From an uncultured Verrucomicrobiae bacterium (GTDB lineage: Bacteria; Verrucomicrobiota; Verrucomicrobiia; Chthoniobacterales; Chthoniobacteraceae), in the NCBI GenBank assembly GCA_963769025.1, contig CAVYKI010000003.1, forward strand, positions 864,001 through 928,000: 64,000 nt of DNA, given 5' to 3'. The translations under genes were made by a program, and so were the position numbers. Positions 1 to 64,000 of the stretch are shown piece after piece. How positions within the stretch are numbered: position 1 is the stretch's first letter; every line of letters starts with the position of its first letter. The notes below the pieces were generated by a model. It was given only the letters and a program-made list of their open reading frames with translations. It made no database searches and was not told the DNA's origin.

Positions 1-73
1 GACTGGACGCAATCATATAAAAATGCGCGGCTTGGTCAATGGAAAAGTTTGCCTTTTTTACGCACGTGTCCGG

Positions 74-944
74 TCATAAAATATGGACCGGCATTTCTTC
101 GCTCTCCGACTCCGCCGGAGGCGTGCTTTCCTGCGCCGGGACAGCCCGTGCTGCCGCACCCCGCCCGCCCGTCGCGGTGCGCTGGCCCTCGCGCAGCGTG
201 ATTCCGGCTTTCGCGAGGCGTTCATCGGCGACATCCGTGACCAGCGCATCCACCCGCTCCCACGGCACGAGGAAATGGGGAGCCTTCCGGTTCAGCTTCG
301 AGCCATCAATGCAGAAGACCGCCCGCGTGCTGCGCTCGAGGACGACCCGCTGCTGGTCCACGATCGCCGCCTGCGAATTCCAAATTCCCTCCGGATCCAT
401 CGCCTCCGCGGAGAGGAATGCCGTGTCGAACTTCCAAAACTCCAGGCTCTTCTGGGCCGTCTCGCCGAGCAGCGTGGACTGCAAATGCAGAAGCTGGCCC
501 GCGACCATGGAACACCTGCACATCCGGAATCGCCGCCAGCATTTCGCCGACCGGCAGATTGGAAGTCACGATGGTCACCGGCGTGACCGGATGGTCGCAA
601 AACGCCTCCGCCACCGCACAGATCGTCGTCCCGGAATCCAGGAAATAAGTCCCGTTCGGCTCCATGAATGACAGGGTCGTCCGGGCGATTTTCGCCTTCG
701 CCTGCGCGGCCCTGCCCTGCCGGTCGCGGAATGAAGGAAACCGGTCATTAAACTCCGCCAGCGCCCCGCCGTGAGTGCGCTTGATCTTCTTCTCGCTGAC
801 TAGCGCCGCCAAATCCCGACGAGCCGTCGCCTCGGAAACTCCAAGCCGGCGGCAAAGCTCCTTCACCGGCAGATAGCGGTGCTGCCCGAGCAACTGAGCA
901 AGCCGCTCACGCCGCGCCTGCACGATATGAAAGGGAACCTTCAC
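74..944 (-). CDS. DeoR/GlpR family transcriptional regulator (frameshift near 510)
   Basis: N-terminal HTH (LCRRLGVSEATARRDL, RTHGGA, FLDSGTT) in ORF 306..944 continues as a DeoR C-terminal domain in ORF 74..523; one extra base near 510 separates them. Confidence 0.88.
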
Positions 945-1130
945 GCGCTACGATCGCGTTTTAATGACCGATGTCAATTATAACCGAAATTCTGCGATGA
1001 GCGGAAAGGAGCACGCCTCATCCGATGGGTGAACGCGATCCTGTTGGCAAATTCACGAGCCCTTTCGCTTGTCTCCATTCCTCGGTCCTCATCTTCAGAT
1101 TTTGGGTGGCCGGTTTCGCATGGGATGGAT

Positions 1131-2120
1131 TCATCTGGCCGTCGGCTGCGGCAGTCTGTCCGCGATCTTCCCTGCTATCTTCTGCGCGAGGATCTGGTGC
1201 CCCTCGGGCCGGAGGTGCGCGGTGTCCATGAACAGCGGGGCGAAGTCCATGGGCGAAAGCGCGTCTTTCATGGAAAGGATCGCGACGTCGGGTGCGGCGA
1301 AGGATCGCGCGAGGTCGTCGAGGCCGTTGTCGTCGAGCGTGGCGTCCTTTCCGCTGCCGCGCATGCGGACTTGCGTGACGAGCAGCATCGGCACGCCGGC
1401 CTTGCGACAGGCGGCGATGTCTTCGGCGAGGAAGTCCTTCACGCGTTTCTGCCATGTGCGGATTCGCTCGTCGTCCATCGAGGCCACGGTCTCGGCGGCG
1501 GCATCGTTCACGCCCTGCTGCGCGCGGATTTTTTCCGGCAGCAAGGCCCAGAAGACGCCCTCGGTCTTCATCTCGTGGAGCCGCCGGATGAGCGCGCTCT
1601 GCATGAGTGTGTTGCCGGGCTTCCAACCTTTGTTGTCCTGACTGCGCCGCCATTCTCGCTCGTCCTCGTACTCGTTCGAGTTGTTCACGTGGCGGATCAC
1701 GAAGTCCGGCCGGTAATCGAGCGCCTTTTGCAGGACGATGTGGCAGCGTTGCGCGCCGTAGCCGGGGAGGCAGAGGTTCCAGCCTTCGGCGGAAATGCCG
1801 CGCTCCCTCAGCAACTCCGCGAGCCTCGTCGAATAGGCGTCCGCCAGCGATGGGCCGCGTGGAACGGAGTCGCCGACGACCATGATGCGGGCCACTCCTG
1901 GCGGCTTCCGTTGCGGAAAATGTTGCGGCAGGAACTTGCGCCCACCCGCGCGGACCAAGTCTAGCGAGCCGTCCGCATTTTCGTGAAAGCCCGCGGTCGG
2001 ATGGTAGCCGTAATCGAAGCGGCCCGACAGGCCGCGCGAGTAAAAGGTGCGCATCCCGAGTTCGCCGAGCACGAGCATCGCGACGACCAGCAGGAACGAT
2101 TTGGTGAAGGTGCGGCGCAT
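1131..2120 (-). CDS. SGNH/GDSL hydrolase-like protein (partner of MBOAT O-acyltransferase)
   Basis: N-terminal TM, VGDS block I, D-T-A-H block V; ATG overlaps the MBOAT stop (ATGA). Confidence 0.8.
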   Translation of the reverse strand: MRRTFTKSFLLVVAMLVLGELGMRTFYSRGLSGRFDYGYHPTAGFHENADGSLDLVRAGGRKFLPQHFPQRKPPGVARIMVVGDSVPRGPSLADAYSTRLAELLRERGISAEGWNLCLPGYGAQRCHIVLQKALDYRPDFVIRHVNNSNEYEDEREWRRSQDNKGWKPGNTLMQSALIRRLHEMKTEGVFWALLPEKIRAQQGVNDAAAETVASMDDERIRTWQKRVKDFLAEDIAACRKAGVPMLLVTQVRMRGSGKDATLDDNGLDDLARSFAAPDVAILSMKDALSPMDFAPLFMDTAHLRPEGHQILAQKIAGKIADRLPQPTAR

Positions 2121-3757
2121 CAGAATTGGAAGTAGATGAACTCGACATCGCCGCTGGTGCTCGTCGCGATGGCGAGGAACATCAGCACGTAAACGAGACT
2201 CCGCGCGACCCACGGCCAGTGGTCGATTTCCACCTCGTCCTGCGCGCGACGTGTCGCGAATTGCAGCAGCGCCAGCGGCACCGCGTGGATCGCGAGCCAC
2301 AGCGCGGGCGAACGCCATCCGACCACACCGGCCTGCACCGCCGCGGGCAATGCCTCGCCGATCGCCGGCTTCCACAGCCCCGATGCGCCCGCACTTTCCC
2401 AGTGCGTGAATGCGACGAACCAGTCGCCGAGCTGCGCGAGCGAGTTGCTCCGGAAGATCGCCCAGCCGACGAGCGTGAGCGAAAACATCACCACCGTCCC
2501 GAGCGGCACGCGCCAGCCGCTTTTCGCCGACTCGAGCGCGCGCAGCGGGGCGACGAGACGGTAAATGATCAGCAGCGCGCCGTAGTACGCGCCCCAGAGG
2601 ATGTAGGTCCAGTTCGCCCCGTGCCACAGGCCGGCGAGCACCATCGTGAGGCCGAGATTGCGCAGCGTGGCGAGCTTGCCGCCGCGATTTCCGCCGAGCG
2701 GAATGTACACGTAATCGCGGAACCACGACGACAGCGTGATGTGCCAGCGCCGCCAGAAATCCGACGGCCCCTGCGCGAGGTACGGGTGATGAAAATTGTC
2801 CGTGAGCCTGATGCCGAGCAGTTGCGCGGAGCCGCGCGCGATGTCCGTGTAGCCGGAGAAATCGCCGTAAATCTGCACCGCAAACGCCAGCACGCCGAGC
2901 AGCGCCCACTGGCCGTTCAGCGGCGTGTCGGGCGCGAATGCGTAGCTCGCGAGCAGCGCGCAGTTGTCCGCGACGAAGACCTTCTTGAACAACCCGAACA
3001 GCAGCAGCCGCGCGCCGCGGTGAAACACCGCCGGGTCCCACACGCGCGGCGTGGCGAATTGCGGCAGCATCTCGTGCGCACGCTCGATGGGACCGGCGAC
3101 GAGCTGCGGGAAGAACGACAGGAACGCCGCGAACAGCGGGAAATCCGCGACCGCCTTGGCGTCGCCGCGATACACGTCGATCGTGTAGCTCATCGCCTGG
3201 AAGGTGTAGAACGAAATGCCCACCGGCAGCAGGATGTTCGGCAGCGTCCAGCCCGCATTCCAGCCGAACGCCGCGAGCGCGTGGACGAGCGTGTCGGCGA
3301 AGAAATTGAAATACTTGAAGAAGCCAAGCACGACGAGATTCGACCCGAGGCTCAGCAGCAGGAACGCGCGCCGCTGCTTCGCTTCCGGGAGCCGCCAGAG
3401 CAGCGCATACAGCCCGGTGAAGAGCACCGGCAGCGCGATGGCCGGCGTGAGGTGCTCCCACGAGACGTCGTGACCCTGGAATTGCAACGCCTTGCACACC
3501 AGCATCCACGCGGCGGGAATCGCCGTCATCCCCGCGACCTTCGTGAGCGCGACGCGCTGGCGGTTCATCGCGGTCGCCGCGAAGTAATCCACAATCGTCG
3601 TCGTGAAATGCAGCGCGAGAAAACGCGCATCCCAGAATCCGTAAAACGAGTAGCTCGCCGCGAGGATCAGCCAGATCCGCCCGCGCCACGGCAGCCGCCA
3701 ATAGAGCGCGAAGACGCTCGCGAGAAGGACGGCAAATTCCCACGAGGTGAAAGACAT
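2120..3757 (-). CDS. MBOAT family O-acyltransferase (AlgI/DltB-like)
   Basis: LPVGISFYTFQ, FFPQLVAGPIER, QIYGDFSGYTD, FWRRWHITLSSWFRDYVYIPLGG, GLWHGA, terminal FIYFQF. Confidence 0.95.
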   Translation of the reverse strand: MSFTSWEFAVLLASVFALYWRLPWRGRIWLILAASYSFYGFWDARFLALHFTTTIVDYFAATAMNRQRVALTKVAGMTAIPAAWMLVCKALQFQGHDVSWEHLTPAIALPVLFTGLYALLWRLPEAKQRRAFLLLSLGSNLVVLGFFKYFNFFADTLVHALAAFGWNAGWTLPNILLPVGISFYTFQAMSYTIDVYRGDAKAVADFPLFAAFLSFFPQLVAGPIERAHEMLPQFATPRVWDPAVFHRGARLLLFGLFKKVFVADNCALLASYAFAPDTPLNGQWALLGVLAFAVQIYGDFSGYTDIARGSAQLLGIRLTDNFHHPYLAQGPSDFWRRWHITLSSWFRDYVYIPLGGNRGGKLATLRNLGLTMVLAGLWHGANWTYILWGAYYGALLIIYRLVAPLRALESAKSGWRVPLGTVVMFSLTLVGWAIFRSNSLAQLGDWFVAFTHWESAGASGLWKPAIGEALPAAVQAGVVGWRSPALWLAIHAVPLALLQFATRRAQDEVEIDHWPWVARSLVYVLMFLAIATSTSGDVEFIYFQF

Positions 3758-3896
3758 TGTGCGCGAGGTACAGCGGCGCTTGGGGGGTTGTCCATTCGCA
3801 AGATCAGCCCCGCCGGGGTGAAAAGTGAGGCGTCTCCCTTCCCACCTCCCGCCCGCGGCACCGGGAGCCGGAGGGATGCCGCTTTTCCACCCCCTG

Positions 3897-4600
3897 CTAC
3901 GGCACCGGCGGCACCGCGGGCGGCGCGGGCTGCTGCGGGTGATCCTCCAGCAGGCTCTGCTGCATGTAGAGCGCCAGCTTCTCCGGCTGCCGCGCAAACA
4001 TCTCCGCGATCTTCAGCAGATTCAGCATCAGCATGAGCTGCAGGTTTTCCCGCGCCAGCTTCTTGCCCTCCTGCGTCGTCGTCTTCGCGCCCGCCGCCGC
4101 CTCGCTCGCGCTGTAGGCCGCCATCCAGCCCGCGTGCAGCGCCGTCGCCTCCGCCACCAGCGGCGCGCCGAGGTCGGCCTGGTGCGCCGTCACCCCGTTC
4201 AGCAGCGTCTGCAGGTGGTTCTTGAGCTGATCATCCGTGCTGGAGGAAAAAAACCGGCCGCCCCAGCGGGAAACACTCCGTCATCTCCGGCGAATTCTGC
4301 CCGAACTTCATCACCACCGCGCCATGCAGCTTCGCGATGTCGCCTGCCAGCCCCGCGCGGAATTCGCCCTTCGCCGCCGTGCGCGCCTTTTGCACGCCCA
4401 GCTTCACCGTCTCGCTCGTCAGCGACGATGTCAAAATTCTGCATCGCCGTATCCACCGCCGCGATGGTCCCATTGAGCTGGCCGCCGATGGTGTCCGCGG
4501 TCGCGCGCCCGAGGAATTCGATGGTGAGCGACGAGAGTTCGCCGCTGGAGATGCCCTCGTCGTCGAGGGGATTCGTGCCGATGCGATGGAGGTCGAGCAT
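3897..4600 (-). CDS. Hypothetical alpha-helical protein with Pro-rich tail (frameshifts near 4420 and 4250)
   Basis: Three consecutive ORF pieces (MLDLHRIGTNP..., ETVKLGVQKAR..., TAHQADLG...PPVP) join into a ~230 aa frame with GC3-biased codons. Confidence 0.65.
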
Positions 4601-4691
4601 GGGAGGGAGTGGGTTTGGGTCATACCGCGAGCCCCCGGGGTTTTGCCGCCGGACGGCGGGAGCCCGCTTAGGTTCCGTCTGGCTATCGCGC

Positions 4692-4721
4692 GCTATAGCA
4701 CTGGGTGCCACATCGCGGCAA
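4692..4721 (-). promoter_or_regulatory. Possible sigma70 promoter for the 3897..4600 gene
   Basis: Minus strand TTGCCG-N18-TATAGC with TG extension, about 90 bp upstream of the ATG. Confidence 0.25.
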
Positions 4722-4806
4722 GGGAAAAATCCAAAGATTTTCATGGCCTTGATTTTCAGCCTCAAAAGAACAGAAAAGTCATCCCTCGCTCCCGAGAGTG
4801 CCATGC

Positions 4807-5192
4807 CCAAAACCAGGCAGGCATCCCGCGACGCCGCGAGACTCATACCCAAAATACAGGCGGCATCCTGCGACACCGCGAGGCTCCTACCCAAAACTCA
4901 GGAGGTGTCTCGCGACGCCGCGAGGCTCACTCCCAAAACTCAGGAGGTGTCTCGCGACGCCGCGAGGCTCACTCCCAAAACTCAGGAGGTGCCTCGCGAC
5001 GCCGCGAGGCTCACCCCCAAAACTCAGGAGGTGCCTCGCGACGCCGCGAGGCTCACCCCCAAAACTCAGGAGGTGTCCTCGCGACGCCGCGAGGCTCACC
5101 CCCAAAACTCAGGAGGTGTCTCGCGACGCCGCGAGGCTCACCCCCAAAACTCAGGAGGTGTCTCGCGACGTCGCGAGGCTCACCCCCAAAAC
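4807..5192. repeat. Tandem array of 9 x 42-bp units with internal hairpin
   Basis: Unit CCAAAACTCAGGAGGTGYCTCGCGACGCCGCGAGGCTCACYC starting at 4807, 4849, 4891, 4933, 4975, 5017, 5059, 5102 and 5144, partial at 5186; first two units degenerate; unit 7 is 43 bp. Confidence 0.97.
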
Positions 5193-5444
5193 GCTGGATA
5201 AATTTCGACACCCCCCGCCGCCCCCATGAAAAAGCCCCATTTCGCCCACTTTTGCCCGCAACCCCCCCTGAAATCCCCACCCCTTGGACGGACACGCTCC
5301 GTCGTGTCCCCATTCCCTCCCCGCCGCGCCCCCATCCCCGCCCCATCCCCGCCAGAGCCTGTCATGCACTTTGCTGGCGAATGAAGGCAATCCTGGAGGG
5401 AGGGCCAAAGGCCCTGTACAAGCCCGCCCAGCCCTGGGTATCGC

Positions 5445-5570
5445 GTGGATCCAGTCCAGATACGCCTGCTCGGTGCGGATGGAATAGTGCTTCCCGCGCA
5501 AAATGCGCCGCACCTCATCGGGAAGTTTCGGCTTGCCTGCCCCACCTTTGGGCGAAAAGGTTTCGCGCAT
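5445..5570 (-). pseudogene. intI: Truncated integron integrase (N-terminal SAM-like segment only)
   Basis: KPKLPDEVRRILRGKHYSIRTEQAYLDWI matches the IntI N-terminus; similarity ends after WI; divergent from attI-like site. Confidence 0.85.
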
Positions 5571-5629
5571 GGCTTCCCTTTGCCGCACAGCCACCCCCGA
5601 CCGCAACCGTTTTAGACGAAACCCACTTT

Positions 5630-5648
5630 CGCCTACTTCTTGTTAGGC
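5630..5648 (+). other. attI-like recombination site
   Basis: CGCCTAC-TTCTT-GTTAGGC (L box, 5-bp spacer, GTTRRRY R box), 60 bp upstream of intI and 20 bp before the cassette ATG. Confidence 0.75.
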
Positions 5649-5668
5649 GTTTCTAGCGTTTCCTGTGA

Positions 5669-6115
5669 ATGAGCGATGCGAAGCAACCCGACCTTGAGCA
5701 CGATGAGTTCTGCATCACCCTCTGCTTCTCCGGCGACGACATTGACCCGCCAGAGATTACTCGGCTCATCGGCTCGCAGCCCACTGACTCCGCACGCACC
5801 GGCGATCCGAACGCCCGTCTCAGCGAGCGCACAGGACGCTCTTACACTTACCCGCGCGGCTTTTGGAGTTTGTCCATGGAGCGCAGCTCGCGCGATATCG
5901 AGAAGCAGGTTTCCGAGCTTTTCACACGACTCACGCCAGACCTTGCGGTGTGGAGTTCACTTAGCACACGCTACGAGGGGCATCTGTTTTGCGGCGTCTT
6001 CCTCGCGTGGTTTGGTCACGGCTTCGGCATGTCTCCGGCATTGCAGCGCCAGCTCGCAGACCGCAATCTTGCCATCGAGTTTGACATCTATCCTGAATAC
6101 GACCGAAACGCCTGA
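5669..6115 (+). CDS. DUF4279-like protein, integron gene cassette
   Basis: FSGDDIDPPEITRLIG, W-x-L and terminal IEFDIY pattern; ends GTTAGGCGTTTC / GAAACGCCTGAC are complementary. Confidence 0.8.
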   Translation: MSDAKQPDLEHDEFCITLCFSGDDIDPPEITRLIGSQPTDSARTGDPNARLSERTGRSYTYPRGFWSLSMERSSRDIEKQVSELFTRLTPDLAVWSSLSTRYEGHLFCGVFLAWFGHGFGMSPALQRQLADRNLAIEFDIYPEYDRNA

Positions 6116-6116
6116 C

Positions 6117-6800
6117 CCCCAAGTTAGCTTTGAGTCATGGCGGAGTCAGTGGGAGTCCGAGTAAGTCGTCCGTCGCCATGACCTCAAAGGTAACCGTGGT
6201 TGGACAAGCCCGCGGTGAAGTTACCGCCGGCAGTCGCAGGCACGCTGGAGCTTCTTGCGGATTGCTTTTGCGTCTGGCCGGCCCGGTCGGCGCCTTGGGT
6301 GTCTTGGCGGGAAGAAGCGGCGGTGGAGTGCGCCCTGCAAGTGCGCTGTGCCGCGCGGGCGGGTGGCTTTGATGGTGCCGATCCGTTCCCGCATTGGTTG
6401 ATGAGGTATCCCGGCGGGGTGTCCGGGCAACGCTCCGCCCTCTCCGCCATGGGGGGAGTTTTCCGGGATGCCATGGAACCGCGTGCTACGCGGATGGGGT
6501 GCTGTGGATGGCGTGTTCATCCGGCGGGTGTTGCCATGGGGGTGGTGCGCGGGCGGGACGCATCCGGCGCATCCAGCGCGGCGGGCGCCTGATGATTTGC
6601 AGCAGGGTCATCTCGTTGCCGCAGCAGGGGCACACTGGCTTGGGCGGTTCGAGGGGCGGCGGCTTGGGCGCGGGGCGGGTGCCGAGGATCCGGTGCAGGC
6701 GTTCGAGCTTCAGCGTCCATTCTCCTATCCGTGCATGGCCGCCCTCGCGGGCGGACAGCACCATATGACGGATGCGTCGGGTGAAGCGGAACGGGGCGCG
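6117..6800 (-). mobile_element. IS91-family transposase 3' remnant plus downstream non-coding end
   Basis: ORF 6486..6830 has a degenerate F.RIRH, then CPCCG-x-x-M and ARAPP, typical of IS91-type transposase C-termini; no N-terminal part. Confidence 0.6.
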
Positions 6801-7005
6801 GTCCAATTTGATGATGCCTTCCGGCATCACCCTTCGGGCTGGCCTGCGGCCAGTCTATCTCGCTCCGCTCGATGATGGCGTCGCACTTCGTGCGGACCGA
6901 GTGCCGGTCAGGCTGCGCTTGCCGCCGCAGGCGGAGCCATCGGCGTAGTCGAAGGGCAAGCGGATGCCGAACGACCGAAGGGTGGGCGCGCGGTGGGCGC
7001 GCGGG

Positions 7006-7786
7006 CTACTTCGAGTAGTAGCGCACGTAGTCCACCGTCATCTTCACCCTGCTCGTCGTGCGGTCGCCGTAGCCGCCTTCGGGGATGGCCCACGACCACA
7101 GCTTGTCCTCCACCTCCGTGCTCAGGATGATGAATTGCGGACGCCGCGAGACCGGCCCCGGCGTTTCCCAGAGCATCTTGTCGTCGATGAAAAAGCGGTA
7201 GCCCGACTCGCTCCATTCGCAGCCGTAAGTGTGGAAGCCCTTGTCGAGCCCGAGGTCGGGCGTGAGCAGGCCGGAGCCATTCCGGTGCGCGCCGTAGCCG
7301 TCCCAGTGCAGCGTGAAATTCACCTTTCCCGCCATGCGCTTGCCCTCGTGATCCGTTTCGCGGTGCTCCACAAAATCCACCTCATTCCCCGCCGTCCCCA
7401 CATTGCCGATGTGATCGCCCATGAAGGGCAGCAGCATCGGCTCCGAGATCGACCAGAAGACCGACCATGTCGCCGGCGCGTCCTGCCACCGGATGCGCGC
7501 CTCGTAGTAACCGAACGACGGTTCAAATTTCCCCTTCGTGGAAACCATCCCGGTGTAGTGCTTCCCGCCCTCGGTGTAGGTCGTGATGATCAACTTTCCG
7601 TCCGCGATGCTCACGGCATCCGGCGTGTTGATGGCGTCGCGGCGCTTGCCCGGACAGCCAGATTTTCCACTTCGCCGGGTCGAGCTGCGTGCCGTCAAAT
7701 TCATCCGCCCATTTCAACTGATACCCCGGCGGCGGTTCCGCGGCAGCGAGGGTGACGATGGCGAGCAGCAGTGCGAGGGGTTTCAC
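7006..7786 (-). CDS. Secreted glycoside hydrolase family 16 (frameshift near 7655)
   Basis: Signal peptide, LKWADEFDG, GYYEAR, catalytic EVDFVE, FHTYG, VDYVRYY. Confidence 0.88.
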
Positions 7787-7881
7787 TTTCCGAGTCGTGC
7801 GCAGCCACGCGCCCGGAGTCAACCCGCGGCGTGCCACGGCTGGACAAGACGCATCCCGTCGCCGATGAAAAGTCCGTCGCA

Positions 7882-9010
7882 ATGAACGTCCACGGCACCC
7901 ATTACCGCACCATCTGGCAAAAGCCCGGCAGACGACCGCGTCGTCGAGATCATCGATCAGCGCGCACTGCCGCACCGGTTCGTCATCGAGAAAATCTCCA
8001 CCGTCGCGCAGATGGCCGCGGCCATCGCGGAGATGCACGTCCGCGGCGCGGGGCTCATCGGCGCATCGGCCGCCTGGGGGATGTATCTCGCAGCGATCGA
8101 GGCAGCGCGCAGCCGCGCCTTTGACAAACGCCTCGCCGAATCCGGCGCGACGCTGAAAGCCACGCGCCCCACCGCCGTGAATCTCGCCTGGGCCGTGGAC
8201 CGCCAGCTCGCCGCCATCGCACGCGGCTCGACGGCGAAGGAGAAGATCGCCATCGCGCGCGAGACCGCCGTTTTGATCGCCGACGAAGACGCCGCCGCCT
8301 GCGCCGCCATCGGCCGACACGGGCTGCCGCTCCTCCGCGCCATCAGCCGCAGGAAAGGCGGCGCGCCGGTGAACGTCCTCACGCATTGCAACGCCGGCTG
8401 GCTCGCATTCGTGGACCACGGCTCCGCCACCGCGCCCATCTACGCCGCGCACGATGCCGGCATCCCCGTCCACGTGTGGGTGGACGAGACCCGCCCGCGC
8501 AGCCAGGGCGCAAAGCTCACCGCGTGGGAACTCGGCCAGCACGGCGTCCCGCACACCGTCATCGCCGACAACACCGGCGGCCACCTCATGCAGCACGGCA
8601 TGGTGGACATGTGCATCACCGGCACCGACCGCACCACGCGCACCGGCGACGTCGCGAACAAGATCGGCACGTATCTGAAAGCGCTCGCCGCGCGCGACAA
8701 CCGCGTCCCCTTCTACGTCGCGCTGCCGTCGTCGTCGTTCGACTGGAAAATGCGCGACGGCCTGCGCGAAATCCCCATCGAGGAGCGCGGCTCCGAGGAA
8801 GTGAAATTCGCCGACGGCCTCACCATCGGCGCCAACGGCAAACCCGGCCGCCACGCCGAAGTCCTCGTCGCCCCGCCCGACAGCCCCGCGGCGAACTACG
8901 GCTTCGACGTGACGCCTTCGCGCCTCGTCACCGGCCTCCTCACCGAACGCGGCCACTGCCGCGCCACGGAAAAGGCAATCCTCGCGCTCTTCCCCGAGCA
9001 CGCAAAGTAG
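7882..9010 (+). CDS. mtnA: S-methyl-5-thioribose-1-phosphate isomerase (frameshift near 7930)
   Basis: VRGAGLIG, RPTAVNL, LTHCNAGWLA, ETRP..QG.KLTAWEL, ANKIGTY; N-terminus MNVHGTHYRTIW lies in another frame. Confidence 0.93.
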
Positions 9011-9113
9011 TCCCGCGCTTCAGCGCATCACGACACGTGGATGTCAGCACGCGTGCAGTTGCCTGCGGATATCGCAACCATGGGTGCGTAAGACGCGCTG
9101 AAGCGCGGGACCA
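9007..9113. repeat. GTAG-type REP inverted pair
   Basis: GTAGTCCCGCGCTTCAGCGC ... GCGCTGAAGCGCGGGAC between convergent genes. Confidence 0.75.
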
Positions 9114-9118
9114 TTCCG

Positions 9119-9448
9119 TTACCGCAACTCCACGATGCGCTGACCGCTGTCGAACGCCTGCTGGATGAAGGGCCAGTCCTCGGCAAAGCGGGCGAGCAGC
9201 GCGGCGTTCCGGCAATTGCCGATGCGCACCCAGAGCAAGCGGCCCGTGTCGCTGTCGCGATTTGCGAGGTGAAGAAAATCCTCGTCCTTGGAAACGACGA
9301 TGCGGTTTTCAGCCGCGGCACGTGCCCAGATCTCGGTATCGGTAAACGAGTCAGGGCTGAGGTGCAGGACGTGGACCGCATCCGCGTCCTGCGCCGCGAG
9401 CCAATGCGCGAGCGCGACGGGCAATTGGTTGTCCACGAGCAGCCTCAC
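9119..9448 (-). CDS. DUF5615 PIN-like toxin
   Basis: LLVDNQLP, DTEIW, VSKDEDF, RIGN; coupled to the DUF433 gene. Confidence 0.9.
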   Translation of the reverse strand: MRLLVDNQLPVALAHWLAAQDADAVHVLHLSPDSFTDTEIWARAAAENRIVVSKDEDFLHLANRDSDTGRLLWVRIGNCRNAALLARFAEDWPFIQQAFDSGQRIVELR

Positions 9449-9669
9449 GCTGCGGTGAGCACGGCGTGATCCGTCTGGCGCGCGGCGTAAAGGAGAGCGG
9501 CGCGAATGTCATCCTCTTCGAGGAAGGAATAATCGGTGAGGATTTCCTCGTGCGAAGCGCCCGCCGCGAGGAGTTCCAGCACATCCACCACGCGGATGCG
9601 CATCCCGCGGATGCAGGGGCGTCCGCCGCACTTGCCCGGTTCGATGGTGATACGGTCGAGGAGCGACAT
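9445..9669 (-). CDS. DUF433 antitoxin
   Basis: RITIEPGKCGGRPCIRGMRIRV...EDDIRAAL. Confidence 0.92.
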   Translation of the reverse strand: MSLLDRITIEPGKCGGRPCIRGMRIRVVDVLELLAAGASHEEILTDYSFLEEDDIRAALLYAARQTDHAVLTAA

Positions 9670-9761
9670 GTGCGGAGGCTAGCCCGATTGTTGCGGGAGA
9701 CAAGAGCGCTTCCGCGCTTCGTCTGGCTTGAAGCACCGCACACACCGGCTACAACTCCGGC

Positions 9762-11099
9762 ATGGGTCCCCGCACACGTGTGTTGATCGGCAGCGTTGCA
9801 GTTTTGCTCGCGTGGACGCTTGGCTACGGCATGGGCGGCGGGTTTCGCATCGGCGGAAATGGCGCGGCGGACGACTCGTTCGGGGATCAAGGCGCGGGGC
9901 GGCACATCCCATGGACACGCGAGCGGCTGATCGATTCCATTAAGCCTATAGGCAAGGAGCCGCACAGTATGTCTGCAGTCCGGTTTGCGATGAAGCTCAC
10001 CGAGCAACTGGGCCCGAAGGATTTTCCGCTCGCGCTCAAGGTCGCCGAAGAGATCAAAGATCAGCTTGCTGGGAACGAACGGGTTTTCAACCAGGTGGCG
10101 CTCATGCGTTGGGCGGAAATGAAGCCTGAGGCAGCCGCGGAATACCTCAAGACCAACGACAAAATCGGCCCCGAATACCTTTCTGATAGTGATGCGTTCC
10201 TCGCCGTCTGGGGCGCTGCGAATCCCACCGCCGCGATTGCCTGGGCGAAGACGCTTCGCGCGGACCAACGGCGGGGTGTCCTCAAACAAATTCTAGTGGC
10301 GACCGGACGCCGGGATCTGGATGCAGCCATTGCCCTTGCGCGGGCTCATACGCCTGAGTTGCTGAACGCTGGCACTCTCGGTGTGAACGACGGCACTCTC
10401 GGTGAAGCGTTCAGTAACACGCTCATCAGTATGACGCTCATTGATCACGACTCTGAGCGCATCGCACGCACCCTCGCTCCGCTCGGCATTTCAAACGCGT
10501 TCCATCTCGCTACATCAAGGTGGGCAGTGAAAAATGTCGATGAGGCCATGAAATGGGCGCTGGAACTCACGGACGAAAAAGTCCGCACCCAAGCATTGAA
10601 GGCCGTCTGGCAGGGATTCGCCGAAAGGGATGCCAAGGAAGCTGCGCGCCAGTTTGCGAAGAACGCCGCTGACGCTCCGTTCATCGAAGGCGTAAGCAAG
10701 GACATTGCGACGAAGCTGGCGTGGACGGCTGCTAGTTGGGCTGCCATCTGGGCTGCCACGCTCCAGCAGCCCAAGGCGCGGCGTGAAGCCTTCGAAGCAC
10801 TGGGGTCGCACTACGGAAGCATTGATGCCGCCGCGGGCGGTCGGTGGCTGGAGACGCTGCCTGCGGGAGCGGATCGGGACGGTGCAATCAAAGTCTTCAT
10901 TCAGCGTGCCAAATCAACCCACCCAAGAGAATCAGCCGAATGGGCGACGGCCATTCAGGAACGTGACGACCGCCGTGATGCTCTGCGCGAGGCTGTCGAG
11001 ACTTGGTTTACCAAAGACCTCGGCACTGCTCTGGAATGGCTCCAGACGTCGCCCAAACTTTCCGACGAAGATAGGCGTGCCCTTTTGAAGAAAAAATAA
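9762..11099 (+). CDS. Hypothetical membrane-anchored helical-repeat protein
   Basis: 445 aa ORF with N-terminal TM and recurring W-x(3)-P/D-x2-A-x2-W repeats. Confidence 0.75.
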   Translation: MGPRTRVLIGSVAVLLAWTLGYGMGGGFRIGGNGAADDSFGDQGAGRHIPWTRERLIDSIKPIGKEPHSMSAVRFAMKLTEQLGPKDFPLALKVAEEIKDQLAGNERVFNQVALMRWAEMKPEAAAEYLKTNDKIGPEYLSDSDAFLAVWGAANPTAAIAWAKTLRADQRRGVLKQILVATGRRDLDAAIALARAHTPELLNAGTLGVNDGTLGEAFSNTLISMTLIDHDSERIARTLAPLGISNAFHLATSRWAVKNVDEAMKWALELTDEKVRTQALKAVWQGFAERDAKEAARQFAKNAADAPFIEGVSKDIATKLAWTAASWAAIWAATLQQPKARREAFEALGSHYGSIDAAAGGRWLETLPAGADRDGAIKVFIQRAKSTHPRESAEWATAIQERDDRRDALREAVETWFTKDLGTALEWLQTSPKLSDEDRRALLKKK

Positions 11100-11119
11100 C
11101 TGGCAGGTGCGGTGACACG

Positions 11120-12091
11120 CTAATCGCCGTATCCGCCTGGATGCCTCACATGCCAGGCCCAGGCGCTGGCGATGATCTTTTCCACGTCCTGGAATTGCGG
11201 TTTCCAACCGAGTTCGGCGCGGACTTTTTCCGAGGCGGCGATGAGGCGCGGCGGGTCGCCGGGGCGGCGCGGCTTTTCGAGGACGGCGATTTTTTTGCCG
11301 GTGACCGTTTCGCAGGCGGCGATGATTTCGCGGACGCTGGTGCCGCCGCCGGTGCCGAGGTTGTATTTCGCGCTCTGCGGGGCGGTGAGGGCGAGCATGT
11401 GCGCCTGCGCGAGGTCGAGGATGTGGATGTAGTCGCGGATGCACGTGCCGTCGGGCGTGGGGTAGTCGGTGCCGTAGATTTCGACGTGCGGCTTCTGGCC
11501 GAGGGCGACCTTGAGGACGTTCGGGATGAGGTGCGTCTCGATGCGGTGATCCTCGCCGAAGGTCTCGCTGGCGCCGGCGGCGTTGAAGTAGCGCAGCGCG
11601 ACGTAGGTCAGGCCGTGGATTTCGGAATACCAGCGGAGGATCTGCTCGAAGATGAGCTTGCTCTCGCCGTACGGATTGATCGGGCGCTGCGGGACGGTTT
11701 CGTCGATCGGGATCTGCTCCGGCACGCCGAAGGTGGCGCAGGTGCTGGAGAAGACGAGGCGCTTGCAGCCGGCGGCGTGCATGGCGTCGAGGAGGTTGAT
11801 GCCGCCGTGGACGTTGTTGCGGAAATATTTCGAGGGGTTCGTCATGCTCTCGCCGACGAGGGCATTCGCCGCGAAGTGCATGACGGCGTCGGGCCGCACT
11901 TTCTCCAGCGCATCCTCGATGTCGCAGCGCTGCTGGAGGTCGCCGGTGATGAGCACCGCGCGGGAATCCACGGCTGTGCGGTGGCCTTCGGTGAGATTGT
12001 CAAAGACGGTGACGATGTGGCCGGAGTTGAGGAGCTGTTCGACGCAGATGCTGCCGATGTAGCCGGCGCCGCCGGTGACGAGGATTTTCAT
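11120..12091 (-). CDS. galE: UDP-glucose 4-epimerase
   Basis: GGAGYIGS, YGESK, LRYFN, DGTCIRDYIH. Confidence 0.96.
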   Translation of the reverse strand: MKILVTGGAGYIGSICVEQLLNSGHIVTVFDNLTEGHRTAVDSRAVLITGDLQQRCDIEDALEKVRPDAVMHFAANALVGESMTNPSKYFRNNVHGGINLLDAMHAAGCKRLVFSSTCATFGVPEQIPIDETVPQRPINPYGESKLIFEQILRWYSEIHGLTYVALRYFNAAGASETFGEDHRIETHLIPNVLKVALGQKPHVEIYGTDYPTPDGTCIRDYIHILDLAQAHMLALTAPQSAKYNLGTGGGTSVREIIAACETVTGKKIAVLEKPRRPGDPPRLIAASEKVRAELGWKPQFQDVEKIIASAWAWHVRHPGGYGD

Positions 12092-12207
12092 GGTGCGCCG
12101 GGTTTACCGCGCTGTCGCGAAGTCGGAAAGGGCAATCAAGACCGTGCTTGCCTCGCAGGATGACGCCGCTAGAACGGGCGTCCCTCAACCTCCAAGAACT
12201 CACTTTT

Positions 12208-13113
12208 ATGCCAGAACGCATCGGATTTGTCGGAGTCGGCCGCATGGGCGCAAACATGGCGCGCCGCCTCAAGGACGTGGGTTACCCCGTCACCGCCGTC
12301 TATGACATCAACACCAAGGGCGCGCAGGAACTCGCCGCCGAACTCGGCGCGGAAGCCTGCACGAAGCTCTCGCGCGTGACCGAACTGAGCGACGTGATCA
12401 TCACCGTCGTCACGGACGACAAGGCGATGCTGAACATTTTCACGAACAAGAAGGACAACCTGCTCATGGGCGCGAAGGGCCGCACGTTTGTGAACTGCGC
12501 GACCATTTCCCCGGCGACGCACGTGCAGGTGGAAAAGCTCGCGAAGAAGGCAAAGGCCGCGTCGCTGGAAGGCTGCATGGCGTCGAGCATCAACCAGGCG
12601 CGCGCCGGCACGCTCTACCTCATGTGCGCGGGCGAAAAGGCGACGTTTGAGAAATTGAAGCCCATCCTCACCAAGCTGAGCGACGAGGGAAAACTGATGC
12701 GCTACATCGGCAAGGCCGGGCAGGCGGCGCAGGTGAAGGCGCTCGTGAACATGGTCATGAACATCAACACCGCCGGGCTCGCCGAGGGCCTCGGCCTCGC
12801 GGATGCACTGAAGCTGGACCTCAAGGTCGTCAGCGAAGTCTTCAGCCAGACCGGCGCGAACAGCCGCGTGCTCGTGACCGACGGCGAGGACATGATCAAC
12901 CGCGACCATTCGTGCTTCTTCAGCGCCGCGCACGCCGCGAAGGACAGCGGCATCGCGCTGAGCCTCGGCAAGCAGCAGAAACTCAATCTTCCCCTCGCAG
13001 CCGCCACCTTCGCGCAATACTCGAAGATGGTGAAAACCGGCCTCGGCGCGCTCGACAAGAGCGGCATCGCCGAGCTGACCTTCAAAGGCCGCGGGCCGAA
13101 GAAGAAAAGATGA
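12208..13113 (+). CDS. NAD(P)-dependent oxidoreductase, 3-hydroxyisobutyrate dehydrogenase family
   Basis: IGFVGVGRMGANMA, VKALVN, AAKD. Confidence 0.88.
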   Translation: MPERIGFVGVGRMGANMARRLKDVGYPVTAVYDINTKGAQELAAELGAEACTKLSRVTELSDVIITVVTDDKAMLNIFTNKKDNLLMGAKGRTFVNCATISPATHVQVEKLAKKAKAASLEGCMASSINQARAGTLYLMCAGEKATFEKLKPILTKLSDEGKLMRYIGKAGQAAQVKALVNMVMNINTAGLAEGLGLADALKLDLKVVSEVFSQTGANSRVLVTDGEDMINRDHSCFFSAAHAAKDSGIALSLGKQQKLNLPLAAATFAQYSKMVKTGLGALDKSGIAELTFKGRGPKKKR

Positions 13114-13116
13114 TCG

Positions 13117-13172
13117 GTGATAAGTGAAAGGTGCGGAGCAGGCCCCTGACCACCTCTCACGTTTCACTTTCC
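13117..13172. repeat. Short heptamer-periodic inverted element
   Basis: GTGATAA GTGAAAG GTG ... CACCTCT CACGTTT CACTTTC. Confidence 0.5.
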
Positions 13173-13242
13173 AGCTGTCACCCCACAGTTCCCCCGCCGA
13201 CTCGGCGGATCCTCAAACAACCAACAACCAAACAAAAAACAC

Positions 13243-13680
13243 ATGAGCTACGTTCCCATGATCAGTTCCGGAGTCGCCGGCCCCCTCGGCGCCCTCCATC
13301 TCCCCCGTCTCTGGCTGAAACTCAGCCTCGAAGCCGCAGGCAAACTCGCCGCCGGCTACCCCGGCCTCGGCAAGGGCTACGACCAGATGACCTGCGACCA
13401 GCTCGGCTTCGACGGCGCGGCCGCGACGGAGTTCGTCAAGACCAGCAAGCCCAACTATCCGCAGTTCGAGGCGTGGGTGCGCCAGAACGGCAAGAAGCTG
13501 ACGAAGGCCGACATCCAGCGCCACAACCTCGCCATCCTCGGCTATTGCCACGATGACGCGACGCGCAAAGGCATCCTCACCGCGAGCGGCCTGCCCGACG
13601 ACGGCAGCGTGCTCCCCGGCGCGATCGACCTGAACAACCTCGACGACTGGCAGGAATTCCACGCCGCCGTCCTCAAGTAA
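13243..13680 (+). CDS. DUF5069-like protein
   Basis: GPLGALHLPRLWLK, GYD, LNNLDDW pattern. Confidence 0.75.
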   Translation: MSYVPMISSGVAGPLGALHLPRLWLKLSLEAAGKLAAGYPGLGKGYDQMTCDQLGFDGAAATEFVKTSKPNYPQFEAWVRQNGKKLTKADIQRHNLAILGYCHDDATRKGILTASGLPDDGSVLPGAIDLNNLDDWQEFHAAVLK

Positions 13681-13700
13681 GGCGCGAGCCCACGAATCAC

Positions 13701-13736
13701 AAAAGCCGGCGCGGGAAACTGCGCCGGCTTTTTTTT
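13701..13736. terminator. Intrinsic terminator, probably bidirectional
   Basis: AAAAGCCGGCGCG-GGAAAC-TGCGCCGGCTTTTTTTT between convergent genes. Confidence 0.9.
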
Positions 13737-13738
13737 GA

Positions 13739-15118
13739 TCAGCCGGGAAGCTTCACGCTGAACGTCGCACTCGTCCCTTCCTCACTTGCGGCGGTGATGC
13801 TGCCGCCGTGCGCATGCACGATGGCCTGCGCGATCGCGAGGCCGAGCCCGGCGTGCCCGGCGGAGCGCGCCTGGTCCGCGCGATGGAAGCGCTCGAAGAC
13901 ATGCGGCAGGTCCGCCGTGGAAATGCCGGGGCCTGTGTTATGGACGGTGAGCCCGGCGCTGCCGTTCTCACGCGCCGTGGTGATGCGCACCGTGCCGCCA
14001 TCGCGGTTGTATTCGATGGCGTTGGCGAGCAGGTTCGTGACGACCTGGGCGATGCGCTCTCCATCGCAGCGGCACGGCGCCGCGGTAAACTCTTCGGAGA
14101 TCGTGATGGCTCGCTTTGCCGCGAGAGGGCGGATCAACTCCGAGCAGTCGGCGGCGATTCCCGCAAGGTCGCACTCTTCGCGGCGCATGGCCTCCTGTCC
14201 CGCGTCGAGCCGTGCGAGTTCGAGCAGGGACTCGATGAGGCCCCGCATCCGCTGCGTGGCGCGCTGGCAGGCTTCGATCGTCTCGCGGTATTCCGAGGCA
14301 GGGCGCTCGCGAGCGAGGGCGGCCTGCGTCTGCGTGAGCATCACGGCGACGGGCGTGCGCAGTTCGTGCGCGGCATCGGCGGTGAAGCGCGCCTGCTGCG
14401 CAAACGCGGCGTCGAGCCGTGCGAAGGTTGCGTTCAGGACGCCGGCGAGCCGTCCGAGTTCGCTGTCCGTCTCAGTCGTGCTGATGCGCTGTGAGAGATC
14501 GCCTGCGGCGATTTTTTCCGCCGTGGAGGTGATGTCGTCCACCGGCTTGATTGCGCGCGTCGCGAGCCACCACCCGCCGATCATTCCCGCGGCGAGGACC
14601 GCGCCGCCGATGGCAGCGAGGACTGCGGCGAACGTGTGAAGCTCGGTATCCTCCGCCGCGATCGTGCGGCCCACGAGCACACAGTCCACCGGTGCGGCGA
14701 AGAGGAACGACTCGCGGAATTCGCCGCGCGTCCGCACGGCGGCGTCGCGGCTCCGCGGCTGCGGGATGTTCGCCGGCGCGTTCGGCGACCGCAGCACCGG
14801 CTCCTTGCCGCGCAGCCAGACGGCGAAGTAATGCCCCGCGCCGTCGCCGAAGAGCGCGGACTGCTGCGGGGTGAGCCGGACCTCACCGAGCTGCGGCGGC
14901 CCCGGCGCACGTTCCCTGCCCGGCGGCCCCGGGCGGTTGGCGGCGCGCAGCGCGACGACGAGCGTGGAGACGCGCACCTGCAATTCCTCGTCGATCCGCC
15001 GGAAGCGCCGCGCCTTTTCAAAATGGAATGCGGTGAAGCCGAAGCCGCACAGCACGGCGACGAGCAGCGCGCCATACCAGAGCTGCAGCCGCCAGCGGAT
15101 GGACATTGGGAAACGCAT
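13739..15118 (-). CDS. HAMP sensor histidine kinase
   Basis: Two TMs, HAMP, ADAAHELRTP, NLLANA, GLGLAI. Confidence 0.95.
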   Translation of the reverse strand: MRFPMSIRWRLQLWYGALLVAVLCGFGFTAFHFEKARRFRRIDEELQVRVSTLVVALRAANRPGPPGRERAPGPPQLGEVRLTPQQSALFGDGAGHYFAVWLRGKEPVLRSPNAPANIPQPRSRDAAVRTRGEFRESFLFAAPVDCVLVGRTIAAEDTELHTFAAVLAAIGGAVLAAGMIGGWWLATRAIKPVDDITSTAEKIAAGDLSQRISTTETDSELGRLAGVLNATFARLDAAFAQQARFTADAAHELRTPVAVMLTQTQAALARERPASEYRETIEACQRATQRMRGLIESLLELARLDAGQEAMRREECDLAGIAADCSELIRPLAAKRAITISEEFTAAPCRCDGERIAQVVTNLLANAIEYNRDGGTVRITTARENGSAGLTVHNTGPGISTADLPHVFERFHRADQARSAGHAGLGLAIAQAIVHAHGGSITAASEEGTSATFSVKLPG

Positions 15119-15771
15119 CACGTATCGATGCAATAGCCGTGGCCGCGCCGCGTGGCGATGAAGTCGTGGCCGAGCTTCTTGCGGACGTTCGAGACGTGGA
15201 CATCGAGCAGGTTCGACAGTGAATCGTCGTTCTCGTCGAAGAGATGCTCGTAGAGCTGCGTGCGCGTGACGACCTCGCCGCGGTGCAGCGCGAGGAATTC
15301 CACGAGCGAATACTCGCGCGCGGTGAGCACGACGGGCTTCTTCTTATGCAGGACGGTGCGCGCCGCAATGTCCACCGTCACATCGCCAATCTCGATCACC
15401 GAGCGCGCCTCGCTCGCGCTGCGGCGGATGATCGCGCGCAGCCGCGCGAGCAGTTCGGGGAGGTCGAACGGCTTCACGAGGTAGTCGTCCGCGCCCGTGT
15501 CGAGGCCGCGCACGCGATCGGCACTGCGATCGCGCGCGGTGAGCAGCAGCACGGGCGTCTTTTTCTCCACGCGAAGGCGGCGCAGCACCTCCCAGCCGTC
15601 GAGGCGCGGCAGCATCACGTCGAGCACGATGGCGTCGTAGTTCACTTCACGCGCCTTGTAGAGCCCGTCCTCGCCATCCGCCGCCGTGTCCACGGCATAG
15701 CCCTCCTCGCGCAGCGCGTGCGCGAGGCCGCGCAGGAGGTCGGGCTCGTCTTCGACGATGAGAATGCGCAT
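15118..15771 (-). CDS. OmpR-family response regulator
   Basis: MRILIVEDE, LDVMLP, GADDYLVKPF, winged helix TRRGHGY. Confidence 0.96.
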   Translation of the reverse strand: MRILIVEDEPDLLRGLAHALREEGYAVDTAADGEDGLYKAREVNYDAIVLDVMLPRLDGWEVLRRLRVEKKTPVLLLTARDRSADRVRGLDTGADDYLVKPFDLPELLARLRAIIRRSASEARSVIEIGDVTVDIAARTVLHKKKPVVLTAREYSLVEFLALHRGEVVTRTQLYEHLFDENDDSLSNLLDVHVSNVRKKLGHDFIATRRGHGYCIDT

Positions 15772-15792
15772 GGGGTGAGTGTCGGCGCGGCA

Positions 15793-15875
15793 CCTTAACG
15801 GGAGATGAAGCGCGTGAGAAAGGCGGAGCGCGGAAAAATTTGCGGGGCGCGTGCGTGCTTCACCTTGCCTTAAGG
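15793..15875. promoter_or_regulatory. Pair of CTTCA-N7-TTAAGG boxes, putative response-regulator operators
   Basis: CTTCATCTCCCGTTAAGG (minus, 15793-15810) and CTTCACCTTGCCTTAAGG (plus, 15858-15875), each 22 bp before a divergent ATG. Confidence 0.6.
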
Positions 15876-15897
15876 TGCGCCTTTGCAACCTGCGCGC

Positions 15898-18092
15898 ATG
15901 AAACGAAGCCTCCTCCATCTCGCAGGCCGCGCGCTTCTTGCGTCGCCGGCATTTTTCCCCGTCGCCGGGTCGGCGCACGACGCGAACGGCGAGCCGCATA
16001 GGGCATACGAAACACCCGCGGGGTCGCCGGTGGTTCTGCTCGCGCAGGCGGATGCACAGCAAGATCGCACGCAGGTCGGCGCGCGCAGGATGCGGACGAA
16101 CCGGCCCGCGCAGGCGGCGGCGTTCGAGGCGTTCGCGCCAAAGGTGAACGTGCGGTGGGACGAGCGGTTTCTTTTCGTCGAGGGCAACGGGCTGCCGTCG
16201 CACAACATGATGGTGGGCATCACCGCGTGGCAGCAGCAGGTGCCGCTGCCGCAGAATTACTCGGGCGCGAATGCATGGCAGATTCCGCTCGTGCCGGTGC
16301 CGGCGAAGGAGCCTGCGTCGATCAAGGACCGCTTCCTGCGCGGGGCGATCGCGCTGGCGGTGAATGGCGTTCCCATTTTCAATCCGCAGAACAACCGGGG
16401 CGAAGTCTCGCAGGAGATAGGCGAACTGGACGAGTGGGGCGGTCACTGTGGGCGCGCGGACGACTATCATTACCACGCCGCGCCGCTGCATTTGCAGGCG
16501 GTCGCCGGGAAAGGCCATCCCATCGCGTTTGCGCTCGATGGCTATGCGATCTACGGCCTCACGGAGCCGGATGGCGCGCAGCCGACGGGGCTCGATGCGT
16601 TCAACGGCCACACGACTCAGGCGCTCGGGTATCATTATCACGCCTCGAAAAAGTACCCGTACGTGAATGGCGGATTCCGCGGCGAAGTCGTCGAACGCGA
16701 GGGCCAGGTGGACCCGCAGCCGCGCGCGAATGGTGTGCGCGAGGCATTGCAGGCTTTGCGCGGCGCGAAAATCACGGCCTTCGAGAGCACTGGCGCGAAC
16801 AGCTACAAGCTCTCCTACGATGTGAACGGCGACAAACGCGCGGTGCTCTACTCGATCAATGCGGACGGCACGTTCCCGTTTGAATTCCAGAACGGCAGCG
16901 CGGGCACGACGAAACAGGTTTATACGCTGCGGCAGCGTGGCGGCGGCGGTGGCGGGCCGCGCCCCGATGGCGAGCGTCCGCCTCGTCGCGCCGGTGAACG
17001 TCCCGGCGGCGGCGGGGATCGTCCGCCTCGTCCCGAAGATGGTCCCGGTGGGCCGCCTCCGCGCCCAGGCGGCGGCGGTGAACGCCGCGGCGGCCAGCAG
17101 GAGGCCGCCTCGCATTTCGGCCCCGATGCGATGAAAAAGCCGAGCGCGACTTTTGTCCTCACCAGCCCCGAGATTTCTGCCGATGGAAAACTGCCGATCG
17201 ACTACACGGGCGACGGCAGCGGCGCGACTTTGCCCCTCGCATGGAAGGGCGCGCCCGCGGGCACGAAGAGCTATGCGCTCCTCATGGATCACGTCGCGCC
17301 GGGCAATATGATGAAGCACTACTGGACGATGTGGGACATCCCCGCGGGCACGACGAGCCTTCCGAAAAACGTGAAGGGCGTCGGCAAAACCGGCGCGAGC
17401 TTCAAGGGGCAGATCGGCTACGAGCCGCCGCATTCGCAGGGGCCGGGTGCGAAGACCTACGTGCTCACGGTCTATGCGCTTTCGTCGCCATTGCAGATCA
17501 CGCAGCAGCCGCGTGAGGTGAACCGCGACGTCCTGCTCGCGGCGATGAAAGACAAGGTGCTCGCGAGTTCATCGCTGAGCGTCGTCTATTCGCGCAGCGG
17601 CAATGCGCAGAGTGAAGGCCAGCGCCCGCCGCGCCGGGAGGGCGGGCCGGGTGCCGATGGCCAGCGCCCACCGCGGCGCGAGGAGGGCGGCAACGGTCAA
17701 CCACCCCCGCCTCCTCCGCAGGCGCAAGTGCAGGAGCAGCTCATTTCCGCGGCGCCGCAATTCGCCGCCGCGGATCAACCGCCACAGCCTCCGCAGCCCG
17801 GCGAGCGTCGTTCGGGTGGGCCGGGCGGAAAAGGTGGCGGCAAAGGCGGCCCGCCCGGCCTCATCAAGCCCAGCATCGCCGACACGATGAAGCTCAACGT
17901 CTATGCGGACAATTGGTTCATGCTCTACGTGAATGGCGCCTCGTCGCCGTGGACCCGATCCAGTTCACGCCGCACAACGTCGTGAGCGTGGATTTTCTCC
18001 CCGAGTATCCGATGACCATCGCGGTGATGGCCAAGGACCCTCTGCTCTGCTCCCCCGCTCCCGTCGCAAACCTTCACGCGCAAGCCCCATGA
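15898..18092 (+). CDS. Secreted YHYH-domain / YbhB-YbcL (PEBP) fusion protein (frameshift near 17937)
   Basis: DDYHYH and GYHYH motifs, AFALDG; PEBP domain (LPLAW, YEPPHSQGPG); corrected tail ends in an ATGA overlap with the next gene. Confidence 0.8.
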
Positions 18093-19453
18093 AACGTATC
18101 CTCGCCGCACTTGCACTTCTCTGCCTCGCCACCGGCGCCTTCGCGGCTGCGCCGAATTTCGTTTTGATCCTCGTCGATGACCAGGGCTGGAGCGGCACCT
18201 CGGTGCCGATGATTCCCGGCAAGGACTTCAGCCGGACGCCGGGATTCCAGATGCCGAATCTCGACCGGCTCGCCGCGCAGGGGATGGTTTTTTCCCAGAC
18301 GTATGCGGGTCATCCGAAGTGCGAGTGCTCGCGCGCTTCGCTGCAAATGGGCCGCACGACGACGAGCCTCAACGCCATCACGAAACAATCGCGCACTTGG
18401 AATGCGCCGCCCGCCGACTCGCTGGTGAACACACTCAAGCGCGCCAACGCCGGCTATCGCGCCGCGCATTTCGGCAAGTGGCAGTGGCCTACGCCGCCGG
18501 AGAAATTCGGCTACGACCTAAGCGACGGCGTCACCATGAATGAGGACGGCGACACCACCGATCCGAACGATCCGAAGCAATCCTTCGGCATCACCCGGCG
18601 CGCGCAGTCCTTCGTGGAGCAGCAGGTGAAGGACGGGCATCCGTTTTTCCTCCAGCTCTCGTATTACGCCGTGCATCAGCAGCCGCAGGCGCTCGCTTCC
18701 ACGCTGAAGAAATATGAAGGCGCGGGCGCGGGCGGTGGCGGTGGCCGCGGCGGCAAAGGAGGCGGGCCGATCATGGCAGCCATGACCGAGGATCTCGACA
18801 CGTGCATCGGCGTGCTTTTGAAAAAGCTCGAAGCCCTCGGCATCGCGAAGACCACCTACATCATCTACACGTCCGACAATGGCGGGCGTTCCCAGGCACT
18901 GAAGGGCGGCAAGACGGTCTGCGATGAGGGCGGCATCCGCGTCCCGATGATCGTCCACGGTCCCGGCATCCGCGGCGGCACCCATTGCGCCGAGCCTGTC
19001 GTCGGCTACGACATTTTCCCCACGATCCTCGACATCGTCGCGCCGGGCTTCGCGCTGCCGAAAGGCATCGAGGGCGGAAGCTGGAAGCCGGTTCTGACGG
19101 GCGGCGGAACGGGCAAGGTGAAGCGCCCGATCGATCGCATGGTCTGGCATCACGACGTGGAAATCGAACACCCGCAAACCGCGATGCGCAAAGGCGACCT
19201 CAAGCTCATGCACTACTGGGATACGAAGGAGGATTTCCTCTATGACCTCGCCGCCGACCTCGGCGAACGCAACGATCTCGCGAAGGCGAAGCCCGAAGTG
19301 ACCGCGCTGTTGCTTGCCGAACTCAAGGCGCACGTGCGCGCGGGACTCGGCGAACAGAAGTTCGCCGCGCTCGAAGGAGGCAAGTTCGAGGCTGGCGGAG
19401 GCCGCCGTGGCGGCGAGGGCAAAGGCGGCAGGAAGAGGGGCGCCGCACAATGA
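18089..19453 (+). CDS. Sulfatase-like hydrolase
   Basis: Signal peptide, PNFVLILVDD, CECSR, GKW, SDNG, EGGIRVP, LYDL. Confidence 0.9.
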   Translation: MKRILAALALLCLATGAFAAAPNFVLILVDDQGWSGTSVPMIPGKDFSRTPGFQMPNLDRLAAQGMVFSQTYAGHPKCECSRASLQMGRTTTSLNAITKQSRTWNAPPADSLVNTLKRANAGYRAAHFGKWQWPTPPEKFGYDLSDGVTMNEDGDTTDPNDPKQSFGITRRAQSFVEQQVKDGHPFFLQLSYYAVHQQPQALASTLKKYEGAGAGGGGGRGGKGGGPIMAAMTEDLDTCIGVLLKKLEALGIAKTTYIIYTSDNGGRSQALKGGKTVCDEGGIRVPMIVHGPGIRGGTHCAEPVVGYDIFPTILDIVAPGFALPKGIEGGSWKPVLTGGGTGKVKRPIDRMVWHHDVEIEHPQTAMRKGDLKLMHYWDTKEDFLYDLAADLGERNDLAKAKPEVTALLLAELKAHVRAGLGEQKFAALEGGKFEAGGGRRGGEGKGGRKRGAAQ

Positions 19454-20928
19454 AGACGCCCATGACCACCCTCCATCGCATCGCCGCTTCCGCGCTGATC
19501 TTCGGCGTGGCCCTGATCGCATTTTCCGCGGACGACAAGCCGCGCGGCCCCGGTGGAGGGAAGCGCCCGCAGGACGCACCGCTGGACGACGCGCGCTTCC
19601 TTTTCAAAACCGAAGTGCCCGCGCATCCGCTGGACGTGGTGCTTGGACGGCCGACGACAAACTCCGTGACCGCGAGCGTGCTCGCATATGCGGAACGGGA
19701 GGGAATCATCCAGTATGGCCCGACGGCAGGGAAACCGGTGGCGAAGACCGCGGAGTTCGCGCTGAAGGCCGGCGAGCCTTTGGAAGTCGCGATCACCGGC
19801 TTGCAACCCGACACGCAGTACTTTTACCGGCTGAGCACGCGCGAGAAAAGCGGCGCGTGGACGGGCGAGCCGGAGCACTCGTTCCGCACGGCGCGGCCTC
19901 CGGGCGGCGCGTTCACGTTCACGATGCAGGCAGACCCGCATCTCGATTACAACACCGAGCCACAGCTCTATCTGCGCTGCCTCGCGAACGCGCTCGCGGA
20001 CAAACCGGACTTCATGATCGATCTTGGCGACACGTTCATGACGGACAAGCACCGCACGCGCGGCGGTGCCGCGGCGCAGTATCTCGCGCAGCGCCATTAC
20101 TTCGGCAGCATCGCGCACAGCGCGCCGCTTTTCCTCGTGCTCGGAAACCACGACGGCGAATCGGGCCGCTGGCTTGATGGCACGGCGGACAACCTCGCCG
20201 TGTGGTCGAACGCGCAGCGCAAGCGCTACTTTCCCAATCCGCTGCCCGACACCTTCTACACCGGCAACGTGACGAAAGACGCGCACGCCGGTTTGCTGCA
20301 GGACTATTACGCATGGGAGTGGGGCGATGCACTGTTCGCAGTGCTCGATCCGTTTTGGTTTTCCAAACGCGAGCGCGGCGGCGGCGACAACTGGTCGAGC
20401 ACGCTCGGCCGCGAGCAATACGACTGGCTCGCCGCGACGCTCACGCAGAGCCGCGCGAAGTTCCGCTTCGTGTTCCTGCATCACCTTGTCGGCGGCTTTG
20501 GCAAGGATGCGCGCGGCGGCGCCGAGGCCGCGTCGCTTTTCGAATGGGGCGGGCACGACCCGGACGGAGCTGATGTTTTCAAGACGAAGCGCCCCGGCTG
20601 GCCGATGCCGATCCACGAACTGCTCGTGAAGAACCGGGTGAACGCCGTCTTCCACGGACACGATCACCTGTTCGTGAAGCAGGAACTCGACGGCATCGTG
20701 TATCAGGAGGTCCCGCAGCCCGGCCACCCGCGCTACGACAACACGCGCAGCGCCGTGGAATACGGCTACAAGAGCGGAACGCTGCTCGGCAGCTCCGGCC
20801 ATCTGCGTGTTCGCGTGTCGGGAGAAAAGGCGACCGTGGAGTACGTGCGCGCATTTCTCCCGGCCGACGAGAATGGCGGACGCAGGAATGGGGCGGTTGC
20901 GTTTGCTTACGAAGTCCGGCCGCGGTGA
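19450..20928 (+). CDS. Secreted metallophosphoesterase with FN3/PAP-like N-domain
   Basis: ADPH, DLGD, GNHD, GHDH motifs. Confidence 0.9.
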   Translation: MKTPMTTLHRIAASALIFGVALIAFSADDKPRGPGGGKRPQDAPLDDARFLFKTEVPAHPLDVVLGRPTTNSVTASVLAYAEREGIIQYGPTAGKPVAKTAEFALKAGEPLEVAITGLQPDTQYFYRLSTREKSGAWTGEPEHSFRTARPPGGAFTFTMQADPHLDYNTEPQLYLRCLANALADKPDFMIDLGDTFMTDKHRTRGGAAAQYLAQRHYFGSIAHSAPLFLVLGNHDGESGRWLDGTADNLAVWSNAQRKRYFPNPLPDTFYTGNVTKDAHAGLLQDYYAWEWGDALFAVLDPFWFSKRERGGGDNWSSTLGREQYDWLAATLTQSRAKFRFVFLHHLVGGFGKDARGGAEAASLFEWGGHDPDGADVFKTKRPGWPMPIHELLVKNRVNAVFHGHDHLFVKQELDGIVYQEVPQPGHPRYDNTRSAVEYGYKSGTLLGSSGHLRVRVSGEKATVEYVRAFLPADENGGRRNGAVAFAYEVRPR

Positions 20929-20964
20929 TCGTTCGGAGTCCTCTGGCAGCCCGCTTCCGTTCGT

Positions 20965-21726
20965 TTATCCAAGGAACGCCTGCCACGCGAGCCGCAGCGC
21001 GAGCGCGAGTGCCACGGTGATGAACAGCGGCTTGATGACCCGCGCGCCGTGCGTGATGACCAGTCCGCTGCCGAGCCGCGCGCCTACGAGTTGCCCGACG
21101 ATCATCGCTGCGCCGACGTCGAAGCGCAGGCACCTGGAAAATGCGAATGCAGCGAGCGCGGCGAGGTTGCTCATGAGGTTCAGCGCCTTCGTCGTGCCGG
21201 TCGCGGTGCGGAGATTTTGCCCGAGTGTGAGCACGCACGCGAGCATCCAGAACGAGCCCACGCCCGGACCGAAGAAACCGTCGTAGAATCCGAGCAGCGT
21301 CCCGAACAGCAGTGCGAACGCGACCCTTCCGAGCCGTGCCGGACGCGGAGTGTCGCCGAGTCCCGGATTGAGCGCTGTGTAAATCGCAACGGCCACCAGC
21401 AGAGCCGGCACCACGCGGCGAAGGATCGCCGGGTCCATCACGGCTGCGGAACACGCACCGGCAGCGGATGCGGCAAAAGTGATCCCCGCAGCGAGCCGAA
21501 GCCCGCGCCATTGGATGAGTCCTGCCCGCATGTAGCGCGCGACCGCCAGCAGCGTCCCACACGTGGACTGAAGCTTGTTCGTCCCGAGCGCGATTTGCGG
21601 AGGGAGTCCCGCCCACACGAGCGCCGGCACGGAGATCAATCCACCACCTCCCGCGATGGCATCGATGAACCCTGCCGCCGCACCGGCGACGGAGAGCAGG
21701 AGGTAATGCCACCATTCGAGAGTCAC
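20965..21726 (-). CDS. TSUP (TauE/SafE) family transporter
   Basis: AGFIDAIAGGGGLI, GTNK, GFYDGFFGPG. Confidence 0.93.
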   Translation of the reverse strand: MTLEWWHYLLLSVAGAAAGFIDAIAGGGGLISVPALVWAGLPPQIALGTNKLQSTCGTLLAVARYMRAGLIQWRGLRLAAGITFAASAAGACSAAVMDPAILRRVVPALLVAVAIYTALNPGLGDTPRPARLGRVAFALLFGTLLGFYDGFFGPGVGSFWMLACVLTLGQNLRTATGTTKALNLMSNLAALAAFAFSRCLRFDVGAAMIVGQLVGARLGSGLVITHGARVIKPLFITVALALALRLAWQAFLG

Positions 21727-21788
21727 GCACGCAGTCTTACGGCGGGCGGCGCGTGACTGGCACGCACCGATGTGCTAACGGATCTCCC

Positions 21789-23222
21789 GTGCAACTCCTC
21801 CAACAGCGCTGCCTCGAAGTCACCCGCCGCCATTTCCTGCGGGACTGCGGCGTGGGTCTCGGAAAGATCGCGCTCGCCGGCCTGCTCACGGATTCACTCG
21901 CGCGGGGAGCGTCGGTCCCGGCGGATTCGCTCGCGCCGCGCCAGCCGCATTTCAAGGGGAAGGCAAAGCGCGTCATCCATCTCTTCATGGCGGGCGCGCC
22001 GTCGCAGCTGGAGCTGTTCGACTACAAGCCCGAACTCGCGAAGCTCGAGGGCAAGCCGCTTCCGCCATCGGTGATCGGCGGCCAGCGCTACGCATTCATC
22101 CGGCCGGATGCGGCGGTGCTCGGCCCGTGCTACAAATTTGCGCGTCACGGAAAATCCGGCGCCGAGCTGGGCGAGACACTCCCTCATCTCGCGAAGGTGG
22201 CGGACGAAATCTGCCTCGTGAAATCGGTGAGCACCGACCAGTTCAACCACGCGCCCGCGCAGCTTTTCTTCAACAGCGGCTTTTCCCAGCCGGGGCGTCC
22301 ATGCCTCGGCTCGTGGGTGCTCTACGGTCTTGGCGCGGAGACGCAGGAGCTGCCGGCATTCGTCGTGATGAGCACCGGCAGCGGGCTGAGCGGCGGCTCG
22401 GCGCTGTGGTCGAGCGGATTCCTGCCGACCGTCTATACCGGCACGCGCTTCCGCAATCAGGGCGATCCGATTTTGAACCTCGGCAATCCCGACGGCGTGG
22501 ACGCGAGGCTCCAGCGCGACACGATCGATCTCATCCGCGCGCTGAACGAACGGCAGCTCGCGCAGGTCGGCGATCCGGAAATCGCGACACGCATCGCGAA
22601 TTACGAGATGGCATTCCGTCTCCAGACGAGCGCGCCGGAACTGATGGATCTGCGCAATGAGAGCAAGGAGACGCTCGAACTTTACGGCTGCGATCCCACC
22701 AAGGCGTCGTTCGCCCGAGCGTGCCTGCTCGCGCGGCGTATGATCGAGCGCGGCGTGCGTTTTGTGAACATCTACCATGAGGGATGGGATGCGCACAGCG
22801 ACGTGGCCGGCAACGTGAAGAACAACTGCGCGAAGACCGACCAGGCCAGCGCCGCGCTCGTGATGGACCTCAAGCGCCGCGGGCTGCTCGATGACACGCT
22901 GGTGATCTGGGGCGGCGAATTCGGCCGCACCCCGATGGTCGAGACGAATCCCTCGCTCGGCCGTGCGCTCGGCCGCGACCATCACCCGCAGGCGTTCACG
23001 ATGTGGATGGCCGGCGGCGGCATCCGCCCCGGCATGAGCTACGGCGCGACGGACGACCTCGGCTTTCACGTCGTGGAAAATCCCGTCCACGTCCACGACG
23101 TGCAGGCGACGATCCTGCACACGCTCGGCTTCGACCACGAGCGGCTCACGTATCACCACGCCGGCCGCGACTTCCGCCTCACGGACGTGCATGGGAAGGT
23201 GGTGAAGGCGATCCTCGCCTGA
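21789..23222 (+). CDS. DUF1501 domain protein
   Basis: TRRHFL, GAPSQLELFDYKP, WDAH, WGGEFGRTP, GRDHHP; start uncertain (21753 or 21789). Confidence 0.92.
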   Translation: MQLLQQRCLEVTRRHFLRDCGVGLGKIALAGLLTDSLARGASVPADSLAPRQPHFKGKAKRVIHLFMAGAPSQLELFDYKPELAKLEGKPLPPSVIGGQRYAFIRPDAAVLGPCYKFARHGKSGAELGETLPHLAKVADEICLVKSVSTDQFNHAPAQLFFNSGFSQPGRPCLGSWVLYGLGAETQELPAFVVMSTGSGLSGGSALWSSGFLPTVYTGTRFRNQGDPILNLGNPDGVDARLQRDTIDLIRALNERQLAQVGDPEIATRIANYEMAFRLQTSAPELMDLRNESKETLELYGCDPTKASFARACLLARRMIERGVRFVNIYHEGWDAHSDVAGNVKNNCAKTDQASAALVMDLKRRGLLDDTLVIWGGEFGRTPMVETNPSLGRALGRDHHPQAFTMWMAGGGIRPGMSYGATDDLGFHVVENPVHVHDVQATILHTLGFDHERLTYHHAGRDFRLTDVHGKVVKAILA

Positions 23223-23274
23223 GCGGATCACGCGCGGTCTTGCCTGCGCACCTGCGCTTGCCATAAGCGAGGGC

Positions 23275-24216
23275 ATGACAAAACGCATCGCACTCCTTTT
23301 CGCCGGGCAGGGCGCCCAAGCCGTGGGCATGGGCCGGGATCTCGCCGCGCAGTATCCCGCAGCGGGCGAGCTTTTCCGCGAGGCGGATGCGATCCTCGGC
23401 CGTTCGCTCAGCGGCATCGCCTTTTCCGGGCCGGACTCGGAACTCGTAAAAACGGCAAATTGCCAGCCCGCGCTGTTTGTCCACGGCCTCGCCTGCCTCG
23501 CCGCGTTGCGCTCTGAAATCAGCGAGCTGCCGGTGCACATCGCGGCGGGACTTTCCCTTGGCGAATTCACCGCGCACGCCGCGGCGGGGACGTTCGCATT
23601 TGCCGACGGTCTCCAGCTCGTCGCCGAGCGCGGACGGCTGATGCAGGAAGCCTGCGAACGCACGACCGGTGCGATGGCGGCGCTCATCGGCGGCGACGAA
23701 TCCATCGTGCGCCAGATCGCCGCGGAGTTCGGCGTGGACGTGGCAAATTTCAACAGCCCCGGCCAGATCGTGCTCTCGGGCGAGGATGCGAAGATTGATG
23801 CGTTGCTGGAAGTCGTGCGCGACCGCGGGATCCGCAAGGCCGCAAAGCTGAACGTCGCCGGCGCGTATCACTCGCGCCTCATGCAGAGCGCCGCCGACGC
23901 ACTCGCGCCGAAGCTCGTCTCGACGCCGATGCAACCGCCAAGATTTCCCGTCGTCGCGAATGTCTCCGCGCGCCCCGTCAGCGATCCCGCCGAGCTCCGC
24001 GCCGCGCTTTCCGCGCAGGTCACCGGCTCCGTGCGATGGACCGAGACGATCGAGTTCCTCGTGGATGTCGAGAAGGTGGAGCTTTTCCTCGAGCTCGGTC
24101 CCGGCGGCGTGCTCGCAGGACTCGTGAAGCGCACCCGCAAGGACACGCCCGTGCTCAGCATCACCGATTCCGCCTCCCTCGCCGCCGCGGTCGCCGCGTT
24201 GCGCGGGCCGGCCTAA
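23275..24216 (+). CDS. fabD: Malonyl-CoA-ACP transacylase
   Basis: FAGQGAQ, GLSLGE, ANFNSPGQ, AGAYHS. Confidence 0.96.
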   Translation: MTKRIALLFAGQGAQAVGMGRDLAAQYPAAGELFREADAILGRSLSGIAFSGPDSELVKTANCQPALFVHGLACLAALRSEISELPVHIAAGLSLGEFTAHAAAGTFAFADGLQLVAERGRLMQEACERTTGAMAALIGGDESIVRQIAAEFGVDVANFNSPGQIVLSGEDAKIDALLEVVRDRGIRKAAKLNVAGAYHSRLMQSAADALAPKLVSTPMQPPRFPVVANVSARPVSDPAELRAALSAQVTGSVRWTETIEFLVDVEKVELFLELGPGGVLAGLVKRTRKDTPVLSITDSASLAAAVAALRGPA

Positions 24217-25208
24217 CGCGCCGCCGCCTTCCCCGCCTCAACGACGTGGACGGTGATGCCGAAGAGCTTCCACTTCGACGCCTCGCGCACGTATTCGAGC
24301 TTGAAATCAAGCTTCCGCGGACTGCCCGGGATGCTGGCCTGAAACACGGTCGCATCGAACGTGCCGTTCATGCTCAGGACGCCGTCGGAATTCACACGCG
24401 CCGGCTCGGAGAGAATCATCTTCGTCCCCTTGATGGGCGAGAGATCGACCTTCGCATCGACGGCCGCTGCGAAAGCGTTGCGAAACGCCGCGGCCGTGAC
24501 GCGGTTTTCGTCGTTGAACGGATCCTTGATCGCCACACGCGATGCCGTGGACCCGCCGTACGTCACGTCGAGCGGATCCCGTCCGCGAAATTTCCATCGG
24601 TCCGACGCCGACGCGTACAGCGCGGTGAAGTCGCCGCCGTTCTGGATGGCTTCGTTGAAGAGGAGCAGCGTCTCTTCCGCGAGTTGCCGGAGCTGCGGCT
24701 CGGCGGGGACATCGAGGGCGCTCGGCTCCAGGATCTCCACCGACCTGGCTCCGAGCGTGTCGCGCGAACGCGCCGCGACGGCGAAGACATCCTCCCCGGC
24801 ACCGCCTCCCGCTCCGGTGTCCGAGCGCGCCTCCATCAGCCGCCACCTGCCATCCTCCATCGTGAAAACGAAATTGAGCGGGAGCTTGCCGCCGTCCTTG
24901 AGGGTGAAAATCCCGCGCACCGTGGCGAGTCTGCCGTGGCGCTCGGGCTCGCCCCATTCCGCACCGCTCGATTCGGACAGGCCCAGATCGCGCACGCGCG
25001 CCTCGAAGTAGTTCGCCGAGCGCGTGAACCGGAAGGCCGGCGAAGCCTCCTGATAAGCCTCGGCAAATCGCTGCTCGGAAAACATCCGCCCCATCTCCTC
25101 GGCGGCATCACGGGCCGTCCTGCTCCGGTCCTCGCAGCCGCAGAGCGCTGCGGCGAAAATCAGCGCCAGCGTGCTGAGGAATCGGTTCGGGAAAATCTGG
25201 TGCTGCAT
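24213..25208 (-). CDS. Hypothetical lipoprotein
   Basis: Lipobox-like ALCGC; two similar alpha/beta halves each ending in W-[RK]-L. Confidence 0.7.
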   Translation of the reverse strand: MQHQIFPNRFLSTLALIFAAALCGCEDRSRTARDAAEEMGRMFSEQRFAEAYQEASPAFRFTRSANYFEARVRDLGLSESSGAEWGEPERHGRLATVRGIFTLKDGGKLPLNFVFTMEDGRWRLMEARSDTGAGGGAGEDVFAVAARSRDTLGARSVEILEPSALDVPAEPQLRQLAEETLLLFNEAIQNGGDFTALYASASDRWKFRGRDPLDVTYGGSTASRVAIKDPFNDENRVTAAAFRNAFAAAVDAKVDLSPIKGTKMILSEPARVNSDGVLSMNGTFDATVFQASIPGSPRKLDFKLEYVREASKWKLFGITVHVVEAGKAAAR

Positions 25209-25230
25209 CGGGGGCAAACTCACGCGGTCT

Positions 25231-26169
25231 CTACCGGCTCCATTCCAGCATCCGCCGCAGCGGCAACTCGGCCCGCGCACGGACCGGCTCGGGGAGGACG
25301 ATTTGCGGCTGCAGGTTCAGCAGGCATGCGTGGAGTTTTTCGAGGGTGTTCATCTTCATGTAGCGGCAGTCTGCGCACGCGCAGTGGTCGGTCGGTCCGG
25401 CGATGAAGTGCTTGCCCGGAATCTCCCGCCGCAGCCGGTGCAACATCCCGCTCTCGGTGACGATGACAAACGCCTGCGAGGGATGCTGCTTGCAGAAGGA
25501 AATCATCTTTTCCGTCGAGCAAACCTCGTCCGCCAGCAGCCTCACCGCGCGTGTGCATTCCGGGTGCGCGACGACCGGCGCGTCGGGCCACTCGGACTTG
25601 ATGCGGTCGATGGATTTCCGCGTGAACTCGACGTGGACGTAGCAGTTCCCCTTCCACAGATCCATGTGCCGTCCGGTGTGCTCCATCACCCACTGGCCGA
25701 GGTTTTCGTCCGGGACGAAGAGGATGTTCCGATCCTTCGGCACGCGTTCGACGATCTTCGCGGCGTTGCCGCTCGTGCAGATCACGTCGCTGAGCGCCTT
25801 CACCCCCGCGGAGCAATTGATGTAGGCCACGACGTAGTAATTCTTGTCCGCGTGCGCCTTCAGGTGCGCCTCGAGCTTGTCCGCCGGACACGAGTCGCTC
25901 AGCGAGCAGCCGGCATCCACATCCGGAAGCACCACGGTCTTCGTCGGATTCACAATCTTCGCCGTCTCCGCCATGAAATGGACGCCGCAGAATGCGATCA
26001 CCTCGGCTTTCGTCTCCGCCGCCTTGTACGCCAGCCCAAGCGAATCGCCGACAAAATCCGCCAGCTCCTGGATTTCCTTCACCTGGTAGTTGTGCGCCAA
26101 AATGACGGCGTTGCGCTCGCGTTTGAGCGCTTGGATTTCACTGACGAGATCGAGACCGGCGACTGGCAT
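25231..26169 (-). CDS. nadA: Quinolinate synthase
   Basis: LAHNYQ, CGVHFMAETAK, HPEC, C..MK. Confidence 0.96.
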   Translation of the reverse strand: MPVAGLDLVSEIQALKRERNAVILAHNYQVKEIQELADFVGDSLGLAYKAAETKAEVIAFCGVHFMAETAKIVNPTKTVVLPDVDAGCSLSDSCPADKLEAHLKAHADKNYYVVAYINCSAGVKALSDVICTSGNAAKIVERVPKDRNILFVPDENLGQWVMEHTGRHMDLWKGNCYVHVEFTRKSIDRIKSEWPDAPVVAHPECTRAVRLLADEVCSTEKMISFCKQHPSQAFVIVTESGMLHRLRREIPGKHFIAGPTDHCACADCRYMKMNTLEKLHACLLNLQPQIVLPEPVRARAELPLRRMLEWSR

Positions 26170-26251
26170 GCCAGAATCTACGTCCGGGATCCCCGCGGCT
26201 CAAGGCCCGGTTGTCGCCGGCGCTTCCGTGCGCGCTTCAGCAGGACTCGGC

Positions 26252-27124
26252 TCACGCCCCGATGGGGTGCCAGGTCGTCTTGAATTCGATGAGCTCGCGA
26301 ATCTCGTAAAGGCCCTGCGCGTCGTCGGCGAACCAATCGACGGACTCCTCGGCTTTGTGAAGGCGCACACGCTTCACGCTTTCTGCCGCACCGAGCTTGA
26401 GCCGCTCGCGATCCGCTGCGTTCGCCAGACCGCTGATCGCGCGGATGTGTTCGTGCGTGGCGAAGGTGGGAATCAGTTCGCTGCGCAGTCCGGTGAGCAG
26501 GTTCACGACACCGCCCGGCAGATCGCTGGTCGCGAGCATCTCGCCGAGCAGAATCGCCGGATACGGCTGCGCCTGCGAAGCGAGCGCGACGACCATATTC
26601 CCACTCGTGATCGCGGGCGCGAAGAGCGAGACGAGCGCGAGCAACGGCGCTTCGTCCGGCGCGATGACGCCGACGATGCCCATCGGCTCGGTGACGGTGA
26701 AATTGAAATGCGGCGAAGCGACCGGGTTCACGTTGCCGAGCAGCTGCTCATACTTGTCCGCCCAGCCCGCGTAGTGGATGAGCCGGTCGATGCTCGCCGT
26801 CGACTTCCCTCGCGGCGTCGGCTTCGCTCGCGCCGCCGAGCGCGATCGCCTCGCGCCATTTCCGCGCTGCGCGCCTCGATCATCTCGCCGAGCCGGTAAA
26901 GGATCTGCCCGCGGTTGTAGGCCGTGCGTTTCGCCCAGCCCGGCCCGGCCTTCGCCGCGGCCTCGACGGCATTGCGCAGATCCTTGCGCGTGCATTGCGG
27001 GATGTTCGCGAAGAAATTCCCGTGTGCGTCGTGCAGCGCGAAAGACGCGCCCACTTTCCGAGCGGATGAACGCGCCGCCGACATAAACCTTCGGGGTCTT
27101 GGTGATGGGGAGTCGTGCGGCCAT
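26252..27124 (-). CDS. Short aldehyde dehydrogenase-family protein (compensating frameshifts)
   Basis: KVYVGGAFIRSESGR, YAGWADK, EPMGIVG, KTTWHPIGA; middle part RKDLRNAVEAA..RGQILYR lies in another frame. Confidence 0.85.
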   Translation of the reverse strand: MAARLPITKTPKVYVGGAFIRSESGRVFRAARRTREFLREHPAMHAQGSAQCRRGRGEGRAGLGETHGLQPRADPLPARRDDRGAQRGNGARRSRSAARAKPTPRGKSTASIDRLIHYAGWADKYEQLLGNVNPVASPHFNFTVTEPMGIVGVIAPDEAPLLALVSLFAPAITSGNMVVALASQAQPYPAILLGEMLATSDLPGGVVNLLTGLRSELIPTFATHEHIRAISGLANAADRERLKLGAAESVKRVRLHKAEESVDWFADDAQGLYEIRELIEFKTTWHPIGA

Positions 27125-27130
27125 GGTGGG

Positions 27131-28640
27131 TCAGACGAGTTTGCAGTAATCGAGCAGCCCCTGCCGGCCGCCTTCGCGCCCGAAGCCGCTTTCCTTGTAG
27201 CCGCCGAACGGCGACGTCGGATCGAATTTGTTGAAGGTGTTCGCCCACACGACGCCGGCCTTCAGCTCGGTGCTCATCTTCAGAATGCGCGAGCCCTTGT
27301 CCGTCCACACGCCGGCGCTCAGGCCGTAGGCCGTGTTGTTCGCCTTCTCGATCGCCTCCTCGACGGTGCGGAAGGTGAGGATGCTGAGCACCGGGCCGAA
27401 GATTTCCTCGCGCGCGATGCGATGGCTCTGCGTGACGTTCGAGAACACGTCGGCCGGAAATAGAATCCCTTCGTCGGCAGCCGGCACGGCGGGCTGGAAA
27501 ATTTCCGCGCCTTCCTTCACGCCGCTCTCCACGAGCTCGCGTGATCCGGTCGAGCTGCTCCTTCGAGTTGATCGCGCCGACGTCCGTGTTCTTGTCCAGC
27601 GGATCGCCGACGCGCAGCACCTGGATGCGGCTCTTCAGCTTCGCGAGCACCGTCTCGGCGACGCGTCTCCTGCACGAGCAGCCGCGAGCCCGCGCAGCAG
27701 ACATGGCCCTGGTTGAAGAAGATGCCGTTCACGATGCCCTCGACCGCCTGGTCGAGCGGCGCGTCGTCGAAGACGATGTTCGCGGCCTTGCCGCCGAGTT
27801 CCATCGTCATCTTTTTGTCCGTGCCCGCGAGCGAGCGCATGATGATCTTGCCCACCTCCGTCGAGCCGGTGAACGCGACCTTCGCGGCCAGCGGATGCGT
27901 CATCACCGCCGCGCCGGTCTCACCTGCGCCCGTCGACGAAATTCACCACGCCCGGCGGCAGTCCGGCATCCTGCAGAATCTCCGCCAAACTTCAGCGCCG
28001 TGATCGCTCGTGGTCTCGGCAGGCTTGAGCACGACGCGTGTTCCCCATCGCCAGCGCCGGCGCGATTTTCCACGCGAGCATGAGCAGCGGGAAATTCCAC
28101 GGGATCACCTGCCCGACCACGCCGAGCGGCGCGACGCGGCGACCCGGCGCGACGTAGTCGAGTTTGTCCGCCCAGCCGGCGTGATAGAAGAAATGCGCCG
28201 CCGCCATCGGCACGTCGAAGTCGCGCGATTCCTTGATCGGCTTGCCGCCGTCCATCGTCTCCGCCACGGCAAATTCCCGCGCGCGATCCTGCAGCAGCCG
28301 CGCGATGCGGAAGAGATATTTGCCCCGCTCGCGGCCCGGCATCTTGCCCCACGCGCTGTCGAACGCCTGCTGCGCCGCCTGAAACGCGGCATCCACATCC
28401 GCCGCGCCCGCGAGCGCGATGTCCGCGAGCTTCTGTCTCGTTCGCCGGGATTGATCGGAGTCGAAATACTTCCCGCTCTTCGGCGCGACGAACTTCCCGT
28501 CGATGAACAGGTCGTAGCGCGTCTTCAGCTTCGGATCCGCCGTCTCGGGCGCGGGATCGAATTCCCACAGATCGCCGAAGATGAGTTCGCGCGCAGACTG
28601 GCGGCGGGCGGCTGGTCGTTTGCGGGGCGGCTTTGGGCAT
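27131..28640 (-). CDS. Aldehyde dehydrogenase (multiple frameshifts)
   Basis: [46 protein letters not shown] spread over several frames. Confidence 0.9.
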
Positions 28641-28645
28641 GGCGT

Positions 28646-29588
28646 TCAGTAGCTTTCCGCGGCTTCGCTGAAGACATACGGCGCCTGATACGCACCGGTG
28701 CTTTCCTTCTCGATCTGCCGCAGCAGATCGTTGAGCAGCGAGACTCGCGCCGAAGCGGTAGCGCGTGTTGTTCAGCCACGCGTCGCCGAGCGTCTCCTTC
28801 ACCGCGACGAGAAAGTGCAGCGCCTGCTTCGCCGTGCGGATGCCGCCGGCGGGCTTCATCCCGATCGCGATGCCGGTCTCGAGATAGAAATCGCGGATCG
28901 CCTCGATCATCACCTGGTTGTTGCCGAGCGTGGCATTGAGCGAGGTCTTGCCGGTGCTCGTCTTGATGAAATCGCCCTGGCCGCAGCACGCGCATCGCGA
29001 GGAACGACGCGGCGCGGATGTTGTCGTAGGTCTCCAGTTCGCTCATCTCGAGGATCACCTTCAGCGTCGCCGTCACCGCACGCTTCGACCACCGCGGCGA
29101 TCTCGTCCTGCACCAGCGCGAATTCGCCCGCGAGAAACGCCCCGCGGTTGATCACCATGTCGATCTCATCCGCGCCATCGGCCACCGCCGCGCGCACCTC
29201 GGCGAGCCGCGTCTTCAGCGGCGCCTGCCCGGACGGAAATGCCGTCGCCACCGACGCGATCTTCACCGTCGTCCCCGCGACGCGCTTCGCGCGCATGCCG
29301 CACCATCGCCGGATAGACGCAGACCGCCGCCGCGCTGCGGGACGTCGCATCCGTCGTGCGGCGTGAGCGCCTTCTGGCAGAGCGACGCGACTTTGCCCGG
29401 CGTGTCCTTGCCCTCGAGCGTCGTGAGATCGACCATCGAGACCGCGAGCTTCAGCCCCAAGAGCTTCGACGCTTTTCTTGATGCTGCGCGTCGTGTACTT
29501 CGCCACGCGCTCCTCGACGCCGACCTGCATCCACGGTGCCGACCTCTTCAACGAGGCGGCGGAGCGCAGCGGGGGAAATGGGAGGCAT
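28646..29588 (-). CDS. deoC: Deoxyribose-phosphate aldolase (multiple frameshifts)
   Basis: DLTTLEG, SVATAFPSGQ, GADEIDMVI, LKVILE, FIKTSTGK, KPAGGIRT in successive frames. Confidence 0.9.
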
Positions 29589-29648
29589 CCCGGCACGCTA
29601 TGCGGCCATCCGATCCCCACAATGCAAAATAAGCCACCGCAAGCCAAG

Positions 29649-29717
29649 GTAGGGAGGTCTCGCCGAGGCCGCCCACGCTGAGTCAAAGACGGGGCGCTTT
29701 CGCCGAAAGCGCCCTAC
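29649..29717. repeat. GTAG-type REP doublet (REPIN-like)
   Basis: GTAGGGAGGTCTCGCCGAGGCCGCCC ... GGGCGCTTTCGCCGAAAGCGCCCTAC; the second copy contains the xerD stop. Confidence 0.7.
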
Positions 29718-30601
29718 CCGCGCGGGTGGAATTTCCGGTGCACGGCCTTTAGCCGGCTCTGATCGACGTGCGTGTAGATTTGCGTCGTCGAGATGTCGGC
29801 ATGGCCGAGCAGCTCCTGGATGATGCGCAGATCCGCGCCGCCGCCGAGCAGGTGCGTGGCGAAGCTGTGCCGCAGCAGATGCGGATACACGCGCGTTTCG
29901 ATGCCGGCGCGCTTTGCGGTGCCCTTCACGATCTGCCAGAGGCGCGAGGTCGTGAGCGACTTGCCGTGGTGCGAGAGGAAGACGTGGCTGCCGGTGCGCT
30001 TCGAGACGAGCCGCGGGCGCTCGGTGGCGAGATACGCGTTGATGGCCTCGCACGCCTTCGTGCCGACGGGGACGATGCGCGTCTTGTTGCCCTTGCCGGT
30101 CACGCGGATCATGCGGTTGTCGAGGTCGAGAGTTTCGAGGCGCGCGCCGGTGAGTTCGCTCGCGCGGAGTCCGCTTGCGTAGAGCAGCTCGAGCATCGCG
30201 CGGTCGCGCAGGCCGAGCGGCAGCCTGGTGTCCACGGCGGCGAGCAGGCGTTCGACGAGCGGCTCGTTCAGCGTCTCGGGCAGGTAGCGCTCCATGCGCG
30301 GCAGCGGCAGGACATCGGCGACGTCGTGCGGGATGCGCGTGCGCACCGCGAGCCAGCGGAAGAAGATTTTCAGCGCGACGATCTCCAGCTTGATGCTCGA
30401 TGCGGCGAGGCCCGCGCGTTTTCGCTCCGCGAGAAAATCCTGCAAGTGCGCGAGCGTGACGGCGGCGGGCTCGGCGAGCTGCTTGCGCTGCGCCCACGCG
30501 GCGAATGTCTCCAGCGAGCGGCGCGTGGAGAGCTGGTAGTTGTCCGAGAGCCCGCGCTCGGTCGCGAGGTAGAGGATGAAGTCCTCGATGTCCGCGCGCA
30601 T
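29714..30601 (-). CDS. xerD: Tyrosine recombinase XerD (or XerC)
   Basis: RDRAMLELLYASGLR, GKGNKTR, HLLRHSFATH, LGHADISTTQIYTHV, HPR. Confidence 0.9.
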   Translation of the reverse strand: MRADIEDFILYLATERGLSDNYQLSTRRSLETFAAWAQRKQLAEPAAVTLAHLQDFLAERKRAGLAASSIKLEIVALKIFFRWLAVRTRIPHDVADVLPLPRMERYLPETLNEPLVERLLAAVDTRLPLGLRDRAMLELLYASGLRASELTGARLETLDLDNRMIRVTGKGNKTRIVPVGTKACEAINAYLATERPRLVSKRTGSHVFLSHHGKSLTTSRLWQIVKGTAKRAGIETRVYPHLLRHSFATHLLGGGADLRIIQELLGHADISTTQIYTHVDQSRLKAVHRKFHPRG

Positions 30602-31392
30602 CACGCCGCGGAGTGAAGAAACGCGGTGAGCGGGCTCGTCGCGCTTGCGGTGACGCCGCGCGCGGCGAGTCCCGTCTCGTGCGCCTCGCGCCCGGCCTCG
30701 ACGGCCATGCGAAATGCGCGCGCCATCCGCACCGGGTCCGGCGCGATGGCGATGGCGGTGTTCACAAGCACGGCAGCCGCGCCCATTTCGAGAGCTTCGG
30801 CGGCCTGGCTCGGTGCGCCGATGCCGGCGTCCACGACGACAGGCACGGTGCATTGATCGAGGATGATCTCGATCTGCGCGCGCGTCTCGATGCCGCGGTT
30901 GCTGCCGATGGGTGAGCCGAGCGGCATCACCGTCGCGCAGCCCACGTCCTCGAGGCGCTTCGCGAGCACGGGGTCGGCATTGATATAGGGCAGCACGGTG
31001 AAGCCTTCCTTCACGAGAATCTCCGCGGCCTTCAGCGTCTCGATCGGGTCGGGCAGCAGGTAGCGCGGGTCGGGATGGATCTCCAATTTCACCCAGTCGC
31101 TGATGCCCGCCGTGCGAGCGAGTCTCGCAAGACGCACGGCTTCATCGGCGTTCATCGCGCCGCTCGTGTTTGGCAGCAGCAGGTATTTTTTCGGGTCAAT
31201 GAAATCGAGGATGTTCGCAAACGGGTCGCCTTTCCCCGACAGGTCCGCGCGGCGCAGCGCGACGGTGACGATCTCCGTGCCGCTCTCCGCGAGCGCGTCG
31301 GCCATGGCCTGGTTCGAGGAAAATTTCCCCGTCCCGAGCAGGAGCCGCGAGCGGAAGGTGCGGCCGGCGATGACGAGCGGTTCAGTGGGCAT
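30601..31392 (-). CDS. thiG: Thiazole synthase
   Basis: [37 protein letters not shown]. Confidence 0.97.
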
Positions 31393-31446
31393 GTCGAGGG
31401 AGACTACACGCGTGGAAAAATTCGCGCACGCGGAAAGCGGAACGGT

Positions 31447-31600
31447 GTGTCTCGGGGAGCGCGGGCGCCTCGCCTGCCGTATTCCGCGCCTCGCGGAATA
31501 CACCCGGATGCCCAAGGCCAACCGAAAACAAACCGACGCCCAGTGTGCCGCGCGGGGCGCACGGCACGGCGCGCGAGGGCGCGCGCGCTCCCCGAGACAC
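31447..31600. repeat. Long palindromic intergenic REP-like element
   Basis: Terminal inverted repeat GTGTCTCGGGGAGCGCG ... CGCGCTCCCCGAGACAC with internal hairpins. Confidence 0.8.
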
Positions 31601-31623
31601 GCAGTCCTGCTCCTCGCGCACGC

Positions 31624-32397
31624 TCACAGCCGCACCGGCACATCGTGCGTGGCGAGGAAGCGCTTCACGTCGCCGACGGTGTAGGTGCCGAAATGGAAGA
31701 TGCTCGCCGCGAGCACGGCATCCGCGCGGCCTTCGCCCAGGACCTCCGCCATGTGCTCCAGCGAACCCGCGCCGCCGCTCGCGACCACGGGCACGCCGAC
31801 GGCTTCGCTCACCCGGCGAGTGATCACGAGGTCGTAGCCCTGCTTCGTGCCGTCGGCGTCAATCGAGTTCAGCACGATCTCGCCTGCGCCGCGGCGCACG
31901 GCTTCCTCGGCCCACTCGACGGCGCTCCACTTCGTCTCCTCGCGCCCGCCTTTCACGAAAACCTTCCACACGCCGGGCGCGGTGCGTTTGCAATCAATGG
32001 AGACGACGATGCACTGGCTGCCGAATTTCTCCGCGCCCGCCGTGATCAGCTCGGGCGTGGCGATGGCGCTGGAGTTGATGCTCACCTTGTCCGCGCCGGC
32101 CTTCAGCATCGCGCTCATGTCGTCCACCGCGCGGATGCCGCCGCCGACGGTGAGCGGCATGAAGCAGCACGACGCCGTGCGTTCGATCACCTCCACCATC
32201 GTCGCGCGGCCATGTGCGCTCGCGGTGATGTCAAAAAAAACCATCTCATCCGCACCCTGCTCATTGTAGCGCTGAGCGAGCGCGACGGGATCGCCGACAT
32301 TGCGCAGCCCACCCTCCTCGGCGCGGCCGAATTGCACGCCACGGGTGACTTTCCCGTCGTGGACGTCGAGGCAGGGGATGACGCGTTTGGTGAGCAT
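31624..32397 (-). CDS. hisF: Imidazole glycerol phosphate synthase cyclase subunit
   Basis: [36 protein letters not shown]. Confidence 0.97.
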
Positions 32398-32457
32398 TAT
32401 TGGAGTTTGCGTGAAAAGGGTCAGTCTCTAGCCTGCGCGGCGCGCGTATTCAACTGT

Positions 32458-33264
32458 ATGAGCGAAAATCCCCATTCACCCACCCCGAAGAAGGAGGTGA
32501 TTGCGCCGCATCACGAATCGCTCGCGGAGGAATTTGCCGACGACCCACCTGTCTTGGCGCCCAACTACGGCGAGGCGCGCCTTTGGCTGGTCGCCCGCGA
32601 TCCTTACAGCCTTTTTGCCTATTGGGATTTTCGCCCGGCGGAACACCCCGAAGCCACCGGCGCGGATGGCCGCACGCGTTTCTCCCTGCGGATTTATGGC
32701 GAGGACGGTGCAGTCGAGATGGTCATCGAAATTCCGGCCGGCACCGGCCACACCTTCATTACCGCGCCCGCGCCGGACCGCGGTTACTTCGCCGAGTTGG
32801 GTTTTTTTGAAGATGCCACCTGGTGCTTCCTCGCCCACTCCGGCAACACGCGGACCCCGCCCGAACTGCCCGGCACGGAAACTCCGGCGACATTTGTCAC
32901 GATCCCGGCTGCTGTCAGTCTCGAAAAAATCGCTCACGTGCTCGCTCATGTCGCGCTGCCCGGCGAGAGCCTCGCGGCAACCACGGCACGCATCCAGGAG
33001 GACGCCCGGCTGCATCGCGACTGGACGCCCGAGCACGAGCGCCTCCTCGCGGAAATCTTCGGCGAAAATACGGCCAGCGCCGTGGCACCATCCGCGAATC
33101 CGCTGTCGCTCACCCGGCGCATCCAGCTAAAGCTCACGGATGCTGCGACGGCGGCTGCACCCTGCGCGCCCATCCCCGCTCCAGTCGTGGGTGACGCGGG
33201 TGAAGGCGCTTCTTCGCACACTGCGGGCCAGCTTGCGGGAGGGCAGCCTCTCAGCCGAACTTGA
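32458..33264 (+). CDS. DUF4912 domain protein
   Basis: YGEARLWLVARDPYSLFAYWD, YFAELG, SGNTRTP. Confidence 0.8.
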   Translation: MSENPHSPTPKKEVIAPHHESLAEEFADDPPVLAPNYGEARLWLVARDPYSLFAYWDFRPAEHPEATGADGRTRFSLRIYGEDGAVEMVIEIPAGTGHTFITAPAPDRGYFAELGFFEDATWCFLAHSGNTRTPPELPGTETPATFVTIPAAVSLEKIAHVLAHVALPGESLAATTARIQEDARLHRDWTPEHERLLAEIFGENTASAVAPSANPLSLTRRIQLKLTDAATAAAPCAPIPAPVVGDAGEGASSHTAGQLAGGQPLSRT

Positions 33265-34118
33265 AAATCATACCCTCCTTCATCACGCGACGGCGTTTCA
33301 TTTACGGCTGCCTCGCGCTCGGTGCGGGTGCGGCCTCATGGACGCGGTTCATCGAGCCATGGTGGTTCAAGATCGCGAACCATACGGTGCCGCTCGGCCT
33401 CGGCGGGGAGCCCCTGCGAGTTTTGCAGCTCTCCGACATGCACGCGGACCCGATGCCTTTGTCCTATCTGGCGAAGACATTTCGTGCCGGCCTCGCGCTG
33501 AAGCCCGATCTGATCTGCGTGACGGGCGATTTCATCACCGAGAAATTCGACCTGTGGAACGAATACGCCGCGCTCCTTGCCGAGCTTTCCGCCGCCGCGC
33601 CGACATTCGCCGTTCTCGGAAATCACGACGGCGGCAAATGGGCTTACCGCCCCGGCTGGCACCATGGCTACCCAGACACGAAGCCCATCCGCGCGATGCT
33701 CGACACCGCACGGATCTCGCTGCTGCACAACCGCCGTGAGCGCCTCGCAATCCGCGGCCACGCGCTCGACCTCGTGGGCCTTGGCGACTGGTGGGCGGAT
33801 GAAATGAATCCCGGCGCCGCATTCTCCGGCTGGAAGCGCGAGCCGGGCGTGCCGGTGATTCTCCTTTCGCACAATCCCGACACGAAGGAGCGCCTGCTGC
33901 CATTCGGGTGGGAAGTGATGCTCAGCGGTCACACGCATGGCGGGCAGCTCTCGCTCCCATTCGTCGGCGAACCGTTCGCGCCGATCCGCGACAAGCGTTT
34001 CGTGCGCGGCCTGTATCGCTGGGAAGATCGCTGGCTCCACGTCACCGCCGGAGTCGGCGCACTGCACACGGCGCGCTTCAACTGCCGCCCCGAGGTGAGC
34101 CTGCTCACGCTCACTTAA
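33261..34118 (+). CDS. YaeI/YkuE-like metallophosphoesterase
   Basis: TRRRF leader, SDMH, GDF, GNHD, HNPD, GHTHGGQ, RFNCRPE. Confidence 0.92.
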   Translation: MKIIPSFITRRRFIYGCLALGAGAASWTRFIEPWWFKIANHTVPLGLGGEPLRVLQLSDMHADPMPLSYLAKTFRAGLALKPDLICVTGDFITEKFDLWNEYAALLAELSAAAPTFAVLGNHDGGKWAYRPGWHHGYPDTKPIRAMLDTARISLLHNRRERLAIRGHALDLVGLGDWWADEMNPGAAFSGWKREPGVPVILLSHNPDTKERLLPFGWEVMLSGHTHGGQLSLPFVGEPFAPIRDKRFVRGLYRWEDRWLHVTAGVGALHTARFNCRPEVSLLTLT

Positions 34119-35485
34119 CCGTAGCGCAGCGCCTGGATGGGATTGAGTTTCGCCGCCTTCACCGCGGGAAAAAGGCCGGCGACGATGCCGACCACGACGC
34201 TGAAGGCGAAGGCGAGGAGCATGCTCTCCGCGACGATCACGGGTGCATTTTCACTTGGGGAAACGCTGACGATGATTTTGATCAGCAGGGCCGAGGTGAG
34301 CAGTCCCATGAGCCCGCCGATGATGGCGATGACCGTGCTCTCGACGAGGATCTGCGTGAACACATTGAAAAAGGTCGCGCCGATCGCCTTGCGGATTCCG
34401 ATCTCGCGCACGCGCTCGGTGATGCTCGCGAGCATGATGTTCATGATACCTATCCCGCCCGCGATGAGACTGATCGCGGCGATGATTCCGCCGCTCATGC
34501 GCGCGTTGCGGATCGCCTGGTTGATGCTCTCCAGGTTGTTCTCCTGCGTGGCGAACATGAAATCCTCGATGCCGTTGTGCGTGGCGAGAAGGACGTTCCT
34601 CGCCTGGCCGAGCGCGGCATCCATTTCGGCGAGATCGGTCACCTTCAGGTCGATGTCACTGAGCGTGGCATCGGGAACGTTGTTTGTGCCGCTGGCGGCA
34701 CGGAAGCGGAGCCACATCGTGTTCATGGGGATGTAGGCGGTCAGGTTCTTGCGCTCGAAGGCCCACGTGCTCCCGCTGCTTCCTCCGCGGTAGCCCGGGC
34801 GGCCGCGTTCGACGAGATGCTTCTTCGCCTCCTCTGGATGCGCTCGGGCCAGCTCGCGTTTCCGGCGATCCTGCTCGCTCTCGTAGTGCTGGAACATCCC
34901 GACGATGGTAAAGACCTGATGGTTGATCTGGATGTGTTCGCCCAACGGCACGACCTCGCGCCCGAGCTGTTCCGGCGAGCCGAAGAGCGCGTCGCGGATG
35001 CCGGTGCCGATGACGCAGACGGCGCTGGCGTTCTCCTCGTCGATCTCGTTGAAAAAGCGGCCGTGCTCGAGGACGTGGAGATTCATGTCGAGCACGACGG
35101 GCCACACACCGACCAGTTCGGCCGGCTTCATCCGAACTTCACCGCGGGAGAGGATTGCCTTTTCCAGCGCCATCTCCGGCGACACCATGCGGATGAGCGG
35201 TGCGCTCCGCTTCAGCGCCTCCACGTCGCGCAGCGTGCGGCCCGGCGCCTGGTCGGCGAGATGGCTCTGCCAAACGGGGACCGGCGCCTCGCGGGTGAGC
35301 GCCTTGTCGAGTCCGCCGAGCGCGATCATCGCCTCCTTCATCCCGTTCTCCATGCCCTTCACGATCGCCGCCATCGCCACGAGGCTCGAGACGCCGAGCA
35401 CGATGCCCAGCATCGTGAGGAGCGATCGGAACTTGTGCGCGAAAATCTCGCGCAGGCCGACGATGATGGCATTCAGGAAGGACAC
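34115..35485 (-). CDS. MacB-type ABC transporter permease
   Basis: RSLLTMLGIVLG, GGIGIMNIMLASITERVREIGIRKAIGA, LNPIQALRY. Confidence 0.95.
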   Translation of the reverse strand: MSFLNAIIVGLREIFAHKFRSLLTMLGIVLGVSSLVAMAAIVKGMENGMKEAMIALGGLDKALTREAPVPVWQSHLADQAPGRTLRDVEALKRSAPLIRMVSPEMALEKAILSRGEVRMKPAELVGVWPVVLDMNLHVLEHGRFFNEIDEENASAVCVIGTGIRDALFGSPEQLGREVVPLGEHIQINHQVFTIVGMFQHYESEQDRRKRELARAHPEEAKKHLVERGRPGYRGGSSGSTWAFERKNLTAYIPMNTMWLRFRAASGTNNVPDATLSDIDLKVTDLAEMDAALGQARNVLLATHNGIEDFMFATQENNLESINQAIRNARMSGGIIAAISLIAGGIGIMNIMLASITERVREIGIRKAIGATFFNVFTQILVESTVIAIIGGLMGLLTSALLIKIIVSVSPSENAPVIVAESMLLAFAFSVVVGIVAGLFPAVKAAKLNPIQALRYG

Positions 35486-35533
35486 GGTTTTCTTTTTCTG
35501 AAAAAGCCGCCCGTCGCGCAACGGCGCGCCTAG

Positions 35534-37009
35534 CTAGCCGTAGCGCAGCGCCTGGATGGGATTGAGCCTGGCCGCCTTGATGGAAGGGAAGAGCCCCGCG
35601 AGGACGCCCACGCCCACGCTGAACGCGAATGCCAGCGCCATGCTCTCGACGGTGATCACCGGCGTGTTCTCCGTAGGCGACATCGCCACGAGGATCTTCA
35701 CGAGCATGCTCGACGCGAACAGTCCCGCCAGCCCGCCGATGATGGCGATGACCACACTCTCCACGAGAATCTGCGTGAACACATCAAAGAACGTCGCGCC
35801 GATCGCCTTGCGGATTCCGATCTCCCGCACGCGCTCCGTGATGCTCGCCAGCATGATGTTCATGATTCCGATGCCGCCGACGAGCAGGCTGATCGCGGCG
35901 ATGATGCCGCCACTCATTCGCGCATTGCTGATAGCCTGCGTGATGCCCTCCGACCAGTTCTCCTGCGTGCGGAATGAAAAATCCTCGATGCCCTTGTGCG
36001 AGTGCATCAGGACGTTCTTCGCCTGCTGCAGCGCCTCGTCCATTTTGTCGATGTCCGCGATTTTGATGGAGAGCGTGGAAAGGCGCGGATCGGGAACGAA
36101 CTCGGCGGTGGCCGAACTGCCGCTCTGGCTGCTGCTGGAACTCGAGCTGCCGCCGCCGCCGCGACTCCCGCCGGATGAGGAACCGCTGCCGGACGAGCCG
36201 GTGGCCGCGCGGAACCTCAGCCACATCGTGTTCAGCGGGATGTAAACCGTGTTGTTCTTCAGATCGAAGACGAAGCCGCCCGGCGATCGGCTGCCGCTCT
36301 TGCTCCCGCTCATGCTTCCGAAGCCGCGGCTGCGCTCGGGGCCACCCTTTGTCTCGGCGGGCTTGTCCGTCTCCATCGAGCGCATTTTTTTGTCCTGCTC
36401 GCTCTCGTAGTGCTCGAACATGCCGATGATTTTGAACCGCTGGCTGTTGATGTTCAGAAACTCGCCGACGGGATTGATCACGCGCCCGATCTGTTCCGGC
36501 GAACCAAAGAGCGCGTCGCGGACCGCGGTGCCGATTACGCAGACGTTGCGCGCGTGCTCGTCGTCGAGGTCGTTGAACATGCGGCCGTGTTCGATGACGT
36601 GCTGGTTGAGTTCGAGTGCATTGGGCCAGGTGCCGAGAAAATACCATGGATTGTAGCTCTTCACGCCGCGCGAGAGGGTGATGCTGCGGACGCGCATCTC
36701 CGGGACGACCATCGTCACCAGCGGCGCGCTGCGGATGAGCGCATGGACGTCGTCCATCGTCGTGCCCACCGCCTGGTCGGCGAGGTGCTGCTGCCACACG
36801 GGGATGTCCTGTTCCTCGACGCGCACTTTTTCCAATCCTCCAATGGCGATGAGCGCCTCCTTCATCCCGTTTTCCATGCCCTTCGTCAGCGCCGACATGG
36901 CCACGAGGCTCGAAACGCCGAGAATGATGCCGAGCATCGTGAGGAGTGAACGGAATTTGTTCGCCCAGATTTCCTTGAAGCCGACGGCGATGGCGTTGAA
37001 CCAATTCAT
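35534..37009 (-). CDS. MacB-type ABC transporter permease (paralogue)
   Basis: Same motifs as the downstream permease, with Ser/Gly-rich inserts. Confidence 0.95.
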   Translation of the reverse strand: MNWFNAIAVGFKEIWANKFRSLLTMLGIILGVSSLVAMSALTKGMENGMKEALIAIGGLEKVRVEEQDIPVWQQHLADQAVGTTMDDVHALIRSAPLVTMVVPEMRVRSITLSRGVKSYNPWYFLGTWPNALELNQHVIEHGRMFNDLDDEHARNVCVIGTAVRDALFGSPEQIGRVINPVGEFLNINSQRFKIIGMFEHYESEQDKKMRSMETDKPAETKGGPERSRGFGSMSGSKSGSRSPGGFVFDLKNNTVYIPLNTMWLRFRAATGSSGSGSSSGGSRGGGGSSSSSSSQSGSSATAEFVPDPRLSTLSIKIADIDKMDEALQQAKNVLMHSHKGIEDFSFRTQENWSEGITQAISNARMSGGIIAAISLLVGGIGIMNIMLASITERVREIGIRKAIGATFFDVFTQILVESVVIAIIGGLAGLFASSMLVKILVAMSPTENTPVITVESMALAFAFSVGVGVLAGLFPSIKAARLNPIQALRYG

Positions 37010-37010
37010 C

Positions 37011-37042
37011 GGAACGCGGAGCGCGGAACGGGGAACGCGGAA
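37011..37042 (+). repeat. Heptamer-periodic repeat (inverted copy)
   Basis: GGAACGC GGAGCGC GGAACGG GGAACGC GGAA. Confidence 0.92.
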
Positions 37043-37113
37043 GGAAGACTCCGCGCAGAGCGCATGAGGTGATCTGAAAGGTGAAACAAAAGGCGCATTC
37101 GGTTCTGCGTTTG

Positions 37114-37518
37114 TCAGGCGTTCGGCTTCGGCTTTTCCGCGTTCCCCGTTCCGCGCTCCGCGTTCCTGGGGCCTTGTCGGGCTGTGTTGATCGAGGCGAC
37201 CGCGATGGCGACAAGTTCGTTGGATTCCCTGAGCAGGTTTGCGGACTTTGCTGCGGCTGTCTTTCCGCTCTCGGTCAGCAACTCGATCCAATAACCGGAT
37301 TCGTCGGCTTCCTCTTCGACGATTCCCATTTTCGAGATGAAGTCGGCATTGGACCTCGCACGTTTCGCAGTCCGGTAGTTCGCACCCGCAGATGTGCCGG
37401 ACCGCAACAATTGTCGCCCGAGAATCCGCGCGGTTTCATCCTTCGGAAGGCCTTCGACAAACGAGATGACTTCGAGCGCGAATTTCTTCGTTCGTTGCTT
37501 CAAATCTGTTGGCGGCAT
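37114..37518 (-). CDS. Four-helix bundle protein (23S rRNA IVP / TIGR02436-like)
   Basis: DLKQRTKKFA, QLLRSGTSAGANY, DFISKMGIVEEEADESGYWIEL, LLRESNELVAI. Confidence 0.93.
   Translation of the reverse strand: MPPTDLKQRTKKFALEVISFVEGLPKDETARILGRQLLRSGTSAGANYRTAKRARSNADFISKMGIVEEEADESGYWIELLTESGKTAAAKSANLLRESNELVAIAVASINTARQGPRNAERGTGNAEKPKPNA
37135..37166 (-). repeat. Heptamer-periodic repeat (copy 2)
   Basis: Plus strand TTCCGCGTTCCCCGTTCCGCGCTCCGCGTTCC. Confidence 0.92.
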
Positions 37519-37525
37519 GGCTGGA

Positions 37526-38293
37526 TCAGGTGCTCGGTTCCGAGTTTTCCGCGTTCCCCGTTCCGCGCTCCGCGTTCATCATAAATTTCGGCCCGGCGTT
37601 TTGGCCGGCGAGCCTGGCATCCACGCTGGCGGCGATCTTGCCGTCGCGGATTTCGATTTTTCGTGGGGTGACAGCCGCGATTTCCGGGTCGTGCGTGACC
37701 AGCGCGATCGTGCGGCCGCGGTGGCTCAGGTCGTGGAAGAGCCGCAGGATGGTCTCGCCGGTGTGCGAGTCGAGGTTGCCGGTCGGCTCGTCGGCAAAGA
37801 CGATTTTCGGATCGTTCACCAGCGCCCGTGCGATGGCGGCGCGCTGCTGCTGGCCGCCGGAAAGTTCCATGGGCCGGTGCTTCGCGCGGTTTTCCATTTC
37901 CACCAGCCGCAGCGCCTCCATCGCGCGGTCGTGGCGCTCGCGGGCGCTCGCGCCGGCGTAGATCATCGGGAGCTCTACGTTCTGGAGGACGCTCAGCTTC
38001 GGCAGCAGATTGAAGAACTGGAAAACGAATCCGATTTTCTGATTCCGGATGCGCGCGAGCTGGCGCGACGAGGCGGTGGAAATCTCCGTGCCGTCGAGCT
38101 TGAAGCTGCCTTTCGTCGGCGAGTCGAGACATCCGAGGACGTGCATGAGCGTGGACTTTCCGCTGCCCGAGGGACCGATGATGGAGATGAATTCGCCGCC
38201 CTCGATGTCGAGGTCCACATTGTCGAGGGCGCGGATTTCCTCGCCACCGAGGTGGTAGATCTTGCTGACGCCGCGAAGTTCGATGAGGGCCAT
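37526..38293 (-). CDS. ABC transporter ATP-binding protein (LolD/MacB-type)
   Basis: GPSGSGKST, LSGGQQQR, ADEPTGNLD, VTHD. Confidence 0.96.
   Translation of the reverse strand: MALIELRGVSKIYHLGGEEIRALDNVDLDIEGGEFISIIGPSGSGKSTLMHVLGCLDSPTKGSFKLDGTEISTASSRQLARIRNQKIGFVFQFFNLLPKLSVLQNVELPMIYAGASARERHDRAMEALRLVEMENRAKHRPMELSGGQQQRAAIARALVNDPKIVFADEPTGNLDSHTGETILRLFHDLSHRGRTIALVTHDPEIAAVTPRKIEIRDGKIAASVDARLAGQNAGPKFMMNAERGTGNAENSEPST
37547..37576 (-). repeat. Heptamer-periodic repeat (copy 3)
   Basis: Plus strand TTCCGCGTTCCCCGTTCCGCGCTCCGCGTT. Confidence 0.92.
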
Positions 38294-38304
38294 GTTCCGA
38301 GGGC

Positions 38305-39579
38305 CTAACCCGGAGCCCCTCCCTTTCCGGGTCCGGATCCCCCGGGCCGCGGCGCGCCCTTTTCTCCTCCACTCTTGTCGTCGCCCTTTTTGCCTCCCGG
38401 TTTCGCCGCGGCGCCGAATGCCTGCTGCACCTGGCCCGCGTCCTCCGACGGCGTGACGAGCGAGACGGTCTCGCCGCCCTCCAGTCCTTTCGTCACCTCC
38501 GCAAAGTCGTAGTCACTCACGCCAATCAAAATCGGAACACGCACAAATTTGTCGTCCTGCTTCACGTAGGCGAACCGGTCGCCCTTGTCGGTGAACACCG
38601 CGGCGAGCGGGATCGCGACAACGTCGTTGGCAGACTGGAGAGGAATGTTGAGGTTCGCCGTCATGCCCGGGCGCAGGCCGGACTTCTCGTCGTTCTTCAC
38701 GATGATGCGCGTGGAAAATCCCTTGATGCCGTTCTTGATCGTCGCCTGCGGCGCGATGCGATCGAGGCGGCCCTGGAGCTTGAGCCCCGCCACGGCTTCG
38801 ACTTCGATCTCGACCTTCTGGTTCACCGTCATGCGCGTCACGTCGGCCTGGTTGATGTGCGCGTTGATGATGAGTTCGCTAAGGTCGGCGATGGTGAGCA
38901 CCTCGGTGCCGCTGTTCACGCCGCTCGCGCCGGACACGGCCTGGCCGACGGACACGGGGCGCGTGAGGATGGTGCAGTCAAAGGGCGCGACGATCTGCGT
39001 CTTCACGAGCTTGTCCTCGACGAGCTGCAGCGCCTTCTCGGACCGCGCGAGGTTGTTCTTGGAAATCTCATAGGCGTTCTTCGCCACCTCCAGTTCGTTC
39101 GCGGTGTTGTCGAAGACCTCCTTGGAAACCAGCTTGCTGTCGAAGAGGTCCTTGTTGCGGTTGAAGCTCAGCTCGACTTTTTCCATCGCGAGCCGCGCTC
39201 CGGTGACCTGCAACCTTGCCCCTTCGATCTCGATCATCCGCTGCGCCTTTTCGGTCTGGAGATCCGTGTCATCGAGCGCGAAGAGCAGTTCGCCCCTCTT
39301 GAGCTTGTCACCGATGTCCACCGTCAGCGTCTCGATGCGCCCGCTGACCTCCGGCCGCACGGAGACCTGCTCCGCCGGGGTGATTTCGCCTGCGGCGCTG
39401 ATCGCAAAGTTGATGTTGCGCGTGCCGGCGACCGCCGTGGTTGCGCGCGAGGGTTTCTTTCCGTGCTCAGCGGCGGCCGATTTCTTCCAGAACATCACCG
39501 TCTCCGGCCATTGCCGCGCGGCGAAATACGTCCCCGCGAGAATCACTGCCACAACAAGCCATAAAATCGGGCGCTTCAT
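38305..39579 (-). CDS. Efflux periplasmic adaptor subunit (MacA-like)
   Basis: N-terminal TM, lipoyl halves (VSGRI..GD; IVAPFD), coiled hairpin, LRPGMTA. Confidence 0.93.
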   Translation of the reverse strand: MKRPILWLVVAVILAGTYFAARQWPETVMFWKKSAAAEHGKKPSRATTAVAGTRNINFAISAAGEITPAEQVSVRPEVSGRIETLTVDIGDKLKRGELLFALDDTDLQTEKAQRMIEIEGARLQVTGARLAMEKVELSFNRNKDLFDSKLVSKEVFDNTANELEVAKNAYEISKNNLARSEKALQLVEDKLVKTQIVAPFDCTILTRPVSVGQAVSGASGVNSGTEVLTIADLSELIINAHINQADVTRMTVNQKVEIEVEAVAGLKLQGRLDRIAPQATIKNGIKGFSTRIIVKNDEKSGLRPGMTANLNIPLQSANDVVAIPLAAVFTDKGDRFAYVKQDDKFVRVPILIGVSDYDFAEVTKGLEGGETVSLVTPSEDAGQVQQAFGAAAKPGGKKGDDKSGGEKGAPRPGGSGPGKGGAPG

Positions 39580-39832
39580 CGTTGGTTCGGAGTGCGGATG
39601 GGGTGAGTGATTCTTGGGTGGCTGCGCGCGGAGCGGAAAGAAACAGCATTCCCGCCGGGAGACAAGCCCGACAGGGTAAACCCGGCCCCCTGCCGGATGT
39701 TGCGCGGCACAGGAAAGCCTCAAAGAAAAGTCGGGATGAAAACCTCGGGAGTGTTCACGCTTTCCCACGTGCGCAAACTCGCGCTTCCGCCGAGGCCTGC
39801 GTGCCGGTGCCACAAAAAATCAGAACCTTCCC

Positions 39833-40912
39833 ATGAAAAGAACCATCCACGCGCTCGCCGCACTGCTATTCCTCCCGCTCGCCGCGCTCCGTGCCGCGGA
39901 CGCGCCGCTCACTTTCAACGACCCGAAACCGCAGCGCTACGAACTCACCGCGCGCGCCAGCGCGATCGATCCGCGCACGAATCCGCACCCGGCGATCGAC
40001 TTTGTCTTCGAGAAAGGCGGCAAGCCCGCGGACACTGAGAACGCCTCGGTGGACACCCGCGTGAAGCCCCAGGGCAAGCTCGTCATCTGGCTCATGGGCC
40101 ACAGCGCGCCGCTTTTCGAGCGCGTGAACAGCTACGGGCTGCACGCCATCCGCGTGCACTACGCGAACGGCTGGTTCGGGAAATTCGGCAACATGTCGCC
40201 GGGCGACGACGGCCAGCTCCTCGGGAAAATCCGCCTCGAAGCCGCCACTGGCGAGGACTTCAGCCCGCTCGTGGAAATCCCGAAACCCGACAGCATGATG
40301 GAACGCTCGCTGCAATTTGTGAAATGGCTCGCGAAGGAAAACCCGCAAGGCCGCTGGGATTGGTTTCTCACGCCGGACGGAAAGTCGCTGCGATGGGATC
40401 GCGTGATCCTCTCCGGCAGCTCGCACGGTTCCACGACGGCGGCGCGCTTTGCGAAGCACACAAAAGTGGATCGCGTGGTGATGTTCTGCGGCCCGCGCGA
40501 TCAGCTCGAAACATGGCAGGGCCTGCCCTCGGCGACGCCGGCGAACCGCTACTTCGCATTCAGCCACGTGCTCGATGGCGGCTGGTCCGGCGGGCACTAC
40601 TGCCGATCGTGGGAATTGCTCGGGCTGCATGAGTTCGGCCCGATCGTGAGCGTGGACAAGACCGCCGCGCCGTATGGGAACACGCGCAGGCTGACCACCG
40701 CCGCCGACGTAAAAGGCGACGACAAACGCGCGCACAGCTCCGTTACACCCGGCGGGGCAGCAGTGAAGGATGAATCCGGAAAATTCAACCACGAGGGCGT
40801 CTGGCGCTACCTGTTCAATCAGCCCGTCGAGAACACGGGTCAGCCCGTGCCCGCGGATCCGGATTGCCTGAAGGATCTTCGCAATGCCGCGAAGCCTCAG
40901 AAAAAAAAGTAG
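39833..40912 (+). CDS. Secreted protein, probable alpha/beta-hydrolase fold
   Basis: Signal peptide, G-S-S-H-G elbow, late His (RAHSSV). Confidence 0.7.
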   Translation: MKRTIHALAALLFLPLAALRAADAPLTFNDPKPQRYELTARASAIDPRTNPHPAIDFVFEKGGKPADTENASVDTRVKPQGKLVIWLMGHSAPLFERVNSYGLHAIRVHYANGWFGKFGNMSPGDDGQLLGKIRLEAATGEDFSPLVEIPKPDSMMERSLQFVKWLAKENPQGRWDWFLTPDGKSLRWDRVILSGSSHGSTTAARFAKHTKVDRVVMFCGPRDQLETWQGLPSATPANRYFAFSHVLDGGWSGGHYCRSWELLGLHEFGPIVSVDKTAAPYGNTRRLTTAADVKGDDKRAHSSVTPGGAAVKDESGKFNHEGVWRYLFNQPVENTGQPVPADPDCLKDLRNAAKPQKKK

Positions 40913-41294
40913 CTCACTGAGAACACCGGCCGATCGTTCTCGCGATCGATCCGAACGCGCGCTGCACGTTCGCAGAAGGAAGGAATCTGCGGGACGAGCT
41001 CCGAGCCGATTTCCGCCCTGACAATGGCGCCGCCAATGCGCGACGCGTCAGCATGCAGCGATGCGCAGAAAAAATGTCGCGCTCATTTTCCGGGTAATGC
41101 GCGTTGATCAGTGGACGCCGCAAACTCGAACGAAGAACACACGAGCCGCATGTCGCGAATTTCGCGCAAACTTTCGGCGAGAAAAATGCGCGCATTGGCA
41201 CGGAATCGTACTCGTAAAAACGCGCGGTTTCACTCGTAGATTCTAAGATTTTCCTCTTGTCGCGATCCGACGCCGTGCCTATCAACGCCCTCGT

Positions 41295-41576
41295 ATGGCA
41301 ACCAAACCCAAAAAATCCACCCGTAAACCGAACGCCGCATTCATGAAGCCCGTCCAACCGGACGCGGTCCTCGCTGAAGTCGTCGGATCGAAACCCCTCC
41401 CGCGCACCGAACTCACCAAGAAGCTGTGGGTTTACATCAAAAAGAACGGCCTGCAGGACAAAAAAGTGAGGACCCAGATCAACGCCGATGACGCGCTGAA
41501 GGCAGTCTTCGGAGGCAAGGCGAAGGTCTCGATGTTCGAGATGACCAAGCTCGTCTCGAAGCACGTCAAGGCGTAA
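41295..41576 (+). CDS. Stand-alone SWIB/MDM2 domain protein
   Basis: AFMKPV, PRTELTKKLWVYIKKNGLQD, INAD, SMFEMTK. Confidence 0.95.
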   Translation: MATKPKKSTRKPNAAFMKPVQPDAVLAEVVGSKPLPRTELTKKLWVYIKKNGLQDKKVRTQINADDALKAVFGGKAKVSMFEMTKLVSKHVKA

Positions 41577-41699
41577 CGCAGGCGGCGCATTCGGCGGGCG
41601 CCAGTCCTCTGGCCCTTCCGCCGAAACGTTGCGCATGATGCCGCCGGCGTGCCGGGTCTTAGAGCGAAGCATGGAGCTTTGCACAAGCGGCCCGAATAA

Positions 41700-41892
41700 C
41701 GCACGCCGAGCGCCGGGACTCCCTCGTACCAAATATAGAGGCACTCTCACTGCCGTTCCCCCCTAGTGGTATTGACGCTGCCGGCAATTCCGGCGGAGCG
41801 TTGAATTCCCTCGGGGGCGGACCCCACTTGATGGCATCCTTCAGTGGAGGGTCGTGCGTGGGTGCTCCTCGCTGTCCGGCGGGCGCTTCGCA
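41700..41892. ncRNA. Candidate structured ncRNA (6S-like long irregular hairpin)
   Basis: Nested complementary segments in a ~370 bp gap between convergent genes; no convincing ORF. Confidence 0.4.
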
Positions 41893-41948
41893 GTAACGCG
41901 GTTTGCCGTTTACTGTTTGATCATTACCGCGCCACGGCAAAGCCGAGA

Positions 41949-44051
41949 TCAGTTCACAAGGCGCAGCACGTGACCCGGGGTTTCGCCAGGGACGAGCTGC
42001 ACAAAGTTGCTGCGGCCTTTCCACTGATAGCGCTTTCCGGTGAGGAGGTCCTCCACTTCATACGCCTGACCCTCCTGCAACCCGAACTCTTCGAGCGGGA
42101 CGAGGACAGTCGTCTCCTCCGTGTACCACGCGTTCAGGCTCGCTATGATCAGCAAGTGATTGCCACCGGTGCTCTTCGAATAAGCCAGGACGAGTTCGTT
42201 GCCGGTCTGTTGGAATTGGAGATTCCGCGCATCGTGAAGCGCAGGGTTCTCCCGGCGGATCCGATTCAGCACCGTGATGAGCGGCTTGATATTCCCCGGC
42301 GCATTCCAGTCGCGGCCTTTGAACTGGTATTTCTCGCTGTCTAGATACTCCTCACGCGCGAGCTGCTTGTAGTCGCCGTCGCATAGTTCGAGAAATTTCC
42401 GCACGTCCCCTGCCGCATCCCACGGATTCGGCGCCACGCCGGCGTTTTCGCAAAGCTCGAATCCGCTGTAGATGCCGTACACCGGTGAGAGTGTCGCGGC
42501 GAGGATCGCTCGCACCATGAACGCGGGACGCCCGCCGAATTGCAGATAGCTCGGCAGAATGTCCGGCGTATTCGGCCACAGGTTCGCGCGCATGTATTCG
42601 GCCGACGGGCTGTGCGCGAGCTCATCAAAATACTCGGTGATGCCCCTCTTCGTGTTGCGCCACGTGAAGTACGTGTAGCTGTGCGTGAAGCCGACCTTCG
42701 CCAGCGCGCGCATCATCTTCGGCCGCGTGAAGGCCTCGCTCAGGAAAATCGCATCGGGGAATTTCCGCTGCACGCGGCCGATGAGATACTCCCAGAAGTG
42801 CACCGGCTTTGTGTGCGGATTATCCACGCGGAAGATGCGGACGCGGTGCTCGCACCAGAACTCGATGACGCCGGCGAGTTCCGACCACAGCTCCCGCCAG
42901 CCCGGGTTGTGGTAGTTCATCGGATAGACGTCCTGGTATTTCTTCGGCGGATTCTCGGCGTATTTGATCGTGCCGTCCGGGCGTTTGAAAAACCACTCGG
43001 GGTGCTCATGCACATACGGGTGATCCGGCGAGCAGTTGATGGCAAAATCGAGCGCGACTTCCATGCCCCGCGCGTGAATCTCGGCCACCAGCCAGTCGAA
43101 ATCATCGAGCGTGCCGAGTTCCGGCGCGACGTCCCTGTGCCCGCCGCCGTTCGGACAATCCTGATGGCGGTTCCCGATCGCATAGGGCACTCCGGGCTCA
43201 CCCGGTTGGCACGTCACCGAATTGTTCCGCCCCTTCCGCGCCGTGACTCCGACCGGATGGATCGGCGGGAAATAGATCACGTCGAATCCCATCGCGCGCG
43301 CGTCATCCACCCGGCCCAGACACTCGCGGAACGTCGAGCCCCGATCCGCATGCCCTTCGGCGCTACGCGGGAAAAATTCGTACCACGCGGAAAATCCGCC
43401 GCGCTCGCGGTCCACCCACACCCGGGGATGACGCAGATCGGGCTTCGCCGTTTCCGGGACGAGCTCCTGCGTCTCGGCGAAGGCCAGCACGAACTCCGTG
43501 CTCACCGACCGATCGCCGTACAGCCACATCAGCGTGTCGAGTTCGGAATCATGGACAAGGTCGTTCACGTGTTCCGACCCGGACTTTTTCATCTCCGTCG
43601 CGACACGGCGCAGCCAGTCGGCGTCCGCCTTGTTCTTCCGGAGATTCGCGAGCCGCGCCGCTTTCTCGATGATGCCGGCACCCTCGAGTGTCTCGCTCTG
43701 AAGGTCCGGCTGCCGCGCCTCGAGCTTCATGTGCCACTCGTGCTGCCAGGATTTCCAAGTGTCGCCCCACGCCTCGATGGTGAATTCGTGCGGTCCCATC
43801 TCCAGCACGGTGAAACTGCCTCCCCATTCATCCCGGTTAAAAGGATCCGTGCATTCCAACACGGCCTCGTGCCAGCGCTTCACGCCGACCTTCCGCCACT
43901 TCAGCACCGCGCTCATCACGTCGTGCCCGTCCTTGAAGACGTCCGCGGTTACCTCGACCGACTCACCCACCACCCGTTTGATCGGGTAGCGTCCGCCATC
44001 CACGAGGGGACTGACATTCTCGATCACAACGGTGCATGGCCTCGGTTTCAT
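41949..44051 (-). CDS. glgE: Alpha-1,4-glucan:maltose-1-phosphate maltosyltransferase
   Basis: DGHD, WYEFFPRS, CSPDHP, YAENPPKKYQD, FRVDNPHTKP, NTPDIL. Confidence 0.96.
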   Translation of the reverse strand: MKPRPCTVVIENVSPLVDGGRYPIKRVVGESVEVTADVFKDGHDVMSAVLKWRKVGVKRWHEAVLECTDPFNRDEWGGSFTVLEMGPHEFTIEAWGDTWKSWQHEWHMKLEARQPDLQSETLEGAGIIEKAARLANLRKNKADADWLRRVATEMKKSGSEHVNDLVHDSELDTLMWLYGDRSVSTEFVLAFAETQELVPETAKPDLRHPRVWVDRERGGFSAWYEFFPRSAEGHADRGSTFRECLGRVDDARAMGFDVIYFPPIHPVGVTARKGRNNSVTCQPGEPGVPYAIGNRHQDCPNGGGHRDVAPELGTLDDFDWLVAEIHARGMEVALDFAINCSPDHPYVHEHPEWFFKRPDGTIKYAENPPKKYQDVYPMNYHNPGWRELWSELAGVIEFWCEHRVRIFRVDNPHTKPVHFWEYLIGRVQRKFPDAIFLSEAFTRPKMMRALAKVGFTHSYTYFTWRNTKRGITEYFDELAHSPSAEYMRANLWPNTPDILPSYLQFGGRPAFMVRAILAATLSPVYGIYSGFELCENAGVAPNPWDAAGDVRKFLELCDGDYKQLAREEYLDSEKYQFKGRDWNAPGNIKPLITVLNRIRRENPALHDARNLQFQQTGNELVLAYSKSTGGNHLLIIASLNAWYTEETTVLVPLEEFGLQEGQAYEVEDLLTGKRYQWKGRSNFVQLVPGETPGHVLRLVN

Positions 44052-44121
44052 CGGCGGAGGTTCCCAAAGCCGAGCCTCGCTGCTCAAGGGTAATCCGCGA
44101 CCGCATGCGCGCCCGAAAGCG

Positions 44122-45153
44122 TCACTCGACGATCACACCCGGCGGCGAATAGCCGATGCGCCGGCCCTTGCTCGTAATCTCGACCGCGTCGGCGTCCTTG
44201 AGCTCGATGAAGTAGCGCCCGGCGGGAAGCCGCAGCGGCTTCGCGGTCGGGTAAAGGTAGTCTTCGAACAGCGCCTGACCGCCTGGACCCGTGCGGATGA
44301 TCACCCACGTTTTGCGCTTCGACTCGAGAACGGTCGTGTTTGCATTTGCAGCGAGCGCGATCTCGTCCTCGTCGGTCGGAGGATTTGCAGCAGGAAGTGC
44401 GGCCCCAGGCGTGGCTCTCGACACGATGCGGGGCTTCGGAGGACTGAGGTCCGCCAGAATGTCGGAATCGTTCGCTGAGAGTTTCGCGACGGGGGAAATC
44501 GGCCGCGCGCGCGGAATCTCCGGCTCCACGGGAGCAACGGCTGCACCGTCATTTTCCGGCGTCGAGATGACACGCGGACGCGGAGGAGTCTCCTCGGGAG
44601 GCAGAACCGGTGCAGCGGGAGCCGGGGCCGGGGTCGCGGCGGGAATATTTGCGAGGGGTTCAACGGATGTCCCGGCCACGGCGCGATCCGCAGCCTTCGG
44701 CGGAGTCGGAGAGGGCCCTTCGCTGAGCCGGTTCACGTTGTTCCAGACGATGAAGGCGACCACGACAAAGACAACGATGCCTCCGAGGACGAGGAGAGGC
44801 AGCCAGGAACCCGACGATTTCGGCGGCGGCGCCGCGCTGAAAGTCAGCTCCGGTTCAGCCTTCGTCTTCGGCTGCTCGGCCGCCCGGTTTGTCAGGTACT
44901 GGTAGCCCTCGACTTTCATCTGCGTCGTCGTGTCGATCATCGCTGCGATGGATTTCAAATCCACGCCCAGAAATTTCCCGTACATGAGCAGGAAGCTTTT
45001 CGCGTAGGCCGCGTTCGGAAATTTCGTGAGATCGCTGCTCTCGAGCGCGCGGAGAAATGTCGAACGGATGCGGACTGCGGCCGCCGCCTGCTCGATGCTC
45101 AGGCCGCGGTCAGTGCGCGCCTTTTGCAGATGCTTTCCAAAATCGTGATCCAT
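44122..45153 (-). CDS. RodZ-like HTH membrane protein
   Basis: HTH_25-like N-terminus, single TM, Pro-rich linker, beta C-domain; downstream of ftsK. Confidence 0.85.
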   Translation of the reverse strand: MDHDFGKHLQKARTDRGLSIEQAAAAVRIRSTFLRALESSDLTKFPNAAYAKSFLLMYGKFLGVDLKSIAAMIDTTTQMKVEGYQYLTNRAAEQPKTKAEPELTFSAAPPPKSSGSWLPLLVLGGIVVFVVVAFIVWNNVNRLSEGPSPTPPKAADRAVAGTSVEPLANIPAATPAPAPAAPVLPPEETPPRPRVISTPENDGAAVAPVEPEIPRARPISPVAKLSANDSDILADLSPPKPRIVSRATPGAALPAANPPTDEDEIALAANANTTVLESKRKTWVIIRTGPGGQALFEDYLYPTAKPLRLPAGRYFIELKDADAVEITSKGRRIGYSPPGVIVE

Positions 45154-45155
45154 TT

Positions 45156-47741
45156 TCAGACGTCCGGCTGGCGGAGAATTTCACGCGGTTTCGCGCCATC
45201 GCCGGGACCGACATAGCCGCGGTCTTCGAGGATGTCGAGGATGCGCGCAGCGCGCGTATAGCCGAGTCGCAACCGGCGCTGGAAAAGCGACGTGCTCGCC
45301 TTTCCCTCCTGCTGCATCACTTCGAGGCATTTCTGGACGATCTCCTCGTCCTCGTCGCTGACATCGTCCTCCTCGTCAGTGTTGCCGATGGATTCGAGCT
45401 TTTGGTGAATCTCGGATTCAAAGCACTGCTCGCCCTGCTCGCTGACGAACTTGACGATGCGCTGGACCTCGTCGTCCGTGACGAGCACGCCCTGCGCGCG
45501 GACAAGTCGCGAGGTGCCCGGCGGGCGATACAGCAGATCGCCCATGCCGAGCAGCCGCTCCGCGCCGTTCTCATCCAGGATCACGCGCGAATCGAGCGGG
45601 CTTGCGACCTGGAATGCGATCCGGCATGGCACATTCGCCTTGATGACGCCGGTGATGACATCCGCGCGCGGGGTCTGCGTGGCGATGAGCATGTGGATGC
45701 CCGCGGCGCGCGCCTTCTGCGTGATGCGCGCGATGAGCAGCTCCACGTCCGCCGGCGCGGTCTGCATGAGGTCGGCCAGCTCGTCCACGATGATGACGAT
45801 GTAGGGCATCTTGTCCGGCACCACGATGCCGTCGTCGCGCGGGACGCTGATGCCGAGCTCGGCCTGCTCTGCGCGATTCAGCTCTTCGCCGACGGTTTCG
45901 CGGTCATTGTCCGGCGTGCCGTACTGCTCCGAATCGCCGTTCATCACCCGCTCCTCGCCGAATGCCTTTCCGAGGATGTCCGAGCTGCTGGCAGTGTCCG
46001 GCTCGATGTTCGGATCAATCAGCACAGGGGCCCTTTCCGGGGCCTCGGCGGCCTTTGCCTCCGCCTTGGCATCGGCGATCTCGTCGAGTTCCCGCTGCGA
46101 TTTCGGAATCGGGCGCGCGTTGAAGCTCGCCATGTTGCGCACCCCGCATTTGGCAAAAATCGCGTACCTCTTTTCCATTTCGTTCACCGCCCACTTCAGG
46201 GCGAGCAGCACCTTTTTCGGATCCGTGACGACGGGAACAACGAGATGCGGCAGCGTGTTGTACATCTGCATCTCGACGACCTTCGGGTCGATCATGATGA
46301 GCCGCAGATCCTCCGGCGAAAACCGGTAGAGGATGCTGGCGATGATCGAGTTGATGCACACGCTCTTGCCCGAGCCGGTGGTGCCGGCGACGAGCCCGTG
46401 CGGCATCGCGGCGAGGTCGGCGATGATCGGCTTGCCATACACGTCCTTGCCGAGCGCGAGCGGGATTTTTCCCTTCGAGTTATGAAAGTCGTCGCTCTCG
46501 AGCAGCTCGCGAAGCGTCACCATCTGCTTCCGGGAATTCGCAATCTCGATGCCGACGGTGTCCTTGCCGGGAATCGGCGCCAGGATGTTGATGCGTTCGG
46601 CCAGCGTCGCGCGCGCGATGTCGCGCTCGTAGGTGGCGATCTTGTCCACGCGGACGCCGCGCGCCGGATAGACTTCGTAGCGGGTGATCGTCGGCCCCTT
46701 CGTGATGTCGCCCGCAGTGACGACGATGCCGAATTCGCCGAGCGTCTCGATGATGCGGTTTTGCACCGAGAGCAGTTCCTCCGGGCTCGTCACCTGCCGC
46801 GTGGAGTGATCCACGGCGTCAAGCAGATCGAACTCCGGAAGCCGGTAATTCTCGCTGGAGATGGCCTGGAGAAGCTGGACCTTTTCCTTCTTCTTTTCCT
46901 TCTTCGCCGCAGCCGGCTGCGGTGCGCCTGCATCAAAAATCTTCGGTGCCGGCCGTTCGGGCTCCGGCTCCTGCGCGGCTTCCTTCTTCTCCTCAAGCGG
47001 AAGCAACTCCACCTGCTCCATCCTGGCCGGAGCGCCATCTTCGCCGGAGCGGCGACCGATGTCCCGCTCCATGCGCTTGCGCTCGCGGTCCAGCTTCCGC
47101 TGTTCGAGGGCAATGCGCTGTTCCTCGCCGGCCCGCTCGAGGTAACGCTTGCGCCGGGCGTCGAGCCACGTGCGGGGAAGGGCGACGAGATGGCGCGCGA
47201 CCGCGACCGGGCGCAGGCCGGTCATGAGGATGATGCAGACCACGTAAATCAGCAGCAGCACCAGGATCGCCGCAGGGCCGAAGATGGTCCCGAAGATTTT
47301 TCCGCCGATGAAATCGCCGATGAAGCCGCCTTCGCTGCCGATGTTCAGCTTCGCGCGATCGATGATCGACCAGCCGAGCACGTGCATCAGACTCGCTCCG
47401 CTGACGACAAAGCCTGCCGTCCACAGCGGCCGCAAGGCGATGCCCATCTGCCGGCCGATGGAGGTCACCACTCCGTATCCGATGAGCGACGCGGCGAGGA
47501 GATAGCTCGCCGCACCGAGCATGGTGTAGCTGAGGAAGGCCATGATGGCACCGAGCGAGCCCACGTAGTTTTGGGTCGCGTAGGCCGATTTTTCAACGCG
47601 TGCACTGCGCAGCCACGCCGGCACATCACCCGGCAAGTAGGAGATGAGGGCAAGCAGGAGGAGCACTCCGAGGACGAGGAGTGTCAGACCGATGATTTCT
47701 TGCAGCGTGCTGCTGAGTGGTTCGCGGCGGGTTTGCGCCAT
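45156..47741 (-). CDS. ftsK: DNA translocase FtsK
   Basis: TM N-domain, AGTTGSGKS, DPK, IVDELADLM, gamma domain (QRRLRLGYTRA). Confidence 0.97.
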   Translation of the reverse strand: MAQTRREPLSSTLQEIIGLTLLVLGVLLLLALISYLPGDVPAWLRSARVEKSAYATQNYVGSLGAIMAFLSYTMLGAASYLLAASLIGYGVVTSIGRQMGIALRPLWTAGFVVSGASLMHVLGWSIIDRAKLNIGSEGGFIGDFIGGKIFGTIFGPAAILVLLLIYVVCIILMTGLRPVAVARHLVALPRTWLDARRKRYLERAGEEQRIALEQRKLDRERKRMERDIGRRSGEDGAPARMEQVELLPLEEKKEAAQEPEPERPAPKIFDAGAPQPAAAKKEKKKEKVQLLQAISSENYRLPEFDLLDAVDHSTRQVTSPEELLSVQNRIIETLGEFGIVVTAGDITKGPTITRYEVYPARGVRVDKIATYERDIARATLAERINILAPIPGKDTVGIEIANSRKQMVTLRELLESDDFHNSKGKIPLALGKDVYGKPIIADLAAMPHGLVAGTTGSGKSVCINSIIASILYRFSPEDLRLIMIDPKVVEMQMYNTLPHLVVPVVTDPKKVLLALKWAVNEMEKRYAIFAKCGVRNMASFNARPIPKSQRELDEIADAKAEAKAAEAPERAPVLIDPNIEPDTASSSDILGKAFGEERVMNGDSEQYGTPDNDRETVGEELNRAEQAELGISVPRDDGIVVPDKMPYIVIIVDELADLMQTAPADVELLIARITQKARAAGIHMLIATQTPRADVITGVIKANVPCRIAFQVASPLDSRVILDENGAERLLGMGDLLYRPPGTSRLVRAQGVLVTDDEVQRIVKFVSEQGEQCFESEIHQKLESIGNTDEEDDVSDEDEEIVQKCLEVMQQEGKASTSLFQRRLRLGYTRAARILDILEDRGYVGPGDGAKPREILRQPDV

Positions 47742-47858
47742 TTTCAGTTCGCAACCTTAACGGCTCCACGCCGCGTTTCAATGCGCGACATTCGCCACAG
47801 CATCCGGCCTTCGGACCGGAAAACCGGAGCCACAGCGGGGGCAGCGACCCGCGCAGCG

Positions 47859-48122
47859 TTACGAGCGCTTGCCAAGAATCTTCAGCGTCTCAGAGGTTTT
47901 CTCCATTTCCTCCAGCTTCAGAAGCGTGGCAGCCTGCTGCTCGATCAGCCTGGCGTTCGCGGCCTTGATGGCCTTCAGCATGTCGAGCGGCGGACCGTTC
48001 GGGATGGGCGCGATCGGGACGATTACCGGTGCCGGAGCGGGGGTCTCGTCCTGCGAATGAAGCCCGGTGCGGAACCCGATGAGCGCGGCGGCGATGAAGA
48101 GGAAAGCGGGGACGCGTTTCAT
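47859..48122 (-). CDS. Small secreted coiled-coil protein
   Basis: 87 aa; signal peptide plus heptad helix; coupled to the upstream gene. Confidence 0.7.
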   Translation of the reverse strand: MKRVPAFLFIAAALIGFRTGLHSQDETPAPAPVIVPIAPIPNGPPLDMLKAIKAANARLIEQQAATLLKLEEMEKTSETLKILGKRS

Positions 48123-48373
48123 TTCTTGCCACCTCCCCGTGACACGTAAATGCGGGCGATGCGCAGATTTTCGGCGATGACGGCGACCTTCTGGTCAATC
48201 GCCTGCTGGTTTGCGGCGATTTTGGCATGCTGGCCGGCGATCTCCGTGACGAGCTGGACGAGGGCCTGTTCATCCCCGGCGGCCTGGCCCGAGGACGGGG
48301 AGGGAAAGGACAGCGCGCCGAGCACGACTGCCGCGAGGCCCCCGAGTAAAATGATGGGTTTGGGCTTTTTCAT
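48119..48373 (-). CDS. Small secreted coiled-coil protein
   Basis: 84 aa; signal peptide plus heptad helix. Confidence 0.7.
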   Translation of the reverse strand: MKKPKPIILLGGLAAVVLGALSFPSPSSGQAAGDEQALVQLVTEIAGQHAKIAANQQAIDQKVAVIAENLRIARIYVSRGGGKK

Positions 48374-48432
48374 TACCTCTGACCCTAGCGGGAACGGTGC
48401 CGGGATCCTCTATAATTAAAAAAAGTAGCGCC

Positions 48433-48449
48433 TTGGCATCCGCCTTGCT
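48433..48449 (+). promoter_or_regulatory. Sigma54 -24/-12 element upstream of rpoN
   Basis: TTGGCATCCGCCTTGCT fits TGGCAY-N5-TTGCW. Confidence 0.8.
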
Positions 48450-48492
48450 AAACTCTATTTTGAGAAACTTAGGAACCCCAACTCCAACCAAC

Positions 48493-49893
48493 ATGGCCGG
48501 CCTCTCCCAACACCAATCGCTCAGTCAGTCCCAAGTCCTCGCACCGCAGCTCCAACAGAGCCTGCAAATCCTCCAGGTGCCGATGCTTGAGCTGCGCACC
48601 CTCATCCAGCAGGAACTCGACGGCAACCCGACGCTCGAAATGGAGGACCACGAGCCGAAGACAGACGAGAAAGTGCGCGAGGCGGAGGAGTTTGACGTGG
48701 AATTCGACCGGTTGTCGAAACTCGACGACGAGTGGCGCGACTACATGGCGCAGAGCACGAACTACGTCCGCCGCTCCACCGAGGACGACGAGCGCCGGCA
48801 GTTCTTCTTCGATTCGCTCACCAAGAACGAAACCCTTCAGGAGCATCTGCTCGATCAATTGCGCGGTTCCGATCTCTCCAAGGAGGATGTGCAGCTCGGC
48901 GAATTGCTCATCGGCAACACGAATGACACCGGTTTCCTCACCGTCGCGCCAGAGGAAATCGCGGCCAACACCGGCCTCGAAATCGCGGACCTCCAGCGGG
49001 TCCTCGAAACCATCCAGACATTTCACCCTGTCGGCGTCTGTGCGCGCGACCTCCGCGAATGCCTGCTCATCCAGCTCAAGCGCATCGGCAAGGAGGGCAG
49101 CCTCGAATGGCGCATCGTCTCGAATTACATCGAGGACCTCGGAAAAAAGCGGTTCCCTGAGATCGCCCGCCGCTGTGGCACGACCGTGGACTGCATCCAG
49201 CGCGCCGCGAGCTTCATCGCCACGCTCGACCCGAAGCCGGGCCAGATTTTTTCCGCGGACCCGAACAACTACGTGCTGCCCGATGTCACCGTGGAAAAGG
49301 TCAGCGGGGTCTGGCAGGTCCTGCTCAACGGCGACCAGATCCCGCACCTGCGCATCAGCAACACTTACAAGGACCTCATGGCGCAGACGGCGAACAAGGA
49401 GGACGTGCGCGACTACATCCGCGACAAGATCCGCAACGGCAAATTCCTCATCAAGAGCATCCATCAGCGCCAGCAGACGATTTCCAACATCGCGCACGAA
49501 ATCGTGAAGCGGCAGACGGAATTCCTCGAGCGCGGCCCGAGCGGGCTGAAGCCGATGACGATGGTGCAAATCGCGGACATCGTCGGCGTCCACGAGACCA
49601 CCGTGAGCCGCGCCATCTCCGGCAAATACATGTCCACGCCGCACGGCGTCTTCGAGATGAAGTATTTCTTCACCCCCGGCTACCAGACCGCCGGCGGCGA
49701 ATCCATGAGCAACACGAGCGTGAAGGGCGTGATCAGCGACATGGTGAAAAATGAGGACGGAAAGAATCCGCTCAGCGACAAGGAAATCGTGGACCTGCTT
49801 GAGAAGAAGGGCATCCCGATCGCCCGCCGCACCGTCGCGAAATACCGCAACGAGCTGAACATCCTCCCGAGCAACATGCGGAAGCGCTACTAG
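48493..49893 (+). CDS. rpoN: RNA polymerase sigma-54 factor
   Basis: PQLQQSLQILQ, HETTVSRA, RpoN box ARRTVAKYR. Confidence 0.98.
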   Translation: MAGLSQHQSLSQSQVLAPQLQQSLQILQVPMLELRTLIQQELDGNPTLEMEDHEPKTDEKVREAEEFDVEFDRLSKLDDEWRDYMAQSTNYVRRSTEDDERRQFFFDSLTKNETLQEHLLDQLRGSDLSKEDVQLGELLIGNTNDTGFLTVAPEEIAANTGLEIADLQRVLETIQTFHPVGVCARDLRECLLIQLKRIGKEGSLEWRIVSNYIEDLGKKRFPEIARRCGTTVDCIQRAASFIATLDPKPGQIFSADPNNYVLPDVTVEKVSGVWQVLLNGDQIPHLRISNTYKDLMAQTANKEDVRDYIRDKIRNGKFLIKSIHQRQQTISNIAHEIVKRQTEFLERGPSGLKPMTMVQIADIVGVHETTVSRAISGKYMSTPHGVFEMKYFFTPGYQTAGGESMSNTSVKGVISDMVKNEDGKNPLSDKEIVDLLEKKGIPIARRTVAKYRNELNILPSNMRKRY

Positions 49894-49914
49894 CCGCGGG
49901 CGCCTTCCTGCGGG

Positions 49915-50955
49915 TCACTTTTTCTCCCGCTCCACGACCCAGCGCGCCCAGTCGGGCGACTCGGTGATCTCCGCGACGGCACCAGGCATCCGCTGGATGC
50001 GGATGGCCGCCTTCCATTCCGCTGCGAGTTTCAGCGCTTCGCCCGGGCCGATCACGCTGCACGCCGTCGAGATTCCCGCCGTGAGCCCGTCCTTCGCGAT
50101 CACGCTCACGAGGCTGTGATCGGTCATCGGCTGCCCGGTCCGCGGATCGATGATGTGCGAGTAGCGGCGTCCGCCCGCCTCGAGTCGCTGGTTGCGATCT
50201 CCGCTCGTCGCGATGGCCGCATTCGCAATCTCGACGACCACCGGCGAAGGAGCCGCCGCCGCATCGTCGAGGTCGAGCCCGACGACTTCGATGCGCCAAC
50301 CCTTCCTCCCCGGCGGCGGATCGCCCGCTGAAATGTCACCGCTGCCCGCCACCATCGCGCGCGGGCAGCCCTCCTTGCGCAACACCTTCAGCGCCTCATC
50401 GCACGCGTAGCCCTTCGCGATCGAACCCACATCGAGCCGCATGTCGGGCGCGAGCAATTCCACCGTGCGCGCCCTTTCATCGAGCCGCATTTTTTTCCAG
50501 CCCACACGTGCCGTCATCTCGGCCACGAGGTCCGGCGCCGGCAATTCGTGTTTGCGCCGCGCCCGCCGCCACAGGCTCGTGAGCGGGCCGGAGGTCACGT
50601 CGAACGCGCCGTCTGTCCGAGCCGCGAGCGCCTGCGCCCGCGACAGCACCGCCCACAATTCATCACTCACCTTCACTGCCCGGCCCTGGCCCGAAGTCCG
50701 TGAGAGCAGTGTCAGTTCGCTTTCGTCCTCGTAGTCGCTGAAAATGCGGTTCAGCGCCGCGACACGCGCAAAGCCGGCCTCCGCCGCGCGCTTCGCCGTT
50801 TCCTCGTTCCCCGCATATAGCGTAATCCGGAACGGCACGCCCATCTCGGCCTTTTCAAAGGCGAACTTCTCCAGGGTCTGCTCCGCGCACCGCGCTGGCG
50901 GAGTGCCGAGGAACAGCGCAACCATCGCGCACCAAGTGAACGCCGCCCGGAGCAT
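49915..50955 (-). CDS. apbE: FAD:protein FMN transferase
   Basis: [32 protein letters not shown]. Confidence 0.92.
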
Positions 50956-53579
50956 CACAGCAGCGACATCTGCGGCGGCATTTCGTCGAGCGCCTTTTTC
51001 GCCGCCTTTTTTCCGCGCGGCTTGCCGTGCTTCGGCGGGGCGGGCGCTTCGGCGAGCGTGGGTTTGCCTTCGGCGTTCAGTTCGTGGTGTTCGAGGTTGC
51101 TCAGGATTTCCTTCGCGCGCGCGATCACTTTCGGCGGCAGGCCGGCGAGGCGGGCGACCTGGATGCCGTAGCTCTTGTCCGCGCCGCCCCGGATGATTTT
51201 GCGCAGGAAGATGATCTGATCGTTCCACTCGCGCACCGCGACGTTGTAAGTTCTTCACGCCGCTGCGCGTGATTTCGAGTTCGGTCAGCTCGTGGTAGTG
51301 CGTGGCGAAAAGCGTGCGGCACTTCATCTCGTCGTGCAGATACTCCGCGACGCTCCACGCGATGCTCAGGCCGTCGAAGGTCGAGGTGCCGCGGCCGATT
51401 TCGTCGAGAATCACGAGGCTGCGCGCGGTGGCGTTGTTGCAGATGTTCGCGGTCTCGTTCATCTCGACCATGAAGGTGGACTGCCCGCGCGAGAGGTCGT
51501 CGTTCGCGCCGACGCGCGTGAAGATGCGATCCGCCAGCCCGATCTCCGCGCTCTTCGCGGGAATCCACGAGCCGATCTGCGCCATGAGCACGAGCAGCGC
51601 GACCTGCCGGATGTAGGTGCTCTTTCCCGCCATGTTCGGGCCGGTCAAAATGAGCAGCCGGTTCGCCGTGTCGTCGAGCGCGACGTCGTTCGGCACGAAT
51701 TTCTCCTCGACGAGCGACTGGTCGAGCACGGGATGCCGCCCGTCCTCGATGCGGATGCGCAGGTCGTCGGAAAGCTGCGGGCGGCAGTAGCCGAAAAGCC
51801 GCGCGGTTTCCGCGAGCGCGCACAGCACGTCGAGCGTCGCGACGGCGGCGGCGGTCTGCTGGAGCGGCGCGAGTTCGCGCAGCACCTCGTCGCGGAGTTG
51901 GACGAAAAGCTCGTATTCCAGCGCCTTCGCCGCGCTCGTCCGCACCGAGGATCTTGCTTTCGACCTCCTTCAGCTCGGGCGTGATGAACCGCTCGCCGTT
52001 CGCAATCGTCTGCTTGCGATGCCACGTCGGCGGCACCGCCGCGAGGTTCGATTTCGTGACTTCGATGAAGTAGCCGAAGACCGACGTGTAGCGGATTTTC
52101 AGCGACTTGATTCCCGTCTCATCGATGACCCGCTGCTGGAGCTGCGCGATCCAGTCCTTGCCCGCGCGCGACGCGGAACGCAGTTCGTCGAGCGGCGCGT
52201 GCCAGCCGTCGCGGAACATGCCGCCTTCCTTCGTGTGCGCCGGCGGCTCGTCCACGATGGCCTTCGTGAGCAGCTCGACGATGTGCGGCAGCTCGTGGAG
52301 CTGCGTGAGCAAAATCGCGGCAAGCGAGTGCGGGGATTTCTGATTTCGGATTTCGGATTTCGGATTTGGCGCAAGCGGATCGCCGGCCGGCGTCTCGCCT
52401 TGGACGTTGGATGTTGCGCCAAAGAGCGTCCCCCCTTCCTTGCGCACCAGCGCTTCGAGGTCCGCGCGGAGCTGCGGGATTTGTTCGAGCGAAGTGCGCA
52501 GCACCTGCAGGTCGCGCGCATTCCCGCCCGTCTGCGTGAGACGGCCGACCGTGCGTTCGAGATCGCGGATGCCCTTCAGCGTCTCGCGCAGATTGCCGAG
52601 GATGAACGGCTCGCCAAGCAGGTCGCCGATGAGGCTCTGCCGCTCGCGCAGCACGGCGAGATCGCAGAGCGGATGCAAAATCCAGTCGCGCAATTTCCGC
52701 GCACCCATCGGCGTGTGCGTGCGGTCGAGGCAGCCGAGCAGCGCTCGTGTCGCGCGCACCGCCGCGGCTCTGCGTGAGTTCCAGGTTCGCCTGCGTCGCG
52801 GCGTCCACGATCATGAACTGCGAATTGCGGTACACCGTCAGCCGCGAGACGTGGCTCACGCGAGCGGCGCAGCTCCTTGAGGTATTGCAAAATCGCGCCC
52901 GCGGCACTCTGCGCGGCGTGCATCTCGGCGCAGCCGAAGCCGTCGAGCGACTGCACGCGGAAATGTTCGCGCAGCGCGTAGTACGCCTGCTCGGCGAGGA
53001 AGGTGTAGCCCTCGCGCGGCTGGATGCGCCCCGCGTCGCGGTAAAGCGCGGCGTGTCTCCTCGGCCACGAGCACCTCGGCAGGCTGCACGCGCGCGAGTT
53101 CGTCGGCGAGTTCCTTGTCGTCCGCCAGCTCGGTGAGCGCGGAAATCGCCCGTCGTCAGATCGATGAACGCAAAGCCGTGCCCGCCATTTTTCCCCGGAT
53201 GGATCGCCGCAAGGAAATTGTTCCGCTTCGCATCGAGCATCTGCAGATCCGCGATCGTCCCCGGCGAGACGATGTGCGTGACCTCCCGCTGCACGATCTG
53301 CCCCGGCCGCGGCTCGCTCGTCTGATCGCAGATGGCCACGCGCTTCCCCGCCTTGATGAGCCGCCGCACATAGTTCTCCTGCGCGTGATGCGGGATGCCG
53401 CACATCGGCGTGCCGTTCCGCTGCGTGAGCGCGACATTCAGGATGCCCGCGGCCACCTTCGCGTCGTCGAAGAACATCTCGTAAAAATCGCCGAGCCGGA
53501 ACAGCAGCAGCGTATCCGGCGGCAGGGTGCGCCGGATGCCGTGGTATTGCTGCATCATCGGTGTGAGCGTTTCGGCCAT
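50955..53579 (-). CDS. mutS: DNA mismatch repair protein MutS (multiple frameshifts)
   Basis: [45 protein letters not shown] across several frames. Confidence 0.95.
52335..52369. repeat. Five GATTTCG-type heptamers inside mutS
   Basis: GATTTCT GATTTCG GATTTCG GATTTCG GATTTGG, read as [12 protein letters not shown]. Confidence 0.9.
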
Positions 53580-53703
53580 GTCGCGCGAGCCTAGCCCCCG
53601 GATGCGCGCCCGCAAGCCACGGCCTCACGGAAGCGAAAAGTAAACCGCCCGCGTGCCAGCGGAGTGCGGTTCGAAAATCTCCGCTCGCAACCCTCCCCCG
53701 CCC

Positions 53704-55275
53704 TCACTTGCCCGCCGCCGAGTCATCCCGCGATCCCGGCCCGTCGTCCGTTCCGTAAGCGAACGGCTTCGTGCTTACGGTTTCGAGGTGCGCCGCGAGC
53801 ATTTCACGAAAGCGCGGCCCGGTGTCCGGCCCATCGGTCGGCTTGCGCAGTCCGCCGATGAACCTTTTGCACGCATCCCGGAGACCCGCGTTCCAGCTCT
53901 CCGTGGATGCGCCCGCACGGTCCAGCGCGTCCTTCAATTTCGCCGCGTCGATGTCTGCGGGATCGCGCCGCGCGTGCGTGCGCTTTGCGAGATAGCAAAA
54001 GAGCCCGGTCGCGCGGTCCAGCAGGATGTAGGGAAAATTCTCACCTCGGAGCGGGCCGACGGTGACTTCCGTCCCGGTGCGGGACATCCATGCGGCAGCA
54101 CTGCCCGCGACGCTGCCGAACCATCCGCGCTTTTCGGCGTCACCAGCCGAGAGGCTCACCTTCGGCTGCGCGACCTTCTTGCCGAGCATCACGGCTGCGA
54201 TGCCGCCGGTGAGCGCGCCCGCCACACCGCCGATGGAGGCTCCCACCGTCGTCGGGATGCCGGAGGGCAACGCAAGTTCGCCATGCGCACCGATGATCGC
54301 GCCGCCCTTTGCGCCGAGCGCGCCTCCGCCGAAGGCGCCGCCGCCGGCGAGCGCCCACCACGGCAGGCCGAACACGCTCCACGTCTCGTCGTTGAAAAGA
54401 CCGTCGCCAAATGGAGCCGCGGCACCGGCGTGCATGTCCACTCGCTTGTGGCGGAAAAGCTCGATGAGCCTGTCGTGTGCGTCCTTCTCCTTCCGGACGA
54501 GATCGTCCCGGAAGCGCCCCTTCAATTCCTCGATTGCGGCCGCCTTGTCGCCGAATTGCTCCGGCAGCAAAAATTTTCCCACGGTGTGCGTGAGCGATTC
54601 ATCGAGCAGCTCGGTCATCACCTGCGCCGCCTCGCGCAGGCGGTTTTTCCAATCCGCCTCGATGGCGACCGCGGCTTCGCGCAGCGGACCCTTCCAGCGA
54701 TCCGCCACGGCTGCCATCGCTCGCAGGAGTTCCGCGCGGTCGTGCGCGGAGGCGGTGTGCGCGTTGAACTGATGCACCGCGCCGAAGTGCTGGCCGAGTT
54801 TTGCGCGCCACGTTGCTTCGTGCGCGGCGGGCGCGGTCGGATTCAGCACGGCGAGGCGCGGATGCCCGGTGAGGCGCAGCAGTTCCATCTCCGCCTCATG
54901 CACGCGTTCGAACGGGCGAGACGTGTCCACGACATAGAGAATGGCCGCGCCATCGAGCAGCGGACGCAACATCTCGCGCTCGGCGGAGAACGAGCCGTCC
55001 TTCGCGTGCCGGGCCGAGAAGTCCCTGAACACCGCGAGCGGCTCCGACGAACCGCGGATGTCCTTTTCGATCTCCGCGAGCATCTCGCGCGGATCCTGAA
55101 ATCCCGGCGTGTCCCAAAGCTCGAACGATCCGAGCCGCGACTGGAAAGCCTGGCATTCGCGAGTCATCCCCGGATCGCGTCCGACCCAGATCTGGTCGTC
55201 CTCCACGAGCGTGGCCGCGACGCTCGACTTGCCGTGATTCACGGCCCCGACGATGGCAAAGGTGGGCGTGTTCAT
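53704..55275 (-). CDS. GTPase / DUF3482-like protein
   Basis: G1 GAVNHGKSS, G3 DTPG, ILYVVD, Gly-zipper hydrophobic hairpin. Confidence 0.85.
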   Translation of the reverse strand: MNTPTFAIVGAVNHGKSSVAATLVEDDQIWVGRDPGMTRECQAFQSRLGSFELWDTPGFQDPREMLAEIEKDIRGSSEPLAVFRDFSARHAKDGSFSAEREMLRPLLDGAAILYVVDTSRPFERVHEAEMELLRLTGHPRLAVLNPTAPAAHEATWRAKLGQHFGAVHQFNAHTASAHDRAELLRAMAAVADRWKGPLREAAVAIEADWKNRLREAAQVMTELLDESLTHTVGKFLLPEQFGDKAAAIEELKGRFRDDLVRKEKDAHDRLIELFRHKRVDMHAGAAAPFGDGLFNDETWSVFGLPWWALAGGGAFGGGALGAKGGAIIGAHGELALPSGIPTTVGASIGGVAGALTGGIAAVMLGKKVAQPKVSLSAGDAEKRGWFGSVAGSAAAWMSRTGTEVTVGPLRGENFPYILLDRATGLFCYLAKRTHARRDPADIDAAKLKDALDRAGASTESWNAGLRDACKRFIGGLRKPTDGPDTGPRFREMLAAHLETVSTKPFAYGTDDGPGSRDDSAAGK

Positions 55276-56720
55276 GCGGACGGCAACGTTTCCAAATCCA
55301 TGTCGAGGCCCCGCGCATCCGCCCACCGCTGCCACAGCGCCTGGCGCGAGCGGTCCCCGAAAAGCAGCACGACGCACGCGCGTCCCTCGCAGGCCGCAGC
55401 GATCTGCGCGAGCGTCTTGCGGATTCCCTCGATCGGATCGGTGCCCGAGGGAATCACGACCGCGACCGAATCGGTGGAGTTCCGTACCGCGTCGAGCGCC
55501 GCAGTGTTTGCGTCGGCGAAATCAATTTCCACGCGCTCGGTCCGCGAGACCGTCCCGCCGAGTGTCTGCGCGATTCCCGCGCGCAAAGCCGCGTCGGCGA
55601 TGTCCGCGCCCTCGGCGAGCAGCACGAGCCAGCCGCCTTGCGCGTACTGGCGCGGCGCGTGCGTGCGTGCTTCCGGCAGCGCACCGGATGGCGGCTGCGC
55701 GGCCGGCGCGAAAAGCGGGCCGACAAGTTTCCTGCCCAGCCAGCGCGCATCGCCGTATTCGAAGTCGAGCCGCGCGAGCGCGAGGCGTCCGTTCCATCCC
55801 AGCAGCGCGATGAAAAGCGCGCGCAACGCGACGCTGTACACCGCGAGGCAGCCGATGAGAAACGGCCACCACGCGCGCGTCGCCGCGGGATCGAGCGCCG
55901 CCATTCCGCCGACGTGCGTGAACTGCGAGCCACGGATCGCCTCGAGCGTCGGGACGCCGGACGGAAACGCCCACACCCACGGAGCCGCGAGAAATCGCAC
56001 GACGGCGTGCCACGTCTCCGGCGACCAGCCGACGGTGCTTTGCCAGCCGAATGCGAGGTCGGTGAACACCACGCGCATCCACAGAGCGAGCAGCGCACCG
56101 ATTCCGAACGCGCAGGCGAACCGCTGCGTGAGCCCGAGCAGCGGCCATTTTGCGATCGGGAGAAAACGCTTGCCGTGCCTCTCGATCATGCCGCTCCACG
56201 CCTCCCACGCGTGGCGTTTCCGGCCCGAGAGTCGCGAGATGAGATGAAAAATGCGGCCGCCGAGGATACCGAGCCCGCCGTGATCTTCCATCGCGATGGC
56301 GAGGAGGACGGCGAGGCCCGAGAGGAAAAGCGGCAACGCAACCAGCAGCGACAGGAACCAGAAAACATTCACGGGCTCCTTGCCAAAATAATGCAGGTAG
56401 CCGCCCGCGCTGATGACGCCGAGCACACCGCCCGCGACCCACATCAGCGCGCGGGCGAATCGGAACGCCCGATCGATCTCCGCGCCCGCGGGTGCGGACG
56501 ATTGTTTCCTGCGCAGGTCCAGCCATTCGCGGAACAGGACTCGCGGCGCGGCGGTTTCCAGCGGAGCGCCCAACTGTGCGCGTAGCGTCTTGCCTTCGTA
56601 TTCGAGCACCGCATCCGCATCGGCGCGCTTTCTCGCGGATTCCAGTTCGCACTCGAAATCGAGCACGTCGCCGAGCGACCAGCGATCGCTGCGACTTGTG
56701 GTGCGATGCGGTGCGCTCAT
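55272..56720 (-). CDS. DUF2868-like membrane protein
   Basis: PVNVFWFL, FTDLAFGWQST, WWPFLIG; coupled to the GTPase. Confidence 0.82.
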   Translation of the reverse strand: MSAPHRTTSRSDRWSLGDVLDFECELESARKRADADAVLEYEGKTLRAQLGAPLETAAPRVLFREWLDLRRKQSSAPAGAEIDRAFRFARALMWVAGGVLGVISAGGYLHYFGKEPVNVFWFLSLLVALPLFLSGLAVLLAIAMEDHGGLGILGGRIFHLISRLSGRKRHAWEAWSGMIERHGKRFLPIAKWPLLGLTQRFACAFGIGALLALWMRVVFTDLAFGWQSTVGWSPETWHAVVRFLAAPWVWAFPSGVPTLEAIRGSQFTHVGGMAALDPAATRAWWPFLIGCLAVYSVALRALFIALLGWNGRLALARLDFEYGDARWLGRKLVGPLFAPAAQPPSGALPEARTHAPRQYAQGGWLVLLAEGADIADAALRAGIAQTLGGTVSRTERVEIDFADANTAALDAVRNSTDSVAVVIPSGTDPIEGIRKTLAQIAAACEGRACVVLLFGDRSRQALWQRWADARGLDMDLETLPSA

Positions 56721-57565
56721 TTTCCGCCCCCCGCTCGCAGGCGTCTGGCGCGGCTCCACCACCACAGCGCGCGGGCGAGCACGAGCGCGGCGACGGAAGA
56801 CAGGATGATGCCCACCGGCGTGCGGAATTGCTCCGCGATCCGCTCGATGAAACCCGGCGCGGCCCCGTCGCCAAGCAGGCGATCAATGGCGACGATCGCG
56901 GTCGCGGTCGCGGTGGCGGTGAGCAGGATCTTCGGATGCTTTTCGAGGTATCCGAGCACCTTGGCCGGGGCTTTGCCGATGCGCGTGAGGAGGCTCGTGC
57001 GCTCGGCGGCGGGCAGGCGCGCGAGGTCGTCGCCGAAGCGCGCGAGGCGGATCGTGTCGGGCGTGGAGAGTTTTTTCGCGAGGGCGCAGCCGTCGCGGCC
57101 GAGCTTCGACGCGATGTCCACGCCGACGCCGGGATGCTTTCCGGCCACGATGAGCGCGTCTTCGCCGATCTCGGTGGCGAGGCGCGCGACGAGCTCCGGT
57201 TCGCGGGCCGCGGCGCGCATGGCACCTTCGGCAAACTCGGCGGGCACCTTTTTCATGGTCTGCGCCATCACCGCGGGCGCCTCGCGAAATGCCCTGAGCG
57301 ACTGCGCGCCGTACTGCTCGGCGTAGCCCGCGACCTCCAGTGCGAGCTTCTCGCCGCCCTCGGCCGCGGCCTTTTCCACGATCTCGCGCACGCCCGCCTC
57401 GCCGCCGATCTCGGCGAGGTCTCGCCCACCGCGCTCGCCGAGTTTTTCGGCGAGGTCCCTCGCAATCTTCCGCGCAATCGGGCCCGCTTGCGCGAGCGCG
57501 GCGGGGAGGGAGGAAAACAGGATCGCGGCGGCGGAGAGCGCGTGCAGGAGGCGGGGGAGCTTCAT
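56717..57565 (-). CDS. Hypothetical helical protein with signal peptide and C-terminal TMs
   Basis: 282 aa ORF with ATGA overlaps on both sides. Confidence 0.75.
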   Translation of the reverse strand: MKLPRLLHALSAAAILFSSLPAALAQAGPIARKIARDLAEKLGERGGRDLAEIGGEAGVREIVEKAAAEGGEKLALEVAGYAEQYGAQSLRAFREAPAVMAQTMKKVPAEFAEGAMRAAAREPELVARLATEIGEDALIVAGKHPGVGVDIASKLGRDGCALAKKLSTPDTIRLARFGDDLARLPAAERTSLLTRIGKAPAKVLGYLEKHPKILLTATATATAIVAIDRLLGDGAAPGFIERIAEQFRTPVGIILSSVAALVLARALWWWSRARRLRAGGGK

Positions 57566-58599
57566 CGGAAGTCGGCCTTCTGAAGCTCGTCAAAGAGCGC
57601 CTTGCGATATTTCCCGGAACACTCGTGGGCGGCCTGCGTGAGCAGCGCCTTCAGCCCCGACTGGCCGCCGGTGCCGTTCACGAGATCGCGTTCGAGATCA
57701 TCGAGGAAAGCCATGCATTGCGCGGACAGTTTCTCCCTGAATTTTTCGCTCATCCACCAATCAACGATCGCCCCGACCGCAATCCCGACGCCGAATCCGA
57801 TGATGGTGCCCAGCGGCCCTGCTGCCGATCCGCCGCCTCCGCCGGCGGTCGCGCCCGCCGCTGTCGCGGAGCCGGCGGCGGCGGTACCCGCCACCGATGC
57901 CGCCGTGAGCCGCGCGACGATGGCGGTCCCGAGCGCGCGCGCCGCTTCCTCCGCGACTACGCTGCCGACGAAGCCCGCCGTCCCGATCGCGACGCTGTCC
58001 TTTCCCGCCTGCGCCGAGAGGCCGCGGCCCGCCGCGAATGCGCTCTTCAAATACTGATCCATCGCCACCGCGGGAACCTTCAGCGGGCTGTCCGGGTGAC
58101 CGATGGTCAGCTGGATCTCGCCTTCGAGCCGGTTGTGGCTCGCCTCCGTCGCTTCGACGAAGACCTTGATCGAGTCGTCCAGGCTCCGCTGGAGGCTTTG
58201 CTCGCTGATCACCGCCACGCGGAATTTTTCATCCGTGTAGGCCCGCACCGCGACCGCCTTCGCCTTGTCGCCCCAGAATCCCGTCCACGCGTCCTTGATC
58301 GCGCGCCCGACGATCCCAAACCGCGTGCCCCACTCGGTGATGTCCTCGGTGAACCTCGGGACGCCCCGCCGGAATCCGTTGAAGTGCTCGTGCAGCCGTG
58401 TGAGCGCGAGGTCCACGGCCTGCTGCTCGCGCGTCTCGGCGGAATCGATCAGCGGCGAAATCTGCAGCCGGTAATATTCCGCAAAGCGCGCGGGATCCGG
58501 ACCCGCGCGGTGCCGCGTGGCGATGCTCCATGCGATCCAGACGAGCCCCAGGCCGAGCAGCAGCGCTGCGGCTTTCCAAGGTAAACCACGGGGTGTCAT
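57562..58599 (-). CDS. Hypothetical membrane protein with Gly/Ala-zipper hairpin
   Basis: N-terminal TM, long helices, GPLGTIIGFGVGIAVGAIVDWW. Confidence 0.75.
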   Translation of the reverse strand: MTPRGLPWKAAALLLGLGLVWIAWSIATRHRAGPDPARFAEYYRLQISPLIDSAETREQQAVDLALTRLHEHFNGFRRGVPRFTEDITEWGTRFGIVGRAIKDAWTGFWGDKAKAVAVRAYTDEKFRVAVISEQSLQRSLDDSIKVFVEATEASHNRLEGEIQLTIGHPDSPLKVPAVAMDQYLKSAFAAGRGLSAQAGKDSVAIGTAGFVGSVVAEEAARALGTAIVARLTAASVAGTAAAGSATAAGATAGGGGGSAAGPLGTIIGFGVGIAVGAIVDWWMSEKFREKLSAQCMAFLDDLERDLVNGTGGQSGLKALLTQAAHECSGKYRKALFDELQKADFR

Positions 58600-58671
58600 T
58601 GCGAATCCATAGCCACCGGCGGTGCCTGCCCGCAAGCCGCGGGCTTTGGGTGGGGGAGACTCACCGGCATT

Positions 58672-59493
58672 TCAGTTCAGCCGCACGAAGTCGCGGAGGA
58701 ACTGGAACCAGATGAACATCAGCCCGCGCCAAGTGTAGCGGATGGCCCCGTCCTTGCCGCGCGCGAGGATGCCGGCGGTGACGTTGTGCGCGATCTGCGC
58801 GGTCTGTTCGGCGTGGAGCTGGGCCGCGAGTTTGGCGGGATCGGTGGCGGAGAGTTCCTCGGTCAGGACGTTGTGCTGCGCGAGAAAGGCGCGATGGCTG
58901 TCGAGGAGTTGAGTGAATGTCTTGTCGCCGTCGGTGCGGTTCGTGCGCCATTCGGGTGCGAGCTTGAGATTGAGCGCGAACGGATAATTCCACGTCGTCC
59001 AGATCGTCCCGTCCGCCGCACGCGAGATGAGCCGGAGGTAGTAAAATGCGAAATTATCCTGCTCCACGAGACAGATGACCGCCTGCATGCGCTCGTCCGA
59101 CTTGTGAAAGACGCGGAAGAACTGCCGCGCCTCGTCCCAGTCGCGGCCGAGATCGCCGCCGTGCTCGAATCCCTCGTCCTCGATTTCCCCGGTGAGGTCG
59201 TCGAGCGCGGGGAACATTTCGCGGTGCGGCGGCGTCTTGTGGCGGAGCTCGGCGTCCACCGGCATCGCGATTTTGCGCACGCGCGTGATGAGCTCATACC
59301 ACGGCCACACGAGCCAGAAGCTCACGAACACCAGGCCCATCGGCCACCAGCCGGTGAGCAGCCAGCCGGCGAGAAACGAAGTGCTGAGGTAGCCGAGCAC
59401 GCCGAGCTTGTGCAACAGGACGCTGCCGGTCGTCCGCAGCGCCACGCTGAGCGCGAGGACGCCGAGGATCAAAAAGAGATCGGCCATGCTCAT
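58672..59493 (-). CDS. Hypothetical membrane protein
   Basis: N-terminal TMs and a soluble C-domain. Confidence 0.75.
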   Translation of the reverse strand: MSMADLFLILGVLALSVALRTTGSVLLHKLGVLGYLSTSFLAGWLLTGWWPMGLVFVSFWLVWPWYELITRVRKIAMPVDAELRHKTPPHREMFPALDDLTGEIEDEGFEHGGDLGRDWDEARQFFRVFHKSDERMQAVICLVEQDNFAFYYLRLISRAADGTIWTTWNYPFALNLKLAPEWRTNRTDGDKTFTQLLDSHRAFLAQHNVLTEELSATDPAKLAAQLHAEQTAQIAHNVTAGILARGKDGAIRYTWRGLMFIWFQFLRDFVRLN

Positions 59494-59732
59494 GGCTTGA
59501 TTCCGTGTCGGTCGATGAACGCCTCGAGCTCCTCGGGTCCGAAATCCGGCAGCACGGCGCCCTGCCGCGTCACGAGCGTCGGCGTCTTTGTCTGTTTGGA
59601 AATGCGGATCATCTCGTCGTAGTCGTCGCGATCCGCCTCCACGTCGATGAGTTCATAGCCGTAGCCGTGCGAATCCAGCCATTCACGCGCCGCAACGCAC
59701 CACGGGCACCAGACTTTGACGAAGAGTTTCAT
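59490..59732 (-). CDS. Glutaredoxin-family protein
   Basis: CPWC, QTKTPTL, DF. Confidence 0.9.
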   Translation of the reverse strand: MKLFVKVWCPWCVAAREWLDSHGYGYELIDVEADRDDYDEMIRISKQTKTPTLVTRQGAVLPDFGPEELEAFIDRHGIKP

Positions 59733-60088
59733 TTTTTCTTGGCGGCCTCGGCGTTTGCCTTCCAGCGGGCAGAAAAGCCGTTGATGTAGGTTTGCAGCGT
59801 CGCCCGGTAGCGGTCGATCGCCGCGGGCGTCTCCTTGTCATTCACGATCGCGGCGTGATTCCCAGCCACCACGAAGGTCGCCCCGGCGAGACGCAGGATC
59901 AATTTGGTGTGCGCATCCTTGTAGGCGACGACCGGGAAGCAATCGCCCTTGTCCATCGCCCAGACCGAGCCGTCGGTGAGTTCCACGTTCAGGTCTTCGA
60001 GGAGGCGCGCGTAGAGGACCACGCGCTCCGCTGCCCCCGCTTGTACGGTGCAGAATGCCAGGAGGAGGATTGCCAGGAGCGCTTTCAC
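59729..60088 (-). CDS. Hypothetical secreted protein
   Basis: GTG start with signal peptide; overlaps the glutaredoxin start. Confidence 0.65.
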   Translation of the reverse strand: MKALLAILLLAFCTVQAGAAERVVLYARLLEDLNVELTDGSVWAMDKGDCFPVVAYKDAHTKLILRLAGATFVVAGNHAAIVNDKETPAAIDRYRATLQTYINGFSARWKANAEAAKKK

Positions 60089-60174
60089 GTCCGCGAATCT
60101 GCCCTGCGGCCACGGGAAAATCAATCCGTCAGCGCTGGCTGGCAAAGGGCGCCGGTTCCTGCGACAAGCCGCCC

Positions 60175-60825
60175 ATGCCCGCGCCAAGCCTGCCTGCCAA
60201 CGTGACCGTAGTTGATCATCCGCTCGTGCGGGTGAAGCTCGCGCGCCTCCGCGACGAGCGCACACCTTCGTCGGAATTCCGCACAAATGCGCGCGAGCTG
60301 GCCGCGCTGCTCGCCTTCGCCGCGACGCACGACCTTCCCACGGTGACGGAGAAGATCCGCACGCCGCTCACCGAATGCGATGGCGAGAGGCTCGCGAGGC
60401 CTCTCGTAATCGTGCCCATCCTCCGCGCGGGGCTGGGAATGGCGGAAGGCATCCTGCCTTTTTTCGGCGATGCCGGGGTCGCGCACATCGGCATGCGGCG
60501 CGATGAGACGACACACCTACCCGCGTGCTACTATTTCAATGCCCCGGCGAACCTCTCGGAGGCCGAGGTGATCCTCGTGGATCCAATGCTCGCCACGGGC
60601 CACAGCGCCGGCGAATCGATCACGAAACTCAAGGCCGCCGGGGCGCGGCACATCCGCTTCGTCTGCTTTCTCAGCGCGCCGGAAGGCATCGCGTACCTCA
60701 CGTCAGCGCATCCCGACGTGCCGATTTTCACCGGCGCGCTGGATGCGCGACTGGACGAGCGCGCGTACATCGTCCCCGGCCTCGGCGACGCGGGCGACCG
60801 CTACTTCGGCACCGTGCCCGGCTGA
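60175..60825 (+). CDS. upp: Uracil phosphoribosyltransferase
   Basis: VPILRAG, DPMLATG, YIVPGLGDAGDR. Confidence 0.97.
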   Translation: MPAPSLPANVTVVDHPLVRVKLARLRDERTPSSEFRTNARELAALLAFAATHDLPTVTEKIRTPLTECDGERLARPLVIVPILRAGLGMAEGILPFFGDAGVAHIGMRRDETTHLPACYYFNAPANLSEAEVILVDPMLATGHSAGESITKLKAAGARHIRFVCFLSAPEGIAYLTSAHPDVPIFTGALDARLDERAYIVPGLGDAGDRYFGTVPG

Positions 60826-62099
60826 CGGTTCGCGGCGTAATACGCGCGCAGCCCGGCGACCAGCGCATCCGCATACTCGCGGAAAATGCTGCGGCGCATT
60901 TTGCCCGCGACCTCGCGCTCGCCCTCGTAGTCGCCGGCCTGGATGCGCGCATAGGTCTCCGCGTTGTTCATCCGGTACGGTTCGAGATACACCACCGGGC
61001 ATTCGAAAATCCGGTTCGCGAGAAGGTTCCGCGCCCAGATGTATTCGTTCGCGCCCGTGCGCACGGCGTTGCCGGTCATGTAGGCGAAAGGCGGGAGCGC
61101 CGTCGCCTCGGCGAGCGCCGTCGCGACGGGCCGCGCGGCGGCAGCTTCCTCCGCGTGGATGCGGCTCAGCAGGCGGTACAGCATCCCGAAGCGCTGGTCG
61201 TCGAAGCGCAATTCGCCCGCGCTGTAACAGCCGTTCACCAGCACGTGCAGATCGTTCCTGTCCGTGAAGACCGGATTCGCCGGATCGCTCCAGTCGTCCG
61301 CGTTGAAATGAATGCACACGACGAGGTCCGGGCGGATTTTGTCGTTCACCTTCCGCGCCCGCTCGTGGATTTCCGCGATGCGGTAAAACATCCGCTCCGC
61401 CTGCCACTGCACCGTGTTCATCTTCAGCGGATCGCGCGCGCCGTCGTAGTTCTCCCGCGCGCCGGTGACGCCGAGCAGCTCCAGCTCCTTCCGCGCCGCG
61501 GGGCGCAACGCATCCACCGTGAACGGCGACGACGGAACCGCGCTGTCCCGCACGAACTCCACTTCCGCACCGAGCGCACCCAACTGTCCGGCGGCCAGCT
61601 TTGCGACCAGCAGCGTCATGTCGCCCTCCTGCACCGGCGCTTCGTTTTGCAGCTGAAAGGACCGCTCCTCCATCAGCGCCCAGTCCCCGCCGATGTGCCC
61701 CGGGTCCAGCGCGAGCCGCACACCCGCGAGCGGCCGTTCCGGGGGCGCGGGCGCAAGCTGCGCCGCTGGGTTCCACGGGCGCGGGGGAGCCTTCGCGGCG
61801 GCCGCGTCCTTTGCGAAACGCAGCACGAACTTCGCCGGCGGAGTCAGCGTCGTGAAAATCACCGCGTCCGTTTCGCGCACCTCGATCACCCCTGCCGCCG
61901 CGCCGCCCGGCGCATACACCGCGTCCAGCAGACGGCAAAATTCCTCCTTCGTCATCGTCTCCTGAAATGCCTCCAGCCGCGTCCAGTCCGGCACCGGCGC
62001 GAGCGGCGTGAGGCGCTGCGCGAGCGCCGCGTGGCACACGAGCACCAGCGAAACGAGGGGGGCAAGTAGGGGCAGACGGAACGTCACGGGCATCGTCAT
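60801..62099 (-). CDS. N-acetylmuramoyl-L-alanine amidase-like protein
   Basis: Signal peptide; LDPGH..EG, CIHFN, VYLEP zinc-amidase pattern. Confidence 0.75.
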   Translation of the reverse strand: MTMPVTFRLPLLAPLVSLVLVCHAALAQRLTPLAPVPDWTRLEAFQETMTKEEFCRLLDAVYAPGGAAAGVIEVRETDAVIFTTLTPPAKFVLRFAKDAAAAKAPPRPWNPAAQLAPAPPERPLAGVRLALDPGHIGGDWALMEERSFQLQNEAPVQEGDMTLLVAKLAAGQLGALGAEVEFVRDSAVPSSPFTVDALRPAARKELELLGVTGARENYDGARDPLKMNTVQWQAERMFYRIAEIHERARKVNDKIRPDLVVCIHFNADDWSDPANPVFTDRNDLHVLVNGCYSAGELRFDDQRFGMLYRLLSRIHAEEAAAARPVATALAEATALPPFAYMTGNAVRTGANEYIWARNLLANRIFECPVVYLEPYRMNNAETYARIQAGDYEGEREVAGKMRRSIFREYADALVAGLRAYYAANRQPGTVPK

Positions 62100-62178
62100 A
62101 CTCCGCGTCCGAGCCGCGGTCACGTCGCCATTCACGGTGCCCGCCGCAAGACACCCGAAAATCAGGAAAGGAATGTTG

Positions 62179-62271
62179 AAACGCGGAGGCGCAGAGACGC
62201 GGAGAGGAGAACGGAAATGGGCAGGCGTTTCGCGACCACTTCTCCCTCTGCGTCTCCGCGTCTCTGCGTTT
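62179..62271. repeat. Nonamer-periodic inverted repeat element
   Basis: AACGCGGAGGCGCAGAGACGCGGAG ... CTCTGCGTCTCCGCGTCTCTGCGTT. Confidence 0.85.
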
Positions 62272-62343
62272 AAAATGAACTCCCCGTGCCCCTCGCGTCC
62301 TTCATGGTGACAAAGCCGCGCGCTTCCGCCATCGTCGCCGGCA

Positions 62344-63141
62344 ATGTTGAAGCTCCTTTTTCTTGGCGATGTCGTTGGCGAACCGGGCCGCAAGGCCGTG
62401 ATCGAAACAGTGCCCCGGTGGCGCGAGGAGCGCGGGATCGATTTCGTCGTCGTCAATGGCGAGAACTCCGCGAACGGCCGCGGCATCACGCCAAAGATTT
62501 GCACCGACCTCCTGCGCGCGCGCGTCGCCGTCATCACGAGCGGCGACCACATCTGGGATCAAAAGGACATCATCCCGCACCTCGACATGGAGCCGCGCCT
62601 GCTGCGTCCCCTCAACTACCCGCCCGCCACGCCGGGTCGCGGCAGCATCGTCCTCGACACGCCGAAGGGGAGGGTCGCCGTCATCAACGTCCAGGGCCGC
62701 ACCTTCATGCAGCCGCCGCTGGAAAATCCCTTCCTCGCCATGCAGGCTGAGGTCGATCGGCTGCGGCAGGAGACGCCCGTCATTTTCGTGGACATGCACG
62801 CCGAGACCACGAGCGAGAAAATCGCCATGGGCCGCTTCCTCGACGGTCGCGTGAGCGCGGTCGTCGGCACGCACACGCACACTCAGACGGCCGACGAACA
62901 GATTTTCCCCGGCGGCACCGCCTTTCTCTGCGACGCGGGAATGTGCGGCCCGCAGGTGAGCTGCCTCGGCCGCGAGATCGAGCCCATCATCCACCGATTC
63001 CTCACCGGCCGCCCCATCCAGTACCCCGTCGCCGGCGGCCCCGTGAAACTCCACGGCGCGATGATCGAGATCGACGAATCCACCGGCCGCGCCCTGAAAA
63101 TCGAGCGCATTGCCGAGGTCTTCCACCCGTCGCACGGCTGA
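62344..63141 (+). CDS. ymdB: YmdB/TIGR00282 metallophosphoesterase
   Basis: GDVVG, NGENS, HAETTSEK, GTHTH, DAGMCGP. Confidence 0.93.
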   Translation: MLKLLFLGDVVGEPGRKAVIETVPRWREERGIDFVVVNGENSANGRGITPKICTDLLRARVAVITSGDHIWDQKDIIPHLDMEPRLLRPLNYPPATPGRGSIVLDTPKGRVAVINVQGRTFMQPPLENPFLAMQAEVDRLRQETPVIFVDMHAETTSEKIAMGRFLDGRVSAVVGTHTHTQTADEQIFPGGTAFLCDAGMCGPQVSCLGREIEPIIHRFLTGRPIQYPVAGGPVKLHGAMIEIDESTGRALKIERIAEVFHPSHG

Positions 63142-63165
63142 GGCCGGCCGACGTCTCGGCGAGGC

Positions 63166-64000
63166 TCAGTTGTCCCCCGCGCCCTTTTTCTTTTTGGCGG
63201 GTTTCGCCGGCTGCTCGTCGAGTTTCTTTTTCAGCTCCTCCAGCACGGTGGACTCCTGGCGCTTGAGCCACGTCTCGTAGCCCTTCGTGCGGCCGCCGAG
63301 GTATTTCAGCGCCTCGAAGTCTTCGCCTTTCCCGAGTGCGCGCGGATCGCCGTCCTCCTTCAGCAGGCGCATCATCGTGTAGCGCATCTCGTCGAGCACG
63401 GGCGCGAGGGCGAGGTCGTTCGCGAGGTTGTTCACGCATTCGGGGTCGCGCTTGATGTCGTAGAGTTCGTCCGCCGGACGCTTGCCAAACGCGAGGTCGT
63501 AGAAATGTCCGCCGAGCGCCTTCACGACTTCCTTCGACGGGCCGGGGTCGCAGTTGCCGAAGTCCGTCTCGGGATTGCCGACCGGCCAGCGCTCGGGGTG
63601 GAAGTTGTGGACGTAGAGAAAGTCCTTCGTGCGCAGCGCGCGCACCGGATAGCCCAGGTCGTTCGGGCCGCCCGATGTCGTGGCGCTCCTTGCCGGCGAG
63701 CATCGTGTCGCGGTTCTCGATCCAGCCGGATTTTTCCGAGCGCAAAATGGCCGCAAGGCTCTTGCCGGTCATCTGCGGGTGCGGCTTGAGGCCGGCGAGT
63801 TCCAGGTACGTCGGCGCGAAGTCGCGCACGTTGACGAAATCCTCGACGACGCGGCCCGGCTTGATCCCCTTGCCCCAGCGCATCGCGAGCGGGAGATGGA
63901 ACCCATCCTCGTGGATCTGCCCCTTCACAAACGGAAACGGCATGCCGTGATCCGAGGTGACGACGACCAGCGTGTTCTTCGAGCACGCCCGCCGTCCTCG
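63166..64000 (-). CDS. Sulfatase, C-terminal part (runs off window; frameshift near 63670)
   Basis: TSDHGMPFP..KG, DFAPT, ERHD, YPVR, ELYD..DP. Confidence 0.88.

Follow-up and report, generated by a model that had tools for sequence, protein, structure and literature searches.

Avd, the DGR accessory protein, is a small, basic four-helix bundle whose fold is related to that of the 23S_rRNA_IVP (IVP; TIGR02436) family. REPtrons (REP plus a RAYT gene) carry a gene between inverted short repeats, and these repeats are also dispersed in the genome without the gene. Rickettsia palindromic elements are in-frame, MITE-like insertions. The described system closest to the locus presented here is the intervening sequence (IVS) of 23S rRNA. 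The IVS of Coxiella burnetii is reported to contain an S23p ORF, a 28-bp terminal stem, and heptamers before the start codon, and to be excised by RNase III (Warrier et al., 2016; PMC4990558). The same paper describes the IVS as a selfish, horizontally transferred element that needs host transcription, and cites Leptospira and others (PMC4990558). A 23S_rRNA_IVP gene is also found within an operon, between cmr3 and cmr2; the passage on this cas-operon gene makes no mention of flanking repeats (Zhang et al., 2013; PMC3936711). A 2024 paper speaks of the IVP/TIGR02436 family as still functionally uncharacterized, and our literature search found nothing that joins the family with repeats or heptamer repeats.

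The locus lies in a 64-kb stretch of DNA (the window, i.e., the whole stretch that was analyzed) of a metagenome-derived genome (G000; 83% complete, 13 contigs). All genes of the operon are on the minus strand. The first gene (38305..39582) encodes a HlyD-family membrane-fusion (adaptor) protein with HlyD_D23 and HlyD_3 Pfam matches. The ABC ATPase gene (37526..38293; ABC_tran, E 6.7e-35) has NCBIfam matches to MacB/LolD-type NBDs that fall under the equivalog cut-offs. FtsX/MacB_PCD permease 1 (35534..37009; Pfam MacB_PCD and FtsX) is a distinct gene that starts from an ATG of its own (MNWFNA...); its orthologues in eight congeners share 84-87% identity and the identical MNWFNA start. Permease 2 (34115..35521), a paralogue of permease 1, is the outgroup of the permease tree. 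Between the ATPase and permease 1 lies a four-helix-bundle gene (37114..37518; 134 aa), whose ATG is 7 nt past the ATPase stop. A search of 36800-38500 found no promoter-like site (both strands) and, on the gene strand, no terminator-like site. No Rfam family reached threshold between 36800 and 37800, where the only matches were plant microRNA hairpin models, far sub-threshold.

Searching the window for a 31-nt string gave three exact copies, 37012-37042 (+), 37135-37165 (-), and 37547-37577 (-); no 31-nt copy is expected in shuffled sequence (100 shuffles). The three 7-bp-periodic copies of the preliminary description, one of them inverted, are therefore exact at 37012, 37135, and 37547. TRF gave a period of 7 and 4.4-4.7 copies. 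Arm A (37547..37577, minus strand) consists of 4.4 heptamers (GAACGCG, GAGCGCG, GAACGGG, GAACGCG, and a final GAA) and lies within the ATPase reading frame. Arm B (37135..37166, minus strand) is the second direct copy and lies inside the four-helix gene, at its 3' end. Arm C (37011..37042, plus strand) is the inverted copy and ends 1 nt ahead of the permease 1 ATG. In the repeat search, 37011-37042/37135-37166 (32 nt) and 37012-37042/37547-37577 (31 nt) were returned as inverted arms with 100% complementarity. Arms B and C form a perfect 32-bp hairpin with a 92-nt loop (37043..37134, minus strand), which holds the last 6 four-helix codons and the stop, followed by 71 non-coding nt. A longer direct repeat had been overlooked. 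Its two 52-nt copies (37114-37165 and 37526-37577, minus strand) are 88% identical and extend to the stop codons of the four-helix gene and the ATPase, respectively; the ATPase copy is arm A plus 21 nt, up to the stop. The ATPase ends in ...PKFMMNAERGTGNAENSEPST (stop) and the four-helix protein in ...QGPRNAERGTGNAEKPKPNA (stop). The last ~16 ATPase codons (NAERGTGNAENSEPST, stop) are encoded by arm A plus the stretch that follows it; the native tail in empty-site relatives is ...PKFQMNAENGKP (stop).

The four-helix protein scored 56.2 bits against PF05635 (cut-off 33.8), the sole Pfam domain detected, and 79.5 bits against TIGR02436 (cut-off 24). Its residues 6-114 match a solved PDB chain, 2rld (E 1.8e-17), and the 2rld deposition comprises five chains. 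Across 26 aligned sequences from the genus, Q, R, and E are invariant; all three are present here, as is the nearly invariant S. In the N-x-x-E motif, T replaces E, at a position that varies within this subgroup. Judged from a dN/dS of 0.07-0.11 against the copy of the congener G010, the protein is under purifying selection. GC3 is 0.68 in the four-helix gene vs 0.84-0.87 in the flanking genes, and dS is 1.7-2.0 vs 0.55 in the permease; the high dS may simply result from the lower GC3. No transposase was found within the segment. The DGR/Avd system has a reverse transcriptase, whereas PF00078 gave 0 matches in the 83%-complete genome, and a DGR reading of the locus was rejected on this ground.

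The segment is a discrete unit that is absent at the same junction in most congeners. Among the nine orthologous operons of the genus, the four-helix gene was present in two (G000 and G010) and missing from the junction in seven, which agrees with the earlier view of a transposase-less discrete unit. G003, G015, and G042 have empty sites, in which separate ATPase and permease genes overlap stop to start in ATGA. In two basal relatives, G014 and G004, the ATPase and permease are separated by a 53-nt spacer that contains arm relics but no gene; G005 has a DUF433 plus DUF5615/PIN gene pair with heptamers ahead of the permease ATG, and G024 has an unrelated 145-nt insert. G010 shows the identical order of ATPase, arm, gene, arm, loop, arm, and permease. 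The tail NAERGTGNAE, to which the preliminary description had drawn attention, is indeed shared by the ATPase and the four-helix protein, but its significance is incidental: the G010 arm is translated in a different frame, as RSAERGTRK. The hexamer GATGAA was also correctly placed on the minus strand at both ends of the segment (37580-37575 and 37010-37005). Its reading as a target duplication fails, since both ATGAA-type copies are already in the empty sites: the ATPase tail has ATGAA in G003 and ATGAG in G015, and the permease start is ATGAA in both, ~22 nt apart. In the permease tree, G000 and G010 are not sisters. L160, from outside the genus, is a third carrier with the four-helix gene in the same ATPase/permease junction; together with the low GC3 of the gene, this weakens a reading of the high dS as independent acquisition. 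The second G000 cassette (C2:334758) offered no comparable junction, its flanks being non-syntenic in congeners.

The expectation that other four-helix-bundle genes would have such flanks was borne out. All three IVP genes of G000 are flanked by inverted short-period arrays. In the genus survey, 93 IVP loci were fetched and 91 were analyzable; inverted arms scored at least 17 in 73 of the 91 and at least 19 in 67, counts that are not independent across kin loci. Random-position controls gave 0/300 at this lower threshold (maximum 16), and a second set gave 0/150. Three arms, as here, are the less common arrangement: a direct repeat scores at least 17 in 16/91 loci, and a downstream hairpin occurs in 8/91. 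Wider relatives were collected with a single-protein query from one-genome-per-species contigs. Arms scoring at least 17 were found in 43 of the 78 analyzable loci, with period 7 in 41 of these 43. The mismatched-flank control of this wide set reached threshold in 7/160 pairs and is leaky because related loci have unit types in common. Array size is narrow (medians 4.3 and 4.6 units), 40/41 relatives have a 5' arm rich in G or purines, and similarity of the unit to GGAACGC is higher with greater protein identity (Spearman -0.56, n=61). Among the closest relatives, six (L160, L161, L162, L168, L169, and L170) were inspected by eye. Clear GGAAYGC/GGAGYGC-type arms were seen on both sides in five of them, and the downstream arm of L168 was unclear. 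Their junctions are ABC_tran/MacB_PCD, FabA-like/LpxA-like, PhoU_div/PHO4, CN_hydrolase/PAD_porph, DNA pol III beta/AAA_23, and HATPase_c/Response_reg, and one of the six is from Abditibacteriota. Because close relatives have related arms at six junctions, including the one in Abditibacteriota, gene and arms appear to move jointly between operons and phyla.

We read the ~570-bp segment, with a probability of roughly 60%, as a promoter-less IVP gene cassette in a long hairpin whose arms are ~4.5 tandem 7-nt units. The cassette has the design of the ORF-bearing 23S rRNA intervening sequence, placed at an operon stop/start junction. In both, the stem formed by the terminal repeats (28 bp in the IVS vs 31-32 bp here) encloses an IVP-family gene in its loop, and, as described for Coxiella, tandem heptamers adjoin the start codon. 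The IVS sits in helix 45 of 23S rRNA, whereas the cassette sits between the protein genes for ABC_tran and MacB_PCD/FtsX. Unlike the Coxiella IVS as described, the cassette has two fully periodic arms and a third arm. The Coxiella ORF is reported to be decaying, in contrast to the cassette gene with its apparent purifying selection. Excision by RNase III has been shown for the Coxiella IVS and would be predicted for the cassette.

The operon promoter would drive transcription of the four-helix gene by read-through, and translation would be coupled to that of the ATPase, since the four-helix ATG is close behind the displaced ATPase stop. Where both flanks were called (65 cassettes), 56 cassettes have the same orientation as both neighbors. 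In the transcript, the 32 nt of arm C just ahead of the permease ATG would pair with arm A or arm B. The minimum-free-energy fold predicted for a 606-nt RNA (-245 kcal/mol, z -4.3) pairs A with C. By analogy with the IVS, we tentatively prefer a mechanism in which the arm duplex is a substrate of RNase III, whose gene is present in the genome (G000:C3:1075383-1076039). Cleavage would free the four-helix gene's message and split that of the operon. In alignments of 14 arm families, 63 columns have changes on both arms that preserve Watson-Crick pairing, 61 have pairing-breaking changes only, and 365 are invariant; at the sequence level, the arms thus remain complementary via compensatory changes. 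The mismatches of 70 distinct arm pairs include 61 that are G·U in the sense RNA, 56 that are G·U in the antisense only (p 0.71), and 138 others. There is no G·U strand bias and therefore no sign of selection on an RNA stem. A role of the arms in single-stranded DNA or recombination is about equally supported and is a second, lesser possibility.

Hairpins of this kind also occur without a gene. In G000, 29 of the 35 inverted periodic pairs have gene-less loops of 11-176 nt and outnumber the gene-bearing hairpins. The arm itself has 10 matches with at most 3 mismatches in the genome, 7 of them outside the locus. Some gene-less hairpins of the same arm type sit in frame inside ORFs, and at one site in a DUF1553-like gene, five genomes each have an in-frame hairpin whose unit differs from genome to genome. 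The loops of five GGAACGC-type hairpins had mutual scores within the shuffle range, and so did comparisons of the B-C spacer with the other loops of this type in the genome. A transposon or MITE reading was rejected, with the loops of dispersed copies unrelated and the flanking ATGAA consisting of host codons already in the empty sites. The dispersal of the flanking inverted repeat is a trait shared with REP/RAYT systems. However, the four-helix protein has PF05635 only and no HUH/Y1 domain, and, unlike REP elements, the cassette arms are tandem 7-mers with a locus-specific unit, and the loops of dispersed copies are unrelated. Rickettsia palindromic elements resemble the gene-less hairpins in lying in frame within ORFs; unlike them, the hairpin copies have no common internal sequence, and no target duplication was seen.

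Since the gene-less hairpins are more numerous and their loops are unrelated, the arms could be a resident structure entered by genes. The periodic-arm hairpin would then be a DNA-level recombination or repair hot spot, in whose loop small genes are captured. The arm relics of G014 and G004, the toxin-antitoxin-like pair at the G005 junction, the changing unit in the DUF1553-like gene, and the lack of G·U strand bias all fit this explanation, which we nevertheless consider unlikely. About 80% of IVP genes are armed, whereas the single DUF433/DUF5615 pair is the only other cargo seen at the junction, and close relatives of the protein have arms with related units at six junctions, including one in an Abditibacteriota genome. 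We consider it still less probable that an ordinary resident accessory gene is accompanied by a REP-like stabilizer or attenuator hairpin, with no mobility. Purifying selection, sense orientation, and a segment with no transposase would suit such a gene, but it is missing from seven of nine orthologous operons, its GC3 departs from that of its neighbors, and its closest relatives are in unrelated operons of other phyla.

A mis-join at the exact 31-nt repeats is conceivable, because their length is a common assembly word size and the metagenome-derived genome, in 13 contigs, is 83% complete; an artefact is nonetheless very improbable, as the independent assembly G010 has the identical order, the gene also occupies this junction in L160, and a 209-nt public contig covers 37038-37246 (arm C inner end, loop, arm B, and gene) with zero differences. 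Other public metagenome contigs were short; where they joined across the cassette, the shorter side had 20-27 letters at 85% likeness, and they were set aside. The proposal that an intervening element splits a MacB-type fused gene with a GATGAA target duplication, so that removal restores the fusion, is refuted, the least credible reading of all: its in-frame arithmetic is right, because 570 nt is divisible by three and the hexamer-to-hexamer join is in frame, but the empty sites of G003, G015, and G042 are two genes, no fused ATPase-permease was found among the nine orthologous operons of the genus, and the transporter, although of the MacB/Lol-like type common to the fused form, has separate genes in 9/9.

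For the cassette reading, a further and doubtful step is that the four-helix protein is a specific reader of its own heptamer array and thereby maintains and spreads the arms. An oligomeric ring might bind the single-stranded G-rich arm, as RNA or DNA, with about one 7-nt unit per subunit. Hints of this are the arrays of ~4-5 units, the unit type that tracks protein relatedness across phyla, the G- or purine-rich 5' arm, and the five chains of 2rld.

The intervening-sequence design, with the gene in the loop of a heptamer-arm stem, emerges as the normal habitat of the IVP family, including in ordinary operons. This large, widespread family gains a testable object, a 570-bp unit with natural empty-site controls, and is tied to the short-period inverted repeats, so far unexplained, that abound in the genome, some of them in frame inside proteins. 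For annotation, the arms account for peculiar low-complexity tails, for example NAERGTGNAE, in proteins that are otherwise conserved. If the reader idea were true, IVP cassettes, rRNA intervening sequences, and gene-less periodic-arm hairpins, the in-frame ones within ORFs among them, would share one origin, a previously unrecognized transposase-less mobile element that targets the junctions of co-translated genes.

The four-helix-bundle gene (37114-37518, minus strand; PF05635, 56.2 bits; TIGR02436, 79.5 bits), hereafter the IVP gene, lies between an ABC ATPase gene (37526-38293, minus) and an FtsX/MacB_PCD permease gene (35534-37009, minus). An HlyD-type adaptor gene (38305-39582) and, next after the permease, a paralogous permease gene (34115-35521) flank them on the same strand. 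The IVP protein matches PDB 2rld (E 1.8e-17), and its ATG is 7 nt past the ATPase stop. Its GC3 is 0.68, versus 0.84-0.87 in the flanking genes. Within 36800-38500, a promoter-like site was found on neither strand and a terminator-like site was not found on the gene strand.

The 31-nt string GAACGCGGAGCGCGGAACGGGGAACGCGGAA occurs as three exact copies in the 64-kb window (0 expected by chance): arm C (37012-37042, plus), arm B (37135-37165, minus), and arm A (37547-37577, minus). By repeat search, the arm pairs (32 nt and 31 nt) are each 100% complementary; TRF assigned a period of 7 and 4.4-4.7 copies. The exact periodic repeat with one inverted copy was thus confirmed, and the preliminary description also holds for the GATGAA hexamers, the tails of the ATPase and the IVP protein, and the in-frame distance of 570 nt. 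Arm A lies within the last ATPase codons, arm B within the last IVP codons, and the permease ATG is 1 nt past the end of arm C. A 52-nt direct repeat (37114-37165 and 37526-37577; 88% identity) continues beyond the arm and reaches the stop codon of each upstream gene. In the predicted fold of a 606-nt RNA, arm A pairs with arm C (-245 kcal/mol, z -4.3). Two further short-period arrays, GGATTTC x4.9 (window 52334-52367; contig C3, 916334-916367) and CTCTGCGT x3 (window 62246-62269; C3, 926246-926269), had no partner arm listed by TRF.

The orthologous operon was present in 9 of the 30 genomes of the genus, the source genome included (permease identity 84-87%). Three congeners (G003, G015, and G042) have the junction without the IVP gene; their ATPase and permease genes are separate, with a stop/start overlap of ATGA and ATPase tails ending in PKFQMNAENGKP, PKFQMSTEGGKP, and PKFDIGTNAP, respectively. 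The proposal that an element had split a MacB-style fusion is contradicted by these sites. The hexamers had also been viewed as a possible target duplication, but the ATPase tail at the empty sites already has ATGAA (G003) or ATGAG (G015), and in both genomes an ATGAA lies approximately 22 nt away, where the permease gene begins. G014 and G004 have a 53-nt spacer with degenerate heptamers at either end. In G005 (locus L018, 2986-3538), a DUF433 and DUF5615/PIN-like gene pair replaces the IVP gene, and the heptamers CGCATTC CGCGATC CGCGTTC precede the permease ATG. In G024 (L021), the ATPase stop and the permease ATG are separated by an insert of 145 nt that is unrelated and has inverted ends of its own; this insert is flanked by a near-duplicate of about 10 nt (ACGGACAACC / ACGGAAAGCC) of the empty-site sequence. 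G010 carries an IVP gene 75% identical to that of the source genome in the same three-arm layout, with the arm in another reading frame. From the junction states in the nine operons, it follows that the ATPase and permease were never fused and that both ATGAA copies are host codons. The NAERGTGNAE tail is present in both proteins as described, but it is a by-product of arm translation.

All three IVP genes of the source genome have inverted short-period arrays, with a different unit at each (GGAACGC; GGAAGAT; GGAGACTT/GGGAGACG). Across the genus, about 100 PF05635 matches above the cut-off were found in 27 of 30 genomes; 93 were fetched and 91 were analysable. Inverted arms scored at least 17 at 73 of the 91 loci and at least 19 at 67, and 58 also passed the periodicity filter. 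None of 300 random positions in the source genome reached 17 (maximum 16), nor did any of a further 150 controls. The inverted-arm architecture is therefore the rule for the IVP family, as the suggested tabulation of flanks revealed. The three-arm form is in the minority (direct repeat, 16/91; downstream hairpin, 8/91). Both flanks were called for 65 of the 73 cassettes with arms, and 56 of these share the orientation of both neighbours.

The best 80 relatives of the protein were then taken from one-genome-per-species contigs, and 78 were analysable. Arms scoring at least 17 occurred in 43 of these 78, with period 7 in 41. Pairing flanks of different loci reached the threshold in 7/160 cases, a leaky control because related loci have unit types in common. 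The unit was closer to GGAACGC at higher protein identity (Spearman -0.56, n=61, points not independent). By eye, GGAAYGC/GGAGYGC-type arms are clear on either side of the gene in five of six close relatives, and the downstream arm of L168 is unclear; in those five, no more than about a dozen bases separate the end of the downstream arm from the start codon that follows. The neighbour pairs of the six are ABC_tran/MacB_PCD, FabA-like/LpxA-like, PhoU_div/PHO4, CN_hydrolase/PAD_porph, DNA pol III beta/AAA_23, and HATPase_c/Response_reg. One close-relative record is titled Abditibacteriota, and the rest belong to Verrucomicrobiota or to bins labelled otherwise. The gene and its arms thus appear to travel together.

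The junction may have been occupied anciently and emptied by repeated loss, or it may have been entered repeatedly. L160, a Verrucomicrobiota locus outside the genus, has a 72%-identical IVP gene at the same junction (ATPase 82% and permease 78% identical to those of the source genome). In a permease tree rooted with the paralogous permease, the source genome branches ahead of a six-member clade (support 98/97) to which G010 belongs; therefore, the two carriers are not sisters. Between them, dS is 1.7-2.0 for the IVP genes (dN/dS 0.07-0.11) versus 0.55 for the permeases, which might suggest separate acquisitions, although low GC3 (0.68; 0.66 in G010) alone can raise dS.

In 14 arm families, 63 columns were altered on both arms with pairing kept, 61 only break pairing, and 365 were invariant; arm complementarity is kept during divergence. 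Array size is narrow (medians 4.3 and 4.6 units). The 5' arm is purine-rich in 40/41 wide relatives and 43/67 genus loci, which reflects the hairpin rather than the gene strand because an inverted repeat is identical on both strands. Arm mismatches had no G·U strand bias (61 would be G·U in sense RNA vs 56 only in antisense, p 0.71), which counts against an RNA-level constraint. A single-strand-DNA or recombination role of the arms is considered only slightly less probable than RNase III processing.

The source genome also contains 35 inverted pairs of period-6-to-8 arrays, 29 with loops of 11-176 nt. Gene-less hairpins of the GGAACGC type are located at C2:21041-21196 (L004/L146), C9:1206774-1206908, C9:1205816-1205944, and C12:382926-383020. 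Two are in frame in long ORFs (DUF1553-like and radical-SAM-like), and another is placed exactly between the stop codon of a permease gene and the start codon of an ABC ATPase gene. The loops of these hairpins show no relationship to each other or to the loop of the IVP locus; hence, copying of a single MITE does not account for them. After ...TYRQSS in the DUF1553-like gene, five genomes have an in-frame hairpin with different units (L146-L150, from the source genome, G012, G001, G004, and G014; units CGGAACG, CGGAAAC, CGGAAGT, CAGTGCT, and CGGAATG), which points to either fast concerted change or repeated replacement of the unit. The commonest gene-less family consists of ACGCAGAG / TCTCTGCG octamers (e.g., C3:136406/136463, C10:472963/473047, and C12:225701/225783), and no IVP gene in this assembly has such arms. 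A 2.2-kb stretch (C3:614649-616867) contains a cluster of six CGCCAAGA/CTTGGCGT octamer arrays, some direct and some inverted.

Searches pairing the IVP family with repeats retrieved no paper, and its general arm architecture was not found in print, subscription journals being outside coverage. PMC3936711 mentions that cmr3 and cmr2 have an IVP gene between them. In PMC11270868, rRNA insertions of CPR bacteria are described as containing IVP ORFs, and the domain is termed uncharacterised. According to Warrier et al. (2016; PMC4990558), the Coxiella IVS is a selfish element, 428 nt long, in which an S23p ORF is accompanied by tandem heptamers ahead of the start codon and by a 28-bp terminal stem; the heptamer arms here pair over 31-32 nt. 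RNase III excision is reported there, whereas here an RNase III gene is encoded (C3:1075383-1076039) and processing of the arm duplex is a proposal, to which we assign a probability of about 40%. A GTTGAGA array (C3:1075217-1075245) lies ~140 nt upstream of this gene and may be a coincidence. The genome search found no reverse transcriptase encoded in the source genome. The probability left by RNase III processing and a single-strand-DNA or recombination role falls to other explanations. An IVS-type cassette within an mRNA operon is the best description of the ~570-nt unit.
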